A stretch of 64,000 bases of DNA. It comes from Octopus sinensis. Its lineage: Eukaryota. This document shows positions 1 to 64,000 of the stretch, piece by piece. Both the position numbers and the translations under genes were made by a program. Where the stretch lies: contig NC_043016.1 in assembly GCF_006345805.1 (NCBI RefSeq), positions 21,328,001 to 21,392,000 of the forward strand, read 5' to 3'. The notes under the pieces are model-generated. The model was not told the origin of the DNA. It did no database searches and saw only the letters and a list, made by a program, of their open reading frames with translations. Within the stretch, counting starts at the first letter, position 1. The number at the start of each line of letters is the position of its first letter.

Positions 1-300
1 TGGTGCATTTCACTGTGTACACCAAATGGGAATCCTTACACATCCCACCTTCTGTATAAATCATAACATTTCTGCTATTATTTGTGATGGAATTATTGTA
101 GTACAATGAACCTCTTCTGCAGCTGTGCAGCGTTCAAAAACTTCAATGCTAGTTTTCTGGGGGTTAGAGGTAGTGGTTAATAGCTCTCTTATATTATTTT
201 TACTGTGTCTAAAGGCAACAATAGGCAGATGAGGGAATATTTGTTTGAAGCAAGGATATTTTTCTGAAGTATACTGGTAACTTTCATGCAACATTTTTGA
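1..300 (-). mobile_element. Penelope-like element remnant (RT-to-GIY-YIG linker and start of the endonuclease)
   Basis: The minus-strand ORF has FPHLPIVAFRHSKNNIRELL, resembling the PLE PIVAFRRxxNLRDLL motif. It is followed out of frame by DSHLVYTVKCT, resembling the first GIY-YIG strand. Confidence 0.6.
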
Positions 301-819
301 AATGTCTGTGAAATTTTGTTACCAGTTAATCAATCACTGAAGGAATTTGATCACAAATTTTACTTTGGCTGTTAAAATTATGCATGAAAGTTGAACTCTC
401 TTTGCTAATTTTAGCTATGTCATTTGTGATTTCCTTTAATAAGGATCCTCTTTAACCACTTTTGACATAATGGCATACAAAGCATTTGCACATTTCCAGT
501 AATCCCCTATGTCAGTACAAATCCATTTTATTCTCAAAAACTAGAAACTCCTCTATCACTGAGAGTAGATACATCTGACATTGGAATTGGTGGAGAACTG
601 CAAAAGTTTGTCCAAAATTCCTGGCAAGCACTTTCTCTTTTTTTTAAGTGTTTCAAGTCAGCCAAAATTAGATACAGTACTTTTGGATGAGAGTTATGGG
701 CAGCTTATATATCTATGAAGCATTTGCATAATTTCTTAGGAGGATGAACCTTCACCATTCATAGTGATCATAAAGCATTGACTTATGCATTGCAATCCAA
801 GATGGATAAATATTCCTGA

Positions 820-1234
820 AGAGACAGCGTCACCTTACCAACACGTGCCAGTGGCACGTGAAAAACAATATTCAAGCGGATCGTTGCCAGCATCACCTTA
901 CCGGCACATGTGCCGGTGGCATGTGAAAAACAACATTCAAACGTGGTCATTGCCAGTGCCACCGGACTGCTCCTGTGCAGGTAGCATGTAAAAACACTTT
1001 TTGAGCATGGTCATTACCAGAACTGCCTAACTGTCCCTTGTGCCGGTGGCATGTAAAAAGCACCCACTACACTACTCTCTAGTGGTTGGCATTAGGAAGG
1101 GCATCCAGCTGTAGAAACTTTGCCTGATCAGACTGAGCCTGGTGCAGCCTCTGGCTTACCAGTCCTCAGTCAAACCGTCCAACCCATGCCAGCATGGAAA
1201 ACAGACGTTAAACGATGATGATGATGATGATGAT
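820..1234 (+). mobile_element. RTE-LINE 3' tail / SINE-like fragment ending in (GAT)n
   Basis: Contains the family tail ggttggcattaggaagggcatccagctgtagaaac...catgccagcatggaaaacagacgttaaacgatgatgatg, which recurs at about 21400, 42360 and 49320. Internal repeats of about 60-70 bp are present. Confidence 0.75.
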
Positions 1235-1558
1235 GCACAAACTGTTGATATTCATCATATCAAGGGTGCTGAAAATTTTGCAGTAGATGCTTTATCCCAT
1301 GTTTATCTCAATGTTTTGCATTCTGCTGATACTATTGATTTGGAGAAAATGGTGATGGATGAGAGAAGCAACAAAGAGTTATTGCAACTCTGAAATTCAG
1401 TCATCTTCTCTAGATTGATTTTCATCTATTACCACTATGTTCTAGTGTTTCATTTGGATGGTGTGATGTTTCAACTGGATTTTCTAGACCTTACACCCTG
1501 TAAAACTATAAACCACCTTTTCAGCTCTTCCTAAGTTATCTCATCCTGGTATTTCAGC

Positions 1559-2642
1559 TTGGGTCTTCAAGAGGGGCCATGTTTCTGCTCTATAGAGGAG
1601 AATGGAGAGGACTATTGCATTGTAGATGTGGAGCTTCGTCTCCAAGGAGAAAGAGCAGTGAAAGCCAGAGGGGATTTCATAGGGAGTACATGACCCCAGC
1701 AGCCAGACTACATCTGCAATTGGTCTTTGGGATCAGGTCTCCATTATTGGTGACTGTGGAGTCTATGTAGATGAATGTACTGACACATTTCACAAGATGG
1801 GGACCAATATGGAGAGTGGGAGGATCCAGGCCATCTCCAACATGTATCAACTTGGTTTTCTCCCAACTCACCTAAAGGCCAAATCTTGCTGATCCTTCTC
1901 TGTATATTGTCAGTGCATCCTCTGCATACTGTCAGTATGTCAATCAAGTTGCTGAATAGGGTGGTATCACCCACATATTCCAGGTTGGTAAGGTGATAGT
2001 TACTGAAAGTAATGCCAGAGATTCACTCACAAACCTTGGTCATCAGATAATTGATGACACAGTTGAAGAGCACAGGGCAGCCACACAGCCTTGTCTAACC
2101 CTGATGGGGGATCAGTTCACCATTTTACCTGCATGCAGCTCTCAGCACTGCTACAGAGCCATTAGAAGGGAGGAAAGATCTTAGGAGAATCGATGGCTTT
2201 GATAGCAGAGCCCTGAGAACCATTGAGAACATCAGATGGTACCATCACATATCAAACAAAGAACTGTTTGTGTGCATGTATCAGCCCACAGCCTCCCATC
2301 TCATAGCTATCTGTTACATGTGCTAGTACAGACAAGTCCTCAGTCTCCTGTCAGATCATCCTATCAGGACTTCAGTCTTATTCAATACAGCAGCTGTGGG
2401 CTGGAAGAGGCCTTGTGGCAGGTCCTGTACCAGACAGCTGAACATGATTGGGAAAGATCTCCAGAAGCTCAACATCACCTTGGAGGATGTGGAAGAGATG
2501 GCATGGGACTGCCAGCGATGGAGAGCATTGGTGGACCTGGTCGGCTCTATGTATGATATGTATGATGACACCTCTGGGACTACTAACTTGGAATGATCCC
2601 CGCCCCTTCAAGCAAGAGCATGAAGCCAAGAAGTCAAGTTAA
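1559..2642. mobile_element. 5'-inverted RTE-clade LINE insertion with an 11-bp TSD
   Basis: TSD GGTATTTCAGC at 1548-1558 and 2643-2653. From about 2170 down to 1559 the minus strand encodes RT (GVRQGCV...TKLHIYNAIVLSILLYRAETWPLLKT). From about 2170 to 2642 the plus strand encodes the continuation (RRIDGFDSRALRTIENIRW...GWKRPCGR...RWRALV). Confidence 0.85.
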
Positions 2643-3374
2643 GGTATTTCAGCAATGGTGAAATTAATTTTACCCTGTTTTGTTCAGCCAGGTATGAAGA
2701 GGACCATTCATAATTGGACACGCAAAGAAAGCCAAGGTTCAGCCCTACATTAAGGTACCTTTAGACACATTTGTTACTCTTGACACTCATTTTAAACATA
2801 TCCTCATAGATATCATGGAACTGCCATCATTAGTTCAGGATAAAATGTATCTCCAAACCTATAGAGACCATTTTTCTTGGTGGTTTGAAGTCATCTCTTA
2901 CTGTTGCAAGGACCTTTATAGCTGACTAGATTTCATGTTTTGGCATGCCTATGACAAAACAACTAACAGTCTTTTTGCTGATTCATGTAATCTTTTAGGT
3001 TCACAAAGAATTCATACTACAGCTTATCATCCCATGTCTAACAGGATGGTAGAATATTTCCATCTCCAGCTTGAAGCAGCTTCACGATCACATTCCAATT
3101 TGGATAGGTTAAAACTTTTTTTTCCATCTGATATCAATACCTGGACTCATGTCTTCATACTCAACAATTCAGTTGAGCATCCTTTGCACAGTTTATTCCA
3201 GTCTGTACTATATGCTAAACCTGAACCAAAATATATGGCCTTTGATATTCAAGGGAAACAGGAAACTATCAGTGTTGATCGACTTCAGGAGACTTCTGTG
3301 AAGTTCATTCCCCTACCACAATACTCTTCTTCTTTGTCTGCTACACCCAAACAATCCACACATAAACATAAATC

Positions 3375-6036
3375 CAGAGCTGGGTTTAAGTCCATTAATC
3401 CATTAATCATTAATTAATGAAGTTAACATTCGCATTAAGGATTTAACTTTTAAGTTAACTTTGAAAATCATTATTGGACTAATTAACTTCTGTTACATTC
3501 AGCTTCCATTAACCCAAGTCCGTTAACCCAAAAATTTCATGAAAACCGGTAAACGTTTAAAAGTTTCTATTGTTTTCAGATTGTCTTAGCATATTTAATA
3601 TTGTACATGTCATTCTTTCAACTCCGATATAATGCCACTTATTATTATAAATAACTTGTAGGACCTCATTTGGCCATGTCTGGATTTGAAACCAAATCCA
3701 CCTGCTTGTTGCTTGCAAAGGTAGTGGGAAATTTCTTTGTCCTGTCAAGAAGGAACAGTGATTGATGTTTTCACTTGATCTGTGACCTCACTGTGTCATG
3801 GAGAGAATTATGTATATATCATGCTTTTCATTATTTTTTTTTTTTTTTTACAGCCACTTTATCAACAAACTTTTTTTTAGTTTAACACTAATATTGTGTT
3901 TCATTTGAGTTTTTTTTTTACCCTTTTCTGGCTCTAAAAGTCTTTAAAAACCTAAAAAAGGGCCAAAATTATGAAATCGCCTTTTTTAGACCCTTTAAAA
4001 TTTGAAACTATAAAATTAGCATTTTTTAACTCTAAAGAAAAAAAAACTATAATTTTAGTGTTCTTAAGCTCTCAAAAAGGCCAAAAAGTTGATTTTATAG
4101 TTTTGGCACTTTTTAACCGTTTGAAAGGTATTTGTATAAAATTTCACTAAAAATGCCTATTTTCCAGAAAGTTGTATCTAATTTGTCTGTGAAATCTTTT
4201 TAAAAAATAAACAAATTACGTTAGTGAATTCTTGTAGCTTTGAAATAACATGAGGGCTTTTCTTCCAGAAAGCACAGAACTGGGAGAAAAGCAAAATTAA
4301 TTGAGGTGAATGTCAACAGAGAAAATATTGACTTCCATAAAGTGGAAAAAATAAATGGAAGGCAAAAAACTGGTAAATATTTTGGTGTGAATGCAAATAG
4401 CAGTTACATGGTAAAAGGGCATGCTAGAAATAGCAGCCAAATCTTTCCTTTTCTGGAAAAAGGAGCTGTTTACACGTGATTTCGATGTCACATTTGTTGA
4501 AAGCAAGCACAAATAACCTGGAAAAGAAAAAAGACCTGTGAAATAAAACACTCTTGGTGGGAACCTTTGAGGTCCCACCACGCCTCCCACCTTTCTTTTC
4601 CAGAGAAAAAGTGGCTTGCTGCAGGTTTGGAAGTCAGATACATTGAATGCACCTGAAAAAACTGTGGAAAAAATTATCCCCCACCGAAGCACAAAATATT
4701 TACTGAAAGAATAAAATCTTGTACCAATTATACTTGTATTTTAATTGACTCAAATTAATGTAACTCATTTTGAAAAGTGTCAAAATTTTTATCAGTTATC
4801 AAAATTTTTATCTGGGATAATTTTAGTAACAAATCAAACAGATAAGATGCATTAAGAATTTCAGTTTTAGTGTTTATCCATAATATTATTGCTTTTACAC
4901 CTGTTGAATAAATTTACCTGCCCATAAATGCCAAATTTACTCAGCAAGATCAGCAAAAATTACACGACTATAAATTTCAAATCTGTATGTAAAAAGTTAT
5001 AAGCAAATATTGTGCTTGAACCTGAATAATTCAAAATAACGTGAACAAATAAGCATTACATTTGACAGATTAATATGAATACTAAAGATGTTTTTAGGTG
5101 TGTTTTTTCTGACACACACACATAACATAACCTTGCCCAGTTGGGACTAGATGTGCGTTACTTTGACATCATTCCATTAAATTTGTTTATGGGGAGAAAA
5201 ATATTGAAAAATATCAATAGATGTGTGAGTGAGAAAGAAACAAGAAGGGAGGTTATGGAATGTGCTAGAAACAACAGCCAGATCTCCCTTAAATCACACA
5301 TTTTCCACTGAAATTATTAACATTTTTTTTTTAGACCAAAAGTGTTTCTCTCACGGGTTTTAAGTGATAGTGAAAAAAAATAAATGGCCAAAATCATGTC
5401 AGGCTGGGGTGGGGACAGCATGGTGGGAGTGAAAAACAATAAATTTTCAAAATTTTTTTCTTTTTTTTTTTTTGTGAAAAGATGCCGCCCATCATTCTGA
5501 AGACTTTGGAGAAAAGCATTGGAAAAAGTCTCCATCAAAACAGAGAAATTCTAACTTATGTGGGCCATCTGATCCAAAATTCTGGTCTCCAGAACCACCT
5601 CTACTTCCAAAAATTTTGCCTACAAATTTCTTTGTAATCTTAATCTACCCCATTTGAAAGGTATTTGTATAAAATTTTTCCAGAAAGTTATGATGGGGAA
5701 AATATCGGGCCTTGTGAATTTTCCGAAACTCCTCTCCCTAACCACTCGGGAAATTTTTTCAAACAAATCTTTACATACACTCAATCTACAGGATATAAGT
5801 GATTATTTGGTGAAGGGTTCATTAGAATGTATCCATTTTTCTGGAAGTTATGAGGCAACAAAGTCAGTGGGGTATTAAACTGTAATTATGTCTTTTTCCA
5901 ATAAAAGTTAACATTAATGGATTAACGTTAACTTCCATTACATTTTCCAAGAATTAACGATTAACAAAGTAAACTTTTTTGTTAATGGATAAATGATTAA
6001 CAAAGTTAACTTTTCGATTAACGGTACCCACCTTTG
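3375..6036. mobile_element. Non-autonomous hAT-type DNA transposon
   Basis: 8-bp TSD CATAAATC at 3367-3374 and 6037-6044. Imperfect TIRs CAGAGCTGGGT / CAAAGGTGGGT (reverse complement), with TTAAC-rich subterminal repeats at both ends. Confidence 0.8.
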
Positions 6037-7584
6037 CATAAATCATTATCCAACAACATTGCACCTCACACTCAATGTAGACAAAAGTGGAAGAAGAATT
6101 CACTCAAATATTTTTCAACACAAAAAAAAAAATGTCTTTTTTTTTTACAGTTCCAAAATCAAGAAAAAGAACTGCAGAACTTAGCATACCTTACAAACTC
6201 ACCATTGTTATATAGACATTATTTCAGCATTTATTCTGTATTCAATGCATGTTTGAATGTTCAAGAATTTAGCTTCTGATCCCCTATAAAAGTCGTTTGG
6301 TATGTAGCTTAGGGAACAGATGATCAACAGACCTCTGTAATCATGGAAATTTACACAGTTAACTTTGTATATTTTTGGACTGACACAGACAGCTTTCTAT
6401 GATTTCAGAGTAGTTTGTCTCTCCCAGTAGGCAATTATTTATACTGTTCAATGAAATATATCTTCCTCTCTCTGCTATGCAAGCAACCAAGCAAATTCGT
6501 GACAAGACTATTGAATATTGCTTGCTGTTGAAAGTTTACTAAATAAGAACAAACAAAGTGTTGATTAATTTTAACTGAATGTTATAAGACTATGATTCAA
6601 GATAATAATTATGAAGCACCTGTACACCTAATTCACTAGGCAATTCTTATAAAATTGTATTAATAACACTCTAATAGTATCTTTCTAAATATATCTTTTA
6701 AATGTCAAACATTACCCAAATTTACCATGAACTAAAATGTAAATTTTAAAATTTTGTCTATGTATCTCTGTAGTATTAGGTTGAAATGAAAGATCTGTTA
6801 CATTTCAAGTCAAGAAAGAAATATTTCTTTCATCTTAAGTAATATATTTAATCAAGATAATATTTTCCCTTCATTATTGATAATATAATTTCATGTGTTT
6901 GACAAATTGTTGATCTTTCAGGCATAAAATTCTTCAGGTTTTGAAGCCAAGACACTCAATACCATTTTTACCCTCTTCACAACTAATATACATGATCTTC
7001 TTCTTCTGCACGTTACTTCATGTCTGGTAGTTGTTGCGTGTCATAAGAGAGCCAACTAGACCATGTCCTTGCTCTCTGACAACTAGATACCAAAAAAGGA
7101 AGTTGCAAGGCCTCGTGTCAGAATCTCACCACTCAAGCGCCATCTAGTGCAGGTTTGTTTAAACCCACTGTCAAGGGAGGTAACTGCAGCTACAATATTT
7201 TTAAACCTGGTTCTTATTTCATCGGTTTCTTTTCCCAAACCACTAAGTTACGGGGATGCAAACACACCAACACTGATTGTCAAGCGGTAATGGGGGACAA
7301 TACAGACACAAAAAAACACACACATAGATATATACATATATTAACTCTTAACTTAATCCCTTACTCATTTTGTTTCATCATCTTTTCATAGCAATCGCAA
7401 ACCAGATGTGTCCATTCACCTCCAATAATAGAGAGCAGTCGCCATATTTCATTCCATATTGGATACCTCTGATGAGCATAGGGTTTTATAATCAGATTGT
7501 TAGCTAACACTCCATTGTATCCCTAGCACAAAACCAATTGATAACATTGGCCATGATGGATATATAATACTGTACACTTCAGTA

Positions 7585-7618
<34 letters not shown>

Positions 7619-7739
7619 ATATACAGTGTTTGGGCTAAATCTCACAATTTTTTATGCCTCTGTTTTTGAAGAATGGCTTGATGCATTGGTGAACACTCAA
7701 CATGTTGGAGAATATAAAGAATAAAGTAATAATTGAGAA

Positions 7740-8640
7740 AAACTTAGTAGGCATGGAGGACTGGAAACCATCTGAACATTGGAAAAGAGTTGCCTATATC
7801 ATGATGATTTGCATCACATATCAAAATGCTGACATCATGACTACTGCTCAATGCCCTGTGAACACTATAGAGGCTTTAAGATATGACATAGCTGCAATGG
7901 AGACTGTGAATCCATGGCCAGCAGAAAGGGAAACAGCAGGCGGCATTCTACTGCACTCACATGCTGGAATTCATCCAACAACCCCAGAATAAGGTAATGG
8001 AAGATCTGAGCAAGTGAATCCAAGCATTGGCAAAAGAGACAGGTGTTGAAGTTGTCACCATGAAGTAGGCTCTGAATGAGGACCTTTGCTACCACTTGTA
8101 CAAGAGGCACAAGGGACAAATTCTGACAATCAAGTCCAAGGAGAACCATATCATGAAGTCAAAAAAGCTCTTCTCATATATCATGAAAACCAAGTTCCCC
8201 TAAACTGTGATGACCTTTGGATATGTTTCTAATGATGATAACATCATGCAACATCCCATCTTTGAACAGGGCTTTAGGTTCAATTCAGATAGGTATGTGA
8301 AGCTGCTGGAGACTATTGTCAAACCCTGGCTGAAGAAGGCTACTGCTGAAAGCCATATGTATGACAGAAGGATTCAGCTCCTTTCCCAACCTCTGGAAAG
8401 AGTGAGAAGTGGTTGTTGGAAAATTTCTACAACTTCACCATGCCCAATTTCTGGCCTCCTATTTCTCCCAGTTGTAGTCCTGTAGATTACTATGAGTGGG
8501 ACATAGTTGATAAAAACACCAACCACTGTACCTGCAACACCAAGGCCAAACTGGCATTTCAAGATCTTCCCAGGTACAGTGAGGAATTCATGTACCAGAT
8601 TCTGGAGACATCTTGAGGCCATGGTAGAAACTGAGGGAGG
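7740..8640 (+). mobile_element. Tc1/mariner (maT/DD37D-like) transposase remnant
   Basis: Frameshifted motifs: ALNEDLCYHLYKRHKGQILT, MKTKFPKTVMTFGYVSN, FNSDRYVKLLETIVKPWL and FWPPISPSCSPVDYYEW. Confidence 0.85.
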
Positions 8641-8681
8641 CTACTTTGAGGAAACTATTATTTCCCAGCCATAATCTAGTT

Positions 8682-9913
8682 CAGTGGTTCTCAATTAAAG
8701 GGTCATAATCATTGAGGGTGGGGTTGTTTGGGGTTTCTTGAAGGAACATGGAGGTTTGGGACAAAGCAATTTATTTCATGTATTTGAGGTACTGCATTGC
8801 AGCATTCAAGTATAAGATGCAACTTTACCAGCAAGGAGTTCAGGACAGTAACACAGCATTCTTTCCTCAGACGACAACTATCCTGGATTTTACGCCAGAA
8901 GCTGAATGCAGTTTTCATGAAGAGATCTCAACTCATCTTCTGGTAATGACACCGTTGAAAGTTACTTCCTGGGATTGAATGACCACTGTACTGATGTGTG
9001 GATCTGCAGACACTTTTGAGTGAAGGACAGTGCCATCAGTGATACTAATGTTGCTGCAAAGGTGGAATTTCTTCAGATTTGTTATTATACTCAATAGAGA
9101 GTTGATTTTTCTGAACAAGAGCTTCTGACATTTTGGGTGAAACTGAATGATGACTTTCCTCTTCTTTCAATTCATGCACTGACCATGCTGATCCAGTCCC
9201 TCTCAGCCTGCGAGGCTGGATTCTCATCAATGATGGCACTGAAAACAAAGTAACGCAGTAGGCTTGTGATTGACATCAACATGAGGTGTTGTCTGTCAAG
9301 CAATGCTCTTTGCTTTGATGTACATGTGGCAGCAAAACAATATCAACACTCCCACTGAGGGAATAAGTAGGTTTGTATGATGTTCAGTTGTTCCATGCAT
9401 TTTTTAGCACTTTTAGCATTTTGAAGGTCTTTTATTTGTAACATTTTCAATAAATTAGGATCCTCATATAGTTTTGTTTTATCTTACCTTTATGCAAAAT
9501 TCACCATTACAAAATCTATTATAGGGGGTCACCATTAGAAAATTTATTATAGGAGTCATGGAGAGTCTTGATAGGTAAGATGTGGAGGCGTGTGGCTTAG
9601 TGGTTAGGGTGTTGAACTCATGATCGTAAGGTTGTGGTTTCGATTCCTGGACCGGGTGATGCGTTGTGTTCTTGAGCAAAACACTTCATTTCACATTGCT
9701 CCAGTCCACTCAGCTGGCAAAAATGAGTAATTCTGTGAAGGACTGGCGTCCCGTCCAGCTGGGGAATTTCTATGCCACTGAAACCGGGAAACCGTCCCTT
9801 ATGAGCCTGGCATGGCTCGAGAAGGAACACTTTTTTTTTTGGTAGGTAAGATGATGAGTCTTACCTTGGAGAATCTCAGTAGGTAAGATGATGAAAATGA
9901 TTAAGAACCACTG
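8682..9913 (+). mobile_element. hAT (Buster/Charlie-like) internally deleted element
   Basis: TIRs CAGTGGTTCT/AGAACCACTG and an 8-bp TSD ATCTAGTT at 8674-8681 and 9914-9921. C-terminal dimerisation motif ACEAGFSSMMALKTK*RSRL..MRCCLS. Confidence 0.9.
9583..9842 (+). mobile_element. tRNA-derived SINE (V-domain-like core) nested in the hAT element
   Basis: Box A TGGCTTAGTGG and box B GGTTTCGATTCC. Core ctggcgtcccgtccag...gaaaccggga. TSD TAGGTAAGATG at 9572-9582 and 9843-9853. Confidence 0.85.
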
Positions 9914-10399
9914 ATCTAGTTGATATTGTCTGATTTTTTAAAATACTTTTATTTTTGGATAGGATATTGTTTACGCTTTCTTATTTGATGTGAACTTGTG
10001 TATTGAAAGAAATTTTGTTGTGTCTTGAGAGAGTCATTATGCCAATATAATGACACATGCACAGGTTCAATTCCACTTCTTTACTGTTTGGTCAATTGGT
10101 TAAATATCTAACTAACTAACTAATCAGTCACGTGTTTAATGTGTTGGTTAAAAAATATCAATTGTTTGTTAGTCTATCAAAGTTCTTATGTTGCTGTTTG
10201 CAATCTTTTCAGTGACTCTCCATTCACCAACAGTAATTCCAACAACACACCCAAAGTATATGGTACAATACATTTGGATGCAGATGAAATACATCTATAG
10301 GATTACCATTGAAATCATTACATACAAGATGATCTATAGAACTGATTGTCCGTCTAAGATTGAGAAAAATAAGATAGAAATTAGGGCATTACAACACCA

Positions 10400-10740
10400 G
10401 CAACAACACAAACATATAAAACCAAAACAATCACAGTACCTATAACAGCAATAAGAACAATGACAATAACAATACCAACAAGAACTACAACAGCAAAAAT
10501 AATGACAACAACTATAACAATAACACCCACAACCACCACCACTACCACTGCCACCCCACCACCACCACCACCCTCTACTACTAACACTGACAATGATCCA
10601 GGCATCTAAAACCACCATATCCACAACAACAATAAAAACAATAACAATAACCACGGCAACAATCACAACACCAGCAACCACAACAATGACAACCCCAACA
10701 ATAATAACACCAACAATAATAACACCAATAGCACCCTAGG
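10400..10740. repeat. Degenerate (AAC/ACA/ACC)n trinucleotide microsatellite
   Basis: Visible low-complexity tract; it explains the Val/Cys-rich ORFs in the track. Confidence 0.9.
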
Positions 10741-13330
10741 CCATGTCTTTTATAACCCCAAGGACCAATCCTATGATATGACATGAATTTACCCCACAGC
10801 CTTACCATTCAGCAAAAGAGTATGCATCCCACCACACATGGACAGTGAGTCAGAGACAAAAATTTGTTTAGCTAGAGGCAGACTCAAACACATCTTAGAC
10901 CAATACAACAAAACTACTTGGAAGCATAGTGAGATGGAAGCCCATCAGCTTCGTTCAACAGTTGCCAGAGTTCTACAAAAATTAAAACAGTGAATTAGGG
11001 CAAGGAAATAGTATGCCTTCCAGCTGACAAGTTTAGCAGAGTGTCAGTAGACAGCCTACAGAACTATGTCCAGTTCATGAAACAAACACATCTGTAACAT
11101 GAGAGAAGATGCACCACAAGAACATGGGAATGTAGTGCAACATACTTCAACCCAGAAAACAGGCTGCTCAAAATTTCCAAGCATCCAACAACAATGTTCC
11201 TCCACTTTATGGGTTATGGAAGGACCATAAATCCTTCACAGACCCTGTTATGGGGCCCCCAATGCAGCCAGTTTGCAGGGCCAATATTTCCAGCAACTAT
11301 AGGCTGTCCTGCCTCCTCTCACAAGTATTATAATCACTCGGTGAAGTGCCCCAGTGTCTGTGTGTGCATGGATGACCTCCTCAGTAGAATCAATGAGTGT
11401 AACCACTCAAACAACCTCAAAGGTTGTGTAATAGGTAGTTATAGACATGATATCACTCTATTCATCTATTAACATAGATTTTGCCATGAAGAAGTACATA
11501 GAGATACTCTGTGAGAGCAAAGTAGAGTTCAATGAAATTAACATGAGGGAACTGGGCCTCCTCCTCTGACTAACCTATGACTGTAATTACCTGGACAATC
11601 ATGACCTAAGTAGATTCTGCCTCACTAGGTTTGAACAGGAAAATCACCCACCATCACACTGGTAGCAAAGAAGAGAACCACAGAACACTAGAGTGGCTGA
11701 ACTATACCCACCCAGGACCCAGTGAGCAGCAACCAGGTGAGAAAGATATTTGCATATGTGCTAGCCATAAAAACTACTTTGAAGAACGACACTCAAGTTC
11801 AATAAGAAAGTATATATGCAGGTTCAAAGAGCAGCCACTACAGTCAGTGTGGCTGTGGATGTGGCTGGACAGAAAGCTTAAGCAATCCTTAGGTGAGCAC
11901 TCTATATTGTAAGTATATAGAAGACATTAATATTCTAGTTAGGACAATCCCATATGGTCACACTGAGGAAGTCAAGAGGAGTACAATGGAGATCTAATTT
12001 CATCCATCAGAGTATCAAAGTAACAATAGCTTACCCCACTGGCCACCCTAATAATGTTCTTCCTGTTTGAGATACCTTGAACAACAAAATATAACTTCTC
12101 CACCCCTATTACATGAAACCAGAGTATCAAAGTAACAATAGCTTACCCCACTGGCCACCCTAATAATGTTCTTCCTGTTGAGATACCTTGAACAACAAAA
12201 TATAACTTCTCCACCCCTATTACATGAAACCAGAGTATCAAAGTAACAATAGCTTACCCCACTGGCCACCCTAATAATGTTCTTCCTGTTTGAGATACCT
12301 TGAACAACAAAATATAACTTCTCCACCCCTATTACATGAAACCAGAGTATCAAAGTAACAATAGCTTACCCCACTGGCCACCCTAATAATGTTCTTCCTG
12401 TTTGAGATACCTTGAACAACAAAATATAACTTCTCCACCCCTATTACATGAAGCCCATAGCTACCAAATACTTATTCACAAGAACTCAGCCTTGTCACAC
12501 AATGTAAAGATTAACATACTAATAATGGACTTAGGATAATGAACAATATGTCCCCCCAGTGAAAATCCTATGAAACAAAGAGACATGTGCAGAACTTCAT
12601 GCAACATATGTAGTTCTCTGGCTATGGCCAGGAAGATAGGTCTTGAGTGTACAGGAGGGCCAGAAAAAATTAGATAATATCACGTAACAGCCAGTGGAAC
12701 CCACCCTAGATATCAGGGGAAATATTTTAACAGTATACAAAGGATTTGTGATAAAGCAAACAGAGCAAACACATGGTACAAGGCTAATAAATAACAAGAA
12801 GCGATGTTTGTAGAGGTCACACCACATGAAGAGTTAGCTTGTAGGTTTAGGAAAGCTCTGAAGGATACCAAATTTAACATATTATTATGGCTGAATTCCA
12901 AACCAAACTGGTGCAAACAGAATAGACCTCATGGTGTTCTGTAGGACAGGGAACCAAAGTCATGCACTTTTGCTGAGGTTAGCTACTGTACATGTGAAAA
13001 TACCATCAAAAGTCCAGGGATAAAAAGAAAACATTTATGATGAACTATTGCAGAACTTACAGCTCTTGTATCCTGAATATAAATTTTCATTTTGTACCCA
13101 TCATTGTAGCTGCATTAGGTTATGTATCTACAGATTTAAACAAAAACTTAAAAATATAAGGTTTCTTAAAGAAAGAGCAAAAGAAACTGACATGCTTTTT
13201 GTAATATACAAGGAAGGCATTACCTGTAAGGAAGTCATTATTGATGTATATAAAAGAGTTTGTCCAAAAGGTAATTAGATTTAATAGTAGAAAAAGTAGA
13301 AAAAAATGGAAAAAATATATGTATATATAC
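10740..13330 (+). mobile_element. Penelope-like element remnant (RT plus GIY-YIG region), copy 1
   Basis: Degenerate RT motif (GS.DMISLFPSI-like at about 11435-11480). Clear nucleotide similarity of 12480-12900 to the better-preserved copy at 30270-30720, e.g. gtttgtagaggtcacaccacatgaagagttagc vs gtttgtagaggccacaacccatggagaactagc. Confidence 0.7.
12008..12452 (+). repeat. Tandem array of 4 x 112 bp inside the PLE RT region
   Basis: Units start at 12008, 12120, 12231 and 12343. They are identical except for a 1-nt deletion in unit 2. Confidence 0.95.
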
Positions 13331-13413
13331 ATATGCGCATGCACTAAAAAAATGCATGTAGACACACAGCCACACACACATCACAGAGACACACACACCC
13401 AGATGCACATATA

Positions 13414-13469
<56 letters not shown>

Positions 13470-13689
13470 ATATTCATGCACATACACATATGGAATACAT
13501 ATGCACAGACATACATAAACACACTACATATGCACACAAGAAAAAAGAAACGTGATGGAGACAGACAGAGATCGACCCACACATGCACAGATCTATTCAT
13601 ATGTATATATGTACACACAGACTCACCTACACACACAAATTCATACATATTATAGATAGATACACACATACATATATAGATATGTATGT

Positions 13690-15800
13690 ATGTATCTACC
13701 ACCTTCATGTTACCATCATTATATTTCTGTAGCATTACTGCTCCAATACCATACTCAGAAGTGTCTGAAGCTACAACAATCTCTGCTGCAGGATCAACAT
13801 GTGCTAACAACATCAGATGCTAATATTTTTCATTTTGTCAAATGCCTTTCGACAATTTTCCCACCAATTCCATTTCGTATCTTTTTTCAACAGATTATTC
13901 AGTGGAAGCCTCACCTTATGCATATTTGGAATATAATTTTGGTGATAATTTGCCAATCCTAAAAATGCATGTAAGGTCACTATGTTTGTTAGAGGGGATA
14001 TATTTTTAATTGTGTCTGCCCTCGATGGATCTGGTCGATGTCTAATTCTGTCAATGATTTGTCCTAAATATCTTATTTTCAGTAAGAAAATTCACACTTT
14101 TCTTCATAAGCCATAATCCCTAATTTTTTAATACATATTTTACCTGCTCTACATGTTGATCCCTGGATTCACTTTCCATGAGTATATCATCCAGATATAG
14201 AATTGTGAATGCACAGTCCCCTAAACTTGCATCCATTATCTGTTGTAAAATTGCTTGCATGACTTTTAAGCCAAATGGTAACCTGTTGTATTTATACAGC
14301 CCTTATGTATGTTAATTGCTAGGTATTTAGAGCATTCAGCATCCATTCTAATTTGTAGGTATGCATCAGAGAGATCCAATTTAGAAAATAGCTTGTCACC
14401 TTTTAATTTCATGAAAATATCCTCCAGATAGTGGCATGTTTTAAGACATTTGTTTAAACCAATGGAAAAATCAGCACACACTCTGATTTTATTATTCTTT
14501 TACTTAACATACACAATTGGTGATGCCCAATCAGAATATTCCACTTTTTAGATAACTCCAATTTTTTCTAGCTTTTCTAACTCTAAGTTTATCTGTTCTA
14601 ACACTGTGAATGGTACAGTTCGTTTTTGTTTAAGTGTTGGTATGACATTTTCTTTTATTTGAAACTATGCCTTCATTTTGGTGCACAGACTTAATTTATC
14701 AGACAGAACTTCAGGAAAAATATTTTTTAATATTATTTATATTTATATGTACTGGAGGAAAAACCATTCACATTATTACAGAAAAGATTTATAGGGAGGT
14801 CCCATAAGTTAAATAATTCCATCCAGTTGTTACTGAATAAATTTGTGCCATTATTTAACACAAAAACTGTAGCTTTCAATGTCTTTTCCTGAAATGTAAT
14901 GTGACTTAATTTGCCCTTAAAATATCATTTTTTTCCAGACACACCATGGGCATTTTTGAAGTTTCATTTTATCTAGGCCACCTGATTTTTTCCATGTATT
15001 TGTGTTTATTATCAAGATATCGCTGCCTGTATCCAATTGTAACTTTACATTTGTGTCATTAACTTTTACATACACAAATTTTGAAGCTTCTTTGTATTTT
15101 TTGTCACAGATAATCCATTTACCCAATTTTTTCAGCTGAGCCATTTTCTAGGTTTTTGTCCTACAATGCAACTTTTTATGACCTATTTTACCACATTTGA
15201 AGCATTTTATATTTTTAAACAGACAATTATTTTTAAAATGTAGACCACCACATCCATAACATGATATTTTTCTCTCTTGTTTCTTATGAGAGCAATCTTT
15301 CACTTCAGTTTATCCTGCATCATGTCATAGATTTATAATCCCCTGACATTCTTCTGCTTCTACCTGTAGAATTAAATTTTGATCCTGTTCTAATTTTGAT
15401 AATATCCAGGAATGTGTATCTGCATCTTTATTTGCAATAAGACCTTGATCAAAAAATTAAGTACTTCAATATGTCTGGAGCTGACTCATTCAATTTGAAT
15501 TTCTCACACTTTATGTTAACCACTCTGGCATAGGTGATGAAATCTTCATCATCTTTTTTGACCAAATATAAACATTGCCAGTGAGTATTGAACAGGGAAC
15601 TTCTTCCACTGAAAATTTTCAATAACATATTGTTTCATCAAAATAAATCTCACCTGGCTTCTTCGGCAGAATATAATTACTGTATTTTTTTGTGTTCAGC
15701 AAGGGATAACTTTCTTAAAAGTAGTCATACATTATTTTCGTTGGACCAACTTTTACTCCCTGCAAGAACAACAACAACAATTACTATCACAGGAACAAGC
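13690..15800 (-). mobile_element. Gypsy LTR-retrotransposon gag-pol remnant
   Basis: Gag LLLRKLSLAEHKKYSNYILPKKP; protease VKLQLDTGSDI; RT FSKLDLSDAYLQI; RNase H IVVASDTSEYGIGAV. Confidence 0.9.
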
Positions 15801-15839
15801 ACTGCAATTTATGAATAGTAAGTCATCCAAAAATGCTGA

Positions 15840-16165
15840 GATGTTCCCACCAGATTATGTTGCCAACTCAATAACAGAATTTAAGTATGAACTAGATGAA
15901 TGAGCTACCTTCCAAGCATACTGTAGAAGATATGAACAGATCTTCAATAAAGAGTGCAAAGAATGGGACAACAATATGAAAATGCATCTGATCCTAAGAA
16001 AACTGGCAGTAGGAGAACATGAGCATTATAACAGTTACATACTCCCAAAACACCTTTTGACATAAACTTTAGAAATACAACAGACATATTACGGAAGATT
16101 TTTAATGAGAAAAGCTTGTTGTCCAATACACACTGGGAATGTTTAAACCTAGAAAAGAGCAATGA
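15840..16165 (+). mobile_element. Gypsy gag fragment of a related subfamily, head-to-head with the previous element
   Basis: Translation TFQAYCRRYEQIF...LILRKLAVGEHEHYNSYILPKTP...WECLNLEK is homologous to the minus-strand gag. Confidence 0.75.
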
Positions 16166-16339
16166 GGAAGATTACATCACATATATTTTCTTTCACTTAT
16201 ACATCTGGGTTCAATTATTTTTAGTGGTATTGGTACTTGAAAAGTATAATATAACCATTCCATTGGTTCTTCCATTCTCTTGGCTTTGCAGTCAACAAAT
16301 CTTTTTTTAGTTAATTTATGTGTCTCTTGTATACCCATT

Positions 16340-16745
16340 TTTTTTCTTTTACCAATTGATATGAGTCTGGACAAGCCATCCACATGCCCTAGTTTCTTTG
16401 ATTGTAAATATTCCATTTTGAAATCATAATTCAATAATTTAGTGCCTGGTTGCTGTAGTCTATTTGCTGTGTGTGTTAGTATTCCTTTTTTAGTACCATA
16501 TATTGACAGGAGTGGATGATGATCTGTTTATAGACAGAAACTTCTTCCATGAATAAATCTATGAATTTTTTTTACACTGAATATAATTACTAATGCTTCC
16601 TTTTCTATTTGGGTGTAGTTCATTTCTGCTTGTAAAAACGATTATGACATGTTATAGCCTTTTCACTCCCATCATCATATCTGTGTGAAAGCACTGCACC
16701 TATACTGTAATCACTTGCATTTGTACCTATGCTTTTAGTAAAACT
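16340..16745 (-). mobile_element. Gypsy RNase H fragment
   Basis: ASDYSIGAVLSHRYDDGSEKAI; LLSIYGTKKGILTHTANRLQ; NYDFKMEYLQSKKLGHVDGLSRLI. Confidence 0.85.
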
Positions 16746-17526
16746 GTGTAATCTATTTATCTGATTCTTATTATGGCATTGGGTTTGTTTGCTATTATAT
16801 TTGACATTATATTTATCAGTTATTTTTATATTACTATTTATAGAGTTTATATATTGTTTACCTAACCTAGTAAGTCCATTCATATCTAAGCCACTTTGTA
16901 CTTTAATGGGCACATATTCAAGTAAATTTGTTCTCTTCTTTTTGTTTCTAAGTACTCTATTGTTATATTCTAATTGCACAGATTTTCGGTCTTTAACTCT
17001 TCCTACAGTCTGTTCTTTTTGATTTGTGGTGTTTTTCATATTATGCATACTATTATGATTATTGTTAGTATGGTCCATCCCACTACTTATATTATTTCTA
17101 TTATTACTACCGTTAAAGAATTTTAATTTTTCTCTATATCGTCTTCTCTAATGCAAAATTATAAAAGTCCTCTTTTAGTTTAAATACATTCACATTTGCT
17201 GAGAGATTAACAATGCGGATTGATATATTTTCTACTATAGATCAGGTTATACTTTTTACATATTTTCGATATTAACAATTGTTATAAACAATTTATAATT
17301 CCTTTTTATATATCTAATTGTCTTATATAATTAACTGTATATTTCTAAGCTCTCCTTTAATAGATTTATGTCTGTATCTGTGGTGTTAGTACTCCTTTTT
17401 TAGTACCATATATTGACAGGAGTGTGTGTGTGTGTATGTGCCATGTATATTCATAGTGTCATACACACAATGATATGTCTTTTAGTGTGTGTGTGTATTT
17501 TTATATATATATATATATATATAAAA

Positions 17527-18080
17527 TATCATCATCATCATCATCATTTAACATCTGTTCTCCATGCTGGCATGGGTTGGACAGTTTGTCAGGAGCTGAC
17601 CAGCTGAAGGGCTGTTCAGGCTCCATGTCTGTTTTGGCATGGTTTCTACAGCTGGATGCCTTTCCTAATGCCAGCCACTTTACAGACTGTGCTGGGTGCT
17701 TTTACATAGCACCAGCACAGGTGCTATTTATGTGGCACCAGTACCTACAAGCCTGCAAGATTAGAGATGCTCAGCTGGAGAGGGTTGCAGTGGACAAGCC
17801 TTTATGCAAGAGCAACCATGCTTTTACTTAGCTTGATGTGTCTTTTCAAGCACAGCAAACTGCCAGGAGTCTCAGTCCTCTATCATCTCTGCTGTGGGTC
17901 CCAACATCTGTAGATCCTTTCTTGCCACTTCATCCCATGCCTTCCTGGGTGTACCCCTTCCACACATCCTCTCTACAATTAGAGATTGGTACCTATTGAT
18001 GCAACTGTATTCATTCATACGTATTACATGGCCATACCAGTGCAGTCTTCTCTCTTGCACACTACATCTGATGCTACATA
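17527..18080 (-). mobile_element. RTE LINE 3' end
   Basis: QERRLHWYGHVIRM...GRGTPRKAWDEV followed by the family 3' tail and (GAT)n. Confidence 0.85.
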
Positions 18081-18109
18081 TATATATATTTTTATATATA
18101 TATATATAC

Positions 18110-18425
18110 TCTTTTTACTTGTTTCAGTCATTTGATTGTGGCCATGCTGGAGCACCGCCTTTAGTCGAGCACATCGACCCCGGGACTTATTCTTTCTAAG
18201 CCCAGTACTTATTCTATCGGTCTCTTTTGCCGAACCGCTAAGTGACAGAGACGTAAACACACCAGCATCGGTTGTCAAGCAATGCTAGGGGGACAAACAC
18301 AGACACACAAATACACATATATATATATATACATATATACGACAGGCTTCTTTCAGTTTCTGTCTACCAAATCCACTCACAAGGCATTGGTCAGCCCGGG
18401 GCTATAGCAGAAGACACTTGCCCAA
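18110..18425 (-). mobile_element. tRNA/CORE-type SINE, 5'-truncated
   Basis: Near-identical reverse complement of the SINE at 25804-26180. Confidence 0.85.
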
Positions 18426-19510
18426 GATATATATATTTATATTTTTTTTATATATTTTATCTAGTTTCAGCTCACGAGCTGTGGCCATGCTGGAGCACCG
18501 CCAGTCAGTTTTTCTCTGAAATCACTTACACACTGTCATATATGCACACTGACATTATCCATCCAGTGAAGCATACTGGCTTCATTTCTTTTAAGTCTTC
18601 ACTTATCTTCAGTAGTCACAGCCCATGTTTCACTGCCATGTAGCATAGCTGTTTGTACACAGGCATCATACAATTTGCTTTTCACTCTGAGGGAGTGTCT
18701 TCATTACTAACAGCTCTCTGAATTTCGCCCAGCCTATTCTTATTCTAGTAGGTATGCTTTTGGAACAACCATCCCTACTCCTGACTTGGTCACCTAAGTA
18801 ACAGAAACTATGTACTACTTCTAGGGATCACCCTGGCATATGAATCATGTGCGTGCATGTGTTTGTGTGTGTTTATATGTATATATTGAGAAAAAGGGGT
18901 AGTTAGAATTTAGGATAATTCTTTATTAGCACTTTCATTCATTTAACTGAACTTTTCAAGAAAAAAATGAAAACCAAAATAATAAAAGCAGAACATTTCT
19001 TTGTCCTTTATATGAATTGAAGAGTAGATGTTTGTTTTGCTTTACTAAGGAGAGGAGAAAATCTTGTTTTTTGGAGGAAGGGAGAAAGAGAGGAAGATAG
19101 GGAGCAGGACAATCGAGAAAGAAGAAGAAAAGCAAAGTCGGTGGGGAAGGAAAGATAGAGGGAAAGTTTTCTGTTCAGTTTGATGTGATCAGCCCATTGA
19201 AATTTCATTCCAATTCCAGAAAGTATTTTTTATTTCTTTTTTCTTTTTTTCTTCTCTTTCCTTTCTCACTGTATACCTATCAACATATTTGCTAATATAC
19301 ACATTTCCTTGTTATATACATAGTAGGAGGTAGTGGCTAAATGACCTTTCAAGATGTTAATGTTAGGAAGTAGGATGGGAAAGATAAGAAAAAAGAGGAA
19401 GAAGAGAAAAAAAGTGATTCTTAACTGGGTGCAGTCACCCCTATAGAGTATGAAAATAAAAAGAGTTCAAAGTCCAATGAAAATGTACATTCATCCTAAT
19501 CAACACCTTC

Positions 19511-20720
19511 ATCATCATCATTGTTTAACATCTGCCTTCCATGCCAGCATGGGTGAGACAGTTTGACAAGAGCCAGCCAGGCAGAAGCCTGCACCAGACT
19601 TCTGTAACTGTTTTGGCAGGATTTTTACAGCTGGATGCCCTTACTAACACCAACCACTCAGCAGAGTGGACTTACTGCTTTTTTACATGGCACAAGCACA
19701 GGCAAGGTTTTTACAGCTGGATGCCCTTTCAAATGCCAACCACTTTATAGTATGAACTGGGTGCTTTTAAGTGGCACCTGCACTGACAGGGTCACCAAGT
19801 ACCTTGCAACACACAAAAAAAAAAAACGTTTTTGAGAGGGGAGGGGATTTGGATGAGGTTATCCTGTGTTGGATGATGAAAGGGTATAGTGAGGTAAAGA
19901 GACAGAAGCAGGTATCTTGCTTTAGAGGAGATATAAAGTTACCTGGCTGGAGAGAGAGGGAAATCAGAAATGAAGACAGAAGCAGATGCGCTACTGCAAA
20001 GGAAATGATATTGCACATCCAACAGAGCATACTACCTTCATTTCTTTCCAGTCTACTCATGTTTTTTCTGCATTCAGAGCCCATGTCTCACTACCATGGA
20101 GTATAGCTGTTTGTACAAAACATCTTATAGTCTACCTCTCACTCTGAGAGAGAGTCCTTTTGTTGCCAATAAAGGTAGTAGCTGTCTGAACTTCCTCTAC
20201 CCAATTCTTATTCTAGAAACAATACTTTCAGAACATCCTCCACCATTGCTAATTTGGTCACCTAGGTAACAGAAACTATCCACAACCTCAAGCGAGCCTC
20301 CTGGGCATTTGGGAGAATATAATTCCTGTGTGCTCTTAGTGCTTATTGTTCCTGGTACATGTGCCATGTACAAAGACAACTTTATCTGTTAATCTACTTG
20401 TGATTCCTCTGCACCTCTTATGTATCCATAGTTTATAATGGGTGCAGTGAATGGAATTTCTTCCAACTCCTTCCCTACTTATGGAGCAGGGCCATTTGCT
20501 TGATGGAAAGCAAGTTTTATCTTTCTTACTGACAACCACTTTTGTCTTAGCTAGGTTAATTTTAAGGCTCTTTGATTCCAGGTTTTGTTTCTATACCTGG
20601 AATTTATTCTCCAATTCTGCAATTAGAGCAAGGTCTTCAGCATATAGCAGTTCCCATGGGCACCCAGTTTTGAATTCCTCTGTTTATTATAGTATCCATT
20701 TGTTGCTTGCATAGTGCAAG
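19511..20720 (-). mobile_element. RTE LINE (RT C-terminus with Cys-rich insert, and 3' tail)
   Basis: KWPCSICREGVGRNSIHC..KLWIHKRC; LEVVDSFCYLGDQIS; 3' tail ending in (GAT)n at about 19511. Confidence 0.85.
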
Positions 20721-20989
20721 TGTGTGAGTTCCCATGGTAAAGTTACTAAAGTGCAGCTTATTAATGCTTCCATTGCTATTCTGGTTGTTTAATTCTGATG
20801 GGGTACAAATCCCTTTACATCCCTACACTTCTTTTGTTGTTAGGTGCTCTGCAATTATGTTCTATGTTTTCAAACTTTCCACCTTTAGTTTTTGTCCTCA
20901 TCCTCACTTCATAGTTTGTGGTGCTTTTCTGGTTATCAAGTATTCTGTAACTAGTGTTAAGATTGTCTGTCTTATTTATTCTTAGTGAC

Positions 20990-21575
20990 TGAGGCCTTTG
21001 GTGATATGTTGTGCTTAAGAGGACTCATCAAGCCAAATGAAACCATAGTCATGGCCGTTGCTGGAAGCGTAATCTTTGAATGTTGGGTCTCACAGAGGTG
21101 GATAGCAAGTGTCTAAGACCTTTGGCAATATGCTGTGCTTGAGAGGACTAATCAAGCCAAATGAAATCATAGTAGTGGCCATTGCTGGTTTCAAATGTTA
21201 GGCCCTACAGAGGTGAGGGGCAAGGTGGTCAAGTGTGATCTTCGAATGTTAGACCTCACATAGGCGATGACAAGTGACTGAGATCTTTGGCGATATGCAA
21301 TGCTTGAGAAAATTCGTCAAGCTAAGGGAAATCTTAGTCATGGCCATTGCCAGTGTCGTGTAAATGGTACCTGTGCTGGTTGCACGTAAAGAGCACCCAT
21401 TATACTCTTGGAGTAGTTAGCATTAGGAAAGGCATCCAGCCATGGAAACCATGCCAAATCAAACTGGAACCTGGTGCAGCTCTCTGGTTTACCAGTTCCA
21501 GTCAAACCATCTAACCCATGAATGGAAAACAGACATTAAATGCTGCTGCTGATGATGATGGTGATGATGTTGATG
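20990..21575 (+). mobile_element. RTE 3' end with three diverged tandem copies of the terminal segment, plus tail
   Basis: Repeated ctttggyratatgytgtgcttragagga..tcaagc at about 20996, 21119 and 21285, ending in (GAT)n. Confidence 0.7.
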
Positions 21576-22261
21576 ATGAGGTTTCCATTACAGAAATTTA
21601 ATTTTTCCCTGTTCCTGCCTTCTCTAGTGCTAAGTTATAGTAATCCTAATTTAATTTGAATATTTCTTCATTTGCTGAATGACTTGAATTGCAGGTTATG
21701 TTCTCCTCTGTTGATTGGGATATGCATCTAGGGTGATTACTATTTTACAACAAAAGTAGAAAATAACAACAGCACTACAGTAGAAATGCAAAAGACCTTT
21801 CTGTCCTTCAAGAAAAAAAAAACATGCATCCAGCAACAGTTGAAGATAAATGCAGGGAAACATAGTTACATTGTCAGAATGCACAATGATGAAAGACTCA
21901 TCAGATGACACTTGCAGGAGATATACAGACCACAAAAACAGGTCATATTCTGTTAACCAGTCTAACAGACAAGAGACAATAATATACCTGTGTCAGCCTA
22001 CAGTGGTGCTGGCCCCACAGCAAACATTAGTGCTCCAGCAGTTCTAGTCCAGCATGCCCAGCTCACAGTGCCACAGATGAAGACTGACCAACTACCAATG
22101 ACATCTGGCCACACTGTGAGAATAAGAAAGCTCCAAGAAAAGCTTAAGGACTTCATATGCAATTAGAACATTAAAAAAATATATTTTTCATTGATAAGGG
22201 GGATACAAGAGGATATAACATTGGTTATGTTCCTTTAATCACATGTATCTAGATTGATCTA

Positions 22262-22292
<31 letters not shown>

Positions 22293-22929
22293 ATCTATCT
22301 ATATATATATAAATACAATAAGAGGCTTCCAAATAGGAAAGCCTTGAGCTAGAAAGAGCAGTAGAAAACTCAAAACCACCAAATAAGGAAAAATTTTTGA
22401 AAGGAATGAAAATTAAAGTTTACCATCTCAATTATTTCCCAGACCATGGTTTCTAACTATTTCCAGCAAAAAAATATTTGCTGAAGGCCAGTTTCATCAG
22501 TGGGACAGCCTTTCGATTTCAAATACACAACACAGCCAGATCCACATGTAAAACTAACCGCTTGTATATTCTAACTTTTCAGACCACTGCGCAGACGCAG
22601 ATTATACCCGGCGACAGAGAGGATGCTGGTAAAAATTTCGAACAAATTCATCAGAGAACATATAAACATAATAAATAACAATAGAGTAATAAGAAATTAT
22701 TACTACCAGTGGCCTAGCACGAATTAGTCACTAGACTATATATTATTCACATAGAACTACAATAAGAGGCTTCCAAATAGGAAAGCCTTGTGCTAAAAAG
22801 AGCAGTAGAAAACTCAACACCACCAAATAAGGATAAATTTTCGAAAGGAATGAAAATTAAAAACGTTTTTAGTTTTCTACTGCTCTTTCTAGCACAAGAC
22901 TTTCCTATTTGGAAGCCTCTTATTGTATT

Positions 22930-23740
22930 TTCTTGTATTTTCAGAGTTAGAGAAACTAGAAAAAATTGGAGTTATCTAAAAAGTGGAATATTCTGTATGG
23001 GAATCACCAACTGAATACATTAAGAAAAAGGATAACAAAATCAGAGTGTGCGTTTTATTTTTTCCATTGGTTTAAACAAATGTCTTAATACATGCCACTA
23101 TCCACTACCTACTCTGGAGGATAATTTCATGAAATTAAAAGGTGACAAGCTATTTTCTAAATTGGATCACTCTAACATATTAGAGAGTGGACAATGAATG
23201 CTCTAAATGCCTAATAATTAACACACATAAGGACTGTATAAATACAACAGTTTACCATTTGGCTTAAAAGTTGCACCAGCAATTTTTCAACAGATTATGG
23301 ATGTAATGTTAGCAGACTGTGAATTCGCAATTCCATATCTGGATGATATACTCGTGGAAAGTGAATCCAGGAACCAACACATACAGCAGGTAAAATACGT
23401 ATTAAAAAACTAGGGATTACGACTTTACTTTGAATGAAGAAAAGTGTGAATTTTTCTTACTGAAAATAAGATATTTAAGACAAATCCTTGATAGAAATGG
23501 ACATTGACCAGACCCACCAAGGCAAATGCAATAAAAATATGCCCCCTCTGACAAACATAGTGACTTTACAAGCATTTTTAGAACTGGCAAATTATTCCAA
23601 AATTATATTCCAAATATGTGTAAGGTGAGGGTGCCACTGAATAATCTGTTGAAAAAAAGACATGAAAAGGGATTGGTGAGAAAATTGTCAAAAGGCAATG
23701 TAACTGCTAATTCTAACATACTGGGAAAGAGTAGTACATA
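22930..23740 (+). mobile_element. Gypsy RT fragment of the same family as 14000-14600
   Basis: Nucleotide match to the reverse complement of 14280-14560 (aaattaaaaggtgacaagctattttctaaattggatc); YLDDILV motif. Confidence 0.85.
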
Positions 23741-24604
23741 TACTTACACTGCCACACACACACACACATACACAAATTTGTTGCTAGATGTTATTGTTGT
23801 TTAGTACCAGGTTAGTCCTGGACCAGTAAGGTCTGTCATCAAAGGTATTCTATCCCATATATTTTTCCGGCAGCACATCCTGACTGGTATTATTCAATGT
23901 AGTCATTCTTTTTATTCAGTGGACTGTGACCATGCTGGTAGCACTTCCTTGAAAGGTCTGATGGATCAAATCAGCCCTATTACTTATTTTAAAACTTTCT
24001 ACTTATTCCATTGGTTCATTTGTACCAAACCACTGAGTCATGGTGGGGGTTACATATGTTATTGAAGGAGATATAACGAGATTCATTTAACCTCTCCACA
24101 TAAAATTCTAGAGAGGTGCGTCACTCTGGCAGTTGATCATTGTTACACAAAATATCATAGCCAGAAATATGAGATACATATCCTGTATTACAATTCTCTT
24201 GACCAAAATGAAACAACTATACAGTCAATCTGCCAAAAAAAAAAAAAATTTAAATGGTACTTGTATAATAGCTTATATATAATAAATTTATGTTATTTTG
24301 TTAATATCATTTCTACAGATATTCTATAGAAATTATAGCCAGCACTGATTTTTTGCTATAACATTTCATATCAAGATGTCAGATGTAAACAAATGATGAG
24401 ATTGAAGACAAATATGGGTAACGCGTGTATATGCTATATTTCAGAGATCTTTGCCCCTTCATCAACACATTCTCACTGCCGAACACATTGCTTATATGGC
24501 CACTGCATACAGCAGTGTTAAGTTATTGGAGATACCAATTTACATATTAAACTGGTATATAAAGAATGAGGATTTGTAGGTGGGATTTTGTTATGCAACC
24601 ATAA

Positions 24605-25125
24605 TCTATATATATATAAAACTGTAGTTGTGTGAGTGTCTGTCCCCTTCGATTTAGATTCCTAACTACTCCCACATTTTGCGGTGCAGTTTAACCAAAG
24701 TCGGGTATCTTATAGTCGTGATTCATATCGAGCCCGTCTGAGTATTATCGCGCGTCTACGATGAGTCTACGATTTAAAAAATAATTTAACATCATTTTTT
24801 ATTCCATTTTAATGCATAATTTTTCGTGTGTCGATGGCGGCGGAGTTGGCGTCCATGCTCACACCTGCACCTGTATTGCTTCTCCCCCTTCTTCCCTCCC
24901 TCGTGAAGCTGTGGGGAAGGGAGTGTAAGGAAATCAACGTCGTAAAGCGTTGTCAAGGAGACCAGCGTTCTTTTAGAACAACGACTTCATCGCTTGAAGA
25001 TCCGACACGAAAACAGAAATGGCTAAGAAAGCCCGAATTGGCATCTATAAGGGAAGTAACTCTCTAAAAATGCTTATATAGTTATCTCCCTTACAAATCC
25101 GAGCAACGCCGGGCGATACTGCTAG
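24605..25125 (+). mobile_element. Non-autonomous Helitron
   Basis: 5' TC and 3' CTAG ends, inserted between A and T with no TSD. Subterminal GC-rich hairpin ccgagcaacgccggg. Confidence 0.85.
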
Positions 25126-25803
25126 TATACTATAAAGTATATTAAATGTTTTTATAAGTCTACCATGTTCTACTGTGTCACGCCGGGAATACGTTTAATA
25201 TATATATTGGTAACACCGCTGTATGCTGTGGCTATATTTATTTTCAGTCTGATACTTTTCATACTGGTTTCTTTTATTGAACTGTTCAGTTACAGGAATG
25301 TAAACAAGCCAACACCAGTTGTCAAGTATTGTTTGGTCGCACACGCACACACACATACGCATTTACATGAGGCGGACTTTTTTTTTCCAGTTGCCGTCTT
25401 CCACCAAATCCTCTTGCGAGATAGTGGTCGCCTGGAGATATAGTTGGAGACACTGGCTCAAGATGTCACGCAATGGGACTGAACCGGAAACCATGTGATT
25501 GGAACACCCATGTGTGCTATATGAGCAATGTGTTTGGATGTGAGAATGGTTTAGATGAGTGCTGATGAAGGGCAACATTCCCGTGATATATGACATATAC
25601 ACTCATAACCCATTTTTGTCTTTGATTTCACTGTTACCACATCTGATGTCTCGATACAAAACGTAACAAAAAAATCAATGCTGGTTATAATTTCTATAGA
25701 ATATCTGTAGAAATAACCTTAAAATAATATCAAAAAGCACTGCTAATATGGTAAACATGGTATTGACTTATAAGAAACAATTAATATACTTTATAGTATA
25801 ATA

Positions 25804-26180
25804 GGCGCAGGAGTGGCTGTGTGGCAAGTAGCTTGCTAACCAACCACATGGTTCCGGGTTCAATCCCACTGTGTGGCATCTTGGGCAAGTGTCTTCTACT
25901 ATAGCCCCGGGCCGACCAATGCCTTGTGAGTGGATTTGGTAGACGGAAACTGAAAGAAGCCTGTCGTATATATGTATATATATATATGTGTGTGTTTGTC
26001 CCCCTAGCATTACTTGACAACCGATGCTGGTGTGTTTACGTCCCCGTCACTTAGCGGTTCGGCAAAAGAGACCGATAGAATAAGTACTGGGCTTACAAAG
26101 AATAAGTCCCGGGGTCGATTTGCTCGACTAAAGGCGGTGCTCCAGCATGGCCGCAGTCAAATGACTGAAACAAGTAAAAG
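25804..26180 (+). mobile_element. Full-length tRNA-derived CORE-type SINE (octopus OR-like)
   Basis: Box A TGGCTGTGTGG, box B GGTTCAATCC and CORE-like ttgggcaagtgtctt. Related copies at about 25270-25510 (-), 27361-27740 (+), 28911-29450 (+) and 18110-18425 (-). Confidence 0.9.
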
Positions 26181-28029
26181 TAATATGACTGCATAACGAA
26201 ATACCATATACCTACAAATCATTAGATAAATTTATGGTTTCCTACTTTGGTCCAGTATACTGTCACAACACTGAATTTATATTCAATGTTGCAAGGCCTA
26301 GAATCGAAACCAATAGCCTTAGTAACTAGGTTCACATCATTCTTAGCTGAGGTGATGTGCTTTGAATACTAATCAATCAGCTTATTGGAATATCACCCCA
26401 TATTATGGAATGCTCTTTCATGTTCCCTCATAACAGGGGTTATAAAGGCAAATTCGTGCCAGAATCAGAGTTTCATGACAGTTCTCAAGAAGATAGACAA
26501 ATACAGGATTCTTGGTCCCTGTTTTTAAGAGAATTACTTTGTCATCGATGCACTTCTCCCAGTATGTACAGTATAAACGTAAGGTCCTCATCTCTCATCA
26601 CACAAATAAGTAGCCAGCTAATTCTTAGTCGTAAACAAACCAGAGACACACTTTGAATGCACAAACAACAAGCCCTATGAAAAGACAAATTTCCTTGATA
26701 GCAGCTCAGCTCTGGGTTAAAGGAATCTTCGATTAGGTGGACAGAGCATTATTCCCACCTTTTCTGTTATTAATGTAATTATGAAGTACATTTATTTCTA
26801 GCACACCACTATACACTACTGGCAAACAACTATAAAAATATAAATATTGGGCGATCTTTCGGTACAAGTACCATAACTGCCACGTGTTAATGTTGGATTT
26901 GGTTTTACGATGTGTCAACATACAGATAAATAACAAACCAATATTTCACCACCAGTAAACTTTTCTCCACATCAGAGACTATTCGTTAGAAAGTGCAGCC
27001 ACACCAACAATCTTCCACATTTGTAACCCGGACATTTAAACAAATTACCAACGATGATGATTTTCGGCGACATCACGCAGCCTATCAGCTTTCATACATT
27101 TCTCTCATGTTTACCACAAAATATACTTAAAATAGGGGTACGTCTTATGCGTGTGTCTTATATGCCGGCAAATACAGTAAGTATGAACGTGGTCGTGATC
27201 TAATTTATCTGTATAATGATAATAATCCGAATGATTTATTGCGCAAAGTTCGATTGATTGTTTATGAAAGACGATTGTTATGAAACGGAAATGAATGTCA
27301 GATGATTTATTAGTGAAATATGTAAACAAAAATATTTAACATGTAAGGTAAAATAAGAAAGGCCTGGGAATGCGGTAAGAAGTTTGCTTCCAATTACATG
27401 GTTTCGGGTTCAGTCCCATTGCGTGACATCTTGAGCCAGTGTCTCCAACTATATCTCCGGGCGACCACTATCTCGCAAGAGGATTTGGTGGAAGACGGCG
27501 GCAACTGGAAAAAAAAGTCCGTCTCATGTAAAATGCATGTATGTCTGTGTGTGCGCGCGCGCGTCCACACACCACTTGACAGCTGGTGTTGGCTTGTTTA
27601 CGTTCCCGTAACAGAACACTTCAACAGAAGAAACCAGTATAAAAAGTATCAGACTGTAAATAAATAAATACTGGGGTCGATTTGTTCGACTAAAAACCCT
27701 TCGAGGTGGGTTTTTCCGCAGATCGCAATCCAATGCTGGAAAAAGGAAAGGGGAAAAGAAAGAAACAAAAATGCCGAATAGTATCAATTCAACGCAACCG
27801 ACAAATGCATTTTTTTAATTATTATTATTATTATTATTATAATACGATCTAAAGGGTAATGAACTTATTTCCGCATACCGTTCATAAAGTCAGCTTTAAA
27901 AATGAATATGGTAGAACTATCATGACGTACAAACGATATTATTTATATTATTTCCAGCAGTAAATTTTACGACAGAAATTATCCCAAATCTCTTGCCGAG
28001 AGCCAAAAGTGAGGGCAATTCAAACCGCT

Positions 28030-28075
28030 ACTCTTTCCGGTTCCACCTAATGTCTCTGTAACGAAGATGGCGCCC
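28030..28075 (+). promoter_or_regulatory. Probable RWDD4 core promoter / TSS region
   Basis: ETS-like TTTCCGG at 28034-28040 and YY1-like AAGATGGCG at 28064-28072. CpG density is locally higher, and a splice donor follows immediately. Confidence 0.6.
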
Positions 28076-28093
28076 ATCTATAACTTTATACAG
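28067..28093 (+). other. RWDD4: 3' part of probable RWDD4 exon 1, with an ATG in strong context (MAPIYNFIQ) and donor CAG|GTAGGT
   Basis: Donor GT at 28094. Linkage to the downstream exons is inferred, not observed. Confidence 0.6.
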
Positions 28094-29454
28094 GTAGGTG
28101 TTAGTGTAACTAATTACTATTTTTTTTTTTAAACAAAATCACATTTACACGAAGAATATACAACAATCTAAAGTATTTCCGAAATGCTTTTGTTTCAGGT
28201 TTGATATTAAAAATAAATCTAATCGTTACAATTTTAAAAGTTATATATCGGAAATATTTTCGTAATTACGATTATTTTTATCCCGTGTCATTAAGAGAAT
28301 TGTGTTGAATTGCCTTCTTTTGCACGCGTATTATATACCCAGCAGTCTCTAAATATTACCTTTTGTTAAACTCTGTAGAATACGAATTATATTCTACTTT
28401 GCAGGGTTTTTTTTTTCTTTCGCGAAAGATTGTCTGTTTAGTGTTTCGACATCTTCGGTTAATTTTGGAAGAAGCTTGAATACTGAAATACCTGATTTTG
28501 AAAATGCTCGTAAATATGTAGTGAGGTTCAGTATGGAGATTTATGTGGCGAAATACAAATATAAACTTGTTTTGACATCAAGTGTTTACCCACTACCAAA
28601 GTTGTGCAACACAAACTTTATCCAAACCAAGTTTTTATCCCGTTAGTCATTGTTTTTTTTTATATGCAATAAGCCTTCGAATACACAGCATTTATTGCAT
28701 CTTGACTTTTTTTTTTGGTGTGTGTGTGTATGTTTAATGCCGGCTACACTTTTATATCTTGAGCGAAACGAATATGCAAATGTTTAAAAGTTACAGTGTT
28801 TAAATTTCTAATTTTAATTGCTGCACTTTTTTTTGTTTTTTTTGAAGTTATTAAATCACGAAATTATACACATATTTTGAAATGAGTTTTCTATTTGTAA
28901 TTTACTTTCAAATATGGCTGTGTGGTAAGAAGCTTGCTTCTCAACCACATGGTCCCGGATTCAGTTCCGCTGCGTGACACTGTAGGCAAGTGTCTTCTAC
29001 GAAAGCCTCGGGTCGACCGAATCCTTGTGAATGGATTTGTTAGACGGAAACTGAAAGAAACCTGTTGTGTGTGTATATATATATATATATAGTTCAAATT
29101 TGCAGGAAAAAAACAAAACGAAGACACGTGAAGGAACAAACAGGTGTATTAGTTTATCGCTCGGGGAAAATGGAAAAGTCTTTGACGTTTCAAGCCTATG
29201 ATCTTCGACAGAAAGGATTGAAAGGGGGGAAAAATGGAGAGAGAAAAAATATCGTGGGTGTGTGTCTTTTTATCTGTGTTTGACCCCCACCACCGCTTGA
29301 CAACAGCTGTTGGTATGTTTACATCCCCGTAACTTAGTGCTTTAGCTAAAGAGATTGATAGACAAGTACTAGGCTTTAAAAAAATAAGTACTAGGGTTGA
29401 TTCATTCAAATAAAATTTCTTCACAATTTCACGACGGAAACTGAAAGATAACAC

Positions 29455-29519
<65 letters not shown>

Positions 29520-30269
29520 TTTTGTTTTTATGAGACTAGTGTAATAACTTCAAAAAATTAGGATCTTCAGCAATTCAAAAAAGAAATCTGTAATAACAAC
29601 ATTTAATAAGTGACTATGTAACATTTACTCGGAAATCCAACTCTATTTTTTTATTTTTCCAAATTACTTTGGTTCCAACCACTAGTGCTTATGTTGTCTG
29701 ACCCCCTTGACCTTGTGCATCTCTCCAAACCCCTAATTCCGCTTTCATATATGAAACATGCACACATAAGCAAACACACATACATGCATCTATGTGCAGC
29801 ACACTCCTCACAGACATTCCTACATGCATGCTCCCACACATGTCTGCACACATATACACGTGTATGTGTATGTGTGTGTAGGCAAATCAATAATGAATGA
29901 CAGATTCAAACACAAAAACCAAAAACCTAGTGGATGTCCACAGCAAATATTAATTAGACACTCGAGGAAAAAAGTTTCCCCACCACTTTGTCCCACATCT
30001 TCCTGGGTCTACCCCTTCCACATGTTTCCTCTGCAATTAGAGATCAGTAGCTTTTGATGCAATTGTCCTTATTCATATGCATTACATGACCATACCAGCA
30101 CACTACATTTGATACCTTATATACCCAGTTTTTTCTTAAATCACTTATACTCTGTTATATATGCACACTGACATTATCCATCCAGCGAAGCATTCTGGCT
30201 TCATTTCTTTCAAGCCATTGCATATCACAGCACATGTCTCACTACTATGTAGTTTGGATTCTAAATATG

Positions 30270-31040
30270 TTGGTTACAAGAACTCAGCTTTGTTACACAT
30301 GAAAATCAACATACAGATAGCAGACCTATTTAGGATAATGAACAATGTGTCCCCACTATGCAAACCCTATGAAACAAAGAAATGTACAGAAATTCATGCA
30401 CTGAATGCAATTCTCTGGATATGCTCAGAAAGATAGGGTTCGGGTATACAGGGTCTAGAAAGAAGTTAGATAGCATTATAAGTAATGAAAACCAATAGTA
30501 CCTGCCCTAGATATAGATATAGAAGTAAAGACTGGAATAGGATACAAAGAGGTTGTGACAAAGCAGAGTGAACACGTGGTACAAGACTGACAAATATCAA
30601 GGAGTGATGTTTGTAGAGGCCACAACCCATGGAGAACTAGCCCATAGATTTAGGAGAGCTCTGAAAGAAGCTAAACTCAACATTAAGATCGTCGAAAAGC
30701 CAGAGAGCTCCATCAGATCAGAACTATGTAGGACATGCACCAATGATAACTGCTTGGTATGTAAGATGAACTCTAGTATTAACTGTAGAACTAGAAATGT
30801 AGTGTACAACATAAGGTGCATAGCGGGTGCTTGTAAAGACAAGAACGTAATATATATAGGTGAAACATCTAGAAGCATTGCAGAGAGACTAAATGAACAT
30901 TTGAGACAATATGACAACAAAAAAACAATCTTCCATACTCTACCAACATGGAGGCACACTGGGTCAACTTGGTACCCACATTTTATCCAAGGACCCAACA
31001 CTCAGATAAATACAGGAGTACAACCTCATTAATGAAACAT
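30270..31040 (+). mobile_element. Penelope-like element, RT C-terminus and GIY-YIG endonuclease (copy 2)
   Basis: ORF 30568-31032 has CLVCK...CRTRNVVYNIRC...YIGETSRSIAERLNEH, a zinc-knuckle linker plus GIY-YIG. Confidence 0.9.
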
Positions 31041-33116
31041 CCCCAGTACTAAATAGGAAATATACATAGGTGTCATACCCCAATACCCACAGTTTATATA
31101 GTCACACAAACCCATACACAGGCACACACAAGGAGACAGGGGTGCGCACAGATACACACACACACGTATACAAAAACACGAACATAAGCATGAACACACA
31201 AGCACATGGATATGCAGAATGCATACATACAAATGTGCACACATGCATACACATAGCTGCAGAGTACATACATACACACATGTGCCCAAACAAACAAAAC
31301 AAAAAGAATGCAGTAGGCAATGAGTATAGCGAAGAATTCCAGGTAGAAGTAGGGGTTCCAAATGAAGTGACTAATATATAATGATAATAATAGATGGATA
31401 ATGGTTCATTCACTACAGCTGTTTCCAACAAATTTTTTAATTGATGATCAGGGATATTATGTCATGTGAAAAAAAAACGTTTTCATCAGGTGAATATACA
31501 CAATTTACACATTTAAAACATTCCAAAAATCACCAGTTTATACCACTTTGTGATTCCCTGACTAGTAATAGTTAAAAGAATGAATTAACTTGCTCCGGTT
31601 AGTTGTCAATATAGGAAAAACATTACGGTGACAGGAAGGGATGAGGAGAGTATTTATAGCAGTTGAAAAGTTAGAGGAAAGGGTATAATAATATTCAGTA
31701 CAATTTCTAAAAGACAAAGCAATTATGCTTAATTTATAATCTTTAAGAGACTGGATGACAGATTTAGACAAAAGACTTTAAAAGATAATGAGAGAGGTGA
31801 GTGGCGGAGATACAAAATAAGGGGTTAGACCTTGATGCCATGTTCTGACTTCTGAGATAAGGTTACTTTATTCTATCTATATTTTTATACCTTAAAATTT
31901 TCATGTATCAGTATTATTTTTGTGGGCTTTATTAATTTGATAATGACTTCTCTCAGGTGTGTCTGTGTAATACATAAAGTCCAAAATTTTTATCTAGTTT
32001 GTAAAAGATGATCAAACATTATAGATATCAAAGGCATGGCAGTTTGGTTAAGAAGTTCACTTCTCATCCATAGGGTTTTTGGTTCATTTCCACTGCATGG
32101 CCCCTGGAATAGATTTTTCTTTTATAGTCCAGGCTGACCAATTCTTCATGAGTGAAATTATGCAAAGCCTGGTATGTTCATGTTTGTGCATACACATCTG
32201 TCTGTGTGTATGTTTACATTCTGCACACAAGTGAGCTACAACAGTTGAAATTTAATAATTCTTCTTCAACAAATTATTTGATAGCTATGCACTTTCAATG
32301 ATGTAGAATAAAAACCCTTGCTTGCAACAAGAAGGGCCTCAAGTTGTGAAACTGTCTCATCCAATCCATGCTTCGTAAGGGAAATGGACATAAAACAAAT
32401 AAAAGAATATACTTATGTATCTATTAGAATTACATCAACAGCCTTTTTTATGATCACATTTTATGTTTTACTATTCTATAGAATTCAATTTAATATATTT
32501 TTTCCCAATGTTACTTGTTGACCAGTAGAAGTTATTTACTAATAATGTCTAGTGAACTTAAATTCCTTTACATTAAAAAATTGCTACTTTCAAACTCCAA
32601 ACTGTTCCTAAGTATTTATCATAAAAGCTGTTGATAATATTTGTCCCAAAAGTTAGACTCTTGCTGAATGGCATATCTTTTTGTATATCTATGACAATAT
32701 CAGCTTCCCTTTTTAAGGTGGTTGTGTGATTTGAGGGAGATTTGTCTGCCTTTTACAGCTATGTTGAGACTCCACAGCAAAACAGTATAAAAGATGGCAT
32801 ACATTTAAAAATATATGATTTTCTTCTAAGTGCCCCCAATTTAATATAGAATGCTATATACTATTCTACATGTGTGACTAACAAATCTGGAAAGTAAGCA
32901 AGCTATGATGTGGGAATCTCTTTAAAAAGTATTTCATCTTGCTGGACATCATCTCCCCTTTTGTAGGAAGAGAATTCTGATTTGAAATCTTATTTCTTTA
33001 ATAATAATAATTTTTGTTTTCTTCAGTTTGTCATTTAGCATATAACATATACTTCCATTTATGTTTTTTCATTTCAGTTTCTTCCATGAGTGGATACTTT
33101 CTAATAATGATTAAAT

Positions 33117-33140
33117 ATGAATTATCTAGAGCTACAACAG
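33117..33140 (+). CDS. RWDD4: RWD domain-containing protein 4, first coding exon (exon 33078-33140; MNYLELQQ)
   Basis: Acceptor tttcag|33078 and donor CAG|gtaaat. Phase 0 joins in frame to EELEVLESIY. Confidence 0.8.
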
Positions 33141-33375
33141 GTAAATAGAAATTTGATTGCTAAATATAACTTGAAATGGATTACAAGTAAATGCATTTTT
33201 AATACTCATCACATATATGCTATTTTGAATAAGTATATAATTTCAAAAAATTCCACTTTTAAATTGTTGATAGTCTTTAAACCAAAATGTGTTAAATAAC
33301 ATTTAATAATTTTTAATGACAATCTTTATTTTGTATTAACATTCTTGTAAATATTTTTTATTTATTGCTTTCTAG

Positions 33376-33456
33376 GAGGAGCTCGAAGTCTTGGAATCCA
33401 TTTATGTTGGAGATGACTGTTTTAAAAAAATTAGTGATACAACCTTTCAGTATAAG
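33376..33456 (+). CDS. RWDD4: RWDD4 coding exon (EELEVLESIYVGDDCFKKISDTTFQYK)
   Basis: AG/GT-bounded 81-nt exon matching the RWD N-terminal motif ELEALxSIY. Confidence 0.95.
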
Positions 33457-35725
33457 GTAATTATATCTATTGGCAACATGTTTAACTTTGCAGGGAAATT
33501 TTGAATAGGTAAACACAAGTTTCAGTGCTTATACCAGGACAATGAATTTAAAGACAGTATTTCTAGTTGTGTACTTGCAAGAATAGCCAGGAAATTAAAA
33601 AGGCATTTACTTTATATGTCAATTCTTCCTGGCAGTCATTTTTACACATGCATAGTTAAATTTGTGCCTCTTGTTAGACTATTTACATTCTTAATTTACA
33701 ACTCTTTGTAATAACGGCAGGTTTTGATTTGCGACTATTATGCGCAACTTTTGTTACCCAATTAAGAAGTGGCAAACATGGAGTTTGAAGTTTATGCCCA
33801 ATCTTAATTAACTTCGCATCTCTAATGTACTTGGTAAATGTATGAATGGTGCAAATCCCATGTTGCATTCATATTTCTCACATTCACATTTTCTATCTTC
33901 ATTGAAAATACCAAGTTGTAAAAGCAAAATGGTTGCTCAATTTGCAAGTAATAGCAACCAAATCTCTTTGAGATGCCTTCAAAAAATGAAGATGAATTGG
34001 ACAGTTCTAGATATACAAGGAAAATGGACACATATCAGCTGGAACACCTTTACATCAGCTCTATTCTATTATGGTTAAACATCTACTTGTAGTTGCCTAG
34101 TATACAAAATAGTTTCTTATTTGGCAATATTCTAGTTGTTAAGTTTATGATATTGCTGACTATTAACTTCATCTTACAATGTCTATAATAGGGATTCATA
34201 GCTCAAACTATGAACCCCTATTTTCAAGCTCTCCAGGGTCATATACATATCCAGCTACATATGTTAACTATAGCATTAAAACAAATTAGAAAATTATAAT
34301 CTTAATAACAATGGCTTCAACTCATTTCAGATATTTTAATAGTCTAATTATTGTCCTTATTATGTTTTCTCATTACTTATGTAACACTCTTGAGATTTCT
34401 CCAGTCAGTTAGCTTGTTAATTCATCTCAACAGTAAATATACACAAGGGCTGGAAGATATTCTTCTACACAAGTGACTGAAACAATCCTTTTAGGGATAT
34501 CCCTTCACATCCTGCATACAACAAAATCCCAATGACCCAACTACCCTAAGTAGTTCATACACACTTGTGCTGAAACTGCTAAATCAAAAAGCAACGCTTG
34601 AAATTTGCCCCCACCCCACCCCTCCAAAAAAATTTGGGTGGTCTATATTCGACAGTACATCCACAAACTAGTATCTGATCCATAATAGATGACTTTGTGC
34701 ATTGTACAGCTTTCAGGCTATCATACCTTCCAAATTACAACCAAGCCTTTAGGTCCTTTGTTAAAAGTATTTCTACCAACTTTGCAGAATCTGCTTTCTC
34801 TCCACTGCGCAGCATATATATTTCTGTGAGCAAAGAAAGCCTTGGCCTATGCTGCTCGTTTTGCATTGAACTAATTCCACACTGCTTTTACTTGACAAAC
34901 CTCCTTCAAGTCTATAAATATCCAGGGATCAATGTAATCAACTGGCCTCGCTCTCTTCTTTGTCAGCATAACTAAACTAGTGTCCATAATTATCCAATAT
35001 CATTCTGTATACATAAATATTTCAACAAACTATTTCAGCTGCATATCACAATTGCTTTAAACCAATAGCTGTATCATTGAAAGTACTGGGATAAAGGAAT
35101 AGAATATCAAAAGCAAAAAATGCTCATAAGAATGAGCAAGAGGAAATTAAAAAGACTAGGAGTAAAAATAAACTGCTGAAAATGAGAAGAAAAAATAATC
35201 TCTTACAAAGTGAATTGTAATTCAAGCTACCCATGCCAGCATGGAAAGAGTGACATATGGTGATGACAATGACAACAAAAATTTCTAAGTAATAAACTGG
35301 TCATGGACAACCTGCAGCCTGCTGGACTTTCTAAATGGCCTTGATATTTTTTAGTAGTGTAGCCTACTTGATGATGAGGTATGTCTCATGTAGCCCACTT
35401 CCCAGAAAAGATACCCACACCTTTAATAGACTGAGTGTTAAGCGTTTGTCATATTTGATCAGATAGTGCTTGCTTTATGCTTAAAAAAACATTATATATA
35501 AATATATTTAAATATTATAATTAGTAATTATTATGCTATAGTTTAGATAATTTTGTAAACTTTTGTCTAGAGCTGAATTTAAGCAAGTAACAATCTCCTT
35601 CGATATGGTAGTTTCTCTTTGTAAAGATATAATTTTGTAATCAAAATTAAGTCAAGCAACTTAATCTCACAGCCAATTTATTTCAAACAGTATCTCTTTA
35701 GCTCTCTTTTTTTTTCTTACTTTAG

Positions 35726-35835
35726 TGTGGTGAAGATGGAACATCTCATTCCCTATTGATTGAAATCAGTTGGGGAGAAAAATATCCTGATGAAGTTCCC
35801 TGTATTAATTTGGATGCTTTTTATAATAATCATTT
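35726..35835 (+). CDS. RWDD4: RWDD4 coding exon (CGEDGTSHSLLIEISWGEKYPDEVPCINLDAFYNNH)
   Basis: AG/GT-bounded 110-nt exon with the RWD YPxxxP motif; phase 0 to 2. Confidence 0.95.
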
Positions 35836-36699
35836 GTAAGTAACTAAGAATTTTTGTATACTCTTGTGACCAAAGAAAACATTTAATTTCATATACATGT
35901 AATCTTAGATCACTACTTTTGTGTATCAATATACAAATGAAATTTTCGTTTTTGTATATTTTTTCATATTCTAAGATGAAGTACTTTTCTGAAAATTGCC
36001 TACCATTTGTGTAAAATAGTTGTTATATATCCTCATAATATTTGCTAAAGATGTTTAAATAACAAAATGGCAGAAGCAGTTGAGAATTATTCCAAATGAT
36101 AGTACCTAATTACATTCTTCTACTTTCTGAGTTCAAATCCTTCTAGAGTTGACTTTACTTTTATTCCATCTGCAGTCAATTGAATCAACTATATTCCTCT
36201 TTAACAATTGATCTTGAGCTTAAATAAAAAAGTAAATAACTATTTGTTTATCATAGAATAAGAGTCATTTGCTAAATAACAAAGATTTCTTCATAGATTT
36301 TAAATATTAGGTATTTGTATGGGTGTGTTCTGCAGAATATTTAAAATATTATATTAATTTTCATTAGACTTTTGACAGTTCAGCATACAATATGTAAATC
36401 AATCTTTTCGAGTTACTTAGCATTTGCAAATTAAATGTGTAAGTAATTAGTTCTGTGTACCCTATATTCAGAATACAAACTTACTGTTTGATGTTCTGTG
36501 CAGCTAAAGATCAGCTATATGTGAACATGGATTTCTTCATGTAGTGTATGTATATATTTCAATGCTAAAATTATCTACATGAAACTGTTGCCATTTAGAC
36601 AAAACAAAAAGATATGTCAAACAATTACCAATTGTTACCATTAAGTATAAAACTTAATTTAATGTACATCATTATTATGTATAATTATAAAATCTACAC

Positions 36700-36985
36700 G
36701 AGCTGGCAGAGTCATTAGCACACTGGGCAAAATGCTTAGCGGCACTTCTTCCATCTTTACATTCTGAATTCAAATTCTGCCAAGATTAACTTTGTCTTTC
36801 ATTCTTTCAAGGTTGGTAAAATAAGTACCAGTTGATCACTGACGTCAATGTAATCAATATACCCCTCCTCCCCTAAAATTACCATCTTGTGCCAGAATTT
36901 GAAACCAATATTTAATTTTTAAAGGTGGTGCTTCAGTATGGCCCCAGCCTCTGGCTGAAAGCAGTAAAAGAATAAAAGAATATGA
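36700..36985 (+). mobile_element. Deu/Nin-domain-type SINE, degenerate
   Basis: gaattcaaattctgccaagattaactttgtctttcattctttcaaggttggtaaaataagtaccag resembles the Deu/Nin core. Weaker copies at about 36060, 43300 and 57990. Confidence 0.6.
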
Positions 36986-37764
36986 TTATGCAGATCATTA
37001 GAGGTTAAAAAACTTTAATCTGATCTTTCGCTGCATTGAATAGATTATTCTTTTTGTTAACTAATTTTTTTTGTTCCTCATGCAAAATAAATTTCAAGAA
37101 AAGTATTAAATTTGATTAAAGAATAACCATTAGGGTTAATGTTCTTTATTAAAATACACACCTCATTTTAAAGCTTGTTCAATGTTTGCTTCTTAGCTAC
37201 AGAAGCATTTTCTATTTAAAATACTTTGTAAATGAAATTATTGATATTATTGAATGATCTTCCAAGAAAATAAATCCTAGAAATCTGTTTAAATTATGTA
37301 GAAAATTGTTTTGAAATACATCAAAAGTTATGTTTCAAACTGCAGCTTTATGTAAAATAACACAAGAAGATTTTTGCATTCCACCCAGAGCTAAAAACAC
37401 TCTCTAATTAAACACTACATTTTTTTTTATAACACCATCTAAAATGTATTTCTACAAATCATTTCATCTACTACAATTTATGGATGTAAGTCTTCCTTAA
37501 GAAAATAATAATTCATATAAATCTAATTGTGAAAGAGCATGTATTCATATCCTAGAAAACATTTGCAAAAGTTATGAAATTTAATTGATATAATTGCTTT
37601 CCTCTGGCCAAAATTCTTTTCAAATACTGTTGTATACCCGTGTTAAAATTCTTGTTAATTACTTCTAATTTGTATATGGAATAGATAACTTTTCCATGCA
37701 TTATCATTATTCAATAGACTATATAAGTTGGTTGTGTCTTTTCTCACATTACTTTCTACTTCAG

Positions 37765-37810
37765 AGAGAAACAGTGCAAAGATTTCCTATTTCAACAAAT
37801 TAAGGAGAAA
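37765..37810 (+). CDS. RWDD4: RWDD4 small coding exon (L-EKQCKDFLFQQIKEK)
   Basis: 46-nt exon ttcag|...|gtaagt. It supplies the phase 2 to 0 bridge needed between its neighbours. Confidence 0.85.
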
Positions 37811-39002
37811 GTAAGTTCTGCAATTTTTTTGTTATTTCATATTTATAAGTTGACAGCAAACTATACTTTTCATCTCACATATTTTCTGATACGGATTTAC
37901 AAATCCAATGGGAGAATAAAAGTTGTGAGCTTATGGGGTTGAATATCTGATGAATCTTACAACACACATTGTCTTGATGAGTCACATGATTAGCAATAGA
38001 AAAGAGAGAAATTATAAAATTTACTGTTTTGGCTTTAAAATGTAGAAACGAGCCAACAAGAACAACATTCATTTGATTCTCTTTTGCTTTCTTTCATTTG
38101 TCCAGGGTGCCATCACTAGGGAACTCTCCAGCTCTTTTTATATTATTATATACAACAAATTAATTATTGCAAACTATCCTAGCAATCTAGCTTCCATTTC
38201 TTGCATCCATTGCATTATTTACATACTATCAAGTTACTATCTAATTCTCTAAAAAAGTCAAATATTTTTAAGGATGACTGTTTCTGAGTTAAGTATTTAA
38301 TGTGGACTATAATGGACTTCTCAGTGATAAATCAGAAAATATTAAGTGAATGAGGGTTTAATTTTTTGTATTATTAACTGCTCTGCTTGTAAGATGCAAA
38401 ACAAATTATATTTTAGAAAAAGTTTTACTTATAGTTGGGATTTGATGTGGCTGGACATTTTCACATCAATGTTGCATTTAAGAATGTGCCCCTGCTTCTA
38501 TTTACAGGGTTGGTCAAAAGTCATCTGACAGTAAATCAAAACTATTTAAAACAAAAAAATGATAAATAGCCAAATACTGAAAAAGAAATGGTGATTTTAA
38601 CTCGCAGCATTCAATTATTAAACATTCATAATTGGAATGAATAAATAAAATTGAACATTTTATTTCAAGTTACGCATTTAAAAACTTGCCTGTAAAATTA
38701 ACAAATTTCTAAATAATTAATCATATTTAGTTATTTTAAGTTGTTTTTTTTTAATCTTGATTTATGTGTAAAGAAAATAGTTTAGTAAACTTAGTTAAAA
38801 TTCAGCAAATGTAAGTGGTTACCTAATTTTTATCTGATTGCTAAATATAACTTGAAATGGATTACAAGTAAATGCATTTTTAATACTCATCACATATATG
38901 CTATTTTGAATAAGTATATAATTTCAAAAATTCCACTTTTAAATTGTTGATAGTCTTTAAACCAAAATGTGTTAAATAACATTTAATAACTTTTTTCTTC
39001 AG

Positions 39003-39125
39003 TCAGATGAAATGTTAGGGTGTGCAATGACTTATACACTTTTTGAATGGGTTAAGGAGAATATTGGCATGTTGATGGTTTATCAACCAACTACTGTTCT
39101 TGTGCCTGTTACTGCTGAACCTGAG
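39003..39125 (+). CDS. RWDD4: RWDD4 coding exon (SDEMLGCAMTYTLFEWVKEN...PE)
   Basis: AG/GT-bounded 123-nt exon with the LGxAMTYTLFE motif characteristic of RWDD4. Confidence 0.95.
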
Positions 39126-39767
39126 GTAAATGTACTATTGTTTTTATTTTTAGTAATTTTTCATTCTGTAATAAAGATCAGTCAATTATGGCGTTAACTT
39201 TTGTCTTAACAGTTTGGTTTTGTTTTAACCATATTAAAGTGAAATTAAATACATCTGTAAAGTTAATTATAAACGGCCATTTGTGTTTATGTATCTACCA
39301 TCTCTTTACAACATAATCATAATCATCATCATCATTTAAATCCATCTTCCATGCTGGTATGGGTTGTATGAATTGACAGAAGCTGGCAAGCCAGAGAGCT
39401 GCACCAGGCTCCATTGTCTGCTTTGGCATGGTTTCTATGGCTGGATTCCCATCCTAACGCCAGTTACTTTAGAAACTGTACTGGGTACTTTTTATGTGAC
39501 ATCAGACCAGTTAGCTGCCCAGCCAGAGAGTGAGTAGTACTGAGAGAAGTGGCTTTGTGTCAGGTGAAAATATAATAGACAGGCAGCGATGTTTTACTAT
39601 AGGGGAGATACTTGGCTAGCCCTATGGGAAAAGAAAGGAGTGGAAGGGGAGAGTTTTTGAGTAACATAGACACAGGATTTATTATTTGTAAGTAGTACTT
39701 GTTCCATCAGTGTCTTTTGCCAAACCACTAAGTTACAGGAATGTAAACACAACATTGGTTGTGAAGA

Positions 39768-40254
39768 AATACCCATTGCTGATGTAGCAACCTTCCTCAA
39801 TTATACTTTCTCCTAGAGAAGACTGTCTCGTCTATCTCGACAATCTTCCCAGGACCACCTATTACAACTGGGTTCATGAGCAAGTCATGTGCGCATACTT
39901 CTCGCACATAATTGTTATAATCCACAGCTGCACTGTGGCTCATCCCCAGTTCTTCTACACAATAACGCACTGTAGTCAGTTCCTTGACCCAAGAGTACAA
40001 TAAAAAATGACTACAATCCGCAGAGGAAGTGTGGTACCTTCTAGCCATGTCCCCTTTCGGACAGACACTCTCTCACAGCAACCTTTGCGACTACACCGCC
40101 AGCAAACATTCTTCTCTACCAATTTCTTTTTCATTAGGTGCCCTTTTCTACAATTTTTAGTATTGGGTATAATACCCTTTTCTGACAAGAAAGCTTCAAC
40201 ATCTTCCTCCGTTTTTATTGCATCAAACAACTCACCTAGACTAACCATTTTCAA
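39768..40254 (-). mobile_element. Merlin (IS1595/IS1016-like) transposase 5' half, frameshifted
   Basis: N-terminal Cys cluster (NCRKGH...WRCSRKGC..RVSVRKGTW), then GGPGKIVEIDETVFSRRKYN*GRLLHQQWVF. One frameshift in a T6 run and one TGA in place of CGA. Confidence 0.9.
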
Positions 40255-40809
40255 AAAACAAATTAATTAACAATTCAAAAAACAAAGTAAACCTAAAAGC
40301 AATCGAAAATACTTTAACAATTAAGAAAAAAAAAATGAAAGGCTAAAACCAAAGCAATCGAAAATAGTTTAACAATTAACAAACAAAATAATTTTATATA
40401 CACGCGTATCTCAAAACAAACAAAATAAACTGACAAAATAATTTTATATACACACATATCTCAAAACAAACAAAATAAACTAAAAAGCTAAAACCAAACG
40501 AATAATTTTATACACACGCTTCTGTCATAAACAGCAGTGACAAACTAAGTAGACACCGCAGGAAGTTGTTGTTGACAAACAACAGCAGTAATTGTATTCA
40601 CCTCAATAGACATCATTGATTGGTTGAAATTGCCAAAATGCCAGAAATTTAACAACAAATAGCTTACAAACTACAAAATTTTCTCAAGAAAGCCAAGAGA
40701 AAAAGATGTTTTATGTAACACATTCTACGAAGCTTATAAGTGTTTAGTTACAAATAACTATTTTTTAAATGTGCTAGTCAAAGTGAAAAGATCCCTAGAG
40801 CTGTGTGTG

Positions 40810-41600
40810 ATAGTGCAGAGTCTTACCGAAACACATATGGTCTTCCATTGCATACACTGTCTACCCAGGGCTTAACAATTATTTCCAGGACCTCAATGTA
40901 GGTGGCAGAGTTAACTCTAAGGTCTTGTGGAAAGAAGTAAGGAGGCATCACATGTCCTTCATTACTAACAACTCCTAAAACTATGACAGTTGTAGGAAAT
41001 TTTGTATGCATAACATTCGGAACTTCAGAATGGTCTGCACATAACCATCTGTCATATCTTAACTTTTTGATCTTGTTCAAAGTTTTTCTCATTTGAGAAA
41101 AACCAAATCAAATCTTGTGCTAGATTTTTCAGTTTGTTTAAGAGCCTTTTAGATCTGGTGTAGTGGTTTTCTAAATCTGATGTCTTCATGGACAACATTT
41201 CTGACTGTTCCTTCTGACATATGGAGATCTTTTGCAATTGACCTTCTGGGATTGTAATCAATGGTCTGTTGAACTTACTGGATAAATTCAGGTGTTCTGA
41301 TGATTTCAGAGCATTTAGAATGCTTTTTATGCTTTGATACTGGTGATATGTTTCCATCTTCTGTCTCTAGCTCCTTACAAACTTTGTAAATGAAAGATCT
41401 GGCAACTTTTAAAAATCAAGATATTTCTAAATCACTCTACTCAGCCTTTATAACCACAATAAGAGCATGCTTCTTCATTTCTTGAGTAAGCTGAGTGTCT
41501 ACCATTATTATTTTCTGAAACAAAGATTATACAGAGTTAGCAAAAAATGCAACAATGACTCAAAAAAGGTATGTCTTCAAATACTTTACATACCCTGTAT
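40810..41600 (-). mobile_element. Tc1/mariner (maT/DD37D-like) transposase remnant
   Basis: MHTKFPTTVIVLGVVSNEGHVMPPYFFPQDLRVNSATYIEVLEIIVKPW. Terminal TACAGGGT-like end at about 41595. Confidence 0.85.
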
Positions 41601-43559
41601 GTATAAATGTATGTATATGTTAATGCAATTGAAACAGACAAACATGTTTAAACAATCAAATGATTAAATGTTCACATAAAATTCAATGATAGATAATAAC
41701 AAAGTAAAGGTTTGGCGAAGAATATAACAAATGTACATTATTGAAAGTTCAGTCATATTGAGTTTTTATAGAATACATGAACAAGAGAGAGAAGAAGTCC
41801 CTACAGGGAAGTCAACCAAGCAGAATACTAAACTTGACCAAAGCAAAAATAGGTTCTTTATCAAAATAAAGTGACATCACAAAACCTACAACCAATCAAA
41901 ACTTGTTCCTATGTACAGGGAACCAACCAACCAACCAACCAATCAAAACACTAATAACAAAACAAAATGTATTTTTTGATCAAATACATCCACTAGAAAG
42001 AATAAGACATCATCAAAATTATAACCAATCAAAAATTACATCCTTTCGCGTAAAACCAAATATATATACACAAAATATTTGTTGATTCCCAATAAACACC
42101 ATGGAAAGTGAAGAGACCAGTGCACAATGAAAAAGAGAACATGTGCAACAACAAAATGTAAATAAAACTTCTTTTACTCTCTTACCCTTTTTCTTAACTC
42201 AGTATGAACTAACTTTCAATAATGCACATTCGTTGTATTCTTCGCTGAACATTTACTTTGAGAAGACCTGTCAAATGAAGTGAGATCGTAGTCGTGTCCG
42301 ATGCCGGTGTTTTGTAACTGGCGCCCCTGCTGGTGGCACGGAAAAAGCACCCATTACACTCTAGGAGTGGTTGACATTAGGAAGGGCATCCAGCTGTAGA
42401 GACCATACCAAATCAGAGTGGAACCTGGTGCAGCTTACCCAGCCTAACAGTTTTCGATCACACCATCAAATTTTTGCCAGCATGGAAAACAGATGTTAAA
42501 TGATGATGATGACATACATATATATTGGACCGCTGAATTCTACACATTTTTTTTCATTCTCTCTCTATTTATTTCCTCTTATTCCTTTCTGTTGAAGAAC
42601 ATAGGCTCGAAACAAAAGACTTTTCCATTTTTCTCGAGTGTCAAACTAATACACTTGCCTTCGTCTGTTATTTTTCTATAAATTTGAGCTATACATACAT
42701 CCATACATAGACACATGCATGCATACATACATACGTACGTACATACATACATGTGTATGTGTGTATATATATACATATATATATATTTACCATTTACTGT
42801 CCTAATGACCATAAGGAGAGATATAGCAGGTGCCATTTCACTCTCAATGTATTCTTGCTTAAAATAAGTTTTTTTTATTTCTTAATCAAAATATGCAAAA
42901 TAGTAATTGAATAAAATAAGAAAACTGATTCTACACTTAAATAAATTGTTTATTTTTGTAACTGTTCTGATGTGGAACACTATCTCACTTGTAATAGAAT
43001 TTAAATTGGTGACATTGATTAGTACTTTAGCATCATAATCACTTTTCAAGTGTTCATTACAAAAATTAGTTTTAAAGAAGGAATTGCTAATTAGCTATTT
43101 ACTTGTAGTAATAATACTTTCGTGTTTTATTAGAAAATTGTGCTCTGTAAGACCCAGCTTCAATTTAAAGAAGACTAGAAAGAGTAATGACATCTTTTAT
43201 TGTCAGAAACCTAAAACAGGCAAATGAAAATATACCCAGTTAGTGATAGAACAATGCTAATAATACTCACTATTATTGTTAGTAGTTGGGTGTCAATAAA
43301 ATAAAGTATCAGTCAAGTACTGGGGTTGATGAAATTGACTTGCCCTCCTCTCAAAATTTCTGACCTTTTGCCAAAATTAAAATAAATTATCATTAATGGC
43401 ATTATTTTACTGGTGTTAGCATTTTTATAATAAAAAAATGGTTTCATTCATATAATAGAAACATTTCTGAAAATGTTTTCTGTGAACTGAGACACAAAAT
43501 AATTTCTGAGTTTGCTTGCATTTAAAATTGTCATAAAGTGCTCTTTTTCTCTTGCTGAA

Positions 43560-43810
43560 TCTAGAGGAAAAGCAGTGCCCATGACCATTGCAGGCCCTCC
43601 AAGACCAATGAGTTTGACAATATTAATGTTCTGTTCAAACTGTTGAAATTTAACACCTGTGGGGAAGAAGTTCCAGAAGATTCTGGGGAAGAAATGGTTG
43701 GATATTGTGGTTAGTGTAGAGAAAGTGGCAGTTGGATGCACCAAGGGTGTTAAGAAGTGAAGTGATGAGTGGATTTTGGATGCTTTGAGGTGGAGGTACA
43801 AGACCAACCA
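43560..43810 (-). mobile_element. Possible 3' end of a non-RTE LINE
   Basis: NHFFPRIFWNFFP...FQQFEQNIN resembles the LINE ORF2 C-terminal SFFPRTxxxWNxLP motif; weak. Confidence 0.35.
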
Positions 43811-44583
43811 GCTCTAGTAAAAAAACAGAGAGAGAGGATCCTGTGAACTAGATGTTGAAGTATGTCTACTAGTGATGGAATGCTAATGAATCAAGCTGTC
43901 CTTAACATATGATGTCTGTGCATTTGCGGAAGAAAACACTCTTGATAAAGCCATTTTATAAATGCACTTCATTGGTTAGAAAACAAGAAAAAAAATTAAC
44001 TAAAATATTTTTTTATAAGAAAAATTATTTTCATCTTTTTCAAGCCTGCTACTTTACCTGTTTCACTTCAACAATTTTATTTCTAATCAGTTTAATAGTA
44101 GGAGAATAATTAAAATTGCTGAGATCAGATCGCAGGCTGCTGAACCTCAGTGAGGAAATGATAAAACACTAAGTCAATGACATACTGTATGATTTCCTGC
44201 TCGTGTCATTATGGAAAATAAGAGAAATACCTTTCAGAGATTATACTTGAAGGTCAAAAGAAGACTTGAAAAGTAAAAGTAACAGTAAAATAAAAAAATA
44301 AATAAAAAACTGGAATAGTATGATTTATGTGATAGATCGATCTCAATATTGCTAGAGGATGGTTATCAACTTTCTATGCTTAAATATACCCAGATTTTAC
44401 TAATAACTTTTATTCTGCTAGTAGTAATGCAATACCCAAGTTATTCAATGAGCAGAAACTTAAAATACGTATATAAGATATAAAATGTCAATAACCTAAC
44501 AATACCACTATCAAATTTTAAACATTGATTGTTAAGTGTACAGAATTGCTAAAGATTTTAATTTTCAAAGTCTGGCTCAGTAA

Positions 44584-44826
<243 letters not shown>

Positions 44827-44877
44827 TTTCTTTGCCTTATCATTATAAGAAAATGTGTATATTTTAAAAAAAGCTGC

Positions 44878-44883
44878 AATAAA
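44878..44883 (+). terminator. Candidate polyadenylation signal AATAAA for RWDD4
   Basis: First AATAAA, about 50 nt after the stop codon, followed by U-rich sequence. Confidence 0.5.
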
Positions 44884-45894
44884 GTTGACACATTTGTTTT
44901 AAAAAATTCATTGTTTCAGTGTTTTACAGAAAATACTTTTAAAAATGTTAACAGGAGAGTGTAAAGAGATCAATATAGTTTGGCATTATAATCATACAAT
45001 ATTTATTTTATATGTTTATTTTCTTATCCTTGCGGGATTTGACTTGTTACCAACATGTTATCTTTCTGTATATCGTTTTTGAGGCTCAGGGATTGTAGTC
45101 AGGTTTGGTATATGTAGAGATGAGGTTAACCAGAAGGAAAGGGCTGTGATGTCAATGGTTAAGGGGTCCTACCAAAGCAGGAAGCGGGAGAGATGTGAGG
45201 GAAGCAAGACCAGGGTTGTCTTTTTTTATCAGCCTGGGGCAGTTGTGGTGAGCAGAATGTATTTTATTCCCTGCATTTACAGATCCTTCATACTGTATTA
45301 TACCTTTAGGTCAATTATGACATTTTTATCATTCAGTATACCTCTTATCCAATTACATTAATGCCCCATCTTACATATTTGAAGGAAAGGGACATCTATA
45401 GGAAGTTATCAGAAATTATTAGGTTTGTACTTTAAAGAAATGTGAACATTTAAACTGTCTATTTGGAAGGACCCATTTTAAATTCTGTTGGATTTTACTC
45501 ATAAGGTATTGGAATCGTACATATATACCATTCTGCCTAAAAAATGGATCTACAACTTTAATATCCCTACATATCTCACATCTATCTTCTTTCCTCCACC
45601 TCACTCTCTATTTTGTATCCTATCTAAATTAACTATTACTTAACCATCCTCTCACACTGTCTCCGATGAAGGGATACAATTAATAAATATCCTGGAAACA
45701 GCTGTAAGACCTATCTAAAAATGTTCTAATATCTACACACTCTTGGTTTCTTTATCTCATTATGTAAAAAATTCTTATAATCTCATTATGTAAAAAATTC
45801 TTTAAATAATCAGAAAATTGAGAAAACTTGATCAACAAACTAACAAATTGAACCACATTGGTTGATTATTTTTTAAATGTTATGTCATGTTTTG

Positions 45895-46640
45895 TATTAA
45901 AAAATGATTGGCCCTCTTCTGTTGACAAATCTGGAACAGGAGAGTAGACGTTTTTTGTCCATTTTGGCAATTTCATAGCAATATGTTTCTGCAGTAATGG
46001 TTTTTCTGGGTGTTAAGAAGTTATAGTGGATGAGTCCAGCAGTACACCACCAAACAGTCACCATAACCTTCTTTTCGAAGAGGTCAGGTTTAGGGATGAT
46101 TTTGGTCCAACCACTGCGAAGAATGTTTTTAATTATTGTACAGAATCCACTTTTCATCACAAGTTAGAATACAGTTGAGAAATGGATCAGTCTGGTTACG
46201 GAGAAGCAATGAGCAAATTTCATATCTGCACATTTTCTGATTTTCATTCAAATCGTGTGCTACCCATTTGTCGAGCTTTTTTGATTTTCCGATTGCATGC
46301 AAATGGTTGCGGGCAGTTTTCTGGCCAACTTGAAGTTCTTTTGCCAGTTCTCAAGTGGTTTTATGTGGATCTTTCTCAATGACAGTCTTTGATTGACCAT
46401 CATTGATGACAGAAGTGCATCCACTATGCTCATGATCTTCAAGGCTCAGGTTTCCACTGTGAAATCATTTAAACCATTTTCAAGCTGATCACTCATTGGT
46501 TATTTCCTCACCAAACATTTTGTTGATATCGTAAGCAGTTTCAGCTGCTTTACATCCTTTTTTTGAAGTTGAATAGCAAAATTGCTCGAATATTGTGCTT
46601 TGATAGTTCCATTCCAGATGATTGTGAACAATGGTGAAAA
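45895..46640 (-). mobile_element. Mariner (DD34D-type) transposase remnant
   Basis: KKVMVTVWWCTAGLIHYNFLTPRKTITAETYC...FVNRRGPII. Confidence 0.9.
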
Positions 46641-48753
46641 AATATCAATGTTAATTTATTGGTGCATTTGGGCAAGTATATATGAGCATGATCAGAAAAT
46701 TGTAAAAAAATGTCTCAAAAAATTCAAAACTCTGCAAAAATCAGGTACAAATTCTTCATGGTTCAAAATGTTGCTTACTTTTTACTCAACCTGTACATTT
46801 TACAAAACCATTCAAGAGACATTTTCTTTGCTTGTCAGTGTATTTTTACAAAGTCTGCTCTGAGCAAAGCATTCAGTTGTACTTTGTTTACAATAATCAT
46901 ATTCTCCAAAATTTTAAATAATGTCTACAAAAGATCATTACATAGATCTTTATCAATATGAAAATATTTTGGGGTGCACACCCACGTGTGTGTGCCTAAA
47001 GGTATACATTCATCTAAAGGAGTATACAAAGAGTCAACCATGTCTATATATGCACATACCTGTATGCATGCATACACACAAGCCTATATACGCACACACG
47101 CATGCACAAAAAAGGATCATGCATATGTCTGCAGGGATACGACTGTACATAAGGAGTCGGTGACAAATGTCTCCTTTTGAGTGCCGCATGGTCGCCCCTA
47201 ATGAAATTAGAAGCCAAATACATGATGTAAAATACAGTGCCAAAAGGAATGAATGAGGACAACAAACCGTTCTACTGTTGAGAGAGAAGACTTTATTTAC
47301 AATGTGTACAGAGAGAGAGTGTGTGAGTGCTAGCGAGGTGTTGTGTATGTGCGCATGCGACAAGTGTCTGTGTTCGTGTGTGTGACAGAAAGTACAAATA
47401 ATAGTGTATGCACATAAAACAGAAATATAGTGCATAAGATAAATGTCTCAGCATATTGAGTTAAGATGGAATTAGTTTACCAGTTCATGAGGTACACGAT
47501 AGCAAGAGTTCTATAACAAGATGTTGGAGGTCATGAGGCAGATGCCAGTTGAGGCACATGTGCAGCGGTTGGGGCCTCAGTGCCATGCCGAGTCTCTTGA
47601 TACAGATACTTCTTCAGGTAGACTTTGTCTGTTTTACCAGGGTGAATATTCACAAACAGCGTGAGTTTAAACCTGTGTTGGTGGAGATGGAGACGATGAT
47701 GGTGATGACAGTGGCAGAGATGGAGAACATCCTGTCTGTCGCTGGTATATAATAGCGTCTTCATGGCTGGCTGGCTGACTGGTCGTCTGTCGCTCGAACT
47801 GGAACATGGCTGAGTAGCTCCATGGTCAGTGACTAGACCTTAGAAGGTCTAATGTTGAAAGACATAGAATAGTGAATGCTGGCCTATTTATAACCTGTGG
47901 TAGGCTCAAAATGAAGGATCAGGGAAAATGTCACGAGACCTTATTCAAAGGCCATGATTTGTTGGCTTACACACTGGTGCGAAATAAGTAGAGAGACAAA
48001 CTGCACTAGATGCCAACCAATCAGAGCAGTGGACACAATAGTGTCAAACTAGCCAAAGATGGTTGTAATCTCGAACAAGATCATTCCTAATGTGTCTCTC
48101 AAACAATGAGGATATCAGATACACTACATGTCTATACACAAGAAAAAACAGGGTTAAAAGGCAAAAATACAGGAAAATGTGTAAAAACACTGAGTAAAAC
48201 ACGTCTATATACACACATACTCACATGCAAGCTCCATTTAGCGGGCACAAATTTTTATCCCTGCATGAACAGCTGGTTTCGTATTGTGGTTTTTGTGTGC
48301 TGTGTGCGATTATATTTTTAAAATTGGTAGTTGAGCTGAAACTGATTTTTTAAAAATATAATCGCACGCAACTACCCTCTTTTTCTTTAATCATGTGAAA
48401 GTATTACCAATGGGTTAAGTAATGCGATGACAAGCATAACAAATGATATACATGGAAAATAGAATATACCTGTCCATCGGATTAAACATACAGCCACTAA
48501 CAACATACTGTATTAAAACTGAGCAAAACAGGGTTGATTTAATGAGATGCCCCATATAACATCACCTGACATGAAACGTCTGCACTGAGTGATGCACCAA
48601 TACTACTTGCATGATATCCCAGTTGCAAGGGATTGATGCAGGATTGGTCCAAATAATTGTTATGAGCGATAAAGTTTCTCATATATTCCATTTTCTGAAT
48701 CTACCATTTGTTATATATATATGTATGTATGCATGTAAAATATATATTAAAAC

Positions 48754-49430
48754 TGTCACTAAATGTGACTAGGGTGTTATAAACACCTACATTACTAGAA
48801 ATAAGAGCTAAAATACTCTAATTGTTGTAGTCAATGCACATATACACTAACAGGGACCTTAATGATTCAAAAAATACCAATTGAGAATTCTTTATACTGA
48901 CATCAGTTTCAGCAATTTCCATTGCTTCATCACTTAAGACTGGCTCGAAATTTGGCTATTTTCAGACTTGCTCCTCTATTAGCATATATGTTTTGTCATC
49001 TAAATTAATGAATGATTTAGTGATTTGTTAATGTGTGTACAAAAAATTAATATATACAGCAGTTTGCAATGTTTCACTTAAAAGGTGAATTATAATTGTC
49101 ACTAAATGTGACAAGGGTGTTAGAAACACCTATATTGATAGAAATAAGGGCTAAAATGCTCTAATGCTGTAGTCATAGATGTAAACATATACATAACAGG
49201 GACCTTAATCGTCCGAAAAATGCCAATTGAAAATTCTTAATACTGACTTTAGTTTTAGCAATTTCCGTTACCTCATCAGTTAAGATTGGCTATTTTGGGA
49301 TTTGCTTCTCTATTAGTATATGGTGCAGCCTCCTGGCTTCCCAAACCCCGGTCGAACCGTCCAACCCATGCTAGCATGGGAAATGGACGTTAAATGATGA
49401 TGATGATGTTTCTATCATCCAAATTAATAG
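48754..49430 (-). ncRNA. 343-bp tandem repeat, each unit carrying a type I hammerhead-like motif
   Basis: Units start at 48754 and 49097. Motifs at 48889-48939 and 49235-49285 on the minus strand (see findings). Confidence 0.6.
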
Positions 49431-49705
49431 ATGATGATTTAGCTATGGTGTAAATTACTATTATATCGGAATTTAATAGGAAAAAAAAAACTGGTGGTCT
49501 TGCACATATATATACTGATACACATCTCCAAAATGGAACTTAAAATTAAAAAACAAAAAAATTGTAATATATGTTGGTATATATGTATGCATGACCAACA
49601 ATCTTACTTTTCACATTAAATTCCGATATAATGGTAGTCTAAATCAGCTGAAAGGTGTTTGTAGAATATTTTACCAAAAAGGGATATCCATTTTCCTTAA
49701 AAAGG

Positions 49706-49940
49706 AAAAAAAGATACCCTTCCCCAACCCCTAAATCTAAAATAGATTGAAATGCAATAGATCGATACGAGGGCCATAATTATGGGTGACATTTTCATTT
49801 GACACCGCTAGAAAAAAATCCCATTTTCCGTAGCGATGTCGTATGAAATTGTCACCCATAATTATAACCCTAGTATCGATCTATTGCATTTCAATCTATT
49901 TTAGATTTAGGGTTAGGGGTGGGGGAAGGGTATCTTTTTT
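49706..49940. repeat. About 235-bp imperfect palindrome (MITE-like foldback)
   Basis: Arm 49706-49810 is the reverse complement of arm 49831-49940, with a 20-nt spacer. Confidence 0.85.
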
Positions 49941-50896
49941 CTTCACAAACCCAATCTGTTTCTTAAAGGAGGGACATATTCATTATGCACAGAATGTTAT
50001 TTACCTAAATGGACGTCAGCGATTGGTTAAAATTGCCGAAATGCTCGAAATTAAAGATGGAATATGTTACAACATATAGAATTTTCTCAATAAAGCCAAG
50101 AAAAAATGATGTTTTATATACATATTCTACCAGTATACGAAGTTTAAAACTTTTCAGTTACCTAGAAATTATGTTACAAAAGGCCGTTCAAAAAGATCCG
50201 AGAAAAGATGTTTTATAAACACATTCTACCAGTATACGAAGTTTAAAAGTGTTTAGTTACGTGGAAATTATTTTAAAAAACTGCCGTTCAAACCGAAAAG
50301 ATCCAAGGCACCTACGCGAAAGAGATATTGCCTAAATCTAAGAGAAGCCACACGCAAGATTTTTTTTCCAGAAGGTCATATTATAGTGTAAGAAGAGATA
50401 AACTATCTGAAAAGATGGGAGCGTCGCAGAATAACTTGCATCAAACTATACAAGATAATGTACTGGTGTTTCATTTTTCGCTTTTCTCATGTGTTACTTT
50501 CCTTTACTTGTTCAACTCGAAAAGAACCAAAACAAAAGCAGCTGTCACGGAGCTCACGAAGATATCCGAAGTAAATTGTCGAGTTGTCACGGAAACAACC
50601 GAATGTTTGTTTTGATTTGTCGAGTTAAAACGAAGGAATGCGCCCTTGTTTTTTTTACTTCTAGCATGTTCACAAGTGCTTTTAGTTATTTCTCTTAGTG
50701 TTCCCCTTTTTTTATTCTGATACTATACTTCAACCTCCCCTATTACTTTTCCAACATCTACTAATGATGTTACTTAGTTGTCTGTACTATGCAAAAAGAA
50801 TTACAAGTAAACAAACAAACAGAACAATAATATTTATTTTACAACGCAGCACACAGGAGAATTACAAAAGAGTCCTATAAAGGGGAAAAACTACCA

Positions 50897-50967
50897 ACTT
50901 CCGGGTTAACTTGCCGCCATTTCATTTTAATCATTCATCATTTTATTGATCTTTTAACAACGTAAGT
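50897..50967 (+). promoter_or_regulatory. Promoter-like ETS + YY1 cluster with a candidate non-coding first exon ending at 50961
   Basis: ACTTCCGG at 50897-50904, GCCGCCATTT at 50913-50922 and a consensus donor AAC|GTAAGT at 50962. The surrounding sequence is CpG-retaining. Confidence 0.45.
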
Positions 50968-51222
50968 ATTCGTTATATACATCCTGTTATGATGAAATGT
51001 AGTTATATCCCGTTCATTATGAGATTTTATTACAGTTTACATTTAAATTTCGTTATATATACATATATATATACACACACACGCACGCACAAACACATAT
51101 GTATACTGAATTTAATGTAAAGAACTCAAAATTACGCGCGCTGCTTTCACACTCGTACGTTAGTCCGTTTGTAAACCGAAACGTTTACACATACGTAAAA
51201 TATAGTGTGTGTACCTACATAG

Positions 51223-51278
<56 letters not shown>

Positions 51279-51788
51279 TATATATAATATATGTACGTGT
51301 ATACAAATGTATGTTTACAACACGCAAAAACAAACGCACATTTTTAGATATATAAGCTGTACACATCTTTATATATATAATATATATATGGGCGGAGGTA
51401 AAGAATACGCACACCACCCGTTTTCGCAGTAACCCTAAACCCTAGTCATAACACCTAACCTTACACACCCGGTGTGCGTAACTTTACCTTCCCCATAATA
51501 TGTATATATCTATATATATAATGTGTATATATATATATATATGTGTGTGTGTGACGCCATATATATATATGTGTGTGTGTGTGTGACGCCATATATATAT
51601 ATGCGTGTATGTGTGACGACATATATATATATATATATATTTAAATATATGTAATACAGTTGTACAAAGGTTGAATGTGGATTCGTCTTTTATGTATATA
51701 TGTGTGACGCCATATATATATATATACATAGATAGAATTTGTATATATATATATATATATATGGTATAGGTGTGTGTATGTGCCTGAC

Positions 51789-51825
<37 letters not shown>

Positions 51826-51879
51826 TATGTATATATGGTGTGTATATATGTGTGTGTATATATATTACACACATATTAT

Positions 51880-52554
51880 GGGCTAATGCAGTTTCGCCCC
51901 TCCCCTTGAAAAATGCATTTTTTGAAAAAAATGTTTTCAAATTCCAACGTTTTAGATGTCAGACATTACGAATGTGCAAAAGAAAAATATTTTAATTTTT
52001 CCCCTACTCCCTATTAAAATTTTTGATTTTGTATGCTTTAAAGAGATCGTAGCGAATTGACGAACATGTGCCATTTTATGAGAAACAAACATTAATGTTT
52101 AATAATTAATGTTATAAAGTTTAATAAGGGGCTCAAATTTCTCCCTCTCCACCAATTTTAAATTTTGAACTTTTTCATCTATTTATGTATTTATCCGTCT
52201 ATTTATCCCTGTCCGTTTTATTCATAAAATATATTTGTCAACTAAATGCGGCGGTTCTATAGGAGACTGTGTTAGCCCCTATCTCTTCATACACATATTT
52301 ATATGCTTACTGAATTTAAAATTTTGAAAGCGTGGTTTCTTGCATATTCGGAATTCTCCGTCATCGTAGGGGAAAAAATTTCGAAAAAGTTCAAAATTTT
52401 AAATAGGGTGGGAAAATTTTCTTTTTGTATATTCGTAATCTCCGACATCTAAATCAACAAAAGATTCCGGAATGGCTATCGCCGGAATCCGATAGTGTTT
52501 TTTTTCCCCCAAAAGATGCATTTTTCAAGGAAAGGTGTGAAATTGTATTAGCCC
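51880..52554. mobile_element. MITE with about 45-bp imperfect TIRs
   Basis: Left end GGGCTAATGCAGTTTCGCCCCTCCCCTTGAAAAATGCATTTTT vs right-end reverse complement GGGCTAATACAATTTCACACCTTTCCTTGAAAAATGCATCTTT. TSD not evident. Confidence 0.7.
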
Positions 52555-52555
52555 C

Positions 52556-52599
<44 letters not shown>

Positions 52600-52612
52600 G
52601 TGAATATATATA

Positions 52613-52660
<48 letters not shown>

Positions 52661-52680
52661 CACACACACACACACTCATA

Positions 52681-53006
52681 CAGGGGATTCAAAAGTCGCC
52701 ATACATAGGAATCTATCTTTTTATAAGAAACAGTTTTTTTTTAATTTAAAAGTCTCTATATGGTTACCATTGTTTTGAATACACATTGCAATGCGTTAAC
52801 CCCACTCATTGTGAACTACTAATAGCACATCTGGTGATTCGTTCCTTCAAATGATTTATGTCTTTTATCTTTCCGCGATACCCCATGCCTTTCAAATGTC
52901 CCCAAAGATAGAAATCAAAAGGGGCCAGATCAGGGGATCTTATAAACAATTTCTTATTAAAAAAATTAATTTTTCCTATGTATGAAACAAACTTTGAATC
53001 ACCCTA
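52681..53006 (-). mobile_element. Internally deleted Tc1/mariner element
   Basis: TA-flanked TIRs CAGGGGATTCAAAAG...CATACATAGG. Internal remnant SPDLAPFDFYLWGHLKGM on the minus strand. Confidence 0.8.
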
Positions 53007-53206
53007 TATATAATATATTATATATATATATATATACACACAAATTGAGATAGGGGTTGTCAACCCTCCATGGGATAACATATATCCAATATACTGCTAG
53101 TAAAGTACCCAACAAAGTTAATACATAAATGTTAAGAATTGTGATGCAATTAATTCATTTACTGTATTATATGGGCAAAGGTAAAATGTTTTGCCACAAA
53201 TTCATA

Positions 53207-54208
53207 ATACAAAATAAGAAAATGGAGAAATTCATCCAAATCAAATATCAACTACCAGATAATACCCAATCACATACTTTATTAAACCACCACATAAGAA
53301 ACTTTAAGGTCAAACATAATAATATAGAACAATTGAAATTATAAATTTGAACTTGGATGTACATCTGTGCACTTGTGGATCTTAATATCATGTAAACAGA
53401 ATGCTTTTATTTCATATTTTGTATGTATATGCAGATATTTAATGCTTCGCTTGGTACTGTAGTACTATTGTGGTCCTTAGTTTTGCTACTGTATTGCTAA
53501 TAATGGGATCTATATATTGTTTTACTAGTATTAGTGTTATTAATAATAAGAATAACGATATTGGTAGCATTAGTGGTAATGATAATGGTAATGATGTTAA
53601 CATTAATGACATTTTGTAAATTAATATGAATTAATATAATGTTCTCTTGACTCTGTATATCTGCATTTAGGTATTAATATGTGTATGTTTTCTACATTGT
53701 AATATCACAATATTAAGTTGAAAAACTGTAACATTGAATATGGAACGTATGTATGTTTATTGATTTATATTATTATGTATATGTATAGGAGTATGAGTAT
53801 ATGCACTCATATGTATATGTATATGATTTATTATGGGTATGTACCCACACTTATATAAGTGTATATGTAACTTGGTTTGTATTTCATAATCTCCGAAGAG
53901 GCCTTAGGATATTTTTGTAAATGTCTCATTTATAACTACATATTGACCTACCACAAATGGCTAATATAAGTAAAATGAGACGTACTTATCTGCATGGCCG
54001 AAACAGCTGTAAGATGTAGTATATTTTATCTCTTATACATATTGTACTTATTGTATCATATTACTCCTTTATGTACACTGTTTTGTTCTATATTATTATG
54101 TTTGACCGTAAAGTTTCTTATGTGGTGGTTTAATAAAGTATGTGATTGGGTATTATCTGGTAGTTGATATTTGATTTGGATGTATTTCTCCATTTTCTTA
54201 TTTTGTAT
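53207..54208 (+). mobile_element. Penelope-type pseudo-LTR fragment with a hammerhead-like motif and a 126-bp inverted terminal copy
   Basis: 53207-53332 is the reverse complement of 54083-54208 with 2 mismatches. Hammerhead-like motif at 53889-54015. The PLE assignment is inferred. Confidence 0.6.
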
Positions 54209-54888
54209 ATAATATATAAAGTGTATATATATGATGTATATATATAATGTGTATATATGTGTAGATATATATATGATGTATATATATATATATATGTGTA
54301 GATATATATATATATGATGTGTAGATATATATATATGATGTGTAGATATATATATATGATGTGTAGATATATATATATGATGTATATATATATATATATG
54401 TGTATGTATATATATATATATATATATATATAAATGTGTGTGTGTGTGTATATATATGTTAGAAGTATTAGGGGTGATGTACAGATTTAATACATATGAA
54501 AGAAAAAAGGTGTTCAGAATGCTGGATGGTTGTAAAAATATATATTTATTTACATATCACATATTCTTTCTTCATATTAGCGCTTTCAACTACTCCTGTA
54601 GTTTCCTGGTGAAACTACAGGAGTAGTTAAAAGCGCTAATATGAAAAAAATAATATGTAATATGTAAATAAATATATATTTTTACAACCATCCATCATTC
54701 TCAACACCTTTTATCAATTCAATAATGAAAACTTAAATGTTGCCATTTAGAAAAATTACGTATTGTAGAAAGATTAAATATAAGATAAAACATATAATGA
54801 TAATTAAGTAATGTGCAAAATAAATAAAACGTATATCTTTGGTAGAATAACTTCTTGACACGTGTTTCGCAGTGTATATATATATGTG

Positions 54889-54923
<35 letters not shown>

Positions 54924-54924
54924 C

Positions 54925-57138
54925 CTCCAGGCAATGACGGAGGAATTCAAGACAGGATGCCCCTGGGAGCTCCTCTATGCTGACAACCTTGCTCTAATTG
55001 CTGAGTTACTATCAGAACTAGAGGAGACGTTTGAGGTGTGGAAACAAGGATTAGAATCGATGACCTTAGAGTCAACCTAGCTAAAACCAAAGTCCTAATA
55101 AGTAGGAAGGCAGGCAAACCACAAATCCCTTCAGGTAGATGGCCCTGCTCGATCTGTAGAAAAGACGTAGGTAGAAACTCTATAAGATGTACCCAGTGTA
55201 AGCTATGGGTACATCTAGTTTTTAGTCAAGTCGGCGGGGCACTTATGTACCTAGAGTGGAAATGGCCCGTAATCCACCCCAGGGGAAGGTATATCATCGG
55301 CCAAACGTGGAGGGGCAGCACCCTCAGCCTGGTATGCGGGCCCCGTCCTTAGACCCACAAACCGTGTGTTTTTAAACTTATAGTTGTTTAATCAAACTGC
55401 AAAGCAGGCAATTGCCATGAGCACGTGGTCAAAACGATTAAGAAGGCGAAGTACCATCCCTCGGGAAAAGCAGGCAAACCACTTTCCTAGCCAACCAGAC
55501 AGGCACCCGAGTGCAGATTATGAAGGGCTCCAAACCAGCAGCGTATCCACCCGTTATTAGAAGTGTGATTTAAGCAGAGCAAATTCTAGTAGTGCCCCCT
55601 CGAGACGGTAAGGTTTCACACACCGGTAGAGCCCAATGGCGAATCCACCTGCCAGCTGGCAATCAGCAGGTCATAGCACATTGGGCCTCACCAACACAAG
55701 CAGGGCTAAGCACGCCAAACAGCCCTAGTGGTGAATCCACCTGTACCCAAACCAGGTCATAATTAACGGGTCTCTGCATACACCATAAATACGGGTCGTA
55801 GCAAACCAGTCGTCGACTATTGAGTTTCATTAGACTCTAGAAAGAGGCCATTCTGATATACAACCAGAACTGCCCAAAGACAACAGTCTCAACCAAATAT
55901 CGACCGAATCGCACATTCGCGACTAATGCATGTATGATCCTTGAAAAATGATCTACACCCTGGTGAACTGTTCGCGAACTAGGATGCAGTCATTCAAATC
56001 CAAGGGCCACCAACGCAACACTACACCCAAGTGAAAGCTGATTTTGGACAACTAGAAGGCCGAAAAGCGGACGCATGCCATCCACAGACAGAAATGCTCA
56101 CACCTCTCAACCATGATCAACTACGTGCTGCATGGCCCCCCACCAAATAATTGGAACTGCGTTGGGGCTGGACACTTATAGTTGGTCCGCGCAAGAGCAT
56201 CTACCCACTAGTATGCACCTGCACGGATGTAAGCTCTTTCACCATAACAAGGTAGTGTCCATGTGGGTGAAGCCTGGCAGTGAATCCATCTACCAGGTTA
56301 ACCCCGGCAAATCATAACATACCAGACAAACCCGATGGTGCATCCACCCACCACACCACCTCACTGCCGATGTTCCAATAGGGCACCACAGGTGTATATA
56401 CCCACAAACGCCACTCACAGTAATGTTCCTATAGGACACCACCAGTGCCCTCACACGAAACTCAAGCCTAAACAGCACCGAATGAGATCACCCATAGTGA
56501 AAAGAGTCATAAGTATACACACCCATTGCGAGGGGGGGCAGTGGGTCATAACCATCAAGCCTCACGAAAGAGCTATAAATAACACTGAAAATGTGCAGAG
56601 AAGAACTTCTGCCACATTCCAGGGAGAAAAACTTGAAGTAGTTGATAGCTTCCGTTACCTAGGTGATCAAGTCAGTAGTGGGGGAGGGTGCGCTGAAAGT
56701 GTAGTTGCTAGAATACGAATAGTCTGCGCTAAGTTCAGAGAGCTCTTACCTCTGCTGGTGACAAAGGGTCTCTCGCTCAGAGTAAAAGGTAGACTGTACG
56801 ACGCATGTGTACAAACAGCCATGCTACATGGCAGTGAAACATGGGCTGTGACTGCTGAGGACATGCGTAAGCTTGCAAGGAATGAAGTCAGCATTCTCCG
56901 ATTGATGTGTAATGTCAGTGTTCATACTCGATAGATTGTAAGTACCTTGAGAGAAAGGTTGGACCTAAGAAGCATCAGATGTGTGCAAGAGAGACATTTG
57001 CGCTGGTATGGTCATATGGTGAGGATAGCTGTGTGAAAAAGTGCCACACCCTAGCAGTTGAGGGAACCTGTGGAAGAGGTAGACCCAGGAAGACCTGGGA
57101 CGAGATGGTGAAGTATGACCTTTAAACATTGGGCCTCA

Positions 57139-57142
<4 letters not shown>
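54925..57142 (+). mobile_element. RTE LINE RT C-terminal region, interrupted by a 1.36-kb unrelated insert
   Basis: GCPWELLYADNL; GRWPCSICRKDVGRNSIRC; EKLEVVDSFRYLGDQVS; MLHGSETW; RWYGH; GRGRPRKTW. Confidence 0.9.
55215..56575. other. Unclassified GC-rich insert (roughly 50% GC by eye) with repeated structured motifs
   Basis: Sharp compositional contrast with the window, no recognisable protein domain, and internal degenerate repeats (see findings). Confidence 0.75.
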
Positions 57143-57172
<30 letters not shown>

Positions 57173-58919
57173 TGTGTATATATATCTGCACATATATGTA
57201 TATATATATATATATATATAGATGTATATGTATACATGCATTTGTACAGATGTATAGATGCATATGTATAGATGTATGTATATATGCATGTATATATGGA
57301 TATTATTCAACCACAGCAGTGGTTGAATATATTCTTAAATTCACGAGTTCGTCAATCACAGCAGCTTCCAAGCTTCACCACTAATTCAGTTCTCAACTAT
57401 ATTGCAAATTGTTAATAGTTTTAAAGAGGACACCTCCTCAGCTACACTTTGACATAAATAGTTTGAGATTTGATTCAGTAGAAAAAAAGTTACATCAAAA
57501 TATCTGCAACCTCAATGGGGGCACTAAGGCAGGTATTCATCTTCAAGTAACAAACATTTTAATTTTAAATTAAAAGTATAATTTTCTTAGGCTTATATGA
57601 TAGAAATATGCATGACGAATTCAGAATCACTAGTCGCATTGAACAAAAATTAGCAGAAAAAGAGTTATGGGGTAAAATGTCATGAAATTTCATGTCAGCA
57701 ATTAAGGGTGTAACGCTTAAGAATAAAGAATATATTTCTAAAATGAATGTTTACAATGAGCTGGCAGAAATATTAGTGCACCGGGTGAAATGCTTAATGG
57801 TATATCATCTGTCTTTATGTTATTGTGTTCAAATTTTGCTGAGGTTGACTTTGACATACAGATTATTTAATTTTTTTTTTAACTAAACACTTTCAAACTT
57901 CTGATACAGTAGAATATGTGACATAGAACAGGGTTTATTCTTAATGTTTTTGACAAAATTTTGTATTTTAGAAGCGGTATTTCATCTGTTTTTATGTTCT
58001 GAGTTCAAATTCTGCTGAGGTCTCTGTTGTTGGAGCACCTTCAGTATGGGTATCATTCACACTTCTATCTGTATTTGTGAAGATTGCATCTAGTCTTGAA
58101 ATAAGTAAATTTAACTTATTAGATATTTCTGTGAGAAGTTCTATATTTTTTGGTGTTTCTCAACTGTGAGTTTGAATTGTGTTCCATTCATTCTGGCGTC
58201 TTGTACATCCAAGGAGATATGTATAGAGTGTTAGGTGTAATGTACAGAATTGAATATTGAGAAAATAAAAAGTTGTCAGAATTTTGGAAACAAATCCTTT
58301 GATATCTTATTTTTAGCGCTTTCATTTCATTCTAGAATTTTTCAAATACAATTTTATGAATGTACAAACAGCTTATTCATTTATAGAAAACATGTTTTTT
58401 TGGGGTTTAGTTTAGAAAACGTTTGTTTTTTTGCGTTCCAAGACAATGGAGATGGATAAATAGAAATATAGGTAGATGGATAGATAGATAGATAGATAGT
58501 CAGACAGATAGATAGATGAGTAGAAGCAAAGATAGAGAGAAGGGGCATCCACCTTCCTATTCACCATTCATTCATTGAGAAATTACAACCATGTTTCATG
58601 GTTTGCTACCTCAACAGCTCCTTTATAGGATCCAGTGGCTAAAGACATCATCAGGAGGAACCATGTCCGGTTTCGGCCCCTACTCTTCTACCGTTTTCGA
58701 CGTGGCGGGGGCCCCACTTTCGGAAGTGTCTTCAGCTCTGGTGTTGAGTGCATTTCTTCTTTCTCCTTCTGTCCTCTTCGATGCAGCATCGAGTGTCAGC
58801 AGGCGACTGACCATCCTGCCAAATTTCATTTTAAATACTCGGTAAGCTCCAGCACCAGTTAGTTGTCTAGTGACACTGTCTAAACTTCAAATGACCAATG
58901 AGAAGGGCGTGTAATCTTA

Positions 58920-61760
58920 GAACATGCTAACTATGAATTAATTTAATTATGATCTAAGCAGTTTATTTTAAGTAGTGAATATACCAGAATTGTTATATAT
59001 AAGCTAAGTATGAATTTATAGAGGTACAGATATTAGATTTATTTTATAAATAAATAAAGGCTATTATAAAATAATAAATAAAATAGGGCAGAACATCATA
59101 GAAGAGGAACAAAATAGCTTAACCCTTTCGTTACCAAACCGCCCGAAAAAAATTTTGGTTAATGTGACCAAACCGCCCAAAGCCGCCTGAATTTACCTAT
59201 TCATATTTAAATGAGAATATCAGAGCAAATCTCTTTAGTACATTCGTGAAAATACGTATTATACTTCGTAAAGAGTTCAACTACAGTTTTGTACAAAAAT
59301 CGAAGTGTAATTTTAATTCCGTGAATTTTGGGAGATTTTTTTCCGAAATTTGTTCCTATTGTGTTTTCAAAATTTGTAATTCTGACAAAAAATGGATACG
59401 AATTTCATTATATCAAGCAGCGAGTCAGAATTTGAAGGATTTTCTACTGAAGACCTTCATAAATCTAACTCTATGACTGAAAAAAAAAAGCATATGGTAT
59501 TTGATAATGAATCTGATGTTTCATTTTCCGAAAGTGAAAACAGTGAATCCGAGAGCTCCGACAGCGATAAAGAAAATGAATTGGCACCTGAATGGAGTGA
59601 AAATTTAAAAACTGTTTCTTTCGGTGATTTTTCTGAAGAAACTGGACCAAGCCACAGACTTTCCCAAGAGAGTAAAGCCTTAGACTATTTCTTTTTACTT
59701 TTTCGAATGAGCCTATTTGAAATCATTACGGCGGAAATGAACCGTTACGCTAAATGTAAACAAAGCGAAAGAAAGGATAGTTAGTGGTTTCCCACAACCT
59801 TAAATGAAATTAAAACTATTTTGCCATAAATATTATTATGGGTATCAGAAAGTTATCCAGAATAACAAATTCTATTGTAAAATTTTGTTGTATACCCAAT
59901 TGAATATTAGCTAATAACCCATTTTCTAAGCGATGTTTGAACAAAATTTTAATAATTTTATATTTTGTTGAATTTACCTGTATCTACCTGCAATTAGAGT
60001 CACTTTGTGACAAAAATTATAGTATAGAATTGGTTGAGAACATTTCATTAAATTATCTTCCAAAATTCCCGTTAATATATTGATAAATAAAAAAGTTATA
60101 GTTGTTTAATGAAACCAGACTAAATTTATGATTATGTTAGAAATTAATTGAAACACATAAGGGGTGTATTTTGGTCAGAAATATAGTAACGAAAGGGTTA
60201 ATCACTAAAACCATGATAAAGTATATGTGGCTTATTAACCACAATAGAGAAGATGTATAGAAAATGTATAATTCAAAATATACTAAACTAAAAATTGTAT
60301 ATTTACTTATATAGCTAGTATCAATAAAGACTGATACCTGGTATTAGCTATGGGAATATTTGTTATGCGACATTCTAATTTTACACTAATTTTTTAAAAC
60401 TAAGGGTTATATTATAAGTTTTAGAAGTTATTATTGTAACTCTTTTAGTTTCTTAGGGATATTTAATTAGAAGGGCTACTTATATAACGAAGAGTTAAAT
60501 CAAGTAACTTCTAAAGATCATTTCAAACAATATTGCCATATTGTATAAAGTTAAAATTTAGGGTAGTCAAGAAGATTATTAAAAATGATATTATAACAAA
60601 AGGGTAAAACTTCTATAAATACTTTTGAGTATATACCAAATTTTACAATAGAGAGAGAAAGGAAATTACATAGAAATTGTTCAGTATTTATACTTATTAT
60701 TTATCTAAATATAAACTTAGATGGTATCTGGAGATTGATCAATTGAAAAATTAATTGGTATTTAATAAAGGAGCAACTGAAGCTAAAGAACATGTTAACC
60801 ATATACTAATTTAATTAAATTTAATTATTTTAAGTTGCGGAGATACCGGTATTGTTTTATATAAGCTGAGTATGCTTTAATAGGTGTACAAAGATTAGAT
60901 TTGTTAAAGGCTACTATAAAATAATAAAATGATCAGGTGGGGTGGTGCACCATAGAAAAGGAAGAAAGATAGCCTAATCACTAAAACCATTACAAAGAAT
61001 ATATAACTAATTAACTTCAATGGAGAAGATTTATAGAAACTGTATAATAATTTAAGTATTGTGAACTAAAAATTGTTTATTAACTTATTTAGCTTATTAC
61101 AATCAAGACTGATACCCAGTATTGGTTAAAAGAATATTGTCATTTAAAAGAACATGCTAATTATACACTAATTTTAAATGAAGAGATATAATATAGTATA
61201 GGTTTTAAAAGTTATTAGTGTTGATCTGTACATGATATTACAGTTTCTTAGGGGTACTTAATTAGAAGGGCTGCTTGTATAAAAGCTAATATAAATACTA
61301 AGATCAGGAGGATGGAACCCTTTAAGGAAGGGATAATAAATTAATTTCTAAAAACTATTTTAAGCAATATAGCCATATCGTATAAAGTTAAAATTTTGGG
61401 TTATCAAGAAGATTTAGCATTGAGGTGAAAGAACTAATTAATTATAAATTAATTAAATTATAATTTAAGCAGTTTAATTTAAAGTTGAGAAGACACCCCT
61501 ATTGTTTTATATAAGCTAAGTATGAATTTATAGGGGTACAAAAATTTAGGTTTATCTAAAAGCAACTAAAAATTGTTTATTTACTTATTTAGCTAGTATC
61601 TATGATGACTAATACTCTGTATTAATTAAAGGAATATTTATGCTCTAGGACATTCAAAACTATGCACTGATTTTAAACTAAGAGGTATATGATAGGTTTT
61701 AAATCACAAGGTAAATTAAGTGCTACTTTCTAAAATATTTAAAGATACAAGTGTCACTAT
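58920..61760. repeat. Diverged AT-rich tandem repeat (about 2.5 units of 650-780 bp) just 3' of a PLE endonuclease
   Basis: Marker tatataagct(a/g)agtatg at about 58995, 60858 and 61508. The piggyBac splits the first unit. Confidence 0.7.
59123..60197 (+). mobile_element. Internally deleted piggyBac element
   Basis: TTAA TSD at 59119-59122 and 60198-60201; TIR CCCTTTCGTTAC. ORF 59392-59784 has an acidic N-terminus plus ALDYFFLLF...EMNRYA, and continues W.PTTLNEIK...IMGI. Confidence 0.9.
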
Positions 61761-61828
61761 GTACACATGATACCTTAAGGTCTAATCGATTATTAATCAG
61801 GTTGCCTTTATCTTTTTGCTTAAAAATT

Positions 61829-62230
61829 TCATGTTTTCATAGAACACAGCTCACACCCATATCTGCTATTTCTATAAGGCTGTGCTTTTCTTATTATTTC
61901 CCATTTGAGGCTAAACCCAATTCCACTTTCCTTCAATTTCCAAATCTTACTGGATAATGACGTACAATTCGCCTTATGTTTAAGTTTAAAAAACGACATG
62001 TGGTTGTATAAATGCTGTTTAAAATTAATCGAACATCCAAAGTATATATAATTATTAGTTGAAGTTATTATAGTACATTTATATATTATGTTCTGGTTAA
62101 GACATCGGCCTAATAACAGACAGCGGGATTTAATCCTACAATTGCAACTAGGTGAATTATTATTATTAATATTATTAAGATTTAAATTCTTATTATTAAT
62201 ATTTACTCTATTAATATTTCTATTATACAA
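61829..62230 (-). mobile_element. Penelope-like GIY-YIG endonuclease remnant (second PLE family)
   Basis: CNCRIKSRCLLLGRCLNQNIIYKCTI...YIYFG...FKQHLYNH...TSLSSKIWKLK...LKWEII...CELC. Confidence 0.85.
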
Positions 62231-62902
62231 TATAGCAGTATTGCTTAAAATATTTAATTATAGTACTACATAAGATTTCCGCTGTTTCATTATGAATGGT
62301 CGGCTGGTGGCCAGCTCCCTTAATTGTCAGCTAACATCTTGATTTAAGTTTTCTTTTACCAAATCCCATGATATTGCTTCAAATAAATCTTGATTTTTAT
62401 GACTTTACCTGCTGTGATTTCTGTCAACTTCCTCAACCCTAACAGACCTGGCCTTAGATATACAAGAATTTGATAAAACTAGTTTATAAATTAAAACTGA
62501 CCCCATATAAAAGTGACAAGCAAAATCTGTAACAAGTCTTTCTTCCTGATAACTTAGTAGCTTCTAAGTGGAAGGAAGGGCAACAATGTTCTTTGTCTAT
62601 CTCCTTAATTTCATAGAGATTTTAGGCAAAATTATACTAATGTATCCACCTGTTTTAATTTAATTAAATTCTATGTCTTTGTGCAGCTGAGGATTTCTCT
62701 GCATTTAAATTGATGTAATGGTTGCATTGTTCAATTGAATGGAGTTGCATGAAACTATTGTACTGCATTACCTCTGGATATCCTTGTTGCTTATTTTGAT
62801 TTTAATCACCTTACTTTGAAATTGTATGGATAATACTGTACTAAAATCTGGTGCCTCAACTTAAGTACCATATTCATCTGAATCTAAATTTTGCTGAACT
62901 CC

Positions 62903-62937
<35 letters not shown>

Positions 62938-62944
62938 ATATATA

Positions 62945-63829
62945 CTAGCAGTATCGCCCGGCGTTGCTCGGGTTTGTAAGGGAAATAACTATAAAGCATT
63001 TTTAGAGAGTTATAGCCAAAAAAATGCATTAAAAATGGGAAAAAAAATTATAGTAAATTTTTTTTAAATCGTTGACTCATCGTAGACATTTTTAGAGAGT
63101 TACTTCCCTTATATAATAGCAAAAAAATGCATTAAAATGGAAAAAATGATGTTAAATTATTTTTAAAATCGTAGACTCATCGTAGACGCGCGCTAATACC
63201 CAGAAGGGCTCGATATGAATCACGACTATAAGATACCCGGTTTTGGTTAAAATGTGGGAGTAGTTAGGAATCTAAATCGTAGGAGACAGACACACAACTT
63301 CACTTTTATATATAAAGATTTGTGCAACAACTAAAACATTCGGTTGTGCAAATTGTTTGCACAGGAAACCTGCCCTGTGTGGCGGTTTTTGCCGTTTTTG
63401 TGGATCTGTTTCAGCTTTTTTAGCGATTTCTGTTTTGGCGACTTCAAGCCATGAAGTCGTTCTAAAAGAACGCTGGTCTCCTTGACAACGCTTTACGATG
63501 TTGATTTCCTTACACTCCCTTCCCCACAGCTTCACGAGGGAGGGAAGAAGGGGGAGAAGCAACACGGGTGCAGGTGTGAGCATGGACGCCAACTCCGCCG
63601 CCATCGACACACAAAAAAATATGTGTTAAAATGGAAAAAAATTATGGTAAATTATTTTTAAAATCGTAGACTCATCGTAGACGCGCGCTAATACCCAGAC
63701 GGGCTCGATATGAATCACGACTATAAGATACCCGAATTTGGTTAAACTGCACTGCAAAATGTGGGAGTAGTTAGGAATCTAAATCGTAGGAGACAGACAC
63801 TCACACAACTTCACTTTTATATATATAGA
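62945..63829 (-). mobile_element. Composite non-autonomous Helitron: two 5' ends and one 3' end
   Basis: Same family as 24605-25125. 5' TC ends at 63829 and 63318; a single hairpin plus CTAG 3' end at 62945. Confidence 0.85.
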
Positions 63830-64000
63830 TATATGTGTGTGTGTGTATGTATATATATATATGTGTGTGTATATATATGTATGTGTATATATACACACAC
63901 ACACATATATATGTATATAAATTAGAGAACACCATGAAGCAATTCAACAATGATATACTTAAATCATGCCATATAGAAAAAAATTAAAGATACAATAAAA

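What the first reader, a model, noticed from the sequence alone, without database searches (positions are those of the whole stretch)
55263..56563. Array of an unrecognised covarying two-stem internal-loop motif, folding on the minus strand
Seen: the hexamer ATCCAC occurs 6 times in about 1.36 kb (55272, 55545, 55643, 55735, 56080, 56342), against about 0.3 expected at uniform composition. Read on the minus strand, the copies share the layout P1 - UGYUAUG - P2 hairpin - GGAUNCRC - P1'. The stem sequences differ between copies but pairing is kept. 55631-55686: GCCCAATG-TGCTATG-ACCTGC(13 nt)GCAGGT-GGATTCGC-CATTGGGC. 56272-56327: GTCTGGTA-TGTTATG-ATTTGCC(11)GGTAGAT-GGATTCAC-TGCCAGGC, where four pairs are G-U wobbles and would be A-C mismatches on the plus strand. 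55263-55303: TGGCCGA-TGATAT-ACC(9)GGT-GGATTAC-GGGCCA. 55722-55771: P2 ACCTG/CAGGT and a weaker P1. Weaker or partial copies lie at 56504-56563, 56330-56401 and 55533-55551. Inference: conserved unpaired loop nucleotides with freely covarying stems are the signature of a functional RNA or ssDNA element, such as a ribozyme, a protein-binding site or a replication/packaging signal. I cannot match it to hammerhead, HDV, twister, pistol, hatchet or SECIS consensus, although a tandem G-A (kink-turn-like) pairing of UGA with GGA is possible.
Basis: partly seen in the sequence, partly recalled or inferred. Interest (0 to 1): 0.82.

Follow-up and report, generated by a model that had tools for sequence, protein, structure and literature searches.

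The report
R2 retrotransposon ribozyme leader hairpins

Summary
Window 55215-56572 is a 1.36-kb insert, antisense inside an abundant LINE, where it replaces 67 bp. Its sense strand is the window's minus strand. It is an internally deleted, non-autonomous (SIDE-type) copy of an A-clade R2 retrotransposon. It starts at the R2 RNA 5' end and lacks the 3' UTR.

Related copies sit at the canonical 28S site, and full-length relatives encode ZF/Myb-RT-RLE proteins that match solved R2 structures.

The motif is genuine: P1, a UGUUAUG loop, a P2 hairpin, a GGAUNCAC loop, then P1'. A covariance model finds it in the window only at 56272-56327, 55631-55686 and, degenerate, at 55723-55770. All three hits are on the minus strand. 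Across 36 distinct copies, 90% of cells pair, against 33-47% in slid controls. Both-sided changes occur in 14 of 18 pairs.

The sites at 55263-55303 and 55533-55551 are not supported.

New here: the first two copies form the J1/2 linker of an HDV-like R2 ribozyme spanning 56572-56170. Its active site, ACC-UUGUCGU-GGU, compares with Drosophila ACC-UCCUCGU-GGU. P1 covaries in four haplotypes.

The motif's own function is untested. Most likely it is a reiterated protein-binding or folding module.

The parts
55215..56572 (-). Whole insert. It is an internally deleted (SIDE-type) R2 retrotransposon copy, complete at its RNA 5' end. It lacks the last ~45-70 nt of the ORF remnant and the whole ~370-nt 3' UTR. 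It replaces 67 bp of the host LINE.
   Evidence: Host homology ends at 55214 and resumes at 56570. The intact host copy L041 carries 67 bp in its place. The 5' end equals the R2 5' end seen at 28S junctions. The 3' truncation is shown by alignment with relatives.
56566..56572 (-). Ribozyme P1 5' strand, CUCUUUC. This is the predicted first nucleotides of the self-cleaved RNA. Positions 56570-56572 (CTC) are a microhomology shared with the host.
   Evidence: It pairs perfectly with GAAAGAG at 56240-56234. Relatives carry CUCUUAA/UUAAGAG, CUCUUAC/GUAAGAG and CUCUCUU/AAGAGAG. L027, another non-rDNA copy, also starts at CTCTTTC.
56330..56560 (-). Large motif copy 0. P1* is GCUUGAU (56560-56554) with AUCGGGU (56336-56330). 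The loops are GGUUAUG (56553-56547) and GGAUGCACC (56345-56337). P2* is ACCCAC (56546-56541) with GUGGGU (56351-56346). It encloses a ~190-nt insert.
   Evidence: Read from the sequence. The same halves occur in relatives with compensatory changes: L015 has GCCUGAU/AUCAGGU and L027 has ACCUACUG/CAGUGGGU. In L033 and L035 a simple hairpin copy occupies this position.
56272..56327 (-). Motif copy 1: GUCUGGUA-UGUUAUG-AUUUGCCGGG(5)CCUGGUAGAU-GGAUUCAC-UGCCAGGC. It is the last element of the ribozyme J1/2 linker.
   Evidence: Fold z = -4.8. Covariance model score 71.7 bits. Orthologous copies are present in more than 15 loci.
56170..56260 (-). HDV-like ribozyme core. P2 is GGACAC at 56260-56255. P3 is ACC at 56253-56251. 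L3 is UUGUUAU at 56250-56244 (the family consensus is UUGUCGU). P3' is GGU at 56243-56241. P1' is GAAAGAG at 56240-56234. P4 spans about 56230-56185. J4/2 is CAACUAUAA at 56184-56176. P2' is GUGUCC at 56175-56170.
   Evidence: The block is conserved across all subfamilies. 90.6% of cells pair, against 36-50% in slid controls, with both-sided changes in P1, P2 and P4. The Drosophila R2 catalytic consensus is ACC-TCCTCGT-GGT and its J4/2 carries a stop codon (PMC3414825).
55723..55770 (-). Motif copy 2, in the 5' UTR downstream of the ribozyme. P2 is ACCUG/CAGGU, the loops are UUAUG and GGAUUCAC, and P1 has decayed.
   Evidence: Covariance model 26.6 bits, E = 5e-4; this site was not used to build the model. 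On its own it does not fold as the motif (z = +0.3).
55631..55686 (-). Motif copy 3: GCCCAAUG-UGCUAUG-ACCUGCUG(9)UGGCAGGU-GGAUUCGC-CAUUGGGC.
   Evidence: Fold z = -2.7. Covariance model 62.6 bits. Its stems are entirely different from those of copy 1.
55215..55411 (-). Remnant of the R2 ORF start (ATG mutated to TTG at 55411-55409), fused by the old internal deletion to a remnant of the ORF 3' end.
   Evidence: Alignment with SIDE copies L029, L034, L015 and the full-length L013.
54925..55214 (+). Left part of the host LINE: reverse-transcriptase C-terminal region with a Cys-rich finger.
   Evidence: At least 40 scored copies at 93-95% identity, from 2934 first-look candidates. ORF read directly from the sequence.
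56570..56934 (+). Right part of the host LINE.
   Evidence: At least 40 scored copies at 92-94% identity. The ORF is continuous in the intact copy L041.

Best explanation
Shown.
- The region is a fossil copy of a non-autonomous, internally deleted R2 retrotransposon. It is inserted antisense in a LINE.
- Its sense (minus-strand) RNA is the R2 5' leader.

Strongly inferred.
- The first ~400 nt form an HDV-like self-cleaving ribozyme.
- In rDNA copies, this ribozyme would cut the 28S/R2 co-transcript just 5' of CUCUU(A/U)(A/C).
Other subfamilies have two or three plain hairpin copies here.
- One to four further copies lie 500-650 nt downstream, before the ORF start.

The motif.
- It is a hairpin with two covarying stems around a conserved internal loop.
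- The loop is most simply UAUG opposite GGAU. A short UG(U)/(G)CA extension of P1 and a bulged C flank it.

Inferred and untested: how the motif works.
- About 40%: each copy is a docking site for a protein. That protein would be the R2 protein's 5'-RNA binding activity or a host nucleolar factor. Reiteration would give avidity.
- About 30%: it is a rigid folding module that brings P1 and P2 together, with loop-mediated tertiary contacts.
- About 15%: it serves cap-independent translation.

The window copy itself is inactive:
- it lies outside rDNA;
- it has lost the 3' UTR;
- its L3 reads UUGUUAU, so the conserved C-G dinucleotide is gone.
For: Identity as R2.
- Relatives of the insert end at ...|TAGCCAAATGCCTCGTCATC and begin at GACTCTCTTAAG|TGGGGCTTGATGG inside 28S genes.
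- The parent ORFs hit solved R2 proteins: 9nl2, 9nl3 and 9dou (RT 2e-62, ZF/Myb 6e-23, RLE 2e-12).
- The SIDE architecture was read in L029.

The motif.
- The model gives specific hits on the sense strand only.
- The pattern has 51 genome matches, against 2 for the reversed control.
- Covariation is supported, and by an independent MAFFT/RNAalifold run.
- Loops are more conserved than stems.
- The motif is present upstream of the ORF in full-length elements of this genome (L013 7376-7501) and of Octopus vulgaris (L050).

The ribozyme.
- The block GGACAC-U-ACC-UUGUCGU-GGU-P1'-...-AACUAAAN-GUGUCC is conserved.
- There are four complementary P1/P1' haplotypes.
- The active site and the J4/2 stop codon match Drosophila R2 (PMC3414825).
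- R2 ribozymes often use upstream 28S sequence as P1 and have variable J1/2 and P4 regions (PMC3774820).
- Two independent non-rDNA copies begin exactly at the predicted cleavage site.

A cis-acting role rather than a translational one.
- The SIDE lineage has no ORF. All copies share one deletion junction, and it has diverged to about 72-76% identity. It still keeps both motif zones.
Against: - No self-cleavage or binding experiment exists.
- Rfam's HDV-type models do not hit the region, as expected with a 330-nt J1/2.
- P1.1 is at best one C-G pair plus a U-U opposition.
- J4/2 is longer than in HDV.
- The mini-ribozyme alignment (A3) was made by removing J1/2 by hand. Five of its 14 rows lack a P1 partner because they are not in a 28S context.
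- The covariance-model alignment (A2) is fitted to the model.
- The motif was found only in Octopus. R2 elements at about 30% protein identity from other organisms lack it, so its antiquity is unknown.
- The window copy lacks the R2 3' end and is not at a 28S site. How it was inserted is unexplained.
Confidence: 0.85

Rival explanations
1. The motif copies are themselves a new small self-cleaving ribozyme, arrayed in tandem.
For: The loops are conserved and the stems covary. The motif also sits in a retroelement leader, where ribozymes are common.
Against: - A complete HDV-like core with covarying P1, P2 and P4 already accounts for processing.
- Copy number varies from 2 to 7 per element, and position varies too.
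- Independent non-rDNA copies start at the HDV-type P1, not at a motif boundary.
- The loop matches no known ribozyme family in Rfam.
Confidence: 0.03
2. The internal loop is a kink-turn or SECIS-like tandem G-A motif, bound by an L7Ae/SNU13-family protein.
For: The 5' strand carries UAUGA and the 3' strand carries GGA. R2 RNA is made in the nucleolus, where such proteins act.
Against: - Placing G15-A43 and A16-G42 as sheared pairs would break the P2 register, which covariation fixes from C17-G39 onward (CG 20, UA 13). It would leave U40 and G41 bulged on the strand that should be unbulged.
- The would-be C-stem starts with a U-U opposition.
- There are no Rfam hits.
Confidence: 0.07
3. The copies are plain primary-sequence repeats (slippage or duplication products) whose stems are incidental.
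For: Tandem duplication clearly generates new copies. O. vulgaris shows fresh slippage of half-motifs.
Against: - Both-sided changes occur in 14 of 18 pairs. 90% of cells pair, against 33-47% when the partner is slid, and 0 of 500 shuffles reach this.
- Paralogous copies share the loops but not the stem sequences.
- Pairing relies on G-U and is strand-specific.
Confidence: 0.02
4. The array is part of an internal ribosome entry region that lets the uncapped, Pol I-derived R2 RNA be translated.
For: - R2 RNA is a ribozyme-processed rRNA co-transcript.
- Eickbush and Eickbush proposed an IRES role linked to the J4/2 stop codon (PMC3414825).
- The J4/2 UAA is conserved here.
- The zone 2 copies lie between the ribozyme and the ATG.
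Against: The non-coding SIDE lineage has kept and even multiplied the motif through long divergence, although it has nothing to translate.
Confidence: 0.15

Closest known systems
R2 retrotransposon 5' HDV-like ribozyme (Drosophila and other arthropods; Eickbush & Eickbush 2010; PMC3774820)
   Same: - It lies at the 5' end of an R2 element.
- P1 uses upstream 28S sequence.
- P3-L3-P3' is ACC-UxxUCGU-GGU.
- J4/2 carries a C followed by a UAA stop.
- J1/2 is long, and P4 is a variable extended helix.
   Different: - J1/2 here is not a variable loop. It is built from 2-3 copies of one conserved internal-loop hairpin.
- L3 reads UUG where Drosophila and HDV have UCC, so P1.1 is weak.
- The predicted cleavage is 8-10 nt upstream of the junction, not at -28, -13 or 0.
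- Activity has not been tested.
R2 SIDEs (short internally deleted elements) of Drosophila (PMC3414825)
   Same: Both are non-autonomous R2 derivatives with the ORF deleted. Both retain the 5' ribozyme and the 3' UTR, sit at the 28S R2 site, and form a long-lived lineage.
   Different: The octopus SIDE keeps the entire ~1.15-kb 5' UTR and both ORF ends. It is the predominant form among the loci sampled here, whereas Drosophila SIDEs are rare. Some copies, including this one, lie outside rDNA.
Bombyx R2 5' protein-binding RNA (5' PBM; Christensen, Ye & Eickbush 2006, cited from my own knowledge)
   Same: It is a structured RNA near the R2 5' end that the R2 protein binds to direct the second half of integration. 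This is the functional analogue proposed for the motif.
   Different: The Bombyx element is a single pseudoknotted region, not a reiterated hairpin. No sequence similarity is known, and binding has not been tested here.
Kink-turn / SECIS tandem G-A internal loops
   Same: Both are asymmetric purine-containing internal loops between two helices, with UGA on one strand and GA on the other.
   Different: The register fixed by covariation does not allow the canonical tandem sheared G-A pairs next to a 3-nt bulge.

Membership tests
R2 non-LTR retrotransposon (A-clade) / R2 SIDE | Insertion at the 28S rDNA site TTAAGG|TAGCCAAATGCC | tested here: met
   Met for the family: 10 or more related loci have both junctions inside 28S. 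Not met for the window copy, which sits in a LINE.
R2 non-LTR retrotransposon (A-clade) / R2 SIDE | Single ORF with N-terminal zinc fingers plus Myb, a reverse transcriptase, and a C-terminal CCHC plus restriction-like endonuclease | tested here: met
   Full-length relatives (L013, L006) hit solved R2 proteins 9nl2, 9nl3 and 9dou in all three regions. They have three C2H2 fingers. The window copy has the ORF deleted, as a SIDE does.
R2 non-LTR retrotransposon (A-clade) / R2 SIDE | 3' UTR ending at the target site, used for target-primed reverse transcription | tested here: not met
   Present in relatives (L029 4960-5328). Absent from the window copy, which stops about 45-70 nt before the ORF-remnant end.
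HDV-like self-cleaving ribozyme | Nested double pseudoknot: P1, P2, P3 and P4 in the order P1-J1/2-P2-P3-L3-P3'-P1'-P4-J4/2-P2' | tested here: met
   All helices were located. 90.6% of cells pair, against 36-50% in slid controls. Both-sided changes occur in P1, P2 and P4.
HDV-like self-cleaving ribozyme | Conserved L3 (U...UCG) and a catalytic C in J4/2 | tested here: met
   The family consensus is UUGUCGU, with AAC-UAAA before P2'. Drosophila R2 has UCCUCGU. The window copy has UUGUUAU, so the C-G is lost.
HDV-like self-cleaving ribozyme | P1.1 (two pairs between L3 and the nucleotides after P1') | tested here: inconclusive
   Only one C-G pair plus a U-U opposition can be drawn, by inspection.
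HDV-like self-cleaving ribozyme | Self-cleavage immediately 5' of P1 | not testable with these tools
   Indirect support only: two non-rDNA copies (window, L027) start exactly at P1.
HDV-like self-cleaving ribozyme | Match to Rfam HDV-type covariance models | tested here: not met
   No hit at E <= 10 over 54500-57500. This is expected, given the 330-nt J1/2.
Kink-turn | Three-nucleotide bulge followed by tandem sheared G-A/A-G pairs between a canonical and a non-canonical stem | tested here: not met
   Incompatible with the covariation-supported P2 register and with the P1 extension.
Any curated Rfam family | Score at or near the gathering threshold | tested here: not met
   Nothing in the insert except a chance 18.5-bit lncRNA hit. 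Nothing in R2 loci apart from rRNA.

The most novel reading that the evidence does not exclude
The UAUG/GGAU internal-loop hairpin is a previously undescribed cis-acting RNA module of retrotransposon leaders. It would be the docking site for the R2 protein, or for a nucleolar host factor, on the 5' end of R2 RNA. It is multiplied for avidity and is needed for mobilising both R2 and its non-coding SIDE parasites. A second, unrelated dispersed repeat family in the same genome carries the same loops at its 5' end. This suggests the module can be captured by other elements.
Probability: 0.3. Interest if true: 0.6.

Novelty: new variant of a known kind. Interest (0 to 1): 0.45.

Why it matters
R2 is the main model for site-specific target-primed reverse transcription and is being engineered for transgene insertion. 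How R2 RNA 5' ends are recognised, and how second-strand steps are organised, is still poorly understood. A mollusc R2 whose ribozyme linker and leader are built from a reiterated, strongly conserved internal-loop hairpin offers a defined and easily mutated candidate recognition element. It is kept even by non-coding parasites of R2. It also extends SIDE-type elements and R2 ribozymes to cephalopods. The window locus itself has no functional consequence, because the copy is dead.

Tried and rejected
1. Rfam. A permissive scan over the region and over relatives found nothing but low-complexity miRNA artefacts and rRNA.
2. Coding exon or gene-family repeat. No frame is open.
3. First reading: that the insert was the R2 3' UTR, or a 1.6-kb tandem unit on contig C9332. 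This was abandoned once the 28S junctions showed that the element boundaries lie elsewhere.
4. Ribozyme P1 at the -28 site used by many arthropod R2s. No partner was found.
5. A generic HDV descriptor first suggested P3 = CAC/GUG and P1 = CUUAAGU. The family alignment showed P2 = GGACAC/GUGUCC and P3 = ACC/GGU instead.
6. Kink-turn, SECIS, loop E and the 11-nt tetraloop receptor were compared by inspection. None fits.
7. A resemblance of AUGA..GGAU to 28S sequence downstream of the R2 site was judged to be chance.
10. R2 elements at about 30% protein identity from other organisms (L051-L053) have no motif.
11. The second repeat family that carries the motif has no ORF, rRNA or known RNA nearby.
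Full report
**1. The observation**

ATCCAC occurs six times on the + strand between 55272 and 56347. Within the 1358-bp insert, 0.55-0.71 occurrences are expected, and none of 2000 dinucleotide-preserving shuffles reaches six.

The plus strand of the wobble-rich copy does not fold (z = -0.8).

A strict descriptor finds the motif nowhere else in the 64-kb window on either strand. I built a covariance model (R1) from eight copies. It finds three sites in the window:
- 56272-56327, which was used in training;
- 55631-55686, which was used in training;
- 55723-55770, an independent hit (26.6 bits, E = 5e-4) whose P1 has decayed.

The model does not find 55263-55303 or 55533-55551.

**2. What the 1.36-kb segment is**

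The segment is GC-rich (48% against about 30% in the flanks). It interrupts a LINE reverse-transcriptase ORF.

The host LINE is extremely abundant. Homology to it stops at 55214 and resumes at 56570. Intact copies carry 67 bp where the window has the insert (L041; ORF).

Parts of the insert recur elsewhere in the window's own 2.72-Gb genome at 66-90% identity. Many of these relatives lie inside 28S rRNA genes:
- They end at ...|TAGCCAAATGCCTCGTCATC, the canonical R2 site.
- They begin at GACTCTCTTAAG|TGGGGCTTGATGGTTATGACCCAC.
- Rfam confirms large-subunit rRNA on both sides.

On contig C9332 the same leader precedes ORFs with three C2H2 fingers, a Myb domain, a reverse transcriptase, a CCHC motif and a restriction-like endonuclease. 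These ORFs match solved R2 proteins (9nl2, 9nl3, 9dou R2Tg) at 2e-62, 6e-23 and 2e-12. The nearest protein on record, at 89% identity, is from Octopus vulgaris.

Most sampled copies are not full length. L029 shows their structure:
- a ~1.15-kb 5' UTR;
- the first ~130 nt of the ORF, fused to its last ~130 nt;
- a ~370-nt 3' UTR with two long U tracts.

This is the SIDE architecture described for Drosophila (PMC3414825). All subfamilies share the same deletion junction although they have diverged to about 72-76% identity.

The window insert is such a SIDE, with its sense strand on the window's minus strand. Its 5' end is complete. It stops about 45-70 nt before the end of the ORF remnant and has no 3' UTR. 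It is therefore not a standard R2 integration. I could not establish how it got there.

**3. The motif across the family**

R1 finds 47 hits in 23 related loci plus the window. All full-length hits are on the element's sense strand. There are up to five copies per element (L033, L034).

On the model-fitted alignment of 36 distinct rows:
- 89.8% of cells pair, against 33-47% when the 3' partner is slid;
- 14 of 18 pairs show changes on both sides;
- no shuffle out of 500 reaches the observed values.

An independent MAFFT plus RNAalifold run on 20 diverse copies recovers P1 and the base of P2, leaves the same loops open, and finds both-sided changes in 8 of 11 pairs.

The loops carry more information (1.60-1.64 bits per position) than the stems (1.04-1.43).

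A UG(U)/(G)CA extension of P1 with a bulged C is compatible with the data but almost invariant. That would reduce the true loop to UAUG opposite GGAU.

An IUPAC pattern for the loops plus the P2 ends has 51 matches in the genome, against 2 for the reversed control.

The motif precedes the ORF in full-length elements of this genome (L013 7376-7501) and in four tandem R2 copies of O. vulgaris. R2 elements at about 30% protein identity from other organisms lack it.

**4. The ribozyme context**

Immediately 3' of motif copy 1, every subfamily has a nearly invariant block:

CUUCACCC-N4-GGACAC-U-ACC-UUGUCGU-GGU-N7-CUUACG ... GGAC-(A/U)AACUAAAN-GUGUCC

I read this block as follows:
- GGACAC and GUGUCC are complementary (P2).
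- ACC and GGU form P3.
- UUGUCGU is L3.
- The seven nucleotides after GGU are P1'.

The seven-nucleotide P1' is complementary to the sequence at the very 5' boundary, in four different versions:

| P1 | P1' | Where |
|---|---|---|
| CUCUUAA | UUAAGAG | L018, L031, L032 |
| CUCUUAC | GUAAGAG | L017, L020, L024 |
| CUCUUUC | GAAAGAG | window, L027 |
| CUCUCUU | AAGAGAG | full-length lineage, L013b and O. vulgaris, whose 28S junction is shifted by the same two bases |

I made an alignment of 14 mini-ribozymes by removing J1/2 by hand. On it, the fold P1/P2/P3/P4 pairs in 90.6% of cells, against 36-50% in slid controls, with both-sided changes in P1, P2 and P4.

Comparison with published R2 ribozymes:
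- The Drosophila R2 catalytic consensus, taken from published primers, is ACC-TCCTCGT-GGT.
- Drosophila J4/2 carries a stop codon, as AAC-UAA does here (PMC3414825).
- R2 ribozymes commonly recruit upstream 28S sequence as P1 and have variable J1/2 and P4 regions (PMC3774820).

Two independent non-rDNA copies, the window and L027, begin exactly with CTCTTTC. That is expected for cDNA of a ribozyme-processed RNA.

Remaining weaknesses:
- P1.1 is doubtful.
- Rfam HDV models do not hit.
- Cleavage is untested.
- In the window copy L3 reads UUGUUAU, so this copy is probably inactive.

**5. Where the motif copies sit**

The linker between P1 and P2 consists of motif copies.

In the window and most SIDEs, it holds two copies:
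- A large copy. Its P1* (56560-56554 with 56336-56330) and P2* (56546-56541 with 56351-56346) close a 231-nt domain. Compensatory changes occur in L015 and L027.
- Hairpin copy 1, which follows it.

In L033 the linker is three plain hairpins. In L035 and the full-length lineage it is two.

A second zone of one to four copies lies between the ribozyme and the ORF start. In the window these are 55723-55770 and 55631-55686. In L034 they span 3957-4153.

**6. Mechanism**

Shown: the motif's identity, strand, structure and location.

Inferred: the ribozyme.

Hypothesis only: the job of the module.

I favour a reiterated protein-docking site, either for the R2 protein's 5' RNA binding or for a nucleolar host factor. 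Three observations point that way:
- the loop letters are under stronger constraint than the stems;
- copy number turns over;
- the non-coding SIDE lineage has kept both zones.

SIDE retention argues against a purely translational role. A folding or scaffold role for the ribozyme and an IRES role remain open.

**7. Comparison and novelty**

R2, SIDEs and HDV-like R2 ribozymes are known kinds. The new points are:
- a ribozyme linker and leader built from a conserved, reiterated internal-loop hairpin;
- its occurrence in a cephalopod;
- a long-lived SIDE lineage that keeps the whole leader.

I found no description of the motif in the papers searched. I rate this a new variant of a known kind, of moderate interest. 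The window locus itself is a fossil.

Noticed in passing
L044-L049 (G000 C10:95172324, C12:61698868, C18:7217071, C11752:20348, C12228:5588, C12825:4529): A second, low-copy dispersed repeat family carries one copy of the same motif: UCAGG-UAAGGUUAUG-AUCCGC...GCGGAU-GGAUKCACCC-CCUGG. Its P2 is unrelated and longer. In three copies the unrelated flank ends just before TTCAGG, so the motif sits at that element's 5' end. There is no ORF, rRNA or Rfam family nearby. The family also contains a reiterated GGCACCG(N)CCAC(N)UAAUA(N)ACCGG unit.
   Followed up: partly
L013 and L019 (G000 C9332:56000-74000); L050 (O. vulgaris OX597831.1): Full-length R2 and SIDE copies are arranged head to tail with little or no 28S sequence between the 3' UTR end of one copy and the 5' end of the next. 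They form tandem arrays with a period of about 7 kb.
   Followed up: partly
L050 22330-22480 and 35200-35260: In O. vulgaris the half-motifs CCTGGTATGTTATGA and GGTAGATGCACTGCCA are expanded 3-4 times by slippage around one hairpin. This shows how new copies arise.
   Followed up: no
window 56370-56394 and 56423-56447 (minus strand): Inside the large motif copy there is a tandem pair of a second conserved hairpin, GGUG(Y)CCUAU(W)GGAACA. It is also present in relatives (L029 3706-3730).
   Followed up: no
L029 4970-5055; L013 5290-5390: The R2 3' UTR contains two long U tracts on the sense strand (19-41 nt). This is unusual for an R2 3' UTR.
   Followed up: no
L014, L021, L022, L023 (G000 C18 and C11612): One group of rDNA-resident SIDE copies has an identical 5' deletion: the junction is CTCTT|GACCCACG, with about 20 nt missing and P1 shortened. 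This suggests amplification of a defective copy by rDNA turnover rather than by retrotransposition.
   Followed up: no
G000 C18:3.79-4.59 Mb, C16:28.1 Mb, C14:24.96 Mb, C27:19.9 Mb: 28S units that carry SIDE inserts are scattered on several chromosome-scale contigs. Some have the 28S variant CTCTTACG, matched by the compensating ribozyme P1' GUAAGAG.
   Followed up: partly
window 54863-54937 and 57089-57354: The Rfam miRNA hits (mir-297, mir-466, mir-3149 and others) all lie on (TA)n/(TG)n microsatellites flanking the host LINE. All are far below their gathering scores, so they are low-complexity artefacts.
   Followed up: yes
window 55185-55216: The host LINE carries an 11-nt perfect inverted repeat (AGATGTACCCA / TGGGTACATCT) directly at the left junction of the insert. 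A possible role in the break or insertion was not examined.
   Followed up: no
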